From an uncultured Chloroflexia bacterium (GTDB lineage Bacteria; Chloroflexota; Anaerolineae; CG2-30-64-16), in the NCBI GenBank assembly GCA_963774265.1, contig CAVZDU010000002.1:288001-352000 (forward strand): a stretch of 64,000 nt of DNA. Direction: 5' to 3'. Below are positions 1-64,000 of the stretch, piece after piece. The position numbers and the translations under genes are program-made. The notes beneath the pieces were generated by a model, which had not been told where the DNA came from, did not search any database, and saw nothing but the letters and a program-made list of their open reading frames with translations. Each line of letters begins with the position of its first letter. Within the stretch, counting starts at the first letter, position 1.

Positions 1-2
1 TG

Positions 3-299
3 CGAACCGGTCGTCGCGAGTGCCGGCATGAAGCGGCGCACATCGCTGGCTGGAGCATCTTGGCAACCAGCCTCTCTGTGTCCTCCTTTATGCTCTTGAT
101 TTCGATCCTGGCGCTGGTTTTGTGGTTTCGTCGAGCAGACAGGACCGAGGCTTGGACGTTCATCGGCATCGCCGGTCTGGCATTCCTAATCCTTTATGTG
201 ACTATGACCGCGTACTTCCTAATTCAAGGCTATTCCAAAGCTCGACGAATACGTGGCGAAATCGATGCCCTGGCTCATCTTGTGCGTAGCCCTCACTAA
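3..299 (+). CDS. Hypothetical membrane protein, 5'-partial (frame open from the window edge)
   Basis: Frame is open from nt 3 to the TAA ending at 299. It contains two hydrophobic segments (FMLLISILALVLWF; WTFIGIAGLAFLILYVTMTAYFLI). Confidence 0.55.
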   Translation, partial: RTGRRECRHEAAHIAGWSILATSLSVSSFMLLISILALVLWFRRADRTEAWTFIGIAGLAFLILYVTMTAYFLIQGYSKARRIRGEIDALAHLVRSPH

Positions 300-490
300 T
301 GGGTGACCGCACATTGCTCTCCTCCTGCCGATTTGCCTTCCGTCTGTATCGCGCGGCCAACTCCCCGGGGGAAGACGGTGGAATGGTACGGTGTGTTCGT
401 GGTCGAGAACCTTCTGATTCTCGCATGGGCGCGGGACCGCGCGCCAGGCGCCTCCCTAGAACGTGGCGCGCGGTCTGCCGAGGCGTGCCC

Positions 491-694
491 CTACACTGGG
501 TCCGGGCCACAGAACTGCAGGCCACATTTCTCGCACAGGTAGATCTGCGTGCGCGGGAAGACCAGCATGAGGCTGCCGGCTGCGGCCTTGCGGTGGCAGC
601 GCCAGCAAATTTCGCCTTCGGTGGCGTTGATCCATACGGGCGGTTTGCGGTCGGAGCGGATCTTGCGGGCGCTTTTGCGGCGCATGATGGCCAT
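491..694 (-). CDS. Small putative zinc-binding protein (CxxC...CxxC)
   Basis: 67 aa with CWRC and CEKC motifs. AGGAGG RBS lies just upstream of the ATG. Confidence 0.6.
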   Translation of the reverse strand: MAIMRRKSARKIRSDRKPPVWINATEGEICWRCHRKAAAGSLMLVFPRTQIYLCEKCGLQFCGPDPV

Positions 695-806
695 CGGTGC
701 TTCCTCCTGTGTGTGCCGGCGTCGCGCAGAGCTGTGTGCGCGATCCCGCCAGGCAAGCGCGGGGGACGGCGCTGACTCACCGCCCCCCTTCCCGTCCTTA
801 TGAGGA

Positions 807-1196
807 CTACATAGCCTCCCCCGGCTCCTCGCCGGCCTTTTCGGCCGCGGCCGCCGGCGCCTTCGGCCCCGTGCCGTTCCCGCCGGGCGCGGCCTTCAGC
901 CGGATCACGGTCAGCTCCCACCCCGCGACCCGCATGGGCGTGGGTTCGAGCAGGACCTTCTTGCCGAAGCAGCTGGTCACATCGTCCCCAAAGAGCGCCT
1001 GCAGCGCGTCCTGGTTCGTCTGCGAGAGGACCAGGCCCTTTTTGGTCTCCCGGAAGTACAGCACCGCTGCGGGCCGGTTGCGCTTCTCGGCCTGGGAATA
1101 GACTTCTTCGACCACGACCTGGTCGATGGTGAGCGTGCGGGCCTTGCCCTGCAGGTGGTCGGCCTTGAGCCAGCGATCGAAATCACTCCACTTCAT
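807..1196 (-). CDS. Phage-type conserved hypothetical protein (possible ssDNA-binding OB-like fold)
   Basis: Pattern WLKADHL-G...TLTI..V..EEV...P.AVLYF.E.KKGLVL..TN...L..LFGDD...FGKKVLL.P......IRL resembles a recurrent phage replication/recombination-module family (recognised from memory). The acidic flexible C-tail (EKAGEEPGEAM) is SSB-like. RBS AGGAG. Confidence 0.65.
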   Translation of the reverse strand: MKWSDFDRWLKADHLQGKARTLTIDQVVVEEVYSQAEKRNRPAAVLYFRETKKGLVLSQTNQDALQALFGDDVTSCFGKKVLLEPTPMRVAGWELTVIRLKAAPGGNGTGPKAPAAAAEKAGEEPGEAM

Positions 1197-1208
1197 GGGG
1201 TTCTTCTC

Positions 1209-1484
1209 CTAGTGATGGGTATTGGTGTGCCGGCGCTGGTCCGCGTGCCGGATCAGCTCGCCCGGCCAGAAGCCGTAACGTAGATGGTGGACCATGCGGT
1301 GGTCCTCGCTGCGCACGTCGAGCTCAATCATGATCCCGCCGGTGTTCGTGACCAGGGCGACCACGCGGGAGATCTGGCCATGCGGCACCCCACGCCGGGT
1401 GTAGTCCGGCAGCGTGATGGGGATGATGATCTCCTGGGTCTGGTCATCGGCGAGCTCGGACAGGTTGATGACATAGCGTCCCAT
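1209..1484 (-). CDS. Hypothetical protein
   Basis: 91 aa with a strong RBS (GGAGGAGG), tightly packed with its neighbours and with GC3-rich codons. Confidence 0.65.
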   Translation of the reverse strand: MGRYVINLSELADDQTQEIIIPITLPDYTRRGVPHGQISRVVALVTNTGGIMIELDVRSEDHRMVHHLRYGFWPGELIRHADQRRHTNTHH

Positions 1485-1485
1485 A

Positions 1486-1755
1486 TTAGCCCCTCCTCCA
1501 GATGGGCAGTCCGCCCCGGCGGTCGCGGATGTGGATCATGTCCACGTGCTGGCTGCCGGTGGTCAGGATGTGGTTGCGCAGCCGCCAGGCCGGCGGCCCT
1601 CGCCGGCCTGGCTGGGCACGAGGCCGCGCCCGCCGCATGCTCCGCACAGCACCTGACAAAAGCGTCCTGAGCAATGCCAAACAAACAGGGAGGAGTGGCA
1701 AGCGCCGGCTGCCCATACGACGCAAGGCAAGGAAGCCAGAAGGCCTCCCGGTCAC
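1486..1755 (-). CDS. Hypothetical Arg-rich protein (start uncertain)
   Basis: The stop sits 1 nt before the next start. The 3' part (NHILTTGSQHVDMIHIRDRRGGLPIWRRG) looks coding; the 5' part overlaps hairpins and A-poor sequence. Confidence 0.35.
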   Translation of the reverse strand: MTGRPSGFLALRRMGSRRLPLLPVCLALLRTLLSGAVRSMRRARPRAQPGRRGPPAWRLRNHILTTGSQHVDMIHIRDRRGGLPIWRRG

Positions 1756-1898
1756 CCTCCAGCCGCAAGGGGCAAAGCGGCCCCCATAGAAAGGCAGCGC
1801 CAGCCATCCGCCTCCCCAGATTGCTCCCGCCAGGGGAGGCCGGTCGTCATTCCCTACTCTCTCATTGATCGCGCGACCGCGATGGGGCGGGAGCGCGC

Positions 1899-1959
1899 AC
1901 GGGCAACGGGGCGCGCGGTTGGGGGGCGGGGTGTGGGTCCCGGGCCTGCGAGCGAGGCG
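1899..1959. repeat. Degenerate ~60-bp G-rich direct repeat, copy 1
   Basis: ACGGGCAACGGGGCGCG is identical at 1899-1915 and 3794-3810. Similarity continues to GCGAGGCG with one gap. Confidence 0.7.
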
Positions 1960-2290
1960 AGGGAGGTCAGATGGTGTGGCGCGATTGGGCGTTAGTGGCG
2001 CGAGGTGCGGAGATGGGTGGGAGGGGATCGCGGGGGAACCGCAGTGCGGTGCCGCCCGTCGGACTCTTGTCCATCGTCAGTTCGGCCGTGGACCACTTTG
2101 GGTGAAAATTCGCTGGACCAGCTTGGGTGAAGACACCTGGTCCAGATAATATCTCAGGAAGTGGTGTAGAAGCAGCCCGATGCGGTATTGGCAACCGTCG
2201 ACGCATTCGTATGGATCCTGGCCTATTGTTTGGTCGTTGCAGTTGCACCTTCCGCGGATGACATGAGAAAAAGACCGTTAACGCGTCGTC

Positions 2291-2319
2291 TTTACACCAG
2301 AGCGTCGAAATGATAGACT
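2291..2319 (+). promoter_or_regulatory. Putative sigma70 promoter of the formamidase gene
   Basis: TTTACA-N17-TAGACT with an extended -10 TG. Confidence 0.5.
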
Positions 2320-2396
2320 CTTATCAGAATTGTCAAGCGTCAAATGAGACCAAACTTCTTACTCACATCTCATGACTCAATCGCTAAGGGGGTACT

Positions 2397-3686
2397 ATGG
2401 CGACGAATACCATTCTTGTGAACACGTACACCAACGGGATCCTTGGACCCAGCGCCCAAATGCTGGGGCCGGTAAGGGACGGCGGAACCATCATTGCCAA
2501 TACTGCACCGGGATGCTGGGGACCGATGATCACGCCCGAGATCCGCGGCGGTCATGAAGTCACTCAGCCGGTGGCAGTGGAGGGGGCAATGCCGGGAGAC
2601 AGCATTGCGATCCGTATTCTTTCCATCGATGTGACCAGCAAAGTCACCTCCTCCGGCGTTGATATCATTCAGGGAAGCTTTTGTGTGGGAGATCCTTTCG
2701 TGGCAGCGAAATGCCAGAATTGCGGAAAACTCTGGCCGGAGACCCACATCGAGGGGATCGGAAAAGATGCCATCAAATGCGACGACTGCGGCGCTACTGT
2801 CGCACCCTTTGTCTTTGCCAACGGATACACTATCGCCTTCGATGAGAAGAAGACAGTGGCTTTGACCCTTGCCAAAGAGCAGGTGGATCAGATCGCTCCA
2901 GAGGCGGAAAAATACGCTTCCCTTCCCGAGCATTCCATTCAGAACCCGGTCACCACGCTGGCTCCCAGCGATCTGCCCGGCATCGCGACCAGGATGAGGC
3001 CCTTTGTCGGACAGTTGGGGACATGCCCGCCAGTGGATACCCCGGACAGCCACAACGCAGGTGATTTCGGTCAATTTCTCATTGGAGCGCCTCACGATTA
3101 TGCCATCCAGCCGGAAGGCATTGAACAATTGACGGACGGACATATGGATGTCAACCGCGTACGGGCAGGCGCGGTTCTGATCGTCCCGGTCCGCATGGCA
3201 GGAGCCGGTGTCTATGTAGGTGATATGCATGCGATGCAGGGAGATGGCGAAATTGCAGGCCACACCGCTGACGTCTCTGGCGTGATCGTGATGCAGGTGA
3301 ACGTGATCAAGGGACTTTCGATCCCTGGACCGATCCTCCTGCCCAATGAAGCGGACCTGCCCCATCTTGCCAAACCACTGAATGAATCGGAGAAACTGGC
3401 TGCGACGCGTCTCAGCGAACAGTGGAACACCTCCATCGAGGAGACGGCTCCCATTTCCTTTATCGGAACTGGTGCGAATCTCAACGCTGCAGTAGACGGG
3501 GCAATCAGCCGGGCTTCCCAGGTCCTGGGCATCCGTCAGGAAGAAATAAAAAACCGCCTGACCATTGCAGGCGGACTGGAAATCGGGCGCTACCCTGGAA
3601 CAGTGACCGCCACCTTCGCTGCTCCCGTGAAGGCCTTGAAAAACGCGGGGCTCTACGACCTGGTCAAAGAACAATATCAGCTATAA
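2397..3686 (+). CDS. Acetamidase/formamidase family protein
   Basis: 429 aa. Motifs GGHEVTQPVAVEGAMPGD, DGHMDVNRVRAGAVL and GDMHAMQGDGEIAGH are typical of the FmdA/AmdA family; there is a CxxC...CxxC insertion. Confidence 0.9.
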   Translation: MATNTILVNTYTNGILGPSAQMLGPVRDGGTIIANTAPGCWGPMITPEIRGGHEVTQPVAVEGAMPGDSIAIRILSIDVTSKVTSSGVDIIQGSFCVGDPFVAAKCQNCGKLWPETHIEGIGKDAIKCDDCGATVAPFVFANGYTIAFDEKKTVALTLAKEQVDQIAPEAEKYASLPEHSIQNPVTTLAPSDLPGIATRMRPFVGQLGTCPPVDTPDSHNAGDFGQFLIGAPHDYAIQPEGIEQLTDGHMDVNRVRAGAVLIVPVRMAGAGVYVGDMHAMQGDGEIAGHTADVSGVIVMQVNVIKGLSIPGPILLPNEADLPHLAKPLNESEKLAATRLSEQWNTSIEETAPISFIGTGANLNAAVDGAISRASQVLGIRQEEIKNRLTIAGGLEIGRYPGTVTATFAAPVKALKNAGLYDLVKEQYQL

Positions 3687-3717
3687 AAAGATGCCCGGCA
3701 GGAAGCCGGGCATCTTT
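3687..3717 (+). terminator. Intrinsic terminator (possibly bidirectional)
   Basis: AAAGATGCCCGGC-AGGAA-GCCGGGCATCTTT is a perfect 13-bp inverted repeat right after the stop codon. Confidence 0.8.
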
Positions 3718-3793
3718 GCTTTGTGCGCCAGGCATGTCGTGTCTGAGCGCCAGGATGACCACCTGGGCAAGCGTGCGCGGCCGGGACAGTCAA

Positions 3794-3853
3794 ACGGGCA
3801 ACGGGGCGCGAATGGGAGGGTGGGGCGCGGGCCATGGGCCCGCGGGCGAGGCG
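3794..3853. repeat. Degenerate ~60-bp G-rich direct repeat, copy 2
   Basis: Aligns with 1899-1959. Confidence 0.7.
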
Positions 3854-4081
3854 TGGGGGGTCTTCCCCCATGGCTGTGTCATCGTTGGCGAGCAGATGGG
3901 CGAGTTGGCCGTGATGATCGTGACCGGCGTGATGGCCGGATCGATCTTCGGCGTCATCATGGCCCGGGTCGGCTGCCGGTGATGAACACTGGTCTGGGTC
4001 TGATCAGGCCCGCGGACATGCATCAGCAAGGACAAAAACTGGCGTACGTAGCAAAACGGTTGTCTTGGCAGACAACGCCGC

Positions 4082-4110
4082 TTGCACCATGTGTCACATT
4101 GACATACTAT
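4082..4110 (+). promoter_or_regulatory. Putative sigma70 promoter of the FGE-domain gene
   Basis: TTGCAC-N17-TACTAT, followed by an AGGAGG RBS before ATG 4157. Confidence 0.45.
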
Positions 4111-4156
4111 GGAGACACGCCAATCGCTATAGTCTCTCCCACCAGGAGGCACTGCC

Positions 4157-5045
4157 ATGAAGCGTTTTGTCTTTTGGCTGCTCAGCATCGCTGCACTCAT
4201 CACCATGCTCTTGCCCGTCAGCACTCTGGCTGCAGCTCAGGGGCTGGTCAGGCCGGAGTCGGGCGACGCCAATGGCTACTCAGTCTACCTGCCGCTGGTT
4301 GTCAAGCTGCCTCCTCCCCCCGGCGATATGGTTCTCGTCCCCGCCGGCACGTTCCAGATGGGCTGCGACCCGGCGCACAACGGCGGCTACACGTGCTCCT
4401 CCGATGAGCTGCCGCTGCACACGGTGTACCTGGACGCGTACCGCATCGACCGGACCGAGGTGACCAACGCGCAGTACGCGCAGTGCGTGGCGGCCGGGGG
4501 GTGCACGCGCGCCATCCAACAGCTCGTCCTACACCCGTTCGTCCTATTACGGCAACCCGACCTACGCCAACTACCCGGTGATCTACGTGAGCTGGTATCA
4601 GGCGGCCGCCTACTGCGGGTGGGCGGGCAAGCGGCTGCCGACGGAGGCGGAGTGGGAGAAGGCGGCGCGCGGGGCGAGCGACACGCGGGCCTACCCGTGG
4701 GGCGATGCGGCGCCGACCTGCGCGCTGGCGAACAAGTATGATTGCGTAGGCGACACCAACGCGGTGGGCAGCTACCCGGCCGGGGCCAGCCCGTACGGCG
4801 CGCTGGACATGGCCGGCAATGTGTGGGAATGGGTCAACGACTGGTACGACGAGGGCTACTACAGCATCTCGCCGTACAGCAACCCGCCGGGGCCGACGAC
4901 GGGGACTATGAAGGTGCTGCGCGGGGGCGGTTGGGACTACTCCCGCTACGACGGCCATTTCCGCGCGCCGCGCCGCAACGCCTACTACCCGACGGTCCAG
5001 TTCTACCAGCTCGGTTTTCGGTGTGTTGCAGCCCCAGGAATGTGA
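4157..5045 (+). CDS. Secreted formylglycine-generating-enzyme (SUMF1/FGE-sulfatase, C-lectin-fold) domain protein; one frameshift near 4510; putative DGR target
   Basis: Signal peptide, VYLPLVVK motif, then [42 protein letters not shown] and RGGGW...GFRCV. ORFs 4157-4741 and 4578-5045 join across a +1 indel. Confidence 0.9.
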
Positions 5046-5049
5046 GCTG

Positions 5050-5277
5050 CTGGGCTTTGGGTTCTGGCCTTCTGAGGGGGGAGCCTGAGGGGGCAAGACC
5101 CCCCCGTCCCCGCCAGCTCGGTAGCGCAGGGCCGGACTGAAGCCGGCCCCCGAGGGGGTCTGGGGCGAGGAGCCCCGGTCGGAGGGGGCGTTAGGGCCGC
5201 CTTCGGCGGCTCTAACGTAAGGGGGAACCCCAGTGGGGTGCCGCGTCTTTAGATCGGCCTGGCCGATAGGCCAGGTT
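5050..5277. other. Heptamer-like repeats followed by a dense cluster of GC-rich hairpins
   Basis: CTGGGCT-TTGGGTT-CTGGCCT at 5050-5070. Stems at 5089-5103, 5129-5149, 5162-5176, 5189-5217 (13 bp), 5227-5239 and 5256-5277. Confidence 0.75.
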
Positions 5278-5303
5278 CCACTGTTGGATCGTTTCGCCGC
5301 CGC

Positions 5304-5338
5304 AAAAAGGGGGACCGACCCACCCGGGCCGGCCCCCC
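5304..5338 (-). terminator. Intrinsic terminator of the adenine-free gene
   Basis: Minus strand GGGGGCCGGCCC-GGGT-GGGTCGGTCCCCC-TTTTT. The G-U pairs form only on the minus-strand RNA. Confidence 0.8.
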
Positions 5339-5350
5339 GCACGCGGACCC

Positions 5351-5623
5351 TCACGCCCGCACCCAGCGCAGCGCGCCCGCCAGCGGACCGGACGACACGG
5401 CCACCCACGACCCACCCGGCGCCAGCGGAGCCAACGCAGAGGGCGGAAAGCCCACGCAGAACACCAACACGGACACCCCCAAGCCCGCAGCCAGCCGGGC
5501 AGCACCGAGCGACCCGACCGACGAGGGCGAGGAGAGGAACCACACCCCGACCGACGAGCGAGGCGCACCAGCCACGGGGCGCACACAGGCAGCGGATCGG
5601 CGAGCCAGGCGCGGCGTGAGCAT
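5351..5623 (-). pseudogene. Adenine-free, 5'-truncated gene encoding the C-terminal half of a SLOG/DprA-like protein
   Basis: RLARRSAACVR...VWFLSSPSSVGSLGAARLAAGLGVSVLVF matches the SLOG-type (R)N/S..V...hhh....GS..h...A...G.PVhVh layout (recognised from memory). The coding strand has no A between 5596 and 5352. Confidence 0.6.
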
Positions 5624-5886
5624 CCGCCCAGCTATCGTGAATCATCACGGCATCGGCGCTGACGCCGGCCGTGAGAGTGGCACGATCGCTATCGAGCACG
5701 AACGGAGGCTCGCTCGACTGCCAGGCGGCCAGCAGGTCGGTTGTGGCACCCCACCGGGGCTGTTCGGGTCTGCCAGAAGCCCAACGGATTTAGCGGAACA
5801 GGGTTCAGTCATGGGGCACCTCCTCAAAGTGGGTATGGGTCGGTCACCGGTTTGGCCCTCACCAGTGTAAGTGCCCCAACACTTGG

Positions 5887-6528
5887 CTACCCATCGAACT
5901 GTACGGAGCTTGATCCCTGCTCTACAGATCTGCTTTTCCGGGCTAGAATCACCTGGTGACGTTCGTCCCCGCCTTCGTCGATTTCGTCCAGTAGTATCTC
6001 GAAGCCGGCGCCACGGATGATCGCACTATTCTCATCAGGGCCGTAATGGCTCCACCACATCGTTACACCGTAGAAATCAGATTCGGCACCTTCCCATTTT
6101 GAGGCGCCCATAGTCACCAGGATGTATCCACCCGGCCTCAAGAACGTGTTGATGGTGCGGAAAAGCGATTCGTGCGATTCTCTTGGTAGGTGGAAGATCG
6201 CGTAGAACGAAACAACCGCATCGACCTGGTACTCGCTGGCGCACAGTCCGCGCATGTCTGCCACCGCGAAGGTGGCCCCAGGCACATTGGCGCGCGCTAG
6301 TTCGATTTGTTTTTCGGAGATGTCCAGGCCGCTAACTCGAAACCCTCGATCTACAAGATAGCGATCGATCGGAATGCCGGCTCCGCAACCAAGATCGAGA
6401 ACGGCCGCCTGAGGTTTAAGAAGCGGCGTGAGCTTATCCAAATATCGATTGCTCTTGAACTGATTGCGTCCCCGAAGGTAGGCTTCAGCAGCTTTGTTAT
6501 AGCTGTCTTTCACGATGGAATCAGCCAT
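5887..6528 (-). CDS. Class I SAM-dependent methyltransferase
   Basis: VLDLGCGAG motif I, GLDISEKQIELAR, FYAIFHLPR and LRPGG. Confidence 0.9.
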   Translation of the reverse strand: MADSIVKDSYNKAAEAYLRGRNQFKSNRYLDKLTPLLKPQAAVLDLGCGAGIPIDRYLVDRGFRVSGLDISEKQIELARANVPGATFAVADMRGLCASEYQVDAVVSFYAIFHLPRESHESLFRTINTFLRPGGYILVTMGASKWEGAESDFYGVTMWWSHYGPDENSAIIRGAGFEILLDEIDEGGDERHQVILARKSRSVEQGSSSVQFDG

Positions 6529-6639
6529 GCCGGATTTGTCTCCCCTTGTGGTAGGTCGGCCACACGTGGCGGTCGGCCGCCGTCACGAGGGCGTTGGACA
6601 CGTAAGCGTGAGCGAGGTCTGCGCCTTGCCAAGGGCTAG

Positions 6640-8234
6640 CAGCCTGTCGGAGAGTTGCCACTGTGGGACAGGCTGAATCGTGATACACTGGTCGCATGAC
6701 CAGAAAATTCAAGACGGTTGACTACGAAGCGGCTCTCGATCAGACGGTCAGTCTGCGAGAAGCGTTGCCGGCCAATCATCTGGCTCGGTTCGTGGTAGAG
6801 TTGGTGGCCCAGCTGGATTTAACCAACATCTACCAACGCTATGGAGCACACGGCGGCGAAGCCTATGCGCCGGAGATCCTGCTGGCGCTGTTGTTTTACG
6901 GCTACGCCACTGGCGTGTTCAGTTCCCGCAAGATCGAAAGGGCGACCTACGAGACGTTGCCTTTCCGGTTTGTAGCGGGCGGGCTGCATCCCGATCACGA
7001 CACGCTGGCGAACTTTCGCAAGACGTTTCGGGTCGAGATCAAAGAGCTGTTCGTGCAAGTGCTGTTTCTGGCCCAGGCTACTGGCTACTTCAAGCTTGGC
7101 AACATCAGCATGGATGGCTCCAAGGTGCATGCCAATGCTTCCAAGAGCAAGGCGATCAGCTTCAAACGGCTACTGGAACTGGAAGCCCACTTGCGGGCCG
7201 AAGTGGACCAGTTGTTCATCCTGGCTGAACAGGCGGACCGCCACGAACTGTCGGACGCCATGAATGTCGCCGACGAGATCACTTTACGACAGGAACGTCT
7301 TGAGCGGTTGGCCGAGGCCAAGAAGGTGCTGCAAGCCCGGGCGCAGGAGCGGCAGGCGGCCGAGCAGGCCGAGTACGAAGCCAAGCAACGTGAGCGCGCG
7401 GCCAAAGCCAAGCGCTCAGGACGCAAGCCGCCGGGACGGCCGCCAACGCCGCCGTCTGGCGAGCCGCAGGACAAGGACCCGTACAACTTCACCGACCCTG
7501 AGTCGCGCATCATGAAGTGTTCCAGCAGCGCCGGGTTTGAGCAAGCCTACAACGCCCAGGTGGCAGTAGACCAGGATAGCTTGTTGATCGTCGCCTATAG
7601 CTTGTCCAACCGCCCGAACGACAAAGCCGAGGCTGAACCAACTCTGGAAGCTCTGCCACCGGCCCTGGGCACGCCCGCAGCGGCGGCGCTGGACAACGGC
7701 TTCTGGAGCGAGAAGAATCTCGCTGCTCTGGAAAAGCGGCGCATCGAGCCTTACATCGCCACGGGCCGCGAGCCGCATCACAAGAGTTGGCAAGAGCGCT
7801 TCACCGCCGAGCCCGAGCCGCCAGCGGAGGATGCCAGCCCGCAGGTCAAGATGGCCTACAGGCTGCGTACTGAGATCGGCCAGGCGATCTACCGCTTACG
7901 CAAATGCACCGTCGAGCCGGTGATTGGCATCATCAAAGCGGTGCTCGGCTTCCGCCAGTTCTCGTTACGCGGCCTCAACGCCGCCGATAGCGAATGGGCC
8001 CTGGTCTGTTTGGCCTTTAACCTGAAGCGCATGCATACGTTGAGCTTGGCCTAACCGCGCCCAGTGCATGCTGGAGGCGGCTCGATGCAGCGCCGCCCGC
8101 CTGAGTTTGGGATGTTAAGGATCATTTTCGATACTCGCCTGCCGGAGACCGTCACTACCAGCCGCTAACGTTAGCCCTTTGGGCTTACCGTACCGGCTGT
8201 TAGCCAGCCAATAACGCTCCTCTCCGACAGGCTG
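6640..8234 (+). mobile_element. IS1182-family insertion sequence
   Basis: Perfect 15-bp terminal inverted repeats CAGCCTGTCGGAGAG (6640-6654) / CTCTCCGACAGGCTG (8220-8234), flanked by duplicated CTAG (6636-6639, 8235-8238). Confidence 0.9.
6696..8054 (+). CDS. IS1182-family DDE transposase
   Basis: N-terminal LP.NHLARFV...YGYATGVFSSRKIE..PDHDT (DUF772-like), DGSKVHANAS, TDPESRIM, YN.QVAVD, LDNG and RK.TVEPVIG.IK. Confidence 0.92.
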   Translation: MTRKFKTVDYEAALDQTVSLREALPANHLARFVVELVAQLDLTNIYQRYGAHGGEAYAPEILLALLFYGYATGVFSSRKIERATYETLPFRFVAGGLHPDHDTLANFRKTFRVEIKELFVQVLFLAQATGYFKLGNISMDGSKVHANASKSKAISFKRLLELEAHLRAEVDQLFILAEQADRHELSDAMNVADEITLRQERLERLAEAKKVLQARAQERQAAEQAEYEAKQRERAAKAKRSGRKPPGRPPTPPSGEPQDKDPYNFTDPESRIMKCSSSAGFEQAYNAQVAVDQDSLLIVAYSLSNRPNDKAEAEPTLEALPPALGTPAAAALDNGFWSEKNLAALEKRRIEPYIATGREPHHKSWQERFTAEPEPPAEDASPQVKMAYRLRTEIGQAIYRLRKCTVEPVIGIIKAVLGFRQFSLRGLNAADSEWALVCLAFNLKRMHTLSLA

Positions 8235-8239
8235 CTAGG

Positions 8240-8491
8240 CTAAGCCCCGCCAGCAGATGGGTCGCAGCAACAGCAGCCCTTGCGTCCAAACAGGAAGTAC
8301 GCGATCGGCCCCGCAAAGTTCACAAACGAGATCAGCGTCCAAAGCCGCCGGTCGCCCCTGATTTCGTCCGCAGGCCGGCGCCACATATCCCACAGCGCCG
8401 CGACCAACAGCGTGATCTGCAAGACCGCCCCCAGCTGGATTGCTTTCTGTTGCCCAGTTGTGAAGTCGCTCCACTTTTTCTGCTGCATCAT
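8240..8491 (-). CDS. Small membrane protein with PLD-nuclease N-terminal (PLDc_N)-like domain and Cys-rich tail
   Basis: KKWSD...ALWDM.RRP..EIRG.R.LW......GPIAYFLFGRK, then CCCC. AGGAGG RBS before ATG 8491. Confidence 0.75.
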   Translation of the reverse strand: MMQQKKWSDFTTGQQKAIQLGAVLQITLLVAALWDMWRRPADEIRGDRRLWTLISFVNFAGPIAYFLFGRKGCCCCDPSAGGA

Positions 8492-8620
8492 GGTTGCCCT
8501 CCTGACGGTTGGGTCCGGCCCCATATGGCCGGCCGGGTAAAGGTGTTCGATGTTCTGAATTCGTTTGCCACCGGCATCCATCATACACCTTCACGCCTTC
8601 GCCGTCTATCCCCCTTAGCG

Positions 8621-10160
8621 CTTGCGGTACCCCACTTTGTAATGCCAGCTAGTTGAATAGATCGACAGCTTCGGGCATCTTGTGTTATTCCACAAACCCA
8701 AGTATCCGGAGCTGTCGATGACCTTAACATATGCTGATGTGTTGACATTTGTCCAGCATCTCACACCCACGTGGGTCAAGCCGCAGCAGAGCATGCTGGC
8801 GCAGATCGTGAGTGCGTTGACGGAACGTCCGAGCTTCTGTGCGACCGAGGTGGCGCGTGCGCTGCCCGACGGACCGCGTGCGCAGGGCCGCCAGTCGTTG
8901 CATGGTCGGCTCAAACGGCTGAACCGCTTTCTGAGCAATCCACGCCTGGATGAGCCCGAGATCTTCTATCGGTGGTACCGCTTAGCCGTCCACTTTAGCA
9001 CCGCGGTGCCGACGGACCCGCAACTATTGCCCGTCTTACTCGACACGACGTATTTCGAGCCCTTTGCGGCCCTGATTGCCAGCGTGCCCTGTGGCGGCCG
9101 CGCCTTGCCCATCGTGTTCACCACCTATCATCGCCGCCAACTCCGGGCCTGTTTCCCCCCGGCCGCCCGCTGGCCCACGCCCGATACGACCAGCATCCGG
9201 CCCGCACGACGGCAGCACCAACCGCTGCAAGCGGCGAGCGCCGAGGTGCACCACTGGACCAGTCAAAACCATATCGAGGAACACCTGCTCCATTACCTGG
9301 GGTCCTTGGCCACCCCCAGCCAGCAAATCGTGATCGTGGCGGATCGCGGGTTTGCGCGCGCCAGTCTTTTCCGCTGGTTTCTGACCCACCAGCGCCAGTT
9401 TGTGATTCGGTTCGACGGCGAAACCTGGCTGCACCTGCCCGACGGGACGGCCGGCGCGGCCAAGGACGTGTTGGCCCTGCAACCCGGCCAACGGCGCTGG
9501 CTGCCGCAGGCTCAGTACGGCAAAGACGACCCAGTGCCCGTGGCGGTCCTGGCGCTCTGGGAAGTCGGTCACAAGGAACCCTGGTATCTGGCTACCCATC
9601 TACCGTCTGAACCCGCCACCGAAACCTGTTATCGCTGGCGTATGCGCATTGAAGCCGGTAACCGCGACGACAAATCCGGCGTCATGCTCCGCGAAAGCGG
9701 CGATGAACACCGCCTTAAGTCACCCTTACATGTGCACAGCTTGCTCCTGGCCAACCTGTGCCTGCACTGGCTCGCCGCACTCACGGGCCTCCAGGCCCAT
9801 CATGACTTGGCGCAACCGCACGCGATCGCCCCCGCCCTCGAAGCGGCACCCCCGGATACACCGGATGCCGACTTGCTGGCCCATGGCCCCGCCCAGCCGC
9901 CCCCAGTCATCCCCCATCGCGGCCCACAACCCCACCTCCCCCACTGGATGCGCCGCTTTGCCGCACGCGGCTGGCTCAGCTATGTGCGCCTCGGCCTCGA
10001 AATCCTGCGCGCCCCCGCCTGGTCGACACTCGTCCGCCGCGCCGTCCACTGGCTCGGCGTCTATCTCTGGACCACAACCCCGCTCTGGCGCCCATGGCAG
10101 CGTCGCTACCGCCTCAAACACTGGTGGCCCCTACCAAGCTAGAAAGTGGGGTACCGCAAG
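8621..10160 (+). mobile_element. IS4-like insertion sequence
   Basis: Perfect 18-bp TIR CTTGCGGTACCCCACTTT (8621-8638) / AAAGTGGGGTACCGCAAG (10143-10160). 9-bp target duplication CCCTTAGCG (8612-8620, 10161-10169). Confidence 0.9.
8682..10142 (+). CDS. IS4-family DDE transposase
   Basis: LLDTT (D), IVADRGF (D), EPWYLAT and the Y.WRMRIE..NRD.K signature (YREK-like). Confidence 0.85.
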   Translation: MLFHKPKYPELSMTLTYADVLTFVQHLTPTWVKPQQSMLAQIVSALTERPSFCATEVARALPDGPRAQGRQSLHGRLKRLNRFLSNPRLDEPEIFYRWYRLAVHFSTAVPTDPQLLPVLLDTTYFEPFAALIASVPCGGRALPIVFTTYHRRQLRACFPPAARWPTPDTTSIRPARRQHQPLQAASAEVHHWTSQNHIEEHLLHYLGSLATPSQQIVIVADRGFARASLFRWFLTHQRQFVIRFDGETWLHLPDGTAGAAKDVLALQPGQRRWLPQAQYGKDDPVPVAVLALWEVGHKEPWYLATHLPSEPATETCYRWRMRIEAGNRDDKSGVMLRESGDEHRLKSPLHVHSLLLANLCLHWLAALTGLQAHHDLAQPHAIAPALEAAPPDTPDADLLAHGPAQPPPVIPHRGPQPHLPHWMRRFAARGWLSYVRLGLEILRAPAWSTLVRRAVHWLGVYLWTTTPLWRPWQRRYRLKHWWPLPS

Positions 10161-10362
10161 CCCTTAGCGGCATCGCCGGCGATGCTTACCCCCCGCCTCC
10201 TGCAGCCGATCCAGCGGCGGCCCGTTACCGCGCGCCGCCACTTGCCGCCGTGCCCGTCCTCCCCGATAATCCCATCATCGTCCATTGTCGCCGCTCATCG
10301 CCACCGGAGTCCCACCGCCCATGCAGCAGACCGAACTCGCCGCCCGCGACTATCGCGTCCTC

Positions 10363-10776
10363 TCAGCCTTCGCCGCCGGCCGCAGCCTGAACCCGATCGC
10401 GGCGGACGCCGGTCCGGGCTGGCATTCCCCGGCGCCGGGCGTTCGAGTCGCCGGACGGGCCGCGCTGCCAGACCGGCCGATCAAACGTGCCGAGAACCAC
10501 ATAAACGTTGCCGGCGACTTGAGGCGCGTGGTTTGCGAAGAATATGGTTAGCTGATCTTCCAACTCGTCTCGATGGACGATCAGCAGATCGCATCCGGTG
10601 CAATAACGGCAGGTCCTGTTCAGGACCAACGGATTCATGGGGTCAACGTGAACTATAAGCGGCACCTTGCGCACGCGTCGTACGGCGCGACAGCGCGGGC
10701 ATACTGTGAACCGGACATCCTGATATGGATTGACAAAGAAACTGTAGCGGGCTGGCTGCTTGCCGAGCTGTGTCAT
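10363..10776 (-). CDS. Conserved hypothetical Cys-motif protein (C-terminus possibly disrupted)
   Basis: RYSFFVNPY.DVRFT.CP.C...CRYC..CDLLI pattern. GGAG RBS. Confidence 0.6.
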   Translation of the reverse strand: MTQLGKQPARYSFFVNPYQDVRFTVCPRCRAVRRVRKVPLIVHVDPMNPLVLNRTCRYCTGCDLLIVHRDELEDQLTIFFANHAPQVAGNVYVVLGTFDRPVWQRGPSGDSNARRRGMPARTGVRRDRVQAAAGGEG

Positions 10777-10830
10777 GGCTGTACTCCGTCGTGATGAACG
10801 ATTACCAAGGCGCACCCTCCCGGACGGCCA

Positions 10831-11295
10831 CTAAAACGTTGACGCCACCGCCAAATGGAACCCGCCTGCCGTCTCCGTAATTTCGAAGTTGATGATCCGC
10901 CTGGTGTTGTCTGCAAACAGGGCCTGTTTGCGCGCGACCAGCGCGTTCACGATCTCCTTGGCGTCCGCTCTCACCGGTCCCGCGTCTGCCGGAACGCTTG
11001 CGTTCACGATCCCATCAATCATCTGCTCTCGCTCGCCAGGTGGTAGCAAGGCCGCGTTCCAGGCGAGCGCCGCCAGTGTGAACAGCGTGCGGTGGTCGGC
11101 TGCTGTCTCAGCCAATTCAAGATACGGGTCCACAAACTGCTCCAGGACATCGGACATCTTGACCTGACCTTTGGGTTCGATGACGAACTGCGTCGCTTGC
11201 AACGGCCCCTGAGCCACCTTGTGCTTGAGACGCTCCATCCCCAACTGGCGCTGTTTCTGTTTGCTCTTGTGCCGCTTGGATTTCGAATTCGCCAT
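10831..11295 (-). CDS. Conserved hypothetical protein
   Basis: Basic N-terminus, KMSDVL..F..PY, A.LAWNAALLP and RK..LF.DN.R.I. GAGGAGG RBS. Confidence 0.7.
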   Translation of the reverse strand: MANSKSKRHKSKQKQRQLGMERLKHKVAQGPLQATQFVIEPKGQVKMSDVLEQFVDPYLELAETAADHRTLFTLAALAWNAALLPPGEREQMIDGIVNASVPADAGPVRADAKEIVNALVARKQALFADNTRRIINFEITETAGGFHLAVASTF

Positions 11296-11380
11296 TCGCT
11301 CTCCTCCTCGCAGATTGTCGCTCATCAAAACAATTGAGGCCATTTTACCACGCATCGGCAGACTAATGATCTGCTCGGGG

Positions 11381-13888
11381 TCAGCGTGACCGATTGGGGA
11401 CATCAGTCACCTCGGCCGTTTGCATGGGCCAGACAATGCTAAAGCCAGCGCATAGGGTGGTCATGGGCAAGTTGGCGACGTCATAGCCGGCCAGCTGCAG
11501 CGGCGACTTGCCGCGGATGCGGGGCTGGGCGTCTTGCGAGAAGGGGGTGAAGCGGTAGATCTTCTCGAAGACGGCCAGGTAGCGTTGCGCATCGGTGAGC
11601 GACTCGAAGCCGCAGAAGTTTTGGTAGTGTTGGTCGAAGCGGCGAATCACCAGTTCCACGGTATTGTTGGTGGCCGGGATCAGGCTGGAGTCAATGCTGT
11701 TGGCGAGCTTGGGCCAATGGCGCTCCAAGAAATCGAAGATCGCGGCCGCCTCGGGGCGGGCTTGGACATAGTCTGGGCGTAAGGCGAGCACGGCCGTGTA
11801 GCGTTGGGTAGCCAGGGTCAGGGTTGTGGCGGCGAAGATGGTGTAGATTTGCTGCTTGAGTTGCTCAGCTTCGGGGTGCTGGTCCGCATAGTCCGGGCCA
11901 TAGACCGCCTTGATATGTTTTTGGGCATCTTGCAGCGCATGGAAAAGACACAGGTGATGCACAGCCTGTGGGAAGACCTGGGCAATGACCGGGCCGTAGT
12001 CCTGGCGCAGGTCGGTGACGATCACTTGCGGGTGGTAACCCTTGGCGCGCAACGCCAGCAGGAAGGCCTGGGCGCTGTCGTCATTGTTGTAGGCGTACAT
12101 GGCGATGTGCAAGAGATCATAGGTCCACACGTCCACGGCCAGGTAGACATACATCCAGCGTCGCATCTCGCCCGCCGGCTTGTCGTTCTTGGGTACCAAG
12201 ACGTACTTCTCGTCCACGCCTACCACCCCGCTCGACTTCACCACGCCAAACACGGCCGCCACCGGCAACAAGTCATCACCCCAGGCGCTCACCCAGCGCC
12301 AGGCGGTCAGACTGGCCACGCCGAGCGCGGTACCTGTGCGCCGGTAGGTCGAGTAGCCCCAGGCGTACATCTGGATCGCCAGCAGGTGGACTTCCGTGCG
12401 GTAACGGGAGTAAGGCACCAGCCCGCGCGGCAGGTTGGTAAAGCTGCCCTTGTCACACTGCGGGTTGCGGCAGTAGTACCGATAGACGGCTAGCTCACGC
12501 AACTGGTGGGTCTCGTCGTAGTACTGCTTCAGGCGCGGCGTCGCGCTCTTGCGCCCAACCTGGTCGGAGCCACAAGTAGGGACAGCGCACCTGGCCGTCC
12601 GTGAGCAGCTCCCAGGAGCCGAACAGCGCCTGCTCCACCCGCAGGAGCCAGGGCTAGCGCCTTGCCCGGTGGTGCGGCAGGCACTCCGGCTTCAGCCGTC
12701 AACGCCATCACGTCAGCCAGCGGCAGGCGCACTTCCGCCGGCGCACCGCCTCCGCTTTCCCAACGGGCCAGCAGATCTCGGATCTGCGTCAGCAACTGCC
12801 CCACCAACCACTCGTCACGCAGCCGCAGCGCGCTAGCGCCTCAGCTCATAGCGTTCGTCCAGGGTCTGCCGCAGCCGCTGCCAGCCGCTTTGGACGGCAG
12901 CTTGCGCCACCTGCGCCGCAGTCACGGGCACACCCTGCTGGCGCAGATAGTGGTACACCCGTTCTTGACTCCAGGTCGGGAAGCTGGCGAACACCTCCAC
13001 GATCCGACCAACCAGTTCGACAGTCAGCACTTCCGCACTACACAGGCTCAGCAGATTGGCCCAGTCCCGGCCAACCAGTAGCGCTGCCAGCGACTGATGT
13101 CAGGGTGCGGGACGCCGAACCACGCCGCCAGTTGCATCTCCCGCACGAATGGCGTGCGCCCATCCCGCGTGCGCCGGCCGCCCCGTTGCGGCCCCGGCAC
13201 CATCCAGCAAACCCAAGAACAGGATCAGCAAGCGCATCCGGAACGGATGGTCAGCCAGCGACGGCCAGCGTAAAGTGCCCGCACAGCGTGGCCTGGTAGC
13301 TGCCATCCGCCTGGCGCTCGACCTGTACCCAGGGCTCTTCCCGCTCACAGACCACGCAGCCCACCCCCAGACCCCACGCCGTCCTGGCGCCCAGCAGGCT
13401 GGACCACTGCCAGCCCAACAGCAGATACCCGACCAGTAACAGCCGCTGGGCCTGCCACAGCCCCAGTCTGCACACCCCGCCAGAGCGCCCGGGTGCGCCA
13501 ACTCGGCCAGCCAACGCCCAAACCCTGCCATAGCCACAAACACCCACGGCAGCAGCCGCAGCCCAGCGCGGCCCCCAGCGCCCACTCCACTCCCATAAGC
13601 CCCATAACAACAGGCTGCGCAGCAGCACAGGCGGCCAACTCGCCAGCAGATAGCGCCCCAGCGCAGCCAAGTCGCACCCCACCCCGGCGCCGCGGCGACC
13701 CACCGCCGCTCGCCCGGTGGCACGGCCCGCACCTGCCCCGCCGCCACGGCCGGCGGCACCACCCACCACCCCGCCACCTCGCCCGGCGTTTGCCCCAGCA
13801 GCACCAGCCCGAGCAGGCTCAGCACCGCCAAGCCATGCAACACGACCCACGCCGGTTGATAAACCCAGTGCCTTGTGGTACCTTGCAT
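11381..13888 (-). CDS. Large (~835 aa, frameshift-corrected) DDE transposase with Trp-rich hydrophobic N-terminal region, HTH-like segments, Zn finger and CxxH insertion
   Basis: C-terminal VGVDEKY...YVYLAVD, IVTDL, LCLFH and [15 protein letters not shown]...YYC.NP.C zinc ribbon. The upstream ORF pieces (13100-13924, 13251-13850, 12833-13030, 12529-12807) join through several indels. Confidence 0.7.
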
Positions 13889-13989
13889 CGGAGCCAACCT
13901 TTCCGGTGGTTCTGTTTTCTGCAAGGTACAGTATGTACCATGTATCGGCGGGTTGGCTTAACCTTCTCTTGTCCCCAGCGTGTTACGCT
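11383..13989 (-). mobile_element. Unclassified 2.6-kb insertion sequence
   Basis: Imperfect 20-bp TIRs AGCGTGACCGATTGGGGACA (11383-11402) vs AGCGTAACACGCTGGGGACA (reverse complement of 13970-13989), 15/20 identical. Flanks CTCGGGGTC (11374-11382) and CTCGGGTC (13990-13997) differ only by one G in a homopolymer, giving a ~8-bp target duplication. Confidence 0.75.
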
Positions 13990-14046
13990 CTCGGGTCTGA
14001 ATCGCCAGCCACATGCGCCATGCACCGGATCGCTTCCACCTTTCGC

Positions 14047-14072
14047 GCAACCTCCCCGTCCCTCGTTCGTAC
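14047..14072 (+). promoter_or_regulatory. Putative ECF-sigma promoter
   Basis: GCAAC-N16-CGTAC upstream of the ABC operon. Confidence 0.35.
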
Positions 14073-14115
14073 TAGAAGTAGTACATTCTCCACCCAGAAA
14101 CACGGAGGACATCTC

Positions 14116-14817
14116 ATGATCATCGAGGCGCACGGAGTACACAAAACATATCGCAGCGGCAGGTTGGAAGTGCACGCGCTGCGAGGGGTCGACTTCGGCG
14201 TCGAACCGGGCGAGATGGTCGCCGTGATGGGGCCGTCGGGCTGCGGCAAGACCACCCTGCTCAACTGCCTGTCGGGGCTCGACGAGTTCGACAGCGGCGA
14301 GGTGCATATCGAGGGCGCGGACCTGCGCCAGATGAACGACCGGCGCCGCACCGACTACCGCGGCCGGCGCATGGGCTTCATCTTCCAGACCTTCAACCTG
14401 TTGCCGGTTCTCACCGCGGTGGAGAACGTCGAGCTGCCGCTCCTGGTCAGCGGCGTGCGGGCCGCCGAAGCGCGGCGCCGCGCCGTGGCAGCGCTCGAAG
14501 GCGTGGGCCTGGGCGAACGGATCCACCACCGGCCGGCCGAGCTCTCGGGCGGACAGCGCCAGCGCGTCTCCATCGCCCGCGCGCTCGTCAACGGTCCCGC
14601 TATCGTCTGGGCGGATGAGCCGACGGGCAACCTCGACAGCAAGACGACCACCGACGTGATGAGTCTCATCCAGCAGCTCAATACCGAGCAGCAGCAGACT
14701 TTCGTGATCGTCACCCACGATGCCGACATCGGCGCGCTGTGCAACCGTATCGTGCGCATGAACGACGGCGAGATCATCGACCAGGGTCTAAAGCCGCCGC
14801 CGGAGGAGACCACATGA
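14116..14817 (+). CDS. ABC transporter ATP-binding protein (LolD/MacB type)
   Basis: [28 protein letters not shown] and VTHD. Confidence 0.93.
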
Positions 14818-17800
14818 ACGCACCACAAGCTATTCCTACCAACGTGATGGTCGCCCTGGGCCTGCTGATCGCCGTGGTCGCGATCTTGCTCTTCCTCTTC
14901 CTCGCCGGGCTCCGGCAGCCAGTCATGGCGAAGCTGGGGATGCGCAGCATTCCCCGGCGTCCCACCCAGTCCATCCTCATCGTGTTCGGACTCACCCTGA
15001 GCACCATCATCATCGTCAGTGCGCTCGCCATTGGCGACACCCTCAACAACTCCGTCCAGTGGCATGCGATCAAATCGTACGGCAAGATCGACGAGATCGT
15101 CGCGCCGCCGCTGCTTGCTACCTTCGCGCAGTTGGCCGGCGGCGAAGACAGCACGTTCGGCAGCCAGGAAACTGGCGAGCCGGCCAGCGCGGCCGGGGCT
15201 CTGGCTGCGCAACTGGGGCAGGAGAATGCCGGGCTTGCCAACGTGCTGCGACTCCTCGACCAGGGCCTGCCGGGCATCGACTACGCGGCCTATGAACAAC
15301 TGCGCGACCGGGTGCAGCAGGAACCCCTGGCCGACGGCGTCGCGGCGTCGATCGTGTTCCCCACGATCATCCGCAACACGACGACGGGCCAGGGCGAGCC
15401 GCTCGGCTTCATCATGGCAGTGGACGACGAGTACACCCGTGGCTTCGGGCTGCACTCTGTCGACGGCCAGACGGTGACGATGGAACGCCTGCGACCGGGC
15501 GTGGGCAACATCTTCGTGCTCGCCGGCCGGGTGTTTGGCTGGGCCGGCCAGGCCGGCAGCCAGTTGGGTTTCGGCGACCTGAAGCTGTCCGATGTGGCGA
15601 CCGCTCTCACCGGTGCCGGGACGTCGCTGTCTGGCTCGGACGGCGCCAGCCAGCCGGGCACCACCGCTCGGTCACGAGCCGCGCCTCACCGGCACCTTCT
15701 CCCTGGCCAACCTGAATCTGGGCACGCTCAGTGGCGAGATCGACCGGGTGTTGGGCCAGGCCGGGCTGCAGCTGCGGGAGGGTGAGGTGTACCTGAGTCG
15801 GCTCGGCGCCGAACGGCTGGACGCGCGGCCCGGCGACCGCCTCGAGGTCTTCCTCGGCCCGATAGCGCTCCCCTACCGCGTCGTCGGCATCGTTGACGAG
15901 GCCGGTCCGCTTTCCGCACTCGCACCCGTCGTGATGATGCGGCTCGACGAGGCGCAGCAGTTGCTCTTCATGCAGGGGCGCATCAACAACGTCCTGGTGT
16001 CCAACCTCGGCGACGCGACGGGCGGCTTGCAGCACTACTGCAGCCATGACGGAGCGGCTGCGCGTCCTGGCCCTCGACGACGAGGTTGTCGAGCAAATCG
16101 CGGGTTATCTGCGCGCTCCCGAGGTCCGTCCGATCCTCGAAGACGCGATTGCGAAACGGGCTGCGCCCGGGGGGACTGCCGGGACGACGCAGGTCGTCAT
16201 GCCCACGAGTGGCCTTGCCGGTGCGCTGTTCGGCTCGCTGATCCCGCAGGACCGATTCCCCCAACACCTGGCTGACTTGCAAGCCGGTCTGGACGAGGCC
16301 GACAGCGGCAGGGTCAGGGAGGCGCTGGCCGACGCCGGGGTGCGCGGCTGGCTGCGCGAATTGCCCATGCCGGAAGCGGAGCGCGTGCAATGGCAAGGGT
16401 GGCTGGATACAGTAAGCCCGATGGAGGTGCTCGAGGTGTTGAACAAGGCCACGGTGGTCTCGGTTTCGGACGTGGCCGGCACGGTCTTCTCCTCGATCTT
16501 CACAATCTTCGGCATCTTCTCCATCCTGGCCGGCGTGCTGCTGATCTTCCTGATCTTCGTCATGCTGGCCGCCGAGCGGCGTTCCGAACTGGGGGTGGCA
16601 CGGGCCATCGGCGTGCAGCGCCGGCATCTGGTGCAGACCTTTGTCACCGAAGGAATGCTCTACGACGTGGTGGCCGCGGCTCTGGGCCTGGCGCTGGGCC
16701 TGTTGGTGTCCTTCGGCATGGTGGGCTTCGTCGGCGGGCTGTTCAACACCGTCAGCGGGACGGTGACGGGCCGGCCGGCCAACATCTTCGAATTTCGCTT
16801 CAACGTCGCGACCACGTCGCTCGTCATCGGCTACTGTCTGGGCGTGCTGTTCACCTTCCTCGTTGTGGTGATCTCTTCGTGGCGGGTCAGCCGCCTTAAC
16901 ATCGTGACAGCCATCCGAGACCTGCCCGACGAGGCGCAGGCGCGCACCTTGGGCAGCGGCACGCGGGTATGGCGCTGGGCTGCCGGGCTGCTCTGGTTGG
17001 CTGCCGGCGCCCTGCTCTACGTCTCGTCCGGACGGAACGATCGCACGATCGCGCTGCTCTGCGTGACGCTGGCCTTGGCCGGACTGACCACGCTGCTGGC
17101 GCGCGTCCTCGAACGGACGAGCGTGCGGCCGGAGCGCGTCACCTGGGCGCGGTACACGCTGCTGGGGCTCGGGCTGATTGTGACCTGGGGAGTCCCGTGG
17201 AGCGACTTGTTGGGGCTGCCTTCGGGGGCTTCGCTGCTGGAGGCCAACCCGACCTATCTCCTCTCGTTCGTGTTGCGCCCCGCTTTCCTCATCCTGGGGA
17301 TGATCATGACGATCATATTCAATGCCGATGCGATCGCCTGGGTCGCGACCCGGCTCTTCGGCGGCGTCGGCTGGCTGGCACCGGTGCTCCGCACCGCGAT
17401 CGCCTACCCCCTCAGCACCCGCTTCCGCACGGGCATGGCAATGGTGATGTTCGCGATGATCGTCTGCACCGTCACCGTCATGGCCGTCGTGATCGAGGCG
17501 ACCCAGTCGCTGATCGTGCTCGACGAGAAGCAGAGCGCGGGCTTCCAGATCCAGACCAAATCTACCCTGCTCAGCTTCTTCGACCCGATCACGGACTTGC
17601 AGGACCGGATCGCGGCCCAGCGCCAGGCGCATCCGCTGCTGGAGCAGATCAGCGCGGTGGGCGGCGTGGCTACTCAGAATGTCGAGGCGCGCACGCCGGG
17701 CGCCGCCACATGGGGCCAGGCATCGCTCTCCGGGATCGACGCGGGCTATGTGGCACAGGCCCAAAAGGTCTATGCGCTGCAGGCGCGCGCGGCTGAGTAC

Positions 17801-18702
17801 GCAGACGACGCAGCCATTTGGGCGGCGCTGGCCACGCGGGACGATGTAGCGATCATCACGCCCGAGCTGCTGACCCGTCGACAGCCCGGGGTAGTCCAGA
17901 GTGAGGTGAGCACGGGCGGCGCGGCGCCTTCGAATGACCTGTCCGCTGATCCCGGCGCGCTATGCGCCCGGGCCAATCGTGATCCAGGAAGGCAGGCTGC
18001 CAGAAACGTACGTCGAGATACGGTCGAGCGCCGCCGTCAGCACGACCCACCGATTACAGATCATCGGAGTGCTCGCCGAGAACAGCACCCTGCGCGGGCG
18101 CAAATATGCAAGTCCCCCTCGCTGCGCTGCGGCGGATCGGAGGCAAGGAGGTCGCGCCGCAGAGCTTCTACCTGCGGGTGGCGCCGGCCGCCGACGTGCA
18201 CGCAGTCAGCCAGGAGGTCGAGCGGACCTTCCTGGGCAGCGGCCTGGACGCGACGGTGATGACGGAGAGCTTCGCGCAGGGGCAGACGGTCATGCGCGGC
18301 ATCCTGCGGCTGTTCCAGGGCTTCATGGCGTTGGGGCTGCTGGTCGGCATTGCAGCGCTCGGGGTGATCGCCAGCCGCACAGTCGTGGAGCGTCGGCAGC
18401 AGGTGGGCGTGCTGCGCGCACTGGGCTTCCACCCCGGCATGGTGGCGTTGTGCTTCCTGCTGGAGAGCAGCTTCATCGCGTTAACCGGCATCCTGATCGG
18501 GGTCATCGCCGGACTGCTGCTGGGCAAAGACATGATACGCACCCTCTTCGCACAGCTCACACCCGAGACGGCCGTGACGGTGCCGTGGGGCCAGCTGGGA
18601 GTGATCCTGCTCCTGGCTTACGGCTTCTCGCTGCTGCTGACGCTGATACCCTCGCTCCAGGCGTCAAGGATCTTCCCCGCAGAGGCGCTGCGGTATGAAT
18701 AG
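14814..18702 (+). CDS. FtsX/MacB-like ABC permease with two FtsX domains (several frameshifts)
   Basis: [13 protein letters not shown] and [13 protein letters not shown] motifs; ends P.EALRYE. Start overlaps the ATPase stop (ATGA). ORF pieces join near 15670, 16040, 17950 and 18100. Confidence 0.85.
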
Positions 18703-19153
18703 TGCCCGCGCATGGAGAGGAGCGCGGAAGATGGGGTGAAGTCGCAAAACGACAGCCGTGGAGCCAACCGCGTGAACAACGCCTGCAACCTGAAGCACTA
18801 CGGCTTCTTCGCGCCTCGCCACGGGCGCTTGTTCGGTTGGCTGCATGCTCGGCCTCGGTAGTGGGCCATCGCGCTGGTTAATGTTGGCGGGCATTGCGAC
18901 AGGCCTCGGGCTGAAGCTGTGGCAGGTGCACGGGGTGCTGTACGAGAGGGGAGTGCTGCGCGTGCTCGATTGCAGCTCCGTTTTGGGGGCTGGTGGTGCT
19001 GTCGGTAGCTGCGAATTTGTTTGACAATCTCCAGCCTCAGACATATACTCAATCCTGGTCGGCCAGCATCGATGTCACATGGCAGGCCCACCCTCCGACC
19101 GCACATTCTCGACCGGCGAGCACGTCCGGTTCCCCAGTAACGGAGGTACCCCC

Positions 19154-19525
19154 ATGAAACTGTCGTCTTTTTTGCCCGTGAAAGCCATCATCTCTGTTGT
19201 TAGTGGGCTTGCACTGCTGCTTGTCCCTGGCGCGTTCATGGGCCTGGCTGGTGTCACACTCGATGTGAGCGGCGTCACCATGGCTCGCATGTTGGGCGCG
19301 ATGCTTGTAGGGATCGCCGTCATCTGCTGGAGTGCCAGGAACGCAGACCCTGGCGTGGGGCGCGAAGCTCTCGTGCTCGGCCTTTTTGTGGCCGACACCC
19401 TGGGGTTCGTGGTCATACTGCTTGCCCAGCTCTCAGGACTCATGACCGCGTTCGGCTGGGTGTTTGTGCTGCTGTGGCTTTTCGTGGCAGCAGGGCTCGG
19501 CTACTTCCGCTTCGTGGCCAAGTAG
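19154..19525 (+). CDS. Four-TM hypothetical membrane protein
   Basis: GGAGG RBS and four hydrophobic helices. Confidence 0.75.
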   Translation: MKLSSFLPVKAIISVVSGLALLLVPGAFMGLAGVTLDVSGVTMARMLGAMLVGIAVICWSARNADPGVGREALVLGLFVADTLGFVVILLAQLSGLMTAFGWVFVLLWLFVAAGLGYFRFVAK

Positions 19526-19993
19526 CGCCTACAGACCAGTCAGCGGAGGGCCGGCGCGTTGGTCAGACCGCCGTTCGGATTTGGCGCGCGGCGGTCTGGC
19601 TGGGCTGATTGCGACGTCTTGCCGGGTCCCGGGCATCTGATCGAGCAGCTCTGGGATACTGGCTGGGTTTCCTCTTCCTTCTTCGATGCTCCGGTCTGGC
19701 ATGGCTGGCTGTAGCGCGACATGATCATGGTTGTGGATCCGCCCTGGAACCTCCACTGCTGATTGTCTCCCCCAATGCGTTCTTGCTGGTAAGCCGGGCT
19801 CAACAGCTGCGTGCTGTTGACCTCCTGGCGACCGTTTTGTACGATTCGCCCGCCGATTACGCGATACTTGCGCTCATTAACACCATCCGGCGCGGCTGGG
19901 TTTCCGGCCGGACAGCGTTGTGCTAGAATCTCCGAGGAACCGACGCGTCTGGCGATCGACGAACGGCGCGTCATCACACTCCCGGAGGAAGCC

Positions 19994-20677
19994 ATGGATT
20001 ACACCTACGCCGACATCGCGAAAATGATCGACCACTCCCTACTGCGACCGTTCTACAACGACGAAGAGCTGGAAGCCGGCTGCCGGCTCGCGCTGGACTA
20101 CGACGTGGCCACCGTATGCATCAAACCGTACTACCTGAGGCGGGCGGCGGCCATGCTGGCCGGGAGCAGTGTTAAGGCTACCACCACCATCGGCTTCCCG
20201 CACGGAGGACATACCACAACCATTAAAGTCGCCGAAACCGAGCAGGCGCTGGCCGACGGCGCCCAGGAAGTCGATATGGTCATCAACATCGGCAAGGCGC
20301 TCAGCCGCGATTGGGACTTCGTCCGCGAGGACATCACCGCAGTGGCGCGCGTGGCCCACGCGGGGGGCGCCCTGGTCAAGGTCATCTTCGAGAACTGCTA
20401 CTTGCAGGACGAGCACCGGATCCGGTTGTGCGAGATTTGCGGCGAGGTGGGGGTCGATTGGGTCAAGACCTCCACCGGATACGGGACCGGCGGCGCGCTG
20501 ATGGACGATCTGCGCCTGATGCGAAAGCACGCACCCGCGCACGTGCAGGTCAAGGCCGCAGGCGGGGTCAGTACGTTGGACATCGCCCTGGAAGTGCGCG
20601 CCATCGGCTGCACGCGCTTCGGCACGCTTCAGACGGTGGAAATCCTGGAGGAATGCAAACGCCGACTGACCGTGTAG
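19994..20677 (+). CDS. deoC: Deoxyribose-phosphate aldolase
   Basis: IDHSLLRP, IGFPHG, EVDMVINIG, VKVIFE, WVKTSTG and VKAAGG. Confidence 0.93.
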   Translation: MDYTYADIAKMIDHSLLRPFYNDEELEAGCRLALDYDVATVCIKPYYLRRAAAMLAGSSVKATTTIGFPHGGHTTTIKVAETEQALADGAQEVDMVINIGKALSRDWDFVREDITAVARVAHAGGALVKVIFENCYLQDEHRIRLCEICGEVGVDWVKTSTGYGTGGALMDDLRLMRKHAPAHVQVKAAGGVSTLDIALEVRAIGCTRFGTLQTVEILEECKRRLTV

Positions 20678-20787
20678 CGGTTGGACAAGGGACGGACGAC
20701 GCAGAAAAAACGGGACTTGGCGTCAGGGATGGGCCTGTAGCCGGACAAGTCGTTTAGATGTGACGCAATATACCTGCAGGAGGCATC

Positions 20788-21870
20788 ATGCGAGAGTACC
20801 AGGTGGCCCTGATCCCAGGAGACGGCATCGGCCACGAGGTTTGCCCAGAGGGCGTTAGGGTCATCACCGCGGTCGGAGAGTTGCTCGGGAACTTCCGGAT
20901 AACCTACGAGACGTTTCCCTGGGGATGCGAGTACTATTTGAGGCACGGCGAGATGATGGGGAAGGATGCGCTGCACATCCTGGAGCCATTTGACGCCATA
21001 TACTTCGGCGCAGTGGGCTTTCCCAGCGTGCCAGATCACATCTCGCTGCACGGGCTCCTGCTGCCGGTGCGCCAGGGCTTCGAACAATACGCCAACGTGC
21101 GCCCCAGCTTGCTGCTGCCAGGGGTGCCCGGCCCGCTTAGAGACAAGAGCCCCGGCGACATCGACTTTGTCGTGGTGCGCGAGAACACGGAAGGAGAATA
21201 CGCGGGTGCGGGCGGGCGAATCCACCGTGGACTGCCGCTGGAGCTGGCCGTCGAGACGTCCATCTTCACTCGCGAAGGGGTGGAGCGGGTCGTGCGATAT
21301 GCGTGCCAGCTCGCGATGGGACGGTCACGAAAACGGCTGGCCAGTGTCACGAAATCCAACGCGCAGCGCCATTCGATGGTCCTCTGGGACGAAGCCTTCG
21401 AGCGCGTGGCCGGGGAATATCCGGAACTGCAAACCGAGCGGGTGTTGGTCGATGCGATGGCCGCACGTTTTGTGCTGAAGCCGGAGACGCTCGACGTGCT
21501 CGTGGCCTCCAACCTGTTTGCGGACATCCTCACTGACCTGGGAAGCGCCATTTGCGGCAGCATGGGGATCGCGCCCAGCGCAAACATCAACCCGGAACGC
21601 AAGTACCCGTCGATGTTCGAGCCGGTGCACGGTTCCGCACCCGACATCGCAGGACGTGGGATCGCCAATCCCATTGCAGCCATCTGGAGTGGGGCGATGA
21701 TGCTGGACTTCCTGGGCGAGGCCCAGGCCGCCGGCCTCGTGATGGAGGCCGTCAAGAAGGTCACAGGCGAGGGCAAGGTGCTGACGCCCGACCTGGGCGG
21801 CCGCGCCCGGACGAGCGAGGTGGGGGATGAGGTGGTCGCCAAGTTGAGGTCGCTGGCGGCTCATCTGTGA
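20788..21870 (+). CDS. Tartrate/D-malate dehydrogenase (isocitrate/isopropylmalate dehydrogenase family)
   Basis: [41 protein letters not shown] and [14 protein letters not shown]. Confidence 0.88.
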
Positions 21871-21888
21871 TCGCGGGGAAAGCCTACC

Positions 21889-22668
21889 ATGTCCATCACC
21901 TTGCTGTCCTGGAATGTGAACGGCGCACGCGCCGTCTACCGCAACGGCTTCTTGCCCTGGCTGGCCCAGGCTGCGCCGGACATCCTCTGCCTCCAGGAGA
22001 CTCGGGCCGAAGCCAACCAGCTTCCTCCTGAGCTATGTCAGCCCGCCCCATACACCGGCTTCTGGACACATTCGACGCGCAAGAAGGGCCATTCGGGGAC
22101 GGCGATTCTGTCGCGATGGGAGCCATTGGCCGTAGACTACGGGATCGGGAACGCAGAGTTCGACGACGAAGGCCGCACGGTCATCGCGGACTTCGGGCGC
22201 TTCACCTTGATCAACTGCTATTTCCCGAACGGTGGCCGCGACCAGGAACGCGTGCCCTACAAGCTGGCCTTCTATGGTGCGTTCCTCGCGTTCTGTGAGG
22301 GGTTGCGGGCGCAGGGGAAGTCGCTGATTATCTGCGGCGACGTAAACACGTCACACCGCGAAATCGATCTGGCACGACCCAGGCAGAATCTGAAGAGCAC
22401 CGGGTTTCTGCCAGAAGAGCGCGCGTGGCTGGATCAGGTCGTTGACCTCGGTTATGTCGACACATTTCGACGAAGCTACCCCGATCTGGAGGGCGCCTAC
22501 ACGTGGTGGTTGCAGTGGGGCGCGGCGCGCGAGAGGAACATCGGCTGGCGGCTGGATTACTTTTTCGTCACGCCAGAACTGGTACCATATGTCGTCGATG
22601 CTTTTATTCTTCCTGACGTCAAGGGATCCGACCACTGCCCCGTTGGCCTGACGCTCGAGTTTCCGTAA
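21889..22668 (+). CDS. xth: Exodeoxyribonuclease III
   Basis: SWNVNG, LCLQET, YFPNG, CGDVN, GWRLDYF and SDHCP. Confidence 0.93.
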   Translation: MSITLLSWNVNGARAVYRNGFLPWLAQAAPDILCLQETRAEANQLPPELCQPAPYTGFWTHSTRKKGHSGTAILSRWEPLAVDYGIGNAEFDDEGRTVIADFGRFTLINCYFPNGGRDQERVPYKLAFYGAFLAFCEGLRAQGKSLIICGDVNTSHREIDLARPRQNLKSTGFLPEERAWLDQVVDLGYVDTFRRSYPDLEGAYTWWLQWGAARERNIGWRLDYFFVTPELVPYVVDAFILPDVKGSDHCPVGLTLEFP

Positions 22669-22677
22669 GAAGGGGTG

Positions 22678-23085
22678 ATGATGGCTGACTTGAAAACAAA
22701 ACTGACGGGCGCCAGTGTGGCCGATTTCATTGCGGGTGTGGCAGATGAGCGGCGCCGGCAAGATAGTGAGACGATAGTCGCACTGATGCAAGACGTGACA
22801 GGCCAGCCACCAGAGATGTGGGGCGATTCGATTGTGGGATTCGGACGGTATGCCTACCGATATGCGTCCGGACGGACCGGCGAATGGATGGCCACAGGAT
22901 TCTCGCCGCGCAAAGACAGCCTGACGCTCTATATCATGGGCGGATTCGACGAACTCGCTGACTTGATGGCGCGCCTGGGCAAGTACAAGACGGGCAAGGG
23001 CTGCCTGTATATCAAACGACTGAGTGATGTGGATATGGGAGTTCTCAGGGAGTTGGTGGAGCGGTCAGTTACAAAGCTAATTTAG
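22678..23085 (+). CDS. DUF1801 (YdhG-like) protein
   Basis: P.MWG.SIVGFG.Y.Y.YASGR.G, GFSPRK and LGK.K.GKGCLYIK.L.D. Confidence 0.85.
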   Translation: MMADLKTKLTGASVADFIAGVADERRRQDSETIVALMQDVTGQPPEMWGDSIVGFGRYAYRYASGRTGEWMATGFSPRKDSLTLYIMGGFDELADLMARLGKYKTGKGCLYIKRLSDVDMGVLRELVERSVTKLI

Positions 23086-23192
23086 CGCTATTTGACCGAG
23101 AGGTCGGCCTTACCCGCATCCCTGAGACCGGCGGCTTCGGGCGCACGCACGGTGATACGTGCGCCCGTCGATGGCGGTCGGTGATCGCTTGA

Positions 23193-23693
23193 TCAGTGGC
23201 CGTGACCGTTCCCTTCGTGAACATGGCCGTGCTCAAGCTCGATCGGCGTGGCCGGACGAACATCGATCACCTTGACATGGAAGCTGAGGGTCTCGCCGGC
23301 GAGGGGGTGATTGTAGTCGAGAATGACTGAGTCTTCGCGGACCTCGTAGACATTCGCTTCGTAGGTCTCGCCTTCGGTGTCGGTCACTTCCAGGGGCATC
23401 CCCTCTTCGAGCTCGACATCTTCCGGTAGTTCGCTGAGTGCGACCTCTTCCAGCGCTTCTTCATCCCACTCGCCGTACGCATCTTCGGGGCGCAGGGTGA
23501 TATCACGTTCCTCATTCACTGCCATGCCGATCAGCGCGTCTTCCAGCCCAGGCAACAGCTGCCCCTGCCCAACAACGAAACGAAGCGGCATCTCGCCTTG
23601 CGTTGAATCCGCAACCTCACCATCACTCAGGGTCAACGTGAAGTCGAGCGTCACCACCATACCATCAGCCACAGTCGGCTTCGATTTGTCCAT
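23193..23693 (-). CDS. slyD: FKBP-type peptidyl-prolyl isomerase SlyD
   Basis: G.GQLLPGLEDAL.G, PEDAYGE, DYNHPLAG.TL.F.V and a His-rich tail. Confidence 0.9.
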   Translation of the reverse strand: MDKSKPTVADGMVVTLDFTLTLSDGEVADSTQGEMPLRFVVGQGQLLPGLEDALIGMAVNEERDITLRPEDAYGEWDEEALEEVALSELPEDVELEEGMPLEVTDTEGETYEANVYEVREDSVILDYNHPLAGETLSFHVKVIDVRPATPIELEHGHVHEGNGHGH

Positions 23694-23705
23694 GATTCTC
23701 CTCCG

Positions 23706-25499
23706 CTAGTTTGTCATCGCGCCGGCCAGCCCTTCGGCTTCGGCGACCATGTCTTCCAAAATGCGCAGGCCACCATGCCAGAAGGACGGATCCTGCAAAT
23801 TCACTCCCAGCGGCGCGACGATTTCGTGGGGCCAGTCGGAGCCGCCGCGAGAGAGCATCTCGAGATATGCGTCGGCGAAATCGCCGCCCACCTGCTTGTA
23901 GCGCGCATAGAGCGCCAGCACGAGCAGCTCGCCGAACGCGTAAGCGTACACGTATCCGGGCGTGCCTATGAAGTGGGGAATGTAGCTCCACCATAGGCCG
24001 TAATTCTCGGTCAATGTGACGCTATCGCCAAACATGGTGCGCTGAGTCTCCAGCCATAGCTCGCTGAAGCGTTCAGAGGTCAACTCCCCCTCTTCGCGCC
24101 GTGCATTATGAATGGCGTGTTCAAACCGATTCATGCTGATCTGGCGAAACGCCGTGGCGAAAGAATCTTCGATCTTCTGGGTCAGCATTCCCAGGCGCAC
24201 CTGCGGCGACGCCTCCGCTCGCATCATTGACTGGAACACCAGCATCTCGCCAAAGACCGATGCGGTCTCCGCAGTCGTCAGCGGCGTGTCCGCCTGAAGC
24301 AGACCTTGCACCCCTGACAGCTTTTGATGCACCCCATGGCCCAGCTCGTGAGCGAGGGTCATCACGTCGCGCGGCTTGGCGTCATAGTTTAGAAGGATAT
24401 ACGGATGCACCGAAGGCGTCACGCCATGGCTGAAGGCGCCGCCGTATTTGCCCGGACGCGACGGGGCGTCAATCCAACGCCTATCGAAGAACCAGCCGGC
24501 CACCTCGGCCATCTTCGGGTGAAATTCGCCGTAAGCGTCGAGCACGACCTTCCGTGCCTCGGCCCATGGGTAGAAACGGTCCGCTGCAGGAAGCGGCGCG
24601 TATCGGTCGTAATCGAACAATTCATCCAATCCCAGCAGACGAGCCTTTAGGCGATAATACCGGGCCACGACGTCATACCGAGAGGTGACTGCGTCGACCA
24701 GGGCCTGCACCGTCGTATCATCGACCTCATTGGCCAGATTGCGGCTTGTGATCCAGGTCGGGTATTTGCGCAGGCGGTCGTCCGATGCCTTATCGGCCAG
24801 AATCGTGTTGAAAACGTAGGTCGTGCTGCGCTTCAGAGCCTGCAAGCCGACCGTGAACTTCGCTTCCGCGTGCCGGCGTAGATCCCGGTCCGGCGAGTAG
24901 AGCTTACTGAGAATCTGATCCCGGCTCATCTCTTCGCCGTCCAACTCGTACCGTGCGGCTGAGTGGGTCTCATCGAAGAAACGATCCCATGCGCTGCACC
25001 CGGTGACGGATTTTTCAGCCAGAATCTTCTCCTCAGGCTCGGTCAGCAGATAGGGACGATATAGCCGCACGATCTCCAGCCAATGGCGGAAGCGCGCGAG
25101 CTCGGGTGACGCGATCCACTGCGCCGCCACGTCGTCGGGTGCATGGGCCAACTCCAGGTCCAACCAGACAAGCTTCTGACCCAACCTGGACCCGCGTTCG
25201 GTGACGCGTTGCAGCAGGGCGCCGCGGCCTGGGTCTTCCGTGTTTTGCGTCCAGTTCAGGGAAGCGAAGGCGCCGGCCGTTGCGGCGCGCTCGCGCAGCG
25301 CCTCGTAGCGACCCAAGAGCCCGACCAACGCGGGGGCTGAAAGACCTGCAACGAGCCCGCGATAGGCTGCGTCAAGTGCGTCGGCTTCCGTATCGGCCGC
25401 GTCAAGATCAGCATCGAGCGCGGGATCGTCCATGCCCGCGTAGAGGTCCGAAAGGTCCCAGGTGGCCTCTTCGGCGCCTGTCAGGGTTGATGTGGCCAT
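23706..25499 (-). CDS. M3B oligoendopeptidase (PepF family)
   Basis: WDLSDLY, GK.GGAF, TLAHELGHGVH, AETASVFGE and W..IPHF...YVYAYAFG. Confidence 0.92.
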   Translation of the reverse strand: MATSTLTGAEEATWDLSDLYAGMDDPALDADLDAADTEADALDAAYRGLVAGLSAPALVGLLGRYEALRERAATAGAFASLNWTQNTEDPGRGALLQRVTERGSRLGQKLVWLDLELAHAPDDVAAQWIASPELARFRHWLEIVRLYRPYLLTEPEEKILAEKSVTGCSAWDRFFDETHSAARYELDGEEMSRDQILSKLYSPDRDLRRHAEAKFTVGLQALKRSTTYVFNTILADKASDDRLRKYPTWITSRNLANEVDDTTVQALVDAVTSRYDVVARYYRLKARLLGLDELFDYDRYAPLPAADRFYPWAEARKVVLDAYGEFHPKMAEVAGWFFDRRWIDAPSRPGKYGGAFSHGVTPSVHPYILLNYDAKPRDVMTLAHELGHGVHQKLSGVQGLLQADTPLTTAETASVFGEMLVFQSMMRAEASPQVRLGMLTQKIEDSFATAFRQISMNRFEHAIHNARREEGELTSERFSELWLETQRTMFGDSVTLTENYGLWWSYIPHFIGTPGYVYAYAFGELLVLALYARYKQVGGDFADAYLEMLSRGGSDWPHEIVAPLGVNLQDPSFWHGGLRILEDMVAEAEGLAGAMTN

Positions 25500-25610
25500 T
25501 CCAAGTTATCTCCCGTCAGTATCATATGGTTATTGCGCTGCACGCGGCACAGCCGCGCCAGTATACGGTGCGGCGGTCTGCCCGTCTGTATCCGTGTCAT
25601 CAATGGTTGG

Positions 25611-27431
25611 CTACGCGCTGACGAAATCCAACTCCGGCGTGGCGTATTGCGCGGTGCGCTGCTGCCGGAACTGCTGCGTGTACAAGCGGTAGTACTTTCC
25701 ACCCAGCCGCAACAGGTCGGCATGCGAGCCCTGCTCCACAATGCGGCCACCTTCGATCACCAGGATGCGGTCGGCTCGCTTGATGGTCGACAGGCGATGG
25801 GCGATGACAAACGTGGTCCGGCCCTCCATCACCTGGTCCATGCCCTTCTGGATCAGCGCCTCAGTCACCGTGTCGACGGAGCTGGTCGCTTCGTCCATCA
25901 CCAGGACCTCGGGATTCGCCAGCACCGCACGTGCCAGGCTGATGAGCTGCTTCTGTCCCACAGAGAGACGGTTGCCGCCTTCACCCACCTCGGCCTTATA
26001 CTTGCCTTCCAGCTTGGTGATGAACTCGTGCGCCCCGGCGATTCGGGCGGCCTCCTCAACCTCCTCATCACTGGCCTTGAGGCGTCCGTAGCGGATGTTT
26101 TCGCGAATCGAACCAGAGAACAGATGAGGCGTTTGAAGGACAACACCGATCCGCGACTGGATGCTGTTCAGGGTGAAATCGCGGTAATCCTGGCCGTGGA
26201 TCTTCACCAAACCCGACTTTGGCTCGTAGAATCGGCACACCAGATTGACGATGGTTGACTTGCCGCCGCCCGTTGGGCCAACGAGTGCGATGGTCTCCCC
26301 AGTCTGCACCTTCAGACTGAAGTCGGTCAGCACCGGCTTGTCTGGCTCATAGTAAAAGTCGACATGTTCGAACTCGATCTCCCCGCGGATCGTCGGCGTG
26401 TGACGCGCGCCACGCCGGTCGGCCACTTCTGGCGTGGCATCCAGCAAAGAGAAGGTGCGCTCCGCAGAGGCGATGGCGTGTTGCATCTCGGAATAAACGC
26501 GTGCCATGTCCTGAATGGGCCACATCATGAATGTCACGTAGGAAACGAATGCCTGGAGTGCGCCGATCGTCATGCCGGCCACGCTTGTGCTCATGCCCGA
26601 ATAGAGCACCACCGCACCCACAGCGAACGCGCTGATGATTTGGACTGCAGGCAGGAAGAGCGCCGAGAGCCACGCGGCCCTGTAAGACGCGCGTCGCATT
26701 TCGCCTGTCAGGTGACTGAACTCGCGCAGGTTCGCCTCTTCACGGCCCAGCCCCTTGACCACTCGTACGCCCGTGATGTTCTGATTGAACTCCCCAGTGA
26801 TCTTCGAATTGAGCTTACGTACAAGCCGAAACTGCTGCAGGATCTTCGTTTTGAAGTAGACCGCAACGACAAGCAGGATCGGGACGGTAGCCAGCACAAC
26901 CACCGAAAGCCGCCAGTTGAGGCTTGCCATGAAGACCATTGACGATGCGATATTGAAGATAGCCCACGTCACATCCAGCATTCCCCAGGTGACGAGTTGT
27001 GCGATGCGTTCTGAATCCGACGTCACGCGTGACATGATCCAGCCAACCGGCGTCTTGCTAAAGTAAGAGAAAGACAGATCCTGCAGGTGGTTGAACAGTT
27101 TCTTGCGCAGATCATACTGCACGCGCTCGCCCAACACACCGGCCAGGTAGATGAACATGAACACGCCGAGGGCCTGCACCAGCATCAGACCGCCGTACGT
27201 GATAATGATTTCCCGCAGGACACTCGCGTTGCGCGCGATAATGCCCTCATCTATGATGCGCTTGGATAGGAAGGTGAAGACCGCGTCAAGGACGCTCACC
27301 CAGGCGATGGTGAACAAAAACCCGGCCACCCACCTAGAATGTGGCTTCACCAGGCCCATAATGCGGCGAAGCGTACCACCGTTGAATTGGGCCCCAAATT
27401 CCTCTTCTTCGAATTCGTAGTCGTCTGCCAT
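25611..27431 (-). CDS. ABC exporter, fused TMD+NBD (heterodimer subunit B)
   Basis: GPTGGGKST, degenerate signature LSVGQKQL and DEATSSVD. Confidence 0.92.
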   Translation of the reverse strand: MADDYEFEEEEFGAQFNGGTLRRIMGLVKPHSRWVAGFLFTIAWVSVLDAVFTFLSKRIIDEGIIARNASVLREIIITYGGLMLVQALGVFMFIYLAGVLGERVQYDLRKKLFNHLQDLSFSYFSKTPVGWIMSRVTSDSERIAQLVTWGMLDVTWAIFNIASSMVFMASLNWRLSVVVLATVPILLVVAVYFKTKILQQFRLVRKLNSKITGEFNQNITGVRVVKGLGREEANLREFSHLTGEMRRASYRAAWLSALFLPAVQIISAFAVGAVVLYSGMSTSVAGMTIGALQAFVSYVTFMMWPIQDMARVYSEMQHAIASAERTFSLLDATPEVADRRGARHTPTIRGEIEFEHVDFYYEPDKPVLTDFSLKVQTGETIALVGPTGGGKSTIVNLVCRFYEPKSGLVKIHGQDYRDFTLNSIQSRIGVVLQTPHLFSGSIRENIRYGRLKASDEEVEEAARIAGAHEFITKLEGKYKAEVGEGGNRLSVGQKQLISLARAVLANPEVLVMDEATSSVDTVTEALIQKGMDQVMEGRTTFVIAHRLSTIKRADRILVIEGGRIVEQGSHADLLRLGGKYYRLYTQQFRQQRTAQYATPELDFVSA

Positions 27432-27439
27432 AGCTATCC

Positions 27440-29266
27440 CTATGCCGTGACGGTCAGCTCCTGTTGGAGCTCCTCTTCGACCTTGGCCTGCAGATCGTAG
27501 ATCTGACGGTATAGCCCTTCCTGGGCGAGCAGGGTCTCGTGATTGCCCTGCTGGATGATCTTGCCCTGGTCCAGGACAACGATCTGATCCGCGTTCATCA
27601 GGCTTTGCACCCGGTGAGCGATAATGAAGGTCGTCCGCCCTTCCATCAGCGTGTTCAGCGCGGAACGGATCTCCGCTTCGGTCTCGGTGTCCACCGAGGA
27701 AGTCGAGTCATCCAGGATCAGGATGCGCGGATTCTTGAGCAAAGTTCGAGCGATGGCCACGCGCTGCTTCTGGCCACCGGACAGCGTCACGCCTTTTTCA
27801 CCGACTAGCGTGTCATAGCCTTCGGGGAAGGTCACGATCGAGTCATGGATTGCCGCCGCCTTTGCGGCCGCGATGATCTCGTCATCAGTCACGGGGCGAT
27901 CTACGCCCAGCCGTATGTTCTCCTTGATCGACCTCGAGAAGAGGAATGGCTCCTGCTCCACGATGCCGATTTGGCTTCGCAGGTAGATCCGCGAGTAGTC
28001 CGTCAATTCCACGCCGTCAAGTTTGATCGCACCGTCGGTGTACTCGTAAAAACGGGGCAGCAGGTTGACCAGCGTCGTCTTGCCCGAGCCGGTGGAGCCG
28101 AGCAGCGCGACGGACTCACCCGCGGCCACCGTCAGGTTGATGTTGCTCAGCACGGGCTGGGTAGGGTCGTAGCCAAACGCTACGAACCTGAAATCGATGT
28201 TCCCCTTCACCGTGCCGTCCGGGCAGTGCGTTCCCTCGTCCAGCGGCTCACGATCCTGGCTGATGACATCGATCACGCGGCGGTAGGACACCATGCCGGT
28301 GGAGGTCTGCACAATCAAGCGGCCCAGGTTGCGCATGGGGAAAATGATCCACACGAGCAGCCCTGCGTAGGCCAGGTAGGTGCCAACCGATATCTCGCCG
28401 CCGATCGCCATGAGAGCGCCGACCGTATAGCCAAAAAGCATCTGGGCGCCGCACAGGACGTCGGACACCGGCCAGAACAGCGAGTGTGCCAGAATGAGAT
28501 TGCGGCCCCGATTGTACTTCTCCGCGTTTTCCTTCTCGAACTTATCCCGCTCGTAGGCCTGGCGCGCAAAGGCCTTCACAACGCGCACGCCGCTCAGGTT
28601 CTCCTGCAACACGGTTGACAGCGACGCCTCTTGCTCCTGGTACTTCTCATAAGCGCGAGAGATGCGCTTAAAGAAGAAATAGGACATGATCACGATGAGC
28701 GGTACGACTATGATCGAGAGCCACGCCAACCGCATGTTGAGCCGCGAGATGACCACAAAGTTGATCGCAAACAACAGAAAGATGCGACCGATACCCAAAG
28801 CCTGGTCCGAATAGAAGCGTCTGATCGCATCGACGTCGGAGGTGCTGCGCTGGATCAGCTCGCCAGTCTGCATCCGATCATGGTAGCTGAACGCTAGACG
28901 CTGGATGTGGTCGTAGAGGTAGTTGCGCAAACGCTGCGCCATCCCCTCGGCGGTCTGCGCGGCCAGCCGGCCGCTCATGAATGTGAAGCCGCCCTCCACC
29001 AGTGCCAAACCGATGAATGCGAGGGCAATGAGTGCAAGAGTGAGTGGAGCGCGCTCCTTGCCCAGCACATTGTCCACGAAGTGCCGGAGCAACAAGTAAG
29101 TGGCCGTTTTTGCGCCGGCGCCGACGGCCAGGGAGGCGGTCGCGCCGAGATAGCGCCAGTGAAAACCGGTGGACATGGTCCAGAGGCCAGCCAGGCGATT
29201 GGAACTGACAGCGTTTTTCAGGTCGTAGTCATAGGCGGGCTGCGCCGCCTGTACCATCGATGACAT
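27440..29266 (-). CDS. ABC exporter, fused TMD+NBD (heterodimer subunit A)
   Basis: GSTGSGKTT, LSGGQKQR and degenerate Walker B LDDSTSSVD. Confidence 0.92.
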   Translation of the reverse strand: MSSMVQAAQPAYDYDLKNAVSSNRLAGLWTMSTGFHWRYLGATASLAVGAGAKTATYLLLRHFVDNVLGKERAPLTLALIALAFIGLALVEGGFTFMSGRLAAQTAEGMAQRLRNYLYDHIQRLAFSYHDRMQTGELIQRSTSDVDAIRRFYSDQALGIGRIFLLFAINFVVISRLNMRLAWLSIIVVPLIVIMSYFFFKRISRAYEKYQEQEASLSTVLQENLSGVRVVKAFARQAYERDKFEKENAEKYNRGRNLILAHSLFWPVSDVLCGAQMLFGYTVGALMAIGGEISVGTYLAYAGLLVWIIFPMRNLGRLIVQTSTGMVSYRRVIDVISQDREPLDEGTHCPDGTVKGNIDFRFVAFGYDPTQPVLSNINLTVAAGESVALLGSTGSGKTTLVNLLPRFYEYTDGAIKLDGVELTDYSRIYLRSQIGIVEQEPFLFSRSIKENIRLGVDRPVTDDEIIAAAKAAAIHDSIVTFPEGYDTLVGEKGVTLSGGQKQRVAIARTLLKNPRILILDDSTSSVDTETEAEIRSALNTLMEGRTTFIIAHRVQSLMNADQIVVLDQGKIIQQGNHETLLAQEGLYRQIYDLQAKVEEELQQELTVTA

Positions 29267-29471
29267 CGGATCGCTCCGGAAAAGTGTCGAGCGGCCGCCA
29301 TTGCCGGCCGCGAAGAAAGATTGTACCATCGCAGTGTGATACGAAGTAAATACGAATAAATCCTCGGTGAGTTGCATGCATCGGGTTCCGTCTTCAGCTT
29401 GCGCGCAACCTCAGGTTTGCGCTACTATGAACCCGGGGGAACCAGCAAAGGATGGATACCGTCAAGCGGCT

Positions 29472-30560
29472 ATGAGACGCGCTATTTTCGGGCTACTGAT
29501 CTTCATCGCGGCCTTCAACGCGGGATGCAGCGGCGCGGACCTGTCTGCCGCGTACTTGGAGGCGAACCGTTCCCGGCTGGCGACGCCTGCCGCGTCAGAG
29601 GACCAATCCACGCAGTTCGTCGTTGCGCCAGGGTCCAGCGCGCGATCCATCAGCCAGAACCTAGCAGACCGGGGCCTGATTGAAGATGCCCGGCTGTTCG
29701 AGGCGTATGTCAGGGTGAACGGTCTCTCGGGAAAGCTGGAGGCGGGGACATTCCAGCTCAGCCCCCATATGACCATCCCCCAGATCGCATACGCGCTGAC
29801 GGATGCGCGGGCGGCAGAAATCACGTTACGACTACGCGAAGGCTGGCGCTTCGAGCAAACAGCCGATTACCTTTCCCAGAACACCCCGCTGGACGGCACC
29901 GAGTATCGCCAGCGCGCAACGCAGAATGTCCTGACCGGCATCGACACCATCACTTACGAGTTCCTCCAGGCGCGACCTCCGGGTGCGACGCTTGAGGGGT
30001 ACTTAGCGCCGGATACGTACCGCCTGCCGGCTGAGGGCGCAACGGTGCTTGACCTGATGAAGCGGCAGTTAGACGCCTTCCGCGACAGAGTTATGCCTTT
30101 GTGGCGCGAGGCACAGACCGCAGGAACGACAAAACTGACCTTGCACGAAGTGCTGGTCATGGCGAGCATCGTAGAGCGCGAGGCGGTCATCGACGACGAG
30201 CGGCCGACCATCGCGGGCGTGTATCTCAATCGTGTGGCGCGCGGGATGAGACTGGAGGCGGACCCAACGGTGCAGTACGCCATGGGCTATCAGGCGGACA
30301 GCGGGTTGTGGTGGAAGGCGCCGGTTTATCTGGAGGAGTATGGGAAGGTCGAAAGTCCTTACAACACGTACAAGGTTTCGGGGCTGCCGCCGGGACCGAT
30401 CTGCGCGCCTGGCCTGGCGAGCATCAGCGCGGTATTGAATCCTGAGCAGCACGACTATCTGTTCTTCATGGCCAAGGGCGACGGAAGCGGACGGCATTCG
30501 TTTGCCAGGACTTTTGACGAGCACCTCAAAAATGTGGATGCATATCGGCAGGGCAAGTAG
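29472..30560 (+). CDS. mltG: Endolytic transglycosylase MltG (YceG)
   Basis: [38 protein letters not shown]...GLPPGPI and YLFF. Confidence 0.92.
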
Positions 30561-30609
30561 GCGCGCGTCCTCCTGCGCGGTGTGGCGTCATCTCCTATAG
30601 TGTTTCGGT

Positions 30610-33558
30610 GTGGAGGAGAGGATGGGAATGAAGCACCTCCTCGGAAGAGAGAAACCGGATTTCTGGCCTAAACAGAAACCTGGTTTCTTTGTCCTCGCGC
30701 TCTTGGCCCTGTTGCTTTCCGCGTGCGTCGCTCCCACCCAACAGCTTGGCCCGCGGCCCGGACAAACCCCGTTGGAGGCGGCTGAGGCTTATCTGCAACG
30801 CTTCCAACCCGGCGTGACTCCCCGGGTCTTCCAGACCACGCGAATCCTTGACCGCCGCGGAACGCTGATTGCTGAGCTTTGGAATGAGGGGCGGCGCACG
30901 TGGATCCCCCTCAGCCGCGTATCTCGGCACCTCATTGACGCCACAATCGCAGCGGAAGATTCCACCTTCTACATCAACTCCGGCGTGGACACGGTACGAG
31001 TGCTGGGCGCGGCCTTACAGAATTACGAGGAAGGCGGGGTCGTATCGGGAGCGTCGACCATCACAATGCAGCTCGCGCGCAACCTTTTCCTGGACCCTGA
31101 CGAACGCTTCGAGCAGTCGATGGATCGGAAGATGCTCGAAGCCGCGCTGGCGCAGGAGCTGACCACCCTCTTCTCCAAGGATGAGATCCTGGAGATGTAT
31201 CTCAACCTTGCCAACTACAGTCATATTGCCTATGGACCAGAAGCTGCAAGCCAGATCTTTTTCGCCAAATCCGCTTCAGCGCTGACCCTTGCCGAGGCCT
31301 CATTGATCGCTGGCATCCCCCAACGACCGGCTATCTACGATCCCTTCACTAACCTGCCTGCAGTCAAGGAACGGCAGCGCACAGTGCTCGACATGATGGT
31401 GCGGCACGGATACTTGACATCAGCGGCCGCTGACGCCGCGTATCAGGAACCGATTGTGCTCAACCCCGACCCGGATCGCCGCATCAATCTTCTGCCTCAT
31501 TATGTAAACTACGTTGCCGACGTGCTCGATGCACGACTGGGATCTGGCGCAGGGCTGCGTTCCGGTTTAACGATCACAGGCACGCTGGACATTCGATTCC
31601 AGAATCTGGCACAAGAGATCGTCGCCAAGCAGGTTAAGGCGCTGCAGCCGAAACATGACCTGAGCAACGGTGCGCTGGTCGCCATGCTGCCCTACAGCGG
31701 TGAGATACTCGCGATGGTAGGCAGCGCGGACTTCAACAACGTCGAAATCGCAGGACAAGTGAACGTTACCCGTTCACTCCGTCAACCGGGCAGCGCCATA
31801 AAGCCAGTGCTTTACGCGGCCGCCATGGACGACTTATTGATCTCACCTGCAACCGTGTTGTGGGACATTCCCGTTTCCTATCCGATCACCGGCACGCAGC
31901 CCTATGCACCGGTGAACTACGACGGAAAGTTCCACGGGCCTGTCACCGTGCGCACCGCCCTTGCAAACTCCTACAACGTGCCTGCGGTCAAGCTCCTCGA
32001 AGCGGTGACCGTGGACCGGATGTTGCGGGGAGCAGAGGTTATGGGTGTCCGCAGCCTGTCGAAGTCTGAAACCAATTTCGGCCTTGCGCTTACGCTGGGT
32101 GGCGGCGACGTCACGCTGCTCGAACTGACCACGGCGTACAATGTGCTCGCGTCGGATGGCCGCTCGATTGCGCCCGAGCCGATCCTCCAGGCAGTGGACG
32201 CGTATGGCCGCCCCGTACTCAATGCGCGGCGACCCCAGGGCGAGCCGCTGCAGGCCGTGAGCTCCAGCACCGCGTTCCTGCTGACCGATATCCTGGCGGA
32301 CAACGAAGCTCGGAAGCCGATGTTCGGCGCGAACAGCTCGCTTCTTCTCAGCAAGCCCGCAGCCGCGAAGACCGGCACCACGGACGATTGGCGTGACAAC
32401 TGGACCGTCGGCTATACGCGCTTCCTGGTGGCAGGGGCATGGACAGGTAACAGCGACGGTCATCCCATGAAGCGGGTGAGCGGCATCGCGGGCGCCGCGC
32501 CCATCTGGCACGAGTTCATGGAGGCGGTGCTAAAGCAGCCGGAGTTGCTGGCCGTCATCGGAGCCGCGGACCCGGCTGATGAGGCGGCCTGGCAGTTCGC
32601 GGCGCCCTCGGACGTGGAGCTGCGGGACGTATGCCCCCCGCAGATGAAGTGTCGCCAGGGTGGCGAGTACTTCAGCAAAGCGTGGCTCGATGCGGCCGGC
32701 GAGTCGGGTCCATTAGCCGATAGCGTGGCGCAAGTTCCATCCGCGCCCGTGTACGCATCGCGACCCGACTCCGGCCGCTGGACTGCCTATTGCCGTACCG
32801 AGCCGGCCGCGGTGCGCGGGTTGCTGAAACTGCCGGGACCGCTGGGGCTGCCGAAGCCGGGCGAGGCAAACGCAGACAGCCTCCCGGTGGCATCGGAAGG
32901 TGCGTCACGCCTGGTCTCCTACACCCTGCAGGAGAACCCGGCCGCGCAGCCAACCGGCGCATCACGATCGCCGCGGCAGGTCGACATCCTGAAAGCGGTG
33001 GCGTGGAGCCTGCGCACGCCGACGCCGGTCGATTTAGGACCGTGCGACTCCTTGCAGGAGACCGTGCGGCAGGCGCTGCGGGCCGATCCCAGGCAGGGCG
33101 ACGCTGCGCTATCCGTTTCGGCTGACCTCGACGCGGCCATGAACCCGAACGCAGGACCGGTTGCGGGCAACCTGCCCTCCGCTACAGACAACGCAGTCCC
33201 AGTCATCGGCGCTTCGCCCGGCGAATTCCGCTTTGCGCTCGGTCAAGCCATCCAAAACCATAGCAGTTGCCCCGGTCACTACATCACCGGCTCGGTGCTC
33301 ACCCAGAAGGGCGCGCCCATGGGCGGCGTGCGTATCGTAATGGTCGACGAATGGGGCAACCGCGCCGAGGCAGTTAGCAAGACCGGTGCGTCCGATGCCG
33401 GGCAATACGACTTCCCCGTCAATAGCTTCGCCAACAGTTACACACTCACCATTGTGGACAACAACGGCATCCCCATTAGTGCGCCGGTCACCATCGAACA
33501 CCTCCAGGGCTACGGCGGTGATTCTCCGTGCCATACGGTCGTGTGGCAAGCATATTGA
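30610..33558 (+). CDS. Class A penicillin-binding protein (transglycosylase + transpeptidase) with long C-terminal extension
   Basis: AAEDSTFY, GASTITMQLARN, KDEILEMYLN, RQPGSAIK, SYN and KTGT. The C-terminal beta-rich domain resembles a carboxypeptidase-regulatory-like fold. Confidence 0.92.
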   Translation: MEERMGMKHLLGREKPDFWPKQKPGFFVLALLALLLSACVAPTQQLGPRPGQTPLEAAEAYLQRFQPGVTPRVFQTTRILDRRGTLIAELWNEGRRTWIPLSRVSRHLIDATIAAEDSTFYINSGVDTVRVLGAALQNYEEGGVVSGASTITMQLARNLFLDPDERFEQSMDRKMLEAALAQELTTLFSKDEILEMYLNLANYSHIAYGPEAASQIFFAKSASALTLAEASLIAGIPQRPAIYDPFTNLPAVKERQRTVLDMMVRHGYLTSAAADAAYQEPIVLNPDPDRRINLLPHYVNYVADVLDARLGSGAGLRSGLTITGTLDIRFQNLAQEIVAKQVKALQPKHDLSNGALVAMLPYSGEILAMVGSADFNNVEIAGQVNVTRSLRQPGSAIKPVLYAAAMDDLLISPATVLWDIPVSYPITGTQPYAPVNYDGKFHGPVTVRTALANSYNVPAVKLLEAVTVDRMLRGAEVMGVRSLSKSETNFGLALTLGGGDVTLLELTTAYNVLASDGRSIAPEPILQAVDAYGRPVLNARRPQGEPLQAVSSSTAFLLTDILADNEARKPMFGANSSLLLSKPAAAKTGTTDDWRDNWTVGYTRFLVAGAWTGNSDGHPMKRVSGIAGAAPIWHEFMEAVLKQPELLAVIGAADPADEAAWQFAAPSDVELRDVCPPQMKCRQGGEYFSKAWLDAAGESGPLADSVAQVPSAPVYASRPDSGRWTAYCRTEPAAVRGLLKLPGPLGLPKPGEANADSLPVASEGASRLVSYTLQENPAAQPTGASRSPRQVDILKAVAWSLRTPTPVDLGPCDSLQETVRQALRADPRQGDAALSVSADLDAAMNPNAGPVAGNLPSATDNAVPVIGASPGEFRFALGQAIQNHSSCPGHYITGSVLTQKGAPMGGVRIVMVDEWGNRAEAVSKTGASDAGQYDFPVNSFANSYTLTIVDNNGIPISAPVTIEHLQGYGGDSPCHTVVWQAY

Positions 33559-33677
33559 CACGCAATTCGGGAATCAGAGCGCTCCTTTGACTTTTAGGGC
33601 TGTGCGCACTAAACTGACTGCTGCCCCGTCAGAATGCGGGGCATAGTTCTGTCCAGAGACCTCATGAGGAGTCCCAC

Positions 33678-34625
33678 ATGATCGTTACCACCGCTCAATT
33701 ATTTAAGGTCGCCTACGGCAAGTTCGCCATCGGCGCGTACAACATCAACAACATGGAACAGGCGCTGGGCCTGTTTCAGGGCAACATCGCCGCGCAGGCG
33801 CCGTTCATCATCCAGATCTCGAAGGGCGCGCGCAAATACGCCGGCACCCAGATGATTGAAGCAATCATCCGTGCAGCCGAAAAGATGTATCCCGAAGCCA
33901 TTTTCGCGGTCCACCTGGATCATGGGGACGAGGCGACGTGCTACGATTGCATTGATTCCGGCTTCTATTCGTCGGTGATGATCGATGCATCGCACGAGCC
34001 ATTCGAGAAGAACGTCGAGATCACCCGACGCGTCGTCGAAGCGGCGCACGCCAAGGGCCTGTCGGTCGAGTCGGAGTTGGGTATGCTGGGTGGCGTGGAA
34101 GAAGACATCAAGGTCGACGAAAAGAACGCACGGCTTACCGACCCTGCCGAGGCAAAAGCCTTCGTTGAGCAGACCGGCTGCGACAGCCTTGCGGTGGCGA
34201 TGGGTACAAGTCATGGGGCATACAAGTTCAAGGGCCAACAGTCGCTGCACTTTGAGGTCATCGAGGGCATTCAGAAGGTGCTGCCGGGCTACCCGCTCGT
34301 GATGCACGGTTCATCGTCAGTGCCCCAAGAGGAGGTTCTGCGCATCAATGCGGCTGGCGGCGCGCTCGATCCGTCAGCTCGAGGAGTGAATGCGGATGAG
34401 TTGCTGCGTGCTGCGTCGCTGGGTGTGACCAAAATCAACATCGACACCGACGGCCGCCTGGTCTGGACGCGCGTGCACCGCGAATACTTCCGCGACAACC
34501 CGAAGGAATTTGACTTCCGCCCCGTTGGTAAGGCCTTCGTCGCCGCGTACGCGAGCTTCCTCGAGGAGCGATCGAAGAAGTTGGGGTCCGCAGGGCAGTT
34601 GGCCGCAGTGCGGGCCGCGCTCTGA
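33678..34625 (+). CDS. fba: Class II fructose-bisphosphate aldolase
   Basis: GAYNINNME, VHLDHG, SSVMID.S, GTSHGAYK, LVMHGSS and KINIDTD. Confidence 0.93.
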   Translation: MIVTTAQLFKVAYGKFAIGAYNINNMEQALGLFQGNIAAQAPFIIQISKGARKYAGTQMIEAIIRAAEKMYPEAIFAVHLDHGDEATCYDCIDSGFYSSVMIDASHEPFEKNVEITRRVVEAAHAKGLSVESELGMLGGVEEDIKVDEKNARLTDPAEAKAFVEQTGCDSLAVAMGTSHGAYKFKGQQSLHFEVIEGIQKVLPGYPLVMHGSSSVPQEEVLRINAAGGALDPSARGVNADELLRAASLGVTKINIDTDGRLVWTRVHREYFRDNPKEFDFRPVGKAFVAAYASFLEERSKKLGSAGQLAAVRAAL

Positions 34626-34655
34626 AACTCGGCCTTCGGATTCCGACCGCAACCC

Positions 34656-34689
34656 AGGCGCCCGGCACGTGCGCAAGTGCCGGGCACCT
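34656..34689. terminator. Stem-loop between convergent genes
   Basis: AGGCGCCCGGCAC / GTGCCGGGCACCT inverted repeat. Confidence 0.5.
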
Positions 34690-34699
34690 CTCGGTTACA

Positions 34700-36502
34700 T
34701 CACAGCTGACAATAGAGGTCGATCTTTTCACCAATGACCGCAAGGCTGTTCTCCCAAAAACTGCGGCTGCGGATATCGATGCCGAAGCGGGCAGCCAGAT
34801 CCGCCGCGCGGCCCTCGCCGGTTGATGCGAGCAGATTGATGTAGTCAGGGACGAACGCCGCGCCGCGCTGCTGGTAGATGGCATAAAGGCCCGTGCCAAA
34901 CAACAACCCGAAGGCATACGGATAGTTGTAAAAGGACAGCTCCGTGCGGTAGTAGTGCGGCTTCCAGGTCCACATGTAAGGATGCAGATACCGCTCGTCC
35001 ACCCCATCGCCATATGTGACCACCTGGGCCCGGCGCATGATATCGCACAGGTCGACGGCCGACAGCTCACCTCCCTCCCGCCGCTCGAAAACTTCCTTCT
35101 CGAACAAGTAGCGCGAGTAGATGTCGACAATTACCTGCGCGTCGCCGATCAGCGATGTCTCCAGGATGTTGAGTTGCTCCGCGGGATCGGTCGTCTCAGC
35201 CAACACGGCCTGCATCACCACGGTCTCGCACATGATCGATGCAGTCTCGGCCAGAACCATCGGTGTGTCGCTCTGGAGCGGAGTCTTGCCTGCGACAAAG
35301 TGACACTCGTTGTGGAACGCATGACCCAGCTCGTGCGCGAGGGTGGACACCTGGTCCAACGAACCGTCGAAGTTGCTCAACACACGCGATTCGCGTGGGG
35401 CCCAGACCTTCATGCAGAACGCACCGCCCCGCTTGCCCTCTCGCTGCTCCGCGTCAATCCAGCCGCCATCAAACGCGCGCCGCGCCAGGTCCTCCAATTT
35501 GGGCGAAAAAGAGCCGAAGTGCTTCAGAATGAAGCAGCGCGCCTCATCGAACGTGTAGACCATCTTGCTCTCGCCGGCAGGCGCCCACAAGTCCCACCAT
35601 GCCAACCGCTCCTTGCCCAGCCGCTTTGCCTTCTTGTGCCAGTACTTGCGGAAGGTTGGGAAGGAATCGACCATCGCGCCAAGCATCGCGTCCAGCGTCT
35701 GCCGGTCAATTCGCGATTCGTCTACCGGCGCATGAAGCGCATCGGTCCGCCCCCGGCGGCGGTTCAGCGTATTGGCCGTACCCTTGATGCCGTTCATACA
35801 TGCTGCCAATGGCTCGCGGGCGGAAGCGAGGAGCGCGATCTCCGCATCGTAGGCGCGATGGCGCACCTCTTCCGACGGATGCGAATGCAGATTGATCAGC
35901 GCGGGAAGTGGCAGCCTGGTGACTTCGCCATCAAGCTCAAGCTCCGTGGTCAGCTGCGAAGTGATGACGCCTTGAAGGTTGCCCCACAGGTTCGTGCTGC
36001 TGAGGGAAAGTTCTGCGGCCAACCCTTCAAGCGCTTCGGGCATGAGGTATTTGCTCTGGTCGACCATTTCAGTCAACGCAAACGCATGTGTTGCGGCAAT
36101 CTCATCTTCCGCAAGCAATTGGTCGAGCACCGGAGCCAGCTTGCCCATCAGGGCCCGGAAACGCGTGCCGAGTTGCTTGAGCCGCACACTGACCAGGTCC
36201 AGTTCGGACTCCAGCCGTCGAGCCACAGTATCGCGGGAATCCGTGGCGACAAATGAAGTCATGTACGGCCTGAGAGTGCCGGCCTGATCGTACAAGCTGT
36301 TGAACCGCCGGATAACATCGCCGACCAGCAGCGCACATGCGGCGGGTTGAGCGCCGGGACTGAGGTTGGCAACGCGCTCGTCGAACAGGCTCTCCAGCGC
36401 GCTCACCTGCTGTTCGTAGCACGTCATCGCGGCGGTGAACTCAGCAGACTGCAGGCCCGGGTAGACGTTGGAGAGGTCCCAGCGCGGGGGATTGGTGAAC
36501 AT
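34700..36502 (-). CDS. Second M3B oligoendopeptidase (PepF family)
   Basis: RWDLSNVYP, GKRGGAFC, TLAHELGHAFH, AETAS and FYNYPYAFG. Confidence 0.92.
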   Translation of the reverse strand: MFTNPPRWDLSNVYPGLQSAEFTAAMTCYEQQVSALESLFDERVANLSPGAQPAACALLVGDVIRRFNSLYDQAGTLRPYMTSFVATDSRDTVARRLESELDLVSVRLKQLGTRFRALMGKLAPVLDQLLAEDEIAATHAFALTEMVDQSKYLMPEALEGLAAELSLSSTNLWGNLQGVITSQLTTELELDGEVTRLPLPALINLHSHPSEEVRHRAYDAEIALLASAREPLAACMNGIKGTANTLNRRRGRTDALHAPVDESRIDRQTLDAMLGAMVDSFPTFRKYWHKKAKRLGKERLAWWDLWAPAGESKMVYTFDEARCFILKHFGSFSPKLEDLARRAFDGGWIDAEQREGKRGGAFCMKVWAPRESRVLSNFDGSLDQVSTLAHELGHAFHNECHFVAGKTPLQSDTPMVLAETASIMCETVVMQAVLAETTDPAEQLNILETSLIGDAQVIVDIYSRYLFEKEVFERREGGELSAVDLCDIMRRAQVVTYGDGVDERYLHPYMWTWKPHYYRTELSFYNYPYAFGLLFGTGLYAIYQQRGAAFVPDYINLLASTGEGRAADLAARFGIDIRSRSFWENSLAVIGEKIDLYCQL

Positions 36503-36575
36503 GCCTGGCTCCTTTTGCACGAGATGCTGATGTAACCCCACCATTATACGCGCTTCGCTGCGGCAAGTCACAACC

Positions 36576-37127
36576 CTAGTGCAGACGCTTCCGCGGCAGA
36601 AACGCCCAGGCCAGCACACCCACTCCAGCAGCGATGATCAACACCGGGACGGCGACCCGCCCGATCGGTCCGCTGCGCAGGCCGTTGAGGTTCAGGATCA
36701 GCTCGAAGAGAATCACAAAGAAGAGGAAGATCACGATCCCGATCCCGGCCAGTGCAGAGCCCGCTCGCACCGCCTTCTGATCTTCTCCCCACATGCCAGC
36801 AACGGCAATGCCAATGCCGACTGCAGTGGGAGCAATCAACGCCCAGGCATACGCCCATGTCGACCAGAGCCCAGCCAGGTTCTGTATGAAAAGAATGACG
36901 CCGGCCATCGTGATGATGCTGCCGGGGACAGCGAGCGGCGCGCCGGGCTTACCGATGACGACCATCCCCACGAAGAAAAGCAGCCCGGGAATGATAATGA
37001 AAAACGGCCACAGTGTGCCCCAGATATTGATGCGCAAGATGGTCCCAAGCAGAAAGAGCACGCCGAAGGCGACCAGTCCCAGCCCGATTGCCAGGGTTGC
37101 TATGCTATGAATGCGGTCAGCTTTCAC
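36576..37127 (-). CDS. Multi-TM membrane protein (LiaF/LiaI-like N-terminus)
   Basis: G..L...G..FLL...LWPFFII.PG repeated hydrophobic units. AAGGAG RBS before a GTG start. Confidence 0.7.
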   Translation of the reverse strand: MKADRIHSIATLAIGLGLVAFGVLFLLGTILRINIWGTLWPFFIIIPGLLFFVGMVVIGKPGAPLAVPGSIITMAGVILFIQNLAGLWSTWAYAWALIAPTAVGIGIAVAGMWGEDQKAVRAGSALAGIGIVIFLFFVILFELILNLNGLRSGPIGRVAVPVLIIAAGVGVLAWAFLPRKRLH

Positions 37128-37343
37128 TGGATGACTCCTTGGTGCATATAGCCTGCACCCTTCTCTACGAGGTGAGAGCCGATTTTGTTGCGAGGAAAGG
37201 GAAAGAGGATGTGTGTGACGAATCACATGGCGTCAGCTGCCAAATCCTTGGGATGCGTGATATAGCGGCAACCCATCCATCTTTGGGGTATGGAATGGGA
37301 AGCACTATACTCTGGGACAGTCGCTTTCGTTGGGAGAATTGTA

Positions 37344-38240
37344 TTGAAGAAGAACGGGACGCTGAGTGCGTTTTTGGCTTACGCCATGTGGGGTGTACTG
37401 CCGCTCTATTGGAAGGGCTTGCACCAGCTGCCGGCCACGGAGATCCTGGCTCACCGCATCGTGTGGTCGCTGGTCTTTATCGCTGGGGTGCTGCTGGTCA
37501 CGCGGCGATGGGGTTGGTTGGCCGATGTGGTGCGGCGGCCCGGGGGCTATCTGCGCTTTGTCGCCACCGCGCTGATCCTCGCAGTCAATTACGGCGTCTA
37601 TCTGTGGGCTAACAACAGCGGCCACCTCGTCGAGGCCAGCCTGGGCTATTTCATCAACCCGCTGGTCAACGTGCTGTTGGGCATGATCTTCCTGCGAGAG
37701 CGGCTGCGGCCCGGCCAAACCGTGGCCATCGTCATCGCGCTGCTCGGCGTAGCCTATCTGACCTTCAGCTATGGCCGGCTCCCGTGGATCGCGCTGACAC
37801 TGGCGCTCACATTCGGCGTGTACGGGCTCCTTCGCAAGACCGCAACCCTCGGGTCCATCGAGGGGCTCACGCTGGAGATGGCGCTTCTCTTCGTGCCCTC
37901 GGTGGCGCTGCTCACTGTACTCGGCATACAGGGTGTTGGCGCATTCGGCCAATCTGATGCGAGGACGACCCTCCTGATGCTCGGCGCGGGTGCAGCCACG
38001 GCCATCCCGATGATCTTTTTCACGTTCGGCGCGCGCCGCGTGACAATGACGACGCTCGGCATCCTCCAGTACATTGCTCCGACGCTTCAGTTCATGATCG
38101 GCGTTTTCGCATTTGGGGAGGGCTTCGACCAAAGCCGTCTCATCGGCTTTGTCATGATCTGGATCGCACTCGCGATTTACTGGATCGAAGGGTACAGCGT
38201 GTATCGGAGGCGGAATGGGACGCTGATCGAACGAATCTGA
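37344..38240 (+). CDS. rarD: EamA-family transporter RarD
   Basis: AY.MWG.LPLYWK, HRIVWS, EASLGYFINPL and G.LQYIAPTLQF. Confidence 0.92.
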   Translation: MKKNGTLSAFLAYAMWGVLPLYWKGLHQLPATEILAHRIVWSLVFIAGVLLVTRRWGWLADVVRRPGGYLRFVATALILAVNYGVYLWANNSGHLVEASLGYFINPLVNVLLGMIFLRERLRPGQTVAIVIALLGVAYLTFSYGRLPWIALTLALTFGVYGLLRKTATLGSIEGLTLEMALLFVPSVALLTVLGIQGVGAFGQSDARTTLLMLGAGAATAIPMIFFTFGARRVTMTTLGILQYIAPTLQFMIGVFAFGEGFDQSRLIGFVMIWIALAIYWIEGYSVYRRRNGTLIERI

Positions 38241-38262
38241 CTGAAGGACAATCGCCTCAAAG

Positions 38263-38295
38263 ACGAGCCGGGCACTTTCGAAGCGCCCGGCTCGT
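38263..38295. terminator. Stem-loop between convergent rarD and tryptophanase
   Basis: ACGAGCCGGGC / GCCCGGCTCGT inverted repeat. Confidence 0.55.
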
Positions 38296-38327
38296 GGTGA
38301 CAATCAGTTGAAGCTGCGTCCTATCCT

Positions 38328-39773
38328 CTACATTTCCACGCCGTATTCCGCTTTGAACGCGGCCGCCAGTTCTTCGGCCCAGCCATCAACCGGCGCAAGG
38401 CGTCCAAAGAAGAAACGCAGCACCGGCGGCTCATGGACGAACCTCAGACCGCGGACCAACTCGCGGTGGCGATACAGCCATGCGATGCGATCGACCGCGT
38501 ACTCGATGTGCGACATTGTATACGTTCGCCGCGGCACGGCCAACCGCGCCAGCTCCAGGTCAGCCAACATCTCTTTTCCGTCGCGGTCACGGTCAGTCGA
38601 GATGGTCCCACGCTCCATGCTGCGCACGCCCGAGGCCAGGTAGATGGCCGCGGCCAACGCGCCGGCCGGATATTGCGTCTGCGGGATGTGAGGGACAAAT
38701 CGCGTCGCATCGACGTGACAGGCCAGCCCGCCCGCGGGCGTCACAACCGGCACCCCCTCCTCTGCCAGCCGCTCGACGAAGTAGCGAACGAATTCAGCGC
38801 CGCTGCCGGCGACCATGGGGTCGCACATTTCGCGCAGCCCCACCGCCATCGCCTCGATCTCTTTGGTCGACATGCCGCCATAGGTCGCGAACCCCTCATA
38901 CACCGGCAGCCAGAACAGGATATCATTATAGTATTTATCGTCGTTCGTGGCGATCAGACCCCCGCGCACTGCAGCGGACTTACGGCCAGACAGGTAGAGG
39001 ATATCGACGTAGGCCATCATCTGCTGGATGATCTCCGCGATGGAGGATCCCTGGCACCCGGGCTCACGCTCACGAACCAGGAACGCATTCTCAGAGATCA
39101 AACTGGCATCGAAAACGAGCGGGATCTTGTGGCGGGAGGCAATCTCTTTGACCCCGCGCAGGTTGTCCATGGAGAAGGGTTGACCGCCGATGAGGTTGGT
39201 GGTCGCTTCCATACGGATGAAGCCGACGTTCTCTGCGCCCACTCTGTCGATCGCGGCCTGCAGGCGACCGAGGTCCATGTTGCCCTTGAATGGCTCAGCC
39301 GAGTCGGTATTGAGTGCTTCGTCGCCGAACAGTTCCAGCACCGTGCCACCAGCCAGCTCCACGTGTGCGCGGGTCGTCGTGAAATGATAATTCATAATGG
39401 CGTAGCTGCCGGGCTTGATGAAGACCTTGGCGAGCAGATGCTCGGCCGCGCGGCCCTGATGGACGGGCAGCGTGTGCTTGAACCCAAAAACGTCGCTCAC
39501 TGCATCGGCAAGCCGGTAGAAACTCTCGCTGCCCGCATACGCGTCATCGGCAACCATCATCGCGGCGAGCTGATTGTCGCTCATCGCGTTGGTGCCGCTG
39601 TCGGTCAGCATGTCGAGGAAGACGTCGCGGGTGCGCAGAAGGAAGGTGTTGTAGCCGGCATCGCCCATGGCAGCCAGCCGCCGATCAATCGGGGGCAGAT
39701 CGGTGCGTTGCACGATTTTGACCTTGTGCGCCTCCACCGGGATCTGTTTGCCGTTGCTCAGTCGAACGTACAT
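38328..39773 (-). CDS. tnaA: Tryptophanase (beta-eliminating lyase; tyrosine phenol-lyase not excluded)
   Basis: YNTFLL, DMLTDSGT.AMS, HQGRAAE, HFTTTR, GGQPFS, S.RK (PLP lysine), EGF.TYGG and RLAVPRR.Y. Confidence 0.85.
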   Translation of the reverse strand: MYVRLSNGKQIPVEAHKVKIVQRTDLPPIDRRLAAMGDAGYNTFLLRTRDVFLDMLTDSGTNAMSDNQLAAMMVADDAYAGSESFYRLADAVSDVFGFKHTLPVHQGRAAEHLLAKVFIKPGSYAIMNYHFTTTRAHVELAGGTVLELFGDEALNTDSAEPFKGNMDLGRLQAAIDRVGAENVGFIRMEATTNLIGGQPFSMDNLRGVKEIASRHKIPLVFDASLISENAFLVREREPGCQGSSIAEIIQQMMAYVDILYLSGRKSAAVRGGLIATNDDKYYNDILFWLPVYEGFATYGGMSTKEIEAMAVGLREMCDPMVAGSGAEFVRYFVERLAEEGVPVVTPAGGLACHVDATRFVPHIPQTQYPAGALAAAIYLASGVRSMERGTISTDRDRDGKEMLADLELARLAVPRRTYTMSHIEYAVDRIAWLYRHRELVRGLRFVHEPPVLRFFFGRLAPVDGWAEELAAAFKAEYGVEM

Positions 39774-40160
39774 ACTCTGGTCCTCCATACTGAGTGATAG
39801 GCCAGGTCGACAAGCGTCGGGCACAACGAGGTTTAGAGCGGGGCTGCCTGGAGCTGCGCGAGGGCGCCGGTCCATTTGCGGACCGGGTAGCGAAATCAGC
39901 GTCGGGCAACACATCCGTCTGGACCACTTCTGGCTGTGTACGACTCGACGCTGAGGCCTGGTGAGGTGATTAGCCTGCCACGGGGCAGGTTGTGATGCGG
40001 TAGTGCAGTATAGGCCAGATCGTATGGAATGGGCAAGTTGCCAACTTCAGGGTGCGCCCGCGCGTCGCTATGGGACAAAAATCGCTGTGCGATGGGGCTC
40101 CCATGATATAATTCGACAAAGGTAAGCGGTTGAGGCTGATTCTTCCACTGAGGTGAACGC

Positions 40161-40535
40161 GTGGCACGCATCGAACTAACGAGCCAACACCCGCGCATGA
40201 CGCGGGAGGCGCGGACGATTGAGGCGATGATATCCATCTATTGTCACGATAAGCACGGGACGCCCGGCGAGGTGTTGTGCGACGAATGCACGAGACTGGT
40301 GAAATATGCAGGGCTGCGCCTGGAAAAGTGCCCGTACCAGGAGCACAAGACGACGTGCGTGAAGTGCCCCACGCATTGTTACAAGCCCGACCTGCGTGCA
40401 GAAGTGCGCGAGGTTATGCGATACGCAGGGCCTCGCATGATGAGGAAGCATCCCTTTCTGGCCCTTATGCACCTGTTGGTCGATGGCCGCCGCGGGACGC
40501 CGACACGCGCCGCCAAAACGCAGAACGCATCCTGA
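40161..40535 (+). CDS. YgbA-like (nitrous-oxide-stimulated promoter family) Cys-rich protein
   Basis: RE..TI..MI.IYC...H, LC.EC, RL.KCP, C..C..HCYKP and VMRYAGPRM. Confidence 0.85.
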   Translation: MARIELTSQHPRMTREARTIEAMISIYCHDKHGTPGEVLCDECTRLVKYAGLRLEKCPYQEHKTTCVKCPTHCYKPDLRAEVREVMRYAGPRMMRKHPFLALMHLLVDGRRGTPTRAAKTQNAS

Positions 40536-40592
40536 AAAACATCGCCGCCTCGTTCATTTGCCGCTTCCGTCCATCGCCCCTATCATGGCCCC

Positions 40593-43500
40593 ATGGCCTT
40601 CACGCATCTTGAAGTTCACTCGAACCTGACTCTCCTGGGCGCCACACCCTCCATTGATGCCCTGGCCGCCCGGGCATCCGCCGATGGCCTGACACACCTG
40701 GCCCTGACCGACACGAACGCGTTGTACGGCGCAGTCGCGTTTGCTCGGGCGTGCCGCAAACAGGGGATACAGCCGGTAATCGGAATGACCGTTAAATTGC
40801 AGCAGCCGATCATCGGGCCAGGGCAACTCCAACCCGGGGACGCTGGGCCGGGACATCTCGTGCTTCTCGCCAAAGATGCGGCCGGCTATCGATCTTTGTG
40901 CCGCCTCTCCACACTCATCCAGGGGCGTCCTGACCGGGAGACCATCGCAGCCGACGGGCTGGCATGGGAGCAGATCGCCGCGCATCGCGAAGGACTGATC
41001 TGCCTCAGCGGGGGTCGCATGGGCTGGGTGGATCGCTACCTGCGTGCAGGGGAGTTGTCGTCCGCGCTGGCTTTCGCCGGCCGCCTGGCCGGCACGTTTG
41101 ATGAAGATGCCTACCTGGCGCTTGAGCTGCACCAGCCGGGGGACATGACGCACGCGGCCGAAATCGCCGGGCTGGCGCGACGGCTCGGGATGCCGTTGGT
41201 TGCAGTCCAGCCGATTTATTGCCTGTCTGAGGAAGATGCGCCGCGTCTGCGCTTGCTGGCTGCGATTCGCGCAAACCGTCCTCTTGGCGAGCCAATCGAA
41301 GAGGAGGAAGACGGTGAGGAGGAAGGCGAGGCCAGTGGCGACTCAGCGGTTTGGACCACCGCTCCGATTCGGGCGCCGCATCAGGTTGTTCCCGGAAATC
41401 CGACCGAGGCGCGCCTGGACGTCCATTGGCTCAGCCCCGATGTGATGACCGCGCGCTTCAAGGCTTATGCCCGTGCATTGGACAACGCCGGCGAGATCGC
41501 GGGGCGCTGCAGCGAAGCTCTCCCCGACGGCCGACCGATCTGGCCCAGCCTGGAGCTCCCCAACGGACAGTCACCCACCGATGCACTGCGGGAGCTGGCC
41601 CAGGCTGGCCTCCTTCGGCGTTTCCCCGCCGAGCCGCCGAAAAACCGGCTGGAGAAAGAACTGGGCGCCATCGCACATCACGGTTTCTCGCCGCTCTTCC
41701 TCGTGGTCGCGGACATTGTCCGATTCGCCCGGGAACACGGCGTACCGGTCAGCACGCGCGGCAGCGTCGCCAACTCGCTGGTCGCCTACTGCACAGGTAT
41801 CACCACCGTCGATCCTGTCGAGCACGACTTGCTGTTCGAGCGATTTCTGAACCCGGCGCGCGCCAATCCGCCCGACATCGACCTTGATTTTTGCTCTGCC
41901 CGCCGCGATGAGATCCTACGCTACGTGCACGAGCGCTATGGCCCGGAGCACGTCGCACTCGTCTGCACGATCAGCACCATGCGCCCGCAATCTGCGGTGC
42001 GAGAAGTGGGAAAGGCATACGGTCTGCCCGACGCTATTATCGGCCGGCTGGCTGCCATGATGCCCGGCCGCTGGCACCCAGACCCCCGGCGACGTGACAA
42101 CCGGACGATCGAGGATGTCCTGCCCCAAATCGAGGATGCGCGGCAGCGCGAGGTTGTCCAGGCTGCGTGGGCTCTCGTCGGCACGCCCGATCACCTGAGC
42201 GTTCACCCCGGCGGGCTGGTCATCTCGCCCGGCCCAATGACCGACATTGCCCCACTCCAGTGGGCGCCAAAGGGCTTTCTGGTCACCCAGTACGAACATG
42301 GCGATGTGGAAACCATCGGACTGCCGAAACTCGACCTGCTCGGCATTCGCGCACTCAGCGTACTCGCGGACGCCGTGGAGATGATCCGCGCGAACCATGA
42401 CCCGTCTTTCGATCTCGAGGCCATCCCCCCGAACGATGCGAGGACTGGCGACCTGCTTAGCCGCGCTGAGACGATCGGCGTGTTTCAGTGCGAATCGGAG
42501 GGCGCGCAGCGGACCCTACGCAAGTTACGCGCCAGAAGCATACGCGACCTGGCCGTCGCGAATGCGTTCTTCAAACCAGGACCGGCGATGGGCGGCATGG
42601 CCGACACATTCGTCCGGCGCTATCGAGGGCAGGAGGCAGTCACGTTTCTCCACCCCGCTCTCAAGCCGATCCTGGGGCCGACCAAGGGCGTGTTGATCTT
42701 CCAGGAGCAGGTGCTGCGGCTGGCGACCGAAGTAGCAGGGCTGAGTTGGGCTCAAGCGGACCACCTGCGCCGCGGTATGAGCCACTTCGGCCACAACGAG
42801 ATCACGGCGCTGCAGGAGCAATTCACGGCCGGCTGTGTACGGCCCGCACCAGACGGTCCAGGCATGACCCAAACGCAGGCCACCCGGCTGTGGGAGCAGA
42901 TCGTGCCATTCTCCGGCTATGGGTTCAACCAGGGACATGCGACCGCGTACGCTGACGTGAGCTACCGTTGCGCATTTCTCAAAACCTACTACCCTGCCGA
43001 GTTCCTGGCCGCCCGGCTGCAGGATTATGGCGGGTTCTATCACCCGGCGGTCTACATGGCCGAGGCGACCAGGCTGGGCATTCCCGTCCACCCGCCCCAC
43101 ATTAACCACAGCGCCGTCAAATTCACTCTCGTCAGAGATCCCGCGCTGTACATGGGTCTCGGCCAGGTTCGTGATCTGCGCGACAGCGCTGCGCACGCCA
43201 TCGTCGCCGCGCGGGGGGATGGTCCTTACCAGGGTCTGCGCGACCTGCTCTTGCGGGTCGATCTCCAGCCGAAAGAGGTCGACCACCTGATCCGCTGCGG
43301 GGCTCTGGAAGGGCTGGGCGAGCGCACCAGCCTGCTGGCGGAGGCGGAGTTGCTGCGCAGGCGAGGTAGCGCCAGCCAGCTGGCATTCGATTTCGCGCAG
43401 CCGACTGCGACCCCGGAGACCCTCAGCCAGCGATGGGCATGGGAGCAGGAACTACTCGGCCTGCCGGTCATCGCACTGAGCAACCCGCTGGCGACCGTGA

Positions 43501-43763
43501 GTGATGTCCTGCCACCCCACACACCCCTGGCCGAGATCGTCACTGCCCCCGGCAAGAGCGTCGTTGCTGCGGGCGTGAGATTGCCCGGCTGGACTGGCGG
43601 GTCGAGCTTCCTCCTGGCCGACGGCGAGCGGTTCGTGCCCGTCAATATCGGCAAGGGGGGCAAAAATCCCCCGGCGTGGCGGCCGCTCATCGTGCGCGGT
43701 CGATGGATGGTGGACGAATGGGGGGGCGGAAGTTTGCAGGCTGCGCAGGTTGCACTGGCCTAG
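40593..43763 (+). CDS. dnaE2: DNA polymerase III alpha subunit, DnaE2-like (error-prone class)
   Basis: PHP domain (HLEVHS, ALTD.N.LYG), RGSVANSLVAY, PDIDLDF, KLDLLG, GVFQ.ES and YGFN..HA.AY. It ends after a short OB-like region with no tau-binding tail. Confidence 0.8.
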   Translation: MAFTHLEVHSNLTLLGATPSIDALAARASADGLTHLALTDTNALYGAVAFARACRKQGIQPVIGMTVKLQQPIIGPGQLQPGDAGPGHLVLLAKDAAGYRSLCRLSTLIQGRPDRETIAADGLAWEQIAAHREGLICLSGGRMGWVDRYLRAGELSSALAFAGRLAGTFDEDAYLALELHQPGDMTHAAEIAGLARRLGMPLVAVQPIYCLSEEDAPRLRLLAAIRANRPLGEPIEEEEDGEEEGEASGDSAVWTTAPIRAPHQVVPGNPTEARLDVHWLSPDVMTARFKAYARALDNAGEIAGRCSEALPDGRPIWPSLELPNGQSPTDALRELAQAGLLRRFPAEPPKNRLEKELGAIAHHGFSPLFLVVADIVRFAREHGVPVSTRGSVANSLVAYCTGITTVDPVEHDLLFERFLNPARANPPDIDLDFCSARRDEILRYVHERYGPEHVALVCTISTMRPQSAVREVGKAYGLPDAIIGRLAAMMPGRWHPDPRRRDNRTIEDVLPQIEDARQREVVQAAWALVGTPDHLSVHPGGLVISPGPMTDIAPLQWAPKGFLVTQYEHGDVETIGLPKLDLLGIRALSVLADAVEMIRANHDPSFDLEAIPPNDARTGDLLSRAETIGVFQCESEGAQRTLRKLRARSIRDLAVANAFFKPGPAMGGMADTFVRRYRGQEAVTFLHPALKPILGPTKGVLIFQEQVLRLATEVAGLSWAQADHLRRGMSHFGHNEITALQEQFTAGCVRPAPDGPGMTQTQATRLWEQIVPFSGYGFNQGHATAYADVSYRCAFLKTYYPAEFLAARLQDYGGFYHPAVYMAEATRLGIPVHPPHINHSAVKFTLVRDPALYMGLGQVRDLRDSAAHAIVAARGDGPYQGLRDLLLRVDLQPKEVDHLIRCGALEGLGERTSLLAEAELLRRRGSASQLAFDFAQPTATPETLSQRWAWEQELLGLPVIALSNPLATVSDVLPPHTPLAEIVTAPGKSVVAAGVRLPGWTGGSSFLLADGERFVPVNIGKGGKNPPAWRPLIVRGRWMVDEWGGGSLQAAQVALA

Positions 43764-43769
43764 AGCCGT

Positions 43770-43798
43770 TTGACACGCCTTAACCCCGCGGCTATACT
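43770..43798 (+). promoter_or_regulatory. Sigma70 promoter of the MFS operon
   Basis: TTGACA-N17-TATACT. Confidence 0.7.
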
Positions 43799-43854
43799 CG
43801 TAGCCGTGCTGGATCCCACATGCCGGACAGAAGCGAAGACGGAGAACATCACGG

Positions 43855-45051
43855 GTGCCTAGCACCTCATCAGAACCACGATTCACTCCCAAGCTCGCAC
43901 CCATTCTCTACGGTGCGGTCGCGCTGTTCTTCTGGGCATCGCTTTACACCTATGTCCCGACGCTGCCTACGTATGCACGCACCTTCACCGATGATCTCGC
44001 CCTTGTCGGTTTGGTCATCGCCATGTACGGCCTGTGGCAGGCTGTGGTGCGTCTCCCACTTGGCATCGTGGCCGACTGGGTCGGCTGGCGCAAGCCTTTC
44101 ATCATTTTGGGCCTGGGGCTTTCCGCGGGCGGGGCTCTGCTCATGGGATCCGCCCACACTCCCACCGCGCTCCTGGTGGGCCGCTCGGTGACCGGCCTCG
44201 CCGCGGCGACCTGGGTGCCGCTGACCGTCATTTTCAGCGCACTCTATCCCCCCGAACAGGCAGTCCGCGCCACGACCGTCATGACGCTCATGTCAGCTAT
44301 CGCGCGCTCGATCGCCACCGCCGCGAATGGCCCGCTCAATACCATCGGCGGCTACCCGCTGGCCTTCACCGTGGCAGCGGTCATCGCCGGCCTTGCGCTC
44401 CTGTTGGTGATCCCTGCGCCGGAACAGCGTACGCCCGTTCAAGCGCCTACGTTAGGCCGCCTTTTTCAGCTCGTCACCCGTTTCGACGTGCTGGCGCCCG
44501 CGCTGCTGAACGCGCTGACCCAATACGTCGTTCTAGGCGTGTCGTTCGGATTTGTGCCGCTCCTCGCGCGAGAGCTAGGTGCAAGCGATCAGACGATCAG
44601 CCTGTTGACCGTCCTGCACCTGGCTGTGCTCACGCCGACAATCCTGGCCGTGGCATTCATGCTGAAGCGCTTTCGGCCGCGACCGCTCGTCATCATCAGC
44701 TTTGTGAGCCTGGCTGCCGGCGTGGGATGCGCTGGCCTGGCGAATGCTGTCTCCTGGCTCGTTGCATCGCAGGTGCTCGTGGGCATCAGCTATGGCATCG
44801 GCTACTCAATCCTGATGGGAATGAGTATCGAGTACGTCGAGAGTGCGGAACGCACCACGGCTATGGGGCTACACCAATCGGTTTACGCAATCGGCATGTT
44901 CGCCGGCCCGTGGCTGAGCGGCATCCTCGCGAATAGCGTGGGCATCCGGCCGATGTTCGGCCTGACAGCAGCCGGCACGTTGGTGATCGGCGTATTCGGC
45001 GCGGCAGTGACTACGCGCAGATCGCGGCCATTGAAGCCAGACATAGACTGA
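43855..45051 (+). CDS. MFS transporter
   Basis: About 12 TM segments and motif A (G..ADWVG.RK). Confidence 0.88.
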
Positions 45052-45083
45052 AAGCAGCATTTACCATGAAGAGGGAGGCTCAT

Positions 45084-45380
45084 ATGCAAGTCGTCTTCGT
45101 GCATGTCCAGGTCAAATCCGAGTCCGTCGACGCGTTCCGGGAGGCGTGCATCGACAACGCATCCAACAGTATTCAGGAACCGGGCGTCGCCCGCTTCGAC
45201 GTCGTGCAGAACGTGGATGATCCGACGCGTTTCGTGCTGATCGAGGCGTATCGCACGGCAGACGCGCCGGCCAGGCATAAGGAAACCGCACACTACAACC
45301 GGTGGCGCGACGCGGTAGCCGGCATGATGGCCGAGCCGCGCACCGCCGTGAAGTACGAGAGCATCTTCTTGCCCGATTGA
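45084..45380 (+). CDS. Antibiotic-biosynthesis-monooxygenase (LsrG-like) protein
   Basis: NA..S..EPG..RFDV, F.L.E.Y and HK.T.HY..WR..V. Confidence 0.85.
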
Positions 45381-45391
45381 AGAGGACGATC

Positions 45392-46546
45392 ATGCGGTTT
45401 GAATTTGCTACAGCCGGACGGATCATCTTCGGTCCGGGCGCACTTAAGGAAATCGGCTCGCTGGCTGCGGCGATGGGCCGCCGCGCGCTCGTGACCACCG
45501 GCCAGGAGTCCGGGCGCTTCGAGCCGCTGATCCGGCTGTTGGCGGCGGCCGGCATCGAAGCGGTCACCTTCAGAGTAGCTGGCGAACCGACGACAGACCT
45601 GGCAGCCGCGGGCGCGCGGCTCGCGATCGAAGCACACGCGCAACTCGTTATCGGCTTCGGAGGCGGCAGCGCTCTGGATGCCGCCAAGGCGATCGCGGCA
45701 CTGGCCGCTAACAGTAGCGATCCCCTGGACTATCTCGAGGTGGTTGGCCGCGGACAGGCGCTGACCAAGCCAGCGCTGCCAACAATTGCGATTCCAACCA
45801 CTGCCGGCACCGGGACAGAGGTCACGCGCAACGCAGTGCTTCTCTCACCCGAGCACGCGGTCAAGGCGAGCCTCCGCAGTTCGAGCATGCTGCCTCGGCT
45901 GGCCCTGGTGGATCCTGAGCTCACCTACTCGTTGCCTCCGCATGTAACCGCAAGCACCGGGCTCGACGCGCTCACGCAACTGATCGAGCCATTCACCTCC
46001 AGCCGTGCCAACCCCATAACCGACGCCTTGTGCCGGGAAGGCATGGTCCGCGTGGCGCGCTCGTTACGCCGCGCTTTCAGCCAGGGTCATGACACGACCG
46101 CGCGGGAGGATATGGCGCTGGCCAGCCTGATGGGCGGGCTGGCGCTCGCGAACGCCGGCTTGGGAGTCGCGCATGGCTTTGCCGGCCCGGTGGGCGGCAC
46201 GTTCGGTGCTCCCCACGGCGCCGTGTGCGCTGCGCTTCTTCCTCACGTTATGTCAATAAATCTCCGCGCCCTCGCCCGTCGGAAGCCCGACAGTCCCGAG
46301 CTCGCACGGTACACTGAGGTCGCGCGGCTCTTGACGGGCAATCCTGACAGCCGCGCCGAGGACGGAGTCCGCTGGGTGCAGGGATTAGCGCACGACCTGG
46401 GCATACCCGCCCTGGGTGCGTACGGCATCAGCCAGGTGCATGTACCCGAATTGGTTCGAAAGGCTGCGGCCGCATCCAGCACGAAGGCTAACCCCATTGT
46501 ACTGACGCCAGAGGAATTGACCGAGATACTCCAGGCAGCCATGTAA
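45392..46546 (+). CDS. Iron-containing alcohol dehydrogenase
   Basis: GGGSALDAAK, IPTTAGTG.EVT, DP.LT, LDALTQL.E and G.AHG...PHG..CA. Confidence 0.9.
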   Translation: MRFEFATAGRIIFGPGALKEIGSLAAAMGRRALVTTGQESGRFEPLIRLLAAAGIEAVTFRVAGEPTTDLAAAGARLAIEAHAQLVIGFGGGSALDAAKAIAALAANSSDPLDYLEVVGRGQALTKPALPTIAIPTTAGTGTEVTRNAVLLSPEHAVKASLRSSSMLPRLALVDPELTYSLPPHVTASTGLDALTQLIEPFTSSRANPITDALCREGMVRVARSLRRAFSQGHDTTAREDMALASLMGGLALANAGLGVAHGFAGPVGGTFGAPHGAVCAALLPHVMSINLRALARRKPDSPELARYTEVARLLTGNPDSRAEDGVRWVQGLAHDLGIPALGAYGISQVHVPELVRKAAAASSTKANPIVLTPEELTEILQAAM

Positions 46547-46632
46547 CCGCAGTCCCTTTGTCACGAGCTCCCGCCACGCTTGCGCTCTCATCGTCCGTGA
46601 TGAGAGCGCTTTTTGTTCACAACCCAAAACGT

Positions 46633-46658
46633 GGAACCAAAACATCACCCTGAGCGTT
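46633..46658 (+). promoter_or_regulatory. Putative ECF-sigma promoter
   Basis: GGAACC-N16-CGTT. Confidence 0.4.
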
Positions 46659-46752
46659 CTATACCTGTGCGGGCGAATGAGACTGTATTGACCCTGATCG
46701 TATTGACCTGTAGAGAGACGCAGTGAGAACCCCGCACAGGAGGAATTAGCAG

Positions 46753-48468
46753 ATGAAAACCAATTGGCTCCGAACTCTGGCGAACCGTCCTTCGATGCGC
46801 ATCGGCCTGGCCGTGATCCTGATCATCGTCGGGCTCGCACCGATCGGCGTCCCGATCCTATCCGACTCGTCCTGGCGAACGGCTTCCGGCCCCGCCGGTG
46901 AGATCGCGGCGCCCGTTGCCCCGCAGCCGCAGGCCTTCGTGTATCGCACAGGCGCACAGACTGAGAACCTCACGCATGTGGAACGCAGCGATGACGGCGG
47001 ACAGACCTGGTACGCAGTCGCAAGCATCCCTGCGCAGATTGCAGAACTGATAGCGACACCGGGCGACGAGCAGGTAGTCTACGGCCGCGGCGAAGATGCG
47101 GTATGGATGAGCCACGACGGCGGCGAAACGTGGACGCTCTCGGGGCGACTGCCCAGCCGGCCCTTGTCACTTGCGGTGACGAGCAAGGCGACCGGTGCGG
47201 TATTGGTCGGGACGGAGTCAGTCGGGCTGGCAATCAGCCGGGATGGCGGAGAGTCATGGCAGGTCGTCGATGATCCGACCCTGACCATGAGCGGGATGGC
47301 TCCGGTTGCGGTGACGGCCCTCAAGGTCAACCCCGAGGATGAGACCATTGTTTACGCGACCACAGCGGTATGGACCGGCACAAGCACGGCCCGGTTGACC
47401 CCTGTCGGCACATTTGTGAGCGTGGACGGCGGCCGGGTTTGGCTGCAGATGGACGCGCTGCCACTCAATGGCGCTGCCGGCACCGACATCAATCCGGTGA
47501 CGAACCAGCCATTGACGGTTCTCGTCGAAAACGGCCTGGGCATGCAGGCGCAAGAGTTGAAAGTGTCACCCGAGCTGATCGAAGAGCTGAATAGCTCAGA
47601 CGCAGCTGTACGGTCATCTGTCGCCCGGGCGTTGGGCCTGATGGGCGATCGCGCCGCAGTGCAACCGCTTCTGGCTCATCTGAATGATCCCGACGTCCTG
47701 GTTGGCGATCGCGTCGCTGAGGCACTGGGCCGTTTGGGCGATGTCAGCGCTGCCCCGGCGCTATTCACGGCGCTTGAGAGCGACCAGGAAGCCGTGCGGG
47801 CACGCGCTGCCTATGGTCTCGGGCTGCTGAAGCTTGAGGCGGCAGTGGAACTGCTGGCTGAGCGGCTCCGCACGGATAGTCCGATGGTGGCTCGTCGAGC
47901 GGCTGAAGCATTGGCGAGCATCGGCACACCCGATGCTATGGCTGCGCTCACGATTCCGCTGGCCGATACGGCGATAACGCCTGCGCGACATGCAGCGATG
48001 GCCGGGCTTGAGTTGGCCGGCAATCAGGCGGCGGGTGCGCTGGTCTCCGCGCTGAGCTCAGAAGATGCGTCGCTTCGCACGCACGCCGCGGAGATGTTGG
48101 GGTACATCAAGCCTGTCGATGCGGTCAGCCCACTGGCGGCCGCGCTCGAAGACGCTGAACCCGCCGTGCGGGCACAGGCAGCCTGGGCATTGGGCGAGAT
48201 CGCCAGCCCCGAGGCGCAAACCGCGTTGGCTCAAGCTGAAGCCCAAGCTGGCGACGACACGACAAAGACCGCGATTATCGCGGCTGAGCAGCGTGCCGAG
48301 CGGGCGACCCTGGGTCCTCGCCCGGTCGCAGCATTCGGCGATGGCTTCTTCAGCCAGTTGAGCAATGTGCCTGCCACGAGCTGGACATTCTTCGGCCTGT
48401 TCATGGTGCTGGCGTTGGCCTTGTTGCTCATGGCGCCACGCACGGAACCGATGCGCCCAAGTCGTTAG
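46753..48468 (+). CDS. Membrane-anchored protein with BNR/Asp-box beta-propeller and HEAT repeats
   Basis: N-terminal TM, four S.DGG..W Asp boxes, repeated VR..AA.ALG.(I/L)G HEAT units and a C-terminal TM. Confidence 0.85.
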
Positions 48469-48483
48469 GCGTCAACGGCAAAG

Positions 48484-48513
48484 AAAAGCCCGGACCAACC
48501 GTCCGGGCTTTTT
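48484..48513. terminator. Bidirectional intrinsic terminator
   Basis: AAAAGCCCGGAC-CAACC-GTCCGGGCTTTTT. Confidence 0.85.
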
Positions 48514-48517
48514 GATC

Positions 48518-49196
48518 TCAGGGCTTCGATTCGCCCTTCTTTCGCCTGAAGAGCCGCTCCTGCAAGAGGCGCAGTTCCTCCTCATTGCCGCCAATGATGA
48601 GTTTAGCCTGTTCGATCCAATCCGCGAAGCTGACGCGCTGCCATGCCTGCGGCTGAATGATCTCCTGCAGACGAGCCTCGCCGGCATTCACAAGTTCAGC
48701 AAACGTGTTTATCCCCGCCGCACGCAGCCTGCCGTCATACACCCGGCCGATTCCCTCTATACGCAATAGATCATCCTTTGCAGGCGTGCCGGAGGCTTGA
48801 AGAGGCGCGGGCGCCAGGGCTTCCAGAGCTTCTGAGGAAAATCGTCCGGTCGTTTCCGATATCTCAGCGCCAACTTGAGCGGGCTCATCGTGAACCTCAT
48901 CGGGAACCCCCGCCACCCGGTCGGATATTTGGGGCCAATCAACACGCTCAGCCTCCCCTTCCGCGTCCATACCGAGCGGGACATCGATCTCGCGGGGCTC
49001 AGCTGTGCCAGGCATGGCAGGTGACTCCACAACCCGCGGCAGGCTGCGGAACGGTCCACTCGACCGTGCGGCTGGGTGCAACGACATCGTCTGCGAGATT
49101 TGTGGTCTCCGAACGGCGGCGCCAGAGCAGATCGATCAGCCAGCCGAGAAGCAATCCGAGGATGACGCCGATCACGAGTGACAGCCAAGTGGTCAT
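48518..49196 (-). CDS. Membrane-anchored helix-hairpin-helix (DUF4332-like) protein, frameshifted
   Basis: N-terminal TM (WLSLVIGVILGLLLGWLIDLLW) in one frame; DDL.RIEGIG.VY...L..AGI.TF..L...WI.QA in another. Confidence 0.7.
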
Positions 49197-49401
49197 GGAT
49201 GATCCTTTCTCCAGATTGGCCTTTAGCCGCGAATTACCGCAACAGCAGTTCAGACGTGTATGGTTGGACACGGGTCAGCTCCTCATCACCTCACGAGAAG
49301 TTACTGCAACCTTACGCAACAGTATACCACGACACGATCCCAGGAATGACACCAAATCCTCGCACGCGAGATATGGGACAGATCCCTGATGATGGCGAGT
49401 G

Positions 49402-50209
49402 TCATGTCCCCTTCGCCATCTGCGCGAGAGCCGTCTCTACCAACCCGTGGTAGCGCACCCACCGGTACTCCTCCGCAAACGGAACACCAATCTTGCGACC
49501 GATCTCTGCATCCTGGCTGCGCAGCCCCCACGCAAGCAAATCCGCCGGGCTATTAGCCGCTCCCACCGCCACCTTCTGGATATCCAGGCCCGCCATCGCA
49601 ACCTGGCTCAAGATGCCTTCCACGAGAAACACAACCTGTGAACGATGCTCGCTCACAGCCGCGATCTTCCGGTCGACAAAGGCGGTCGTGTCGATAATCT
49701 TGTTCGCTCCCGGGAGAGTCTCGCCGTAGAAGTACTTTTCCGCCACCAGGTGCGGTGGCAGGCCCTCATCGATGTGCTGAGGATAGGCGAGCGGCAGCTG
49801 GCTGCAGTTGATCGCCTCGATCGCCGCCCACGCGACCGCCCGGTGATCGGGGTGCGGCTCATATAGGGCGTAGGGGTCCAGTGCAAAAACGATATCAGGC
49901 CGAATCTCGCGAATCGCCCGCACGAACTTCTCGCGCAATACGCCCGGGGCCAGTGTGTCGAGCTCCATGTCGGGGAAGCCAAGCAGGATGGGTGGCTGCG
50001 CGCCCAAAGCCGCGGCCGCGCGACGCATCTCATCCGCCCGTGTCGCAGCCAGATCCTCCGCTCTCTTCGATAAACGAGCCCGTGCGGCCGTCCGTGGCCA
50101 CGACAATTTGCACGGTCGCACCCCCGGCAGCCAGCTTCGCCAGAGAGCCGCCGCAGTAGATCTCCGCGTCATCCGGATGCGGCGCCAGCACCAGCACGGT
50201 ATCAGGCAT
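49402..50209 (-). CDS. PIG-L family deacetylase, frameshifted near the 5' end
   Basis: MPDTVLVLAPHPDDAE, R..E...AA..LG, HPDHR and K..A...H.SQ. Confidence 0.85.
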
Positions 50210-50346
50210 TACAGCCCCCTCACGTCAAAGAGTCGACCGTAGGATACGTTGTGTTCAGCACCCTGTCAAACACCTTGCGCGCGGGGTGAGCTTGGGGTAG
50301 AGTAGGGCATCAACCACTCCCCAAGAAAGGCTCAAGCAGACCGACA

Positions 50347-52825
50347 ATGAAGCAACCCGGCGACGGGGCAACCACCAGCAGAAGACTCCTGCTGGGTGCT
50401 ATTCTGCTGATCGGAACGGGTCTGCGGCTGTTTCGGCTGGGCGCGGATAGCCTGTGGTATGACGAGACGGTCAGCACGTATCTCGCGGGCAGCTCCATCG
50501 CTGAGTTGATCCGGCACACTGCCGGCGATATCCACCCACCGGGCTATTATGTGCTGCTGCGCGGCTGGCTGCTCCTGACCGGGTATGGCGCGGGCCATGC
50601 TGGCCCCACGGGCAACGGACTGGAATTTGCCGCCGCATTCTTCTCGCTCTTCCTTGGCGTACTTCTGATCGCCCTCGTCTATGTTCTCGCGGCCAGGTTC
50701 GCCGGCAGCGCCGTCGCCCCGGTCGCGGCTGGCCTCATTGCCCTGAGCCCGTTCAACGTCTGGTACAGCCAGGAAGTACGGATGTACACCCTGGGCGCGG
50801 TCCTGGGCGTCGTGGTGTTGTGGGCACTGATGGGCATCGCAACGGAATCACGATCCAATCACCCCTACCTTCTCTATGTCACTGCCGCAGCCATCGGCAT
50901 GTACACGCTCTATTATTTCGTCTTCCTCCTCATTCCCGTGAATCTGTGGGTGCTCCTTGCTCTCCTTCGGCAGCGACGCCCGGTTGGGCCTTTGATCGGG
51001 GCCAACGCCTTCGCTGGCCTGCTGTGCGCGCCCTGGATTCCGAACGCATGGCGGCAAGCGACACAGCCACCCGTGCCGCCCTGGCGCAGCACCCCCGACT
51101 TGTGGGCTGCACTGCGAGAGGGCTGGACCGCCCTATCCTTGGGACAATCGACCCCTGCCTGGTTATGGCCTGCGCTCGCGCTGACGTTGGCGCTTTATGC
51201 GCTTGGAGCGCTTGCCATCGCCCGGGGAGGGAAGTGGGAGGGTCGGGCAACTGCACGGGGAATCCACATTGCGGAAGGCCTTGTCCTGGCCACCGCCGCG
51301 CCCCTCCTGCTGATCCTCGTCATCTCCTTTGTGAGCCCCCTCTATCATGTCCGCTACCTGTTCACCTACAGCCCGGCATTCTATGTCGTCCTGGCAGCCG
51401 GGCTGGTCGCGCTGGCCCGGCGTTGGCGGCCCGTCGCATGGACAGCCGGAGTCGTATGGATGGCCGCCGCAGGGGTGACACTCCGCGATCTTCTGGTTTG
51501 ACCCGCTCTATCGAGCAGATGACCACCGGGCAGCTGTACGCGAGCTGGCGGCTCGATGGCGTCCAGGCGATGTGTTGCTGGTCAACGCGGGATGGCCATA
51601 CACGGCAATCTCAACATACTGGAATGGGATCATCGGCGGAAGGTATCGGATCACCGGTGCGCTGCCAGAGGCACGCGAAGACGATGCGCTGGTCATGGTG
51701 ACCAGCGGTCACACGGACGGCGACGCGAATCTCGGGTGGGGGGATTCGCGCTCGGATTTCTTCGCCATGCCGAGCCAGGTCGCCAAGGAGCAGGTGGCGG
51801 ATCTATTCACCCGCTTCCCGCGCGTGTGGCAATATCGCATCTACGACACGGTCAACGACCCGAACGGCCTGCTGCGCGATTTGCTGCTGCGGAACGGTCA
51901 ACTCGTGGATGAACGATCCTATGCGGGCGAAGCATTCCTGCGCGTCCAGGCATACGCGCCTCGGGACGGCGCCCCCTGGTCCCCTGGGGCGCCCGGCGCC
52001 AGCTATCCTGGTGGATTGGAGGTACGCTGGGAGGGTCTGCCGGCCAAAGTTGCCTCAGGAGAAACGATCTACGCGGCCGTCACCTGGCGATCGTCCGAGA
52101 CACAGAGCAGCGCGCTCGGCGCCTCACTGCGCCTGGTGGGAGAGGACGGCCAAACCTGGGCGCAGCCGCCAGATGAGCAGCCGCTCGGTCCCCTGTTCGT
52201 TTCCACTCAGTGGCCTGCGGGCATGGCACAGCGGCAAGCCGTTGCGTTGCAGGCGCCCGAGGGGGCACCACCAGGCGAGTACGCGGTCGTCCTGGTTGCC
52301 TATTCGACCGACACCGGCCAGCCGCTGAGCCCGGCGCCCGTCAACGGCGCGAACGAAGCACCCCCCGGCATGATTTTGGGCCGCGTAGCGGTGGAGCGAC
52401 CCTTGCCAGCGCCCGCTGCGCGCGCCGCCGTGGCCCAATTCGGACCCCTGGCGCTCATCGAAGCCCAAACGCCCGTAACGACTCTCTCTCCCGGGGACGC
52501 CATCCCGGTCGAGTTGCTCTGGCAGGCGCGGACCGCACCCAACGAGCCACTGGTCATCGTGATCCAATTGTTGGATGGGGCGGGCAGCGTCGTCGCCGGT
52601 ACGGAGGAACAGCCACTCAACGGCGGCTACGGGACTCAAGCCTGGGAGGCGGGAGAGTTGGTGCGTGACCGGCACACCCTGGGGATCCCGCGGGCGCTGT
52701 CCGCCGGGACCTATCGTCTTGTGGTCGGTGTGTACCGTGCAGCCGATGGAACCCGCTTCACGAACCGTCGCGGACCCTCGGCAGACAGCCTTTCCTGGGA
52801 AATGAAGCGCATCGAAGTCCGGTAG
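50347..52825 (+). CDS. GT-C fold (GT39/PMT-like) membrane glycosyltransferase with C-terminal extracellular domains; frameshift near 51490
   Basis: LWYDE, DIHPPGYY, SQEVRMY, RYL, and repeated W...E.V.D.H.L.IP.....G.Y.L.VG.Y domains. Confidence 0.85.
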
Positions 52826-52828
52826 GGC

Positions 52829-52859
52829 AAAACGAAAAGGGCGACCTTTCGGCCGCCCT
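52829..52859 (-). terminator. Intrinsic terminator downstream of SRP RNA
   Basis: Minus strand AGGGCGGCC-GAAA-GGTCGCCCT-TTTCGTTTT. Confidence 0.8.
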
Positions 52860-52872
52860 CATCATGATACCT

Positions 52873-53140
52873 GGTCGTGCACCCGCTTCGAACCTCGTCA
52901 CTCGGCTTGCACAAGTCCGGCTTGCTCAGGCCAGGCGACCCCGTGGCACCCGAGAAGTGACCGCTTAGGGCTGCTACCTTCCGGTCCTGACCCGGTTCAC
53001 AGGCTCCCGCCGCACAGGACCCAACCATCAACGCTCACCGGCAGGCAGTCCCGCTGACCGCAGACCCTCGAGAGGGAATTCAACCCCGCTGTAGCGGATT
53101 GCGGGTACAGGGCACCGCTAGCTCCCCGTCTAGCACGACC
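52873..53140 (-). ncRNA. ffs: Signal recognition particle RNA, large (Alu-domain) bacterial form
   Basis: 5' Alu-like GTGCTAGACGGGGAGCTAGCGGTGCCCTGTACC, helix-8 motif GTCAGGACCGGAAGGTAGCAGC, and complementary ends GGTCGTGC/GCACGACC. Confidence 0.93.
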
Positions 53141-53147
53141 ATGCACG

Positions 53148-53176
53148 ATTATAGCCCAGAAGCAGGGGGGTGTCAA
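53148..53176 (-). promoter_or_regulatory. Consensus sigma70 promoter of SRP RNA
   Basis: TTGACA-N17-TATAAT on the minus strand. Confidence 0.85.
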
Positions 53177-53217
53177 AGAAAGCCGGAGACGACCGGGAAT
53201 TCCGATGCCCGCCCGCC

Positions 53218-54121
53218 TCACCCGGCCGCTGTCCTCCTTGCGCTTAGCAAACCCCTCGACCAGGTTTGTAAACTCCATCGGGAAGATGAACTTGGTCGCA
53301 GGACCGGCGCCCAAAACTTTCAGCGCGTCCAGGTACTGCAGTTGCATGGTCTTCTGGTCGACGGTGTGCGCAGCTTCGTAGATCTTGGTCAGGGCCATGC
53401 TATAGCCGTCGGCATTGAGAATGGCGGCCTGTCGCGCGCCCTCAGCGGTCAGGATTGCAGCCTGCCGGGAACCTTCAGCCCGCAGGATGTCGGACTGTTT
53501 GGCGCCCTCGGCCACCTTGATAGAGGCCTCACGCTTGCCGTCGGCCTCGAGGACCACTGCACGACGCTCGCGTTCCGCAGCCATCTGGCGGTTCATCGCC
53601 GTCTGGATCTCGCGCGGCGGGACGATCTCGCGGATCTCCACGCCCGTCACCTTGACGCCCCAGCGTTCAGTGACCTCGTCCAGCTTTGTGCGCAACACCT
53701 GGTTGATCTGCTCGCGCTTCGCCAACACGTCGTCCAGGGGGATGTCACCGATCACCGCGCGCAGCGTGGTGGTCGCAATACCCTGCGAGGCGCCAGCGAA
53801 ATCACGGACCTTCAACACCGACAGCCCTGGATCGACGACCTTCCAGTAGATCAGAAAATCGATGTCGATCGGCGCGTTGTCCTGGGTGATGCACGTCTGC
53901 GAGGGGATTTCCAGGAAATCCTCACGCAGGTTGACCCTGCTGGCCTGGTCGATGATCGGCCAAAGCCACACCAGGCCGGGGCCACGAGTGCCCGCGAACC
54001 GCCCCAACCGGAACAACACCAGGCGCTCGTAATCCCTCACTACACGAATCGGGCGGAAAATCAACAGAAAGAACAGAAACAGAATCAGCAGAATCAGGAT
54101 GACCAGTGCAGCCTCAGCCAT
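53218..54121 (-). CDS. SPFH/stomatin-family protein (true stop probably near 53218)
   Basis: ER.V.FRLG, TTLRAVIG, WGVKVT.VEI and MAAERERRA. The raw ORF reads through into the SRP RNA, probably because of an indel. Confidence 0.88.
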
Positions 54122-54124
54122 GAG

Positions 54125-54883
54125 TTAGCTCCTTTCGAATTGATCGATGACCCGCTCCACGCGGAGCCGCAAACCGTCAACGCCAACCACACGAATGTGC
54201 GTCCCGGCCGGGATGTCCTCGCCGGTGGCGTTCTCAGCAGTCCATTCCTCGCCCTCAATCCTAACGATGCCGTCGGGGTTCAGCGGTTGGCGCGCGATGC
54301 CGGTCTTGCCGATCAGCGTCTCCTTCCCCATCGCCAACGGACGGAATTGCGCACGGAAGGCAGCCGCGATGCCCAAAATGAAGAACCCGCCCACGCCCAG
54401 GGTCGTCCCCACCATCAGCCAGGGGTTAAGCTGAGCGACGGGAGCGGCGACGGTCGGTGGCTCAGCCCACGGCGGCGTGAAGATCAACATCGAGCCGATG
54501 AGAAACGCGATCACCCCGCCGACGCTGAGCGCGATGCCGGTGACCTTGATGTCGATCAGCATCATGGCGACGCCGGCAATGATCAATACCGGGCCCAGCC
54601 AGTTCGTCGGCAGTTGCAGCAGGCCATACAGCGACAGCAGCAACATGATGACGCCGGCCACCCCAGGGATCACCGCACCGGGGGTGGCAAACTCAGCGAT
54701 CAACGCCAGGAGGCCCAGCACGAGAAGCAGATAGGTCACATTGGGATTCGCCAGGAACGCCAGGAAGCGGTCCACAAACGCGACGCCGGTCGGATCCTCG
54801 ATAAATGGCCCCGCACAGCCGGACAGCAGGCTCAACGACAGCAACGCCACGGAACCTACAGATAAGCGGCAACGCTTCAGCAT
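54125..54883 (-). CDS. NfeD family membrane protein
   Basis: NPNV.YLL, E..TPG..IPG..G and a C-terminal OB domain (L.GK.G.A...L.P.G.V.I.GEEW.A). Adjacent to stomatin. Confidence 0.88.
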   Translation of the reverse strand: MLKRCRLSVGSVALLSLSLLSGCAGPFIEDPTGVAFVDRFLAFLANPNVTYLLLVLGLLALIAEFATPGAVIPGVAGVIMLLLSLYGLLQLPTNWLGPVLIIAGVAMMLIDIKVTGIALSVGGVIAFLIGSMLIFTPPWAEPPTVAAPVAQLNPWLMVGTTLGVGGFFILGIAAAFRAQFRPLAMGKETLIGKTGIARQPLNPDGIVRIEGEEWTAENATGEDIPAGTHIRVVGVDGLRLRVERVIDQFERS

Positions 54884-55086
54884 CGTCGCCTCCTTTCACC
54901 ACGTCTATTCACAGTATACCCGAACTCAATCGTTCGTGCTTGTCGAAAGGCTGATATGAAGCTGACAAGTGCGGACATAGGACTGGAGATCATCATCCCC
55001 GGGCAGCGGATCGTGCTTGAGGCGAACGGGCTGGCTTACGAGTGTCCCGCGAGGCAAAGCGGCGTCATGCTCTGCAGTCCGCAGCG

Positions 55087-58000
55087 TTAGCGCTTGATCA
55101 TCGGCAAGTAGATCGTTGGCTTCGGAGCCGAGTTATCCAAGCGCACCGGGATGGACAGGGCGCCTGGCGCGCCGGACGGGCCTGCCAGGATCAGGCCGAA
55201 TGTCTCCCCGCCGTCAGCCAGTGGCTCATCCAGCACCCAATTCACTTTGAAGTTGATCGGGGTGTTGGGGGGAAATGGGCCGGTCGGCAGATTGGTAGCC
55301 GTCAGGCCGTAGCCCTGGACAGCAGTGATTGTGATGTCGAAGTTCTCGCCCACCGCGACACCCCAACCGTGCACGGCCGCCAGGTAATTCCCGTCGGCCG
55401 GGAAGGTGAGCTTTACATTCTCATTGGCGGTGCTGGTGGCGGATTTACCGACCACCTCAGTGTCGAAATCAAAGACCGCATCATCATTGGCGTCGTAGAG
55501 CACGAACAAGTCGAGATCACCATCGTCCGCAGTCGTCGAAACCTCCAGCGATGCGCCATTCTTGATGGTGATCGGGAACGTGTAGGTCGCAGTGCTGGGA
55601 TCGTCCGGGTCGTCCTGAACCTGTGGGAACGTCTGCGTCTCGGGTGCGCCGAAGCCGAAGGCCGAAGCCTCCAGGCCGGCCAGCGCCAACGAAGACTTGA
55701 CGGTCATCGGGAAGCTGCCTGAAATAGCGTCACCCACGGAGATGTCGACCGGGTTCGGTGTGGCCGAGATGGTGCCCACCTGGCCGGTAAAGTTCTCCTC
55801 CGCCCTGGCCCCGTCGAACATGACGTTGTGCAGTGCAATCAGGTTAAGGCCTGGGATCACCGGCGCGGCTACGATCTCGCGGGGGCCGCCGGTGGCAGTT
55901 TGGTAGGTCCAAACGCCCTTGCTCGGGTTCAACCGCGGGCTGCCGCCCACATGGGCGAGGCTGTAAGGACCGTAGACATCCTCGGCGCCGGAGAAGGTCG
56001 GGATTTGGGAGGGGAGGTCGCAGGCGACGTCGTTGCTGAAACAGTCGTCGGTGGGACCCATCACCACCGTGTCAATGTCGGTGTTGGCGCCAGTCCAGCG
56101 CGTATCGATCAGCAGGTTGGCGCCCGCCGGCATGCTGTCCGGCACATCCATGAAGTAGAAGCGCCAGTCGCCTGCCTCAGCGCGCCAGTCCCAGTCGAAG
56201 TAGCCGTAGACCTGGCCGTTGTCGTAGGGTGTCGCGGTCTGCGATGCACCGCCGAAGACGAAGTCGGTGCCGGAGGCCGCCACGTTGGCCACCACCGGCA
56301 TGTTGGTCTCGTTCGTGCCGTCGTTCAGGCGCAGGGTCGCTTCATATAGGCCGATGCTGGTCAGCGCAGGCACGACCATGGTTGCTTCGAAAGTGGCCGA
56401 GCCGCCGGCGGGCACCGTGACGGAAGCCGGTGCGGTCAGCCAGGGGAAATCCACAGCCTTGTAGAAGTTGAGCTGCAGCTTCAGGTGCGTGACCGGCACC
56501 GTAGTCGACCGCGAGCGATGACTGATGCCGACGAAAATGCCGTCGTGCATGCGCTCCAGCGGCAGCTTGACGCGCTGCTGCGAGGAGGTTCCGCGGTCGT
56601 AGCCGTAGCCGAACCGCATGTGCTCGCCTTGCTGGATTTCACAAGCGGCGTCCCCGAAGTTGGGGGAACCGCCGACAATCGGGCAGTTGATCGCGCCGTT
56701 GCCGTTCTTATCCGCGTAGAGCACGCCGTCGAGGTTGATATCGGTCCAATCCATGGGCACCACGCGCCAACTCGAGTTGGCCTTGTAATTGCCGTCCGGG
56801 TCAAACTCAGCAAACGGCTGCGCCAGCCTGGCTTCCATCAGTACAGTGCCGACCGGAATGAAGGACTCGACGTCAATCAGGTAGTCCGGCACATAGAAAT
56901 CGGCCGTCTCCAAGCTCTGGTCGACGGTGGTGACGTCAATCTCCTTCTGACCGATCCGCACCAGTTGGTCGTCTCTAATGGCCACCGTCGCAGCGGCCGC
57001 ACCTGGGTTATGGATCGTGAACTCCTGTGTCGCGGTCTGGCCCGGGTGCATGATGCTGGTGAACGCATCATACTTGACGCCGCGGAAGTCGCCGAAGGTG
57101 ACGCTGTCAGGCGTGACGTACACGCCGCTCAAGCCGGCTGCGATCTTCACGGAACGCTCCGCGTTGATCGTGCCCGCGCCTTCGGCGAAGCCGTCGTTGT
57201 GCGCGTTATCCCCGCCGGCCATCAGCAAGGCCCGCGCCTCGACGTTGGTCGGCCAGACGCCATTCGCTTCCTTGAACGCCCCCATCACCAACGCCATGTT
57301 ACCCGCGGCCACGGGGGTCGAGCGGCTCGTGCCGCCCCAGCTCTCCCAGGCATGCCAACCATCCACAGCCTTTCCAAATGCCTCGTTCAAGGGGATGTCA
57401 CCGGCACCCCAGCCGCCGTTAGCCAGCACTGACACGCCATTCTCGCCCTGGGCCGACGGGCCGCGATCCGAAAAGCCCATCAGGTCGTTGTACTGGAGCT
57501 GATTCCGGGTCGTGATGCTGTCGAAGCTGGAGCCGGTGGAGTCATACAACGTGGACGCGCCCACCGAGATGCCTAAGTTGGCGCCCGGGGAGTTGTTGGT
57601 GCCGTAGCCAGACCCGCCGTTGCCGGTGGAGTTCATCTCAACCAGATGCGGATTGAGGACGCGCTGGATCAGATCGAACAGGCGGGATTGATAATCCCAG
57701 CCGTCGTTGACGGTGCTGCTATTCCCCCAGGAGTTGCTGACGATCTGAATATCGTCCTCGGTGCCCGGCTCGCCGTCGTAGCCCAACGCAGCGAAGAGCA
57801 AAGCGTCGTTGCTCGCATTAGCGGCGGTGTAAAAGTCGCCATTGGAGGTGAGCTGGACGTCCTTGCCGCCACCCTGCACCATTCCGGTACCCGGCGTGCC
57901 GTCACCCGGCGCCTTGAAGGCCGGCGCGTCGCCGTCGATGACACCCTGCGCAGCGACGCCCGAAGCGCACAGCGTGCCGTGGTCGCCGCTCTCCACGTAG

Positions 58001-59280
58001 TCATCGATCGAGAAGGCCACCAGGTCGCCCGGCCCGGCTACATCCGGGCCGATGCGCCACATCCAGTCGGATGCCGGCAGCGAGTTCACGCCGTCGCTGA
58101 TCCAGTAGATGATGCCGCCGGACAGGTCGGCTACACCATCGTCGTTCAGGTCAGAGAACACATACTCGTCGCCCTTGACCGCCTTCTTCTCGTTGGTGAA
58201 GTCGTAGTCGTCGTCCAGGTCGACGTAGACGGTGTCATACACGCCAGCCGCATTCTCGTCCACCACCAGCACGGCTGCACGCTCATCGAACGCATTCTGC
58301 AAGGTGGTGTCGGGGTGCGAGCCGAAGTGATACACGCCGCTCTTGCTCGTGGCCACGAAAGTGTAGACATGGCCACCAGGGTCGGTGCTGCCCACCGGCG
58401 CGAACACCGCGCTCACCTTACCGCCGCCCAAGTCGGTCAGCTCCGCGCCAGAGCGGGTAGTGCTCGTGTCAGCATAGTCGGGCGCGTGGCCGAAGATGCC
58501 CACGCCGCTGGCCACATAGTCGGTGTCCAGCCAATAGTCATAGGCCAGGTTGAGCATCGAGAAGGAGTCGAACATCTCAGGCCAACCGTAGTAGGGCGAT
58601 GTGGCATCGGTGATCCTCGCGATTGTACCCTGCAGATCCGGGTGGGAGAAGTCGGAGCCAGTGTCGTTGACCATGACCTTGACGCCCTGGCCGGTGTAGC
58701 CCAGGTCCCAGGCTGCCTTGGACTTGTGGACGTCAAGAACGTCGAACCAGTCGGCGATACCATCCGGACCGGCCGACGCCTTGGCGGCAAGCTGACCGGC
58801 CTGGGACCTCAGCGCTGCGATACGCTCACGAGCTGCTGACAGATCAGCGACGCCCGCCAGGTGCCTGGGACCTATATCCGGAATCGCCGGCTTATCGCCG
58901 CTGTAACGCAGATCCTGGATCGCCGCTACACCGGGCAGGGAGGCCAGCTTGCTCACCTGGGCCGCTTTCACGCGACCGAAGTAGGCCTGTGTGCCGTTGG
59001 GCAACACGTAGCTCTGCACCAGCAGGTTGGACATGTAGCGGCTGAGGTCGGTACCCTGCCTGGCATATACGATGATGTCGAGCACATCGCTGGGCGCGGC
59101 AGCCGTTACGCCTGCCTGGAGTTTGAGATGAATCTTGCCGGCGGTGCTGTCGCCAGCGGTGGTGACATCACCCTGGGGCGCACCGGCAGCAGGCGCTGCG
59201 CGCGAGGGCACGAGAAACAGAGGCACTGCCAGGATGAGGATCAACAGGAACGCCAAAAGCCCAGGTGTTCTTGCACGCAC
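55087..59280 (-). CDS. Secreted S8 (subtilase) serine peptidase, 1397 aa, with C-terminal IYLPMIKR motif
   Basis: Signal peptide; catalytic VNDTG / HGTLCA / GGTSRSTP; PPC-like DLDLFV domain. Confidence 0.9.
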   Translation of the reverse strand: MRARTPGLLAFLLILILAVPLFLVPSRAAPAAGAPQGDVTTAGDSTAGKIHLKLQAGVTAAAPSDVLDIIVYARQGTDLSRYMSNLLVQSYVLPNGTQAYFGRVKAAQVSKLASLPGVAAIQDLRYSGDKPAIPDIGPRHLAGVADLSAARERIAALRSQAGQLAAKASAGPDGIADWFDVLDVHKSKAAWDLGYTGQGVKVMVNDTGSDFSHPDLQGTIARITDATSPYYGWPEMFDSFSMLNLAYDYWLDTDYVASGVGIFGHAPDYADTSTTRSGAELTDLGGGKVSAVFAPVGSTDPGGHVYTFVATSKSGVYHFGSHPDTTLQNAFDERAAVLVVDENAAGVYDTVYVDLDDDYDFTNEKKAVKGDEYVFSDLNDDGVADLSGGIIYWISDGVNSLPASDWMWRIGPDVAGPGDLVAFSIDDYVESGDHGTLCASGVAAQGVIDGDAPAFKAPGDGTPGTGMVQGGGKDVQLTSNGDFYTAANASNDALLFAALGYDGEPGTEDDIQIVSNSWGNSSTVNDGWDYQSRLFDLIQRVLNPHLVEMNSTGNGGSGYGTNNSPGANLGISVGASTLYDSTGSSFDSITTRNQLQYNDLMGFSDRGPSAQGENGVSVLANGGWGAGDIPLNEAFGKAVDGWHAWESWGGTSRSTPVAAGNMALVMGAFKEANGVWPTNVEARALLMAGGDNAHNDGFAEGAGTINAERSVKIAAGLSGVYVTPDSVTFGDFRGVKYDAFTSIMHPGQTATQEFTIHNPGAAAATVAIRDDQLVRIGQKEIDVTTVDQSLETADFYVPDYLIDVESFIPVGTVLMEARLAQPFAEFDPDGNYKANSSWRVVPMDWTDINLDGVLYADKNGNGAINCPIVGGSPNFGDAACEIQQGEHMRFGYGYDRGTSSQQRVKLPLERMHDGIFVGISHRSRSTTVPVTHLKLQLNFYKAVDFPWLTAPASVTVPAGGSATFEATMVVPALTSIGLYEATLRLNDGTNETNMPVVANVAASGTDFVFGGASQTATPYDNGQVYGYFDWDWRAEAGDWRFYFMDVPDSMPAGANLLIDTRWTGANTDIDTVVMGPTDDCFSNDVACDLPSQIPTFSGAEDVYGPYSLAHVGGSPRLNPSKGVWTYQTATGGPREIVAAPVIPGLNLIALHNVMFDGARAEENFTGQVGTISATPNPVDISVGDAISGSFPMTVKSSLALAGLEASAFGFGAPETQTFPQVQDDPDDPSTATYTFPITIKNGASLEVSTTADDGDLDLFVLYDANDDAVFDFDTEVVGKSATSTANENVKLTFPADGNYLAAVHGWGVAVGENFDITITAVQGYGLTATNLPTGPFPPNTPINFKVNWVLDEPLADGGETFGLILAGPSGAPGALSIPVRLDNSAPKPTIYLPMIKR

Positions 59281-59390
59281 AGCACCCTTCTCCTTTTCTG
59301 AACTGATGGACCGTACGGGGGAAATGGGCGCGGGCCCAACTCAAGGCGGAGCGCCAATTGCCGGCATGCACCCCGCGCCACGATTGCGCT

Positions 59391-59459
59391 ATTATAGGCT
59401 TCACAGGCGCCTCGGTCAATCGAAACTCAGTTGACATCAAGGAACGGGCCATCTATAAT
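59391..59459. promoter_or_regulatory. Back-to-back divergent sigma70 promoters
   Basis: Minus: TTGACC-N17-TATAAT (59419-59391). Plus: TTGACA-N17-TATAAT (59431-59459). Confidence 0.8.
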
Positions 59460-59608
59460 CCGTTTTGGCGCCGTGCACCCAGGCATGCCATGGTCGAACA
59501 CCAGATTGCAAGGAGGTGTCCATCCCCGTTCACCCAAGCCCTTTCCGCATCCGACGATCTATGTCCCAGACGAGTGTTGCTGAACGCAGAGAAAGGAACA
59601 ACTGTCAA

Positions 59609-62600
59609 ATGAGCCGAGGATTCTCGTTCTTTCTGGTCGTGGTCCTGGTGGCCGGCCTGCTGTTGCCGGCTGTCGTCAGCGCTGAGAACGTCGTAACCGA
59701 TGGTCCGAGGGCTACAGAAGCCCGCTATTCGCATCGACTGATCGTCGAACTCACTTCGCCGCCTTTGGCGCAAGTCTCGGGCGAAACGGAATTGTTAGGC
59801 AGCGGCGGCAAGCTCGACGTGACTTCTGCGGCGTCACAGGCATACGTGCAGAAGCTGCAGGCTGAGCAATCGAAGTTCGTCGCTTCCATGCAGGCAGCGG
59901 TTCCAAACGCCAGAGTCGCTACGTATACCAACGAAAGTGGCAGGGCCGTTCCGGCCACCTACCAGATCCTGCTGAATGCAGTGGCGGTGGATGCCGGACG
60001 CAATGTGGACGTTGACGCGCTGGCGAAGCAGCTGCAGCGATTGCCCAACGTGAAACGGGTTTCGAAGGACTATGCGCACGATCCCGATCTTTACGCCAGC
60101 TTGCCCCTGATCAATGCAGAGGCGGCCTGGAACAACGTCGCAATCGGCGGCAAGAGTAATGCCGGTGCGGGCGTCAAGTTCGCCTCGATGGATGGGGGTG
60201 TGCATCATCTCTCGCCCATGTTCGATGGCACGGGCTACACCTACCCGGCCGGTTTCCCCAAGGGTGACACCAGCAACACCAACGGCAAGATCATCCTCAG
60301 CCGCGCGTATTTCCGCACCTGGGACCCGCCGACGGCGGGCGATGCGAATCCCTGGCCGGGCGCGAATACGGGCGGCGGCACGCAGCACGGCACGCATACC
60401 GCCTCCACAGTGGCCGGCGGCGAGGTGCAGGCCTCCTTTGCCGGTGCTGAGCCCGTCACCATTAGCGGCGTGGCCCCCAAGGCCTACGTGATGAGCTACC
60501 GGGTATTCTACGACAGCATCACGCACGACGGCTCCTTCTACAACGTGGAAGGCATCAAGGCGCTGGAAGATATCGTCAAAGACGGCGCTGACGTGCTGAA
60601 CAACTCCTGGGGCGGCGGACCGACCAGTACGGGTGGTGCAGTATGATGCCCTGGACACGGCGCTCCGCAACGCCGTGGCAGCCGGCATCTTCGTCAGCAT
60701 GTCGACAGGCAACGCAGGCCCGAACACGGGCACTGCCGACCATCCGTCGGCCGACTACATCAACGTAGCAGCCAGCAGCACCGATGGCACCTATGCCTCG
60801 GGCACGTTCAGCGTCACTGCACCTGAGCCAGTGCCCACGAGCTCTGGTAGATATGAGCTTCTCGGCGGCGAGTTTCGGCGCGTCGCTCCAGGCCGGCCAG
60901 GTCTACGGCCCATATTCGTTCGTGCCTGCGGCCGCTGTAGATGCCGCCAACAACCTCGGATGCAATCCGTTCGCTGCGGGTGCGTTCGCCGGCAAGATGG
61001 TGTTGATCCAACGCGGCACCTGCGAGTTCGGCGTGAAGGTCCTGAACGCTGAAAATGCCGGCGCGACGCTTCGTGGTGGTCTACAACAACGCTGCCGGCG
61101 GTGATGGCCTGATCAACATGGGCCCCGGAGCCGTCGGCGGACAGGTGACCATCTCCTCGATCTTCATCGGCTTGACCAACGGACAGGCGATGGTCGACTG
61201 GTACACCGCAAACGGCAGCGCGGCGCAGGCGGCGCTGAACACCGTTGCTTACCAGGCCGGCAATACGCCGGACGTCATCGCCAGCTTCTGCAGCCGCGGC
61301 CCTGGCGTGGGCAACGTGCTGAAGCCCGACATCACGGCGCCCGGCGTCAACATCCTGGCCCAGGGCTACGATCCCACCGACACCGGTGAGGCGGGCAACT
61401 TCGGCTATGGCCAGGTCTCCGGCACCTCCATGGCGGCCCCGCACGTCACCGGCGCGGCTGCGCTGATCAAGCAGATTCACCCTGATTGGTCCCCTGCGTG
61501 GATCAAGTCCGCGCTGATGAGCACCTCGAAGTACCTGGATATCGTACACTCACACCGGTGCGCCAGCCCAACCGCTGGACATGGGCGCGGGCCGCCTGGA
61601 CCTGACCAACGCGGCCAACCCCGGCGTCATCCTCGACCCGCCCAGCCTCAGCTTCGGGCTGGTCGAAATGGGCGAGACTAAGTCGCTGGATGTCACGATC
61701 ACCAGCGTGGCCAGCGCGACCGAGACTTACGCGGTGAGCACACTCTACACCGGCGCGGGCTTCGACGCACTGGACACGGTTGACGGCATGTCGGTCAGCC
61801 CGGCCAACATCATCCTGGCTCCCGGCCAAACCGCCAAAATGACAGTCACCTGGAACAGCGCCGCGAGCCTTGATGGCGAAGGCGACAACCAGGGCTTCGT
61901 GGTGCTGGACGGCGCCACACATGATGCGCACATGCCGGCCTGGATGCGCGTGACGTACGCGCCCGAGCCGACCATCTTCGAGGCAAACCTGCCGCTGGCA
62001 CCGGGCAAGGACTTCACCGTGGTGGCCGTGGGCGAGCTGGCCAGTTTTGAGCCGCTGGTGCTGGACGACACAGCGCTGAATGCGGCGCCGGAAGCCGGTC
62101 ATGCCAAGGTGCGCTTCGTGCACGCGTCGCCTGACGCGCCGGCTGTCGATATCGCCGCTGAAGGGCGGCGCGGTGCTCTTCCCGAACGTCGCGTTCAAGG
62201 GCTACCTGGAGGGCGCCGTTCTCGCCGGCACTTACGAGCTCGAGGCCCGCCTCGCAGGCACGACCACGGTTGCGTTGGCCCTGCCGCCACTCACCCTGGA
62301 GGCAGGCAAGATCTACGACGTGTTCGCCGTGGGCAAGGTGGCAGGCGAGGATGATCAGGCGCTGACCACGGTGGTGTTCACGGATGACCCGTCGGCGCCG
62401 CCGGCAGGCAAGGCGCGCGTGCGGGTGATGCACGCGGTGCCGGATGCACCGGCAATGTCGATCTTCGTCAACGACGCACTGGCTTTCTTCGGCATCAGCT
62501 ACAAGGAGCGGAGCGCCGTATGCGACGCTGGATCCCGGCATTTACAACGTCAAGGTCAAACCTGCGTTGGGCGACGTCCTGATCATTGACAACGACGGTT

Positions 62601-64000
62601 CCAGCAGCCTGGGCAACACCGATTACACTCCGACCTACACCGCTGCGCTGGACGCGTTGGGCCTGACCTATGACGTGTTTGGATGCTGACGCCTATGCCG
62701 GCGCCCTGGCGGATTTCCTTCCCGAGGCGACCGTCCTGTCGCAGTACAAGGCGATCGTCTACCAGACCGGCGACAATTACTACCCGAATGGCAGCTTCAC
62801 GGTGCCGACACCGCTCACCACCCGCGACATGGACCGATTGGTGGAATACGCCAATGGTGGCGGGCACATCATCGCCTTCGGCCAGGACCTGGCCTCCGTC
62901 ACCGCCTCCAACCGAAATGACGGCAACGAAACGATTTTCTACGATTTCACCCTGGGTGCAGACTACCTGCAGGACAGCGTCAATGCTGAGCAGGTCTTCA
63001 CCGACACGGTGCAGCTTCTGACGGGCCTGCCCGATAGTCCGTTCTCCGACACCAGCTTCGATATCAGCGCCATGGGTGACGGCGCCGGCAACCAGGGTTA
63101 TGTCGACGAGGTCACCAAGATCAAGGTCGTTATGGCTGCGACGGCCCGGACACGCCCGATCTGTGCCGTGATCAGTACCGTCCGCTGCTGAAGTACGCTC
63201 CGGGCGGCGAGTTCGTAGACCAGGGCTACGTGGCAATGGCGCACCGCGATCAGCCCACGCTGGAGCGCCCCGGCACGACGTTTAAGGGCACCGGCATCTA
63301 CTTCGCCTTCGGCCTCGAGGGTGTGAACAACGACACGGGCTTCAACACCCGTGAGGATCTGCTGGGCTCTGCGCTGAATTGGACGTGGGATGAGCCAGAG
63401 GGCTCGATCACGGCGACCCCGGCCATGCCGGGACAGCGTTACCATGTTCACCGCGGACGTGATGTCCGAATTCGGCGGTGACGGCGTGACCTATCGCTGG
63501 GACTTCGGCGATGGCTCGCCGTTTACCAATGCGTACACGAGCGCAACGGCAGGGCACACTTACGCCAAGTCGGGCGTCTACATCGTGCGCGTCGAAATCA
63601 CCAACGAGCTCGGCACGAGGATCATCGTCGAGACAACCGTTCGAATTGGCTTGTCGACTATCGTCTACCTGCCGTTCATCGCCCAGAACTACACTTCACC
63701 GGAATTGCTGGACCTGACCATCCTGCACACCAACGACTTCCATGCGCGCATCGATGAGTTCGATGTGGGAGGCGCCACATGCACAACGGCGACCAACTGC
63801 ATCGGCGGTTACTCGCGCCTGGCGACCCTGGTGGATGGAATTCGCGCCGAGACGCCGAATGTCTTGCTCGTGGACGCAGGCGACCAATTCCAGGGCACGC
63901 TCTACTACAACCTCTTCAAGTCCGAAGTCGTCGCCCAAATGATGAACACCGTGGGTTATGACGCGATGACGGTCGGCAACCATGAATTCGATGACGGCCC
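59609..64000 (+). CDS. Large secreted multidomain protein: S8 peptidase (Vpr-like) + PA + DUF4397-like + PKD + 5'-nucleotidase/metallophosphoesterase; several frameshifts; 3'-partial
   Basis: MDGG / HGTHTAS / GTSMAAPH triad; IQRGTCEF..K..NA (PA); VRFVHASPDAP.VD (DUF4397); YRWDFGDG (PKD); TILHTNDFH, DAGDQFQG and GNHEFD in frame with the PKD domain. Confidence 0.8.

What the first reader, a model, noticed from the sequence alone, without database searches (positions are those of the whole stretch)
5295..5623. Adenine-free protein-coding gene: a SLOG/DprA-like ORF written in a three-letter (G/C/T) alphabet
Seen directly: the plus strand has no T from 5352 to 5596 (245 nt) and a single T in 5295-5596 (302 nt). 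That single T is the A of the minus-strand TGA stop. The coding strand therefore has 0 A versus about 62 T over the 245 nt, so this is not simply high GC. The last 87 residues (PRLARRSAACVR...LRWVRA) use only P,R,L,A,S,C,V,G,W,F, exactly the ten amino acids encodable without A; the one internal A (5597) is a synonymous CGA. The downstream terminator is also A-free. If background A is about 18%, the chance of such a run at a given site is about 1e-21. Established: DGR reverse transcriptases misincorporate specifically opposite template adenines (A-to-N). Inference: this gene belongs to an element whose RNA is repeatedly copied by an adenine-mutagenic RT supplied in trans, so only indispensable adenines survive while a protein fold is still maintained. 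That would be an undescribed class of non-autonomous, A-purged retroelement.
Basis: partly seen in the sequence, partly recalled or inferred. Interest (0 to 1): 0.95.

Follow-up and report, generated by a model that had tools for sequence, protein, structure and literature searches.

The report
Adenine-free DprA-like gene fragment
This stretch is the broken-off back half of a small DNA-binding-protein gene from mobile DNA whose relatives in several bacterial phyla are written almost without the letter A, a habit that seems undescribed and is not explained by a reverse transcriptase.

Summary
The + strand has no T at 5352-5596 and one T in 5295-5596. This is the longest single-base-free run in the 5.5-Mb genome, with chance about 2e-22 per site. 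Short contigs from three other studies carry the same stretch, so it is not an assembly artefact.

The minus-strand ORF 5351-5623 is real coding sequence. It matches the C-terminal ~85 residues of 45 proteins, best E 2.5e-14, and shuffled queries match none. The family has a DprA/ShosA-like SLOG fold. The window holds only profile positions 99-192 of 223, plus the stop codon and terminator. It is therefore a 5'-truncated relic.

Relatives in Ignavibacteriota, Bacteroidota and Chlorobiaceae MAGs and on Nitrosococcus and Methylobacter plasmids show the same sharp sense-strand A depletion: 1-6% A against 23-33% in the flanks. It covers leader, synonymous sites and terminator.

The proposed RT/DGR purge is not supported. 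RVT_1 is absent from this genome, from 5 of 8 other carrier genomes and from both plasmids, and there is no template copy.

The cause is unresolved. I favour selection on the transcript or its single-stranded template. This scan had already noted the same family on other DNA.

The parts
5295..5596 (-). A-free zone of the minus strand (T-free on the + strand apart from 5351). It runs from codon 10 of the ORF to the end of the terminator's T-tract.
5351..5623 (-). 90-codon ORF. It equals the C-terminal half (profile positions 99-192 of 223) of an A-depleted DprA/ShosA-like SLOG family. It is probably a non-functional fragment, and its ATG lies at the homology breakpoint.
   Evidence: In this frame 6 of the 12 listed variants are synonymous.
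5304..5338 (-). Intrinsic terminator: a 13-bp stem (11 G-C pairs), a 4-nt loop, then TTTTT.
   Evidence: and the sequence.
5620..5626 (.). 5' breakpoint, where both homology to the family and the A-free composition stop. An independent soil contig contains the same junction.
   Evidence: record 8, covers 5584-5730.
5624..5886 (-). Upstream stretch of normal composition and unknown origin. It holds a 55-codon ORF with a GGAGG-type ribosome-binding site (ATG at 5812) that ends in TGATGA. A different minus frame has the better codon score.
   Evidence: No homologues were found.
5046..5294 (.). Hairpin-rich spacer between the terminator and the convergent FGE gene. A freshwater contig shares part of it, with a 51-nt deletion.
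   Evidence: z = -1.97. record 22. (short matches in relatives).
4157..5045 (+). Neighbouring FGE-sulfatase-domain gene, split over two frames. It is not part of the element.
5887..6528 (-). Neighbouring class-I SAM methyltransferase with low GC3 (0.60). It is followed by two IS-type transposase genes (6696-8054; 8599-10182).

Best explanation
What it is (about 0.85). Window 5295-5623 is the 3' remnant of a gene carried by mobile elements. It holds the last 89 codons, the stop codon and the intrinsic terminator. The intact gene encodes a ~190-residue DprA/ShosA-like SLOG-fold protein. In intact copies a whole unit is written on the sense strand with 1-6% A, and sometimes none for 200 nt or more. 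That unit comprises the leader, often a small partner gene, and the DprA-like gene. The window's copy lost its 5' half and any promoter, so it is most likely inactive and simply keeps the inherited composition. Truncation by deletion or rearrangement at the edge of a decayed element, next to IS copies, is enough to explain the intact 3' end. No reverse transcription is needed.

Why the family is A-free (about 0.35-0.4, inferred). I favour long-term selection at the nucleic-acid level on an early-expressed establishment operon. Either the mRNA must carry no adenines, or its single-stranded template must carry no thymines, so that it escapes something that acts on those bases. Examples are ADP-ribosylation of adenine in single-stranded RNA by CmdT-type enzymes, A-dependent mRNA nucleases, or T-directed attack on single-stranded DNA. 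The protein adapted to a vocabulary of about ten amino acids and still folds. Shown: composition, homology, fold, extent of the zone, and mobile-element context. Inferred: selection, and the identity of the attacker.
For: Identity. phmmer finds 45 proteins at E<=1e-3, the best at 2.5e-14, nearly all matching through their C-terminal ~85 residues. None of 30 shuffled queries gave any hit. In alignment A2 the ORF starts at about P0009 residue 99-100. The A2 profile hits DprA structures 3UQZ (4.1e-5) and 3MAJ (4e-4). The P0009 model has pLDDT 95.7 and pTM 0.91. All 7 Foldseek matches at E<=1e-3 are ShosA (8ZVA) or DprA chains. The own genome holds only profile positions 99-192 at this site.

Nucleotide-level constraint. 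The terminator is A-free. In L040-L044 the zone starts about 200 nt before the ATG. Third-position A is nearly absent: GGA, GTA and CGA occur 0 times in 9 loci. In hosts with 26-33% A the zone has 1-6% A with sharp edges. Complete plasmids of cultured Nitrosococcus oceani and Methylobacter carry 1.0-1.3-kb A-depleted two-gene units.

Gradual, function-preserving process. The share of residues that need an A ranges from 0.5% to 27% among 36 aligned members. The zone is more conserved than the tail of the same ORF: 104 of 667 columns vary, against 220 of 630.

Hint of ongoing asymmetry. In the zone CG<->TG outnumbers CG<->CA 20 to 10, against 12 to 12 in the tail. 0 of 12 listed variants in the window's run create an A on the sense strand.

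Mobile-element context. Sipho_Gp157 lies upstream in 3 of 3 MAG loci scanned, and a methylase-SNF2 fusion lies in L042. RepA, Gp157, DUF932 and HicAB are on the plasmids. A ~75-bp fold-back lies just upstream of the zone in L050, with z = -6.1 and 0 of 200 shuffles as stable. CmdT modifies adenine N6 in GA of single-stranded RNA (PMC11618068, passages read).
Against: No attacker is identified and no expression data exist.

In the Ignavibacteriota/Bacteroidota fusions the zone ends in mid-ORF, before an A-rich transmembrane plus helix-hairpin-helix tail. There, the transcript is not A-free throughout.

The CpG asymmetry is not significant on its own (p = 0.10). The other C/T against A/G contrast is confounded by base composition.

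The order of residual A contexts is CA, then TA, then GA and AA. Ordinary mutational supply (CpG to CpA) onto an A-free baseline explains it as well as target avoidance does.

If the window's copy is dead, selection cannot keep it A-free. The 0 of 12 result then needs recent divergence, or contigs that come from intact copies, and I could not tell which.

The L042 leader does not fold significantly (z = -1.8). No sigma-70-like promoter was found in front of the zones in L050 or L051.

Codon-usage scoring slightly prefers a + frame (+4.1) over the ORF frame (-4.3). Homology decides between them, not composition.

A later check recorded in this scan priced a similar selection claim at 17 in 100 (note e1-1210052).
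Confidence: 0.45

Rival explanations
1. First reader's model. The element's RNA is repeatedly copied by an adenine-mutagenic (DGR-type) reverse transcriptase supplied in trans and re-integrated, which purges dispensable adenines. The 5' truncation reflects incomplete reverse transcription.
For: The zone is strand-specific, has sharp edges and reaches the 3' end of the transcript. The copy is 5'-truncated with an intact 3' end. P0002 is truncated at a different point. Replacements of A go to G, T and C rather than G alone: alternatives at polymorphic A columns are G 22, T 13 and C 6. A neighbouring FGE-domain gene belongs to a class often targeted by DGRs (that association is recalled).
Against: RVT_1 was not found in this genome. 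It was found in only 3 of 8 other carrier genomes, never shown on the carrier contig, and in 0 of 2 complete plasmids. The stretch has no second copy in the genome. The FGE 3' end has no template repeat, only an 81% paralogue covering window 4786-4937. Zones of 580-1300 nt are far longer than typical DGR repeats (recalled). Members span a continuum of depletion and have well-adapted folds.
Confidence: 0.08
2. Another strand-specific mutational process removes A without selection on A as such. Candidates are base damage or enzymatic editing of the sense strand or of the single-stranded transfer or replication intermediate. The relic keeps the result by inertia.
For: The zone covers non-coding parts. 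In some lineages it ends in mid-ORF. The presumably inactive relic and its close relatives show no new A among 12 listed variants.
Against: No known process removes A to G, T and C alike while leaving C and G untouched. Cytosine deamination of single-stranded DNA would instead deplete C, and C is raised here. The tail of the same ORF, 100 nt away, has 37% A. The proteins remain foldable, which requires selection throughout.
Confidence: 0.15
3. Protein-level selection. The product must lack Lys, Glu, Asp, Thr, Ile, Met, Tyr, Asn, Gln and His, for example to escape a protease or a lysine-directed modification. The lack of A is a by-product.
For: Members with 0.5-2% A-requiring residues exist. 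Earlier first readers of this scan stressed the lack of lysine.
Against: Synonymous third positions avoid A: GGA, GTA and CGA occur 0 times in 9 loci, although the hosts are A-rich. The leader and terminator are A-free. No biochemical class unites the ten excluded amino acids.
Confidence: 0.04
4. Not a gene. The run is a low-complexity + strand coding stretch (Pro/Thr/Ala/Arg-rich, using T-free codons), a structured RNA, chance, or an assembly artefact.
For: Other T-free runs in this genome (92-187 nt) are low-complexity coding. One + frame has the best conditional codon score (+4.1).
Against: That + frame has no start codon before 5616. The + ORF 5233-5619 has no homologues. In the true + frame 0, 5 of the 12 variants fall on second codon positions (my count from the positions). 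There are no Rfam hits. Folding z-scores are -1.45 and -0.83. Three independent studies hold the stretch. Chance is 2e-22.
Confidence: 0.01

Closest known systems
DprA/Smf recombination-mediator proteins (Pfam PF02481; structures 3UQZ, 3MAJ, 4LJK, 5MLL)
   Same: Same Rossmann-like SLOG fold. The family profile matches DprA domains. Sub-threshold PF02481 matches occur in 3 of 10 members scanned.
   Different: The family is about half the size of DprA, with no SAM or winged-helix extensions. It lies below the Pfam cut-off, is carried by mobile elements, and has an A-depleted coding strand. The window's copy holds only the C-terminal half.
ShosA, the DprA-like antitoxin of the ShosTA defence system (8ZVA; PMC11961720 and PMC12961424, abstracts seen in the listing)
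   Same: Best structural match (E 2.5e-5, TMq 0.60). A small DprA-like protein used in conflicts between hosts and mobile elements.
   Different: No ShosT-like phosphoribosyltransferase appeared among the neighbours scanned. Sequence identity is 19%. A depletion is not reported for ShosA; I did not examine its gene.
Target-motif avoidance by mobile elements and mRNAs (restriction-site avoidance; ACA-free mRNAs that resist MazF; both recalled)
   Same: A sequence is purged of what an attacker recognises while its coding capacity is kept.
   Different: Here a whole nucleotide, not a motif, is removed from one strand over 0.3-1.3 kb. This forces a ten-amino-acid vocabulary.
Adenine-poor signal-sequence coding regions of vertebrate mRNAs (ALREX; PMC2100149 and PMC3635865, listing and abstracts only)
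   Same: The only published 'adenine-depleted coding region' that my searches returned. The constraint is at RNA level.
   Different: Eukaryotic nuclear export, tens of nucleotides, partial depletion. No relation to bacteria or mobile elements.
Frpo/ssi single-stranded-DNA promoters and leading-region establishment genes of conjugative plasmids (PMC11541004, listing only; PMC13478746, passages read)
   Same: Early-acting genes of mobile elements. A long fold-back lies directly upstream of the A-depleted unit in the Methylobacter plasmid. DUF932 and Gp157 neighbours are present.
   Different: No oriT or relaxase was shown nearby, and PLSDB types both plasmids as non-mobilizable. PMC13478746 reports GC-richness and variance in GC skew, and the words 'adenine' and 'DprA' occur 0 times in it. 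The window's copy has lost its 5' region.
Diversity-generating retroelements
   Same: Adenine-specific change confined to a bounded segment.
   Different: No RT, no template/variable repeat pair, a much longer segment, and complete loss of A rather than diversification.

Membership tests
A-depleted DprA-like family of mobile elements (defined here and alignment A2) | Significant sequence similarity that is not due to composition | tested here: met
   45 hits, best E 2.5e-14. 0 of 30 shuffled queries hit. Members of normal composition (P0031, P0036, P0044) also match.
A-depleted DprA-like family of mobile elements | Complete domain of about 190 residues, including the N-terminal GSR and GAD motifs | tested here: not met
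   Only profile positions 99-192 of 223 are present. No N-terminal half lies at this site.
A-depleted DprA-like family of mobile elements | Sense-strand A depletion that extends to non-coding parts of the unit | tested here: met
   2 A in 322 nt, terminator included.
DprA/Smf (PF02481) | Score above Pfam's gathering threshold | tested here: not met
   The ORF gives no Pfam hit. The best family member scores 22.1 bits against a cut-off of 29.6.
DprA/Smf (PF02481) | DprA-type Rossmann/SLOG fold | tested here: met
   Met for the full-length relative P0009: pLDDT 95.7, and top Foldseek hits are ShosA and DprA. Profile against PDB DprA gives 4.1e-5. The window's fragment alone was not modelled.
DprA/Smf (PF02481) | Binding of single-stranded DNA and loading of RecA | not testable with these tools
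   Biochemical property.
ShosTA toxin-antitoxin | Adjacent ShosT-type phosphoribosyltransferase toxin | tested here: not met
   None among the 30 neighbouring ORFs scanned by Pfam, in the two plasmid annotations or in the window. ShosT itself was not searched for.
Diversity-generating retroelement | Reverse transcriptase in the genome or locus | tested here: not met
   PF00078 gives 0 matches in the own genome, which is 84% complete. It matches in 3 of 8 other carrier genomes and 0 of 2 plasmids.
Diversity-generating retroelement | Template/variable repeat pair differing at adenines | tested here: not met
   The stretch is unique in the genome. There is no repeat within 12 kb.
Diversity-generating retroelement | Avd-type accessory gene | not tested
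   No search was made.
Leading-region genes with a single-stranded-DNA (Frpo-type) promoter | Long fold-back carrying promoter elements directly upstream | tested here: inconclusive
   Strong fold-back in L050 (z = -6.1). Weak in L042 (z = -1.8). The 5' region is lost in the window. Promoter activity was not tested.
Leading-region genes with a single-stranded-DNA (Frpo-type) promoter | Position next to oriT on the first-transferred side | not tested
   No oriT or relaxase was mapped. Both plasmids are typed non-mobilizable.

The most novel reading that the evidence does not exclude
Mobile elements in several bacterial phyla keep one early transcription unit free of adenine as a 'stealth' code. 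The unit comprises a leader, a small partner gene and a DprA/ShosA-like gene. With no A in the message, or no T in its single-stranded template, the recipient cell's base-directed weapons cannot touch it. Those weapons could be ADP-ribosylation of adenine in single-stranded RNA, A-dependent mRNA nucleases, or T-directed modification of single-stranded DNA. The price is a natural, well-folded protein built from about ten amino acids. The window holds a decayed copy of such a unit.
Probability: 0.3. Interest if true: 0.9.

Novelty: new variant of a known kind. Interest (0 to 1): 0.68.

Why it matters
If selection keeps A out of this unit, it would be the most extreme natural case of target avoidance known. 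A whole letter of the genetic alphabet is removed from a message. That would point to a widespread attack on adenine (or template thymine) that acts on incoming mobile DNA.

The family also offers natural proteins that fold with a vocabulary of about ten amino acids (model pLDDT 95.7). This bears on reduced-alphabet protein design and on early-code questions.

The trait is easy to scan for, so it can flag establishment or counter-defence operons of mobile elements.

This window adds four points. Relics keep the signature. The family reaches this genome's phylum. The RT explanation fails its own test. The residual adenines follow a CpA pattern that ordinary mutation can explain.

Tried and rejected
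Rfam search of 1-12000 at E<=1: no match.

RNA folding of the run on both strands is not better than shuffles (z = -1.45 and -0.83). I rejected a structured non-coding RNA.

No internal or tandem repeats of note. A 15-nt inverted repeat brackets the run (5343-5357 and 5613-5627, 87% complementary). I treat it as possibly chance.

Pfam and PHROGs on the ORF: nothing.

Word-indexed protein searches. The ORF found 1 hit, P0001. The + ORF 5233-5619 found none. The upstream minus frame 5625-5789, searched against longer proteins, found none.

Contig collections with P0001, A1 and A3 gave no confirmed locus. A4 gave none in viral contigs. P0009 against phages by tblastn gave no match.

DNA search of 60 relatives. 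8 of the 60 gave short matches of 24-76 nt. Three of these touch window 5307-5387 (29-76 nt at 76-93% identity). None spans the run.

P0001 against the 37 genomes of the family: only the window itself and 3 weak hits.

Sequencing runs. Only three DNA holders were listed, with small shares (0.05-0.07). No RNA holder was listed. The source reads were not available, so I could not test for low-frequency adenines, cDNA or circular forms.

Sigma-70 promoter scans in front of the zones in L050 and L051: none on the sense strand. A promoter that I thought I saw by eye in L050 did not meet the tool's criteria, and I dropped it.

The column labelled 'plus f0' was really the frame of ORF 5233-5619. I recounted the true + frame 0 by hand from the listed positions.

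The RA-much-greater-than-YA order of depletion first looked like CmdT specificity. I no longer count it as support, because CpG-to-CpA supply explains it as well.

Supplementary files of papers were not consulted.

Full report
OBSERVATION. The + strand of the window has no T at 5352-5596 (245 nt; C105, G78, A62) and none at 5295-5350. The single T between them, 5351, is the A of the minus-strand TGA that ends ORF 5351-5623. The next longest T-free run in the window is 54 nt. In the whole 5.5-Mb assembly this is the longest run lacking any base. The other long A- or T-free runs (81-187 nt) are tandem or low-complexity coding stretches, plus poly-A/GGAAT junk at the end of contig C8. With 18.4% T, the chance is 2e-22 per site. 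Stop codons need A on the minus strand, and stops and starts need T on the + strand. All six frames are therefore open, so an ORF here is no evidence by itself.

NOT AN ARTEFACT. Short contigs from three runs in three studies (two soil, one freshwater) lie on the stretch:
- 5366-5516, with 14 differences
- 5334-5505, with 5 differences
- 5447-5561, with 2 differences
- 5584-5730, across the 5' junction, with 5 differences
- 5106-5183 joined to 5235-5307

All 12 differences listed inside the run are among A, C and G. None creates a T. At least 4 further differences were not shown.

WHICH STRAND AND FRAME. GC by phase is 0.70, 0.71 and 0.84. This fits the minus ORF and one + frame equally well. 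Codon-usage scoring conditional on the three-letter alphabet even favours the + frame slightly: +4.1 against -4.3, with both above shuffles. Three things decide for the minus ORF.
- A 13-bp intrinsic terminator with a T5 tract follows the ORF on the minus strand.
- In the ORF frame the 12 variants fall 6, 5 and 1 on codon positions 3, 1 and 2, and 6 are synonymous. In the + frame, 5 fall on position 2.
- Homology, described next.

HOMOLOGY. Pfam and PHROGs see nothing in the 90-residue product. A full HMMER scan of 1.84 billion representatives finds 45 proteins at E<=1e-3, the best at 2.5e-14. Most are 160-260 residues long and match through their C-terminal ~85 residues. Thirty shuffles of the query found nothing, so shared composition is not the cause. 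Many of these proteins are built almost wholly from F, L, S, C, W, P, R, V, A and G. Among 36 aligned members the share of residues that need an A in their codon runs from 0.5% to 27%.

The family profile matches DprA structures (3UQZ at 4.1e-5, 3MAJ at 4e-4). A full-length member, P0009, models at pLDDT 95.7. All seven Foldseek matches at E<=1e-3 are ShosA (8ZVA) or DprA chains, followed by other SLOG proteins. PF02481 itself stays below threshold.

THE WINDOW'S COPY IS A FRAGMENT. The ORF aligns from the conserved PLRxRLAxRS block to the C-terminus, at about residues 100-185 of P0009. A six-frame profile search of the genome finds profile positions 99-192 here and no N-terminal half at this site. 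Homology and the A-free composition stop together at about 5620-5626. Upstream lie 260 nt of ordinary composition with no homologues. Beyond that are a low-GC3 methyltransferase and two IS-type transposase genes. Half a Rossmann fold is unlikely to function. I read this as a 5'-truncated relic at the edge of a decayed mobile element.

THE TRAIT ELSEWHERE. Nine loci in Ignavibacteriota, Bacteroidota and Chlorobiaceae MAGs have 26-33% A overall. They have only 1-6% A over 580-800 nt on the sense strand, with edges sharp to within about 100 nt. In L040-L044 and L046 the zone begins about 200 nt before the ATG. It ends in mid-ORF, before an A-rich tail with a transmembrane segment and a helix-hairpin-helix end.

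One genome of the window's own phylum (G084) has a full-length copy with 7.6% A against 17% in the flanks. Four plasmids of cultured Nitrosococcus and Methylobacter carry the gene. In the two that I examined, a 1.0-1.3-kb unit of a small partner gene plus the DprA-like gene has 4-5% A.

Neighbouring genes mark mobile elements. Sipho_Gp157 lies upstream in 3 of 3 MAG loci scanned, and L042 has a methylase-SNF2 fusion. The plasmids carry RepA, Gp157, DUF932 and HicAB.

WHAT THE RESIDUAL ADENINES SAY. Pooled over 12 loci, depletion relative to the flanks is 2.7-fold for CA, 5.8-fold for TA, 19-fold for GA and 22-fold for AA. Third-position A occurs almost only after C: GCA 41, TCA 17 and CCA 4, against GGA, GTA and CGA at 0, CTA at 1 and TTA at 1. 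Every common A-containing codon is one CpG-to-CpA transition from an A-free codon. C/T polymorphisms in the zone are also enriched at CpG: 16 of 31, against 33 of 114 invariant C. Ordinary mutation feeding A back into an A-free baseline therefore explains the pattern. It does not identify an attacker.

In five related loci CG<->TG outnumbers CG<->CA 20 to 10 in the zone and 12 to 12 in the tail (p = 0.10). This is a hint, not proof, that new sense-strand A is still being removed.

THE RT HYPOTHESIS. PF00078 finds nothing in this genome, which is 84% complete. It finds a match in 3 of 8 other carrier genomes, none shown on the carrier contig, and nothing on the two complete plasmids. The stretch has no second copy in the genome. 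The neighbouring FGE-domain gene has no template repeat. MAG incompleteness keeps it from being excluded.

MECHANISM. A protein-level cause is ruled out by the synonymous and non-coding sites. I favour selection at the nucleic-acid level on an early-expressed unit of mobile elements, at about 0.35-0.4. Several things fit this:
- the continuum of depletion among members
- the well-adapted fold
- the higher conservation of the zone (104 of 667 variable columns, against 220 of 630 in the tail)
- a ~75-bp fold-back directly upstream of the unit in the Methylobacter plasmid (z = -6.1)

One known weapon acts on adenine in single-stranded RNA: CmdT, at GA (PMC11618068, passages read). Attack on thymine in single-stranded DNA by DarT is recalled, not checked.

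Against this reading: the mid-ORF end of the zone in the fusion proteins, the weak L042 leader, the absence of any expression data, and the unexplained lack of new A in what should be a dead copy.

LITERATURE. Full-text searches for adenine-free, adenine-depleted and related wordings returned no prokaryotic case. The only coding-region precedent found is the vertebrate signal-sequence region (listing and abstracts). A 2026 paper on plasmid leading-region composition mentions neither adenine nor DprA.

EARLIER NOTES OF THIS SCAN. I re-derived the family, fold and composition independently. I used those notes only as leads for GA avoidance and for the fold-back.

Noticed in passing
window 4157-5045: The FGE-sulfatase-domain gene is split over two overlapping frames (4157-4741 and 4578-5045). 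This is either a frameshift or an assembly indel. Its C-terminus looks like a DGR target, but the genome shows no RT and no template repeat, only an 81% paralogue on C1.
   Followed up: partly
window 5046-5345: Dense hairpin cluster (z = -1.97). Pieces recur in relatives: 5046-5095 at 85-90% in G004, G005 and G054, and 5137-5210 twice in G020. This suggests a small repeated intergenic element. A freshwater contig lacks 5184-5234.
   Followed up: partly
window 6696-8054 and 8599-10182: Two IS-type elements: a DUF772/DDE_Tnp_1 transposase gene, and a DDE transposase ORF flanked by 43-nt inverted repeats (84% complementary).
   Followed up: partly
window 5343-5357 and 5613-5627: A 15-nt inverted repeat (87% complementary) brackets the A-free ORF and contains its stop and start codons. 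It may be chance.
   Followed up: no
window 1601-1800 and 814-897: A milder T-poor stretch on the + strand (6-9 T per 100 nt) lies at the start of minus ORF 1328-1807. An 84-nt A-free run on the + strand lies at 814-897. Neither shows any family match.
   Followed up: partly
G000 contig C8, 353814-354064: The contig ends in a long poly-A tract followed by GGAAT repeats and T runs. This looks like assembly or contaminant junk.
   Followed up: no
G000 contig C6, 281815-282001: A 187-nt T-free run made of a repeated Asp/Gly/His/Thr/Gln-rich coding unit. It is an ordinary low-complexity cause of a base-free run.
   Followed up: partly
L050 4230-4510 (Methylobacter plasmid): A nearly perfect fold-back of about 75 bp lies directly upstream of the A-depleted two-gene unit. 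None of 200 shuffles folds as well. It is a candidate promoter for single-stranded DNA.
   Followed up: partly
L050 4503-4876 and L051 5306-5986: A small A-free partner gene precedes the DprA-like gene on both plasmids. The two products share a conserved C-terminal block. No family was assigned.
   Followed up: no
L040-L044, L046 (about 10001-11100) and proteins P0007, P0017: In Ignavibacteriota and Bacteroidota the A-free DprA-like domain is fused in frame to an A-rich tail with a transmembrane segment and a ComEA-like helix-hairpin-helix end. The A-free zone stops in mid-ORF.
   Followed up: partly
proteins P0029, P0044, P0031: Some family members are fused to DUF4326 (at the N- or C-terminus) or to a SWIM zinc finger. 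P0044 and P0031 have ordinary composition.
   Followed up: partly
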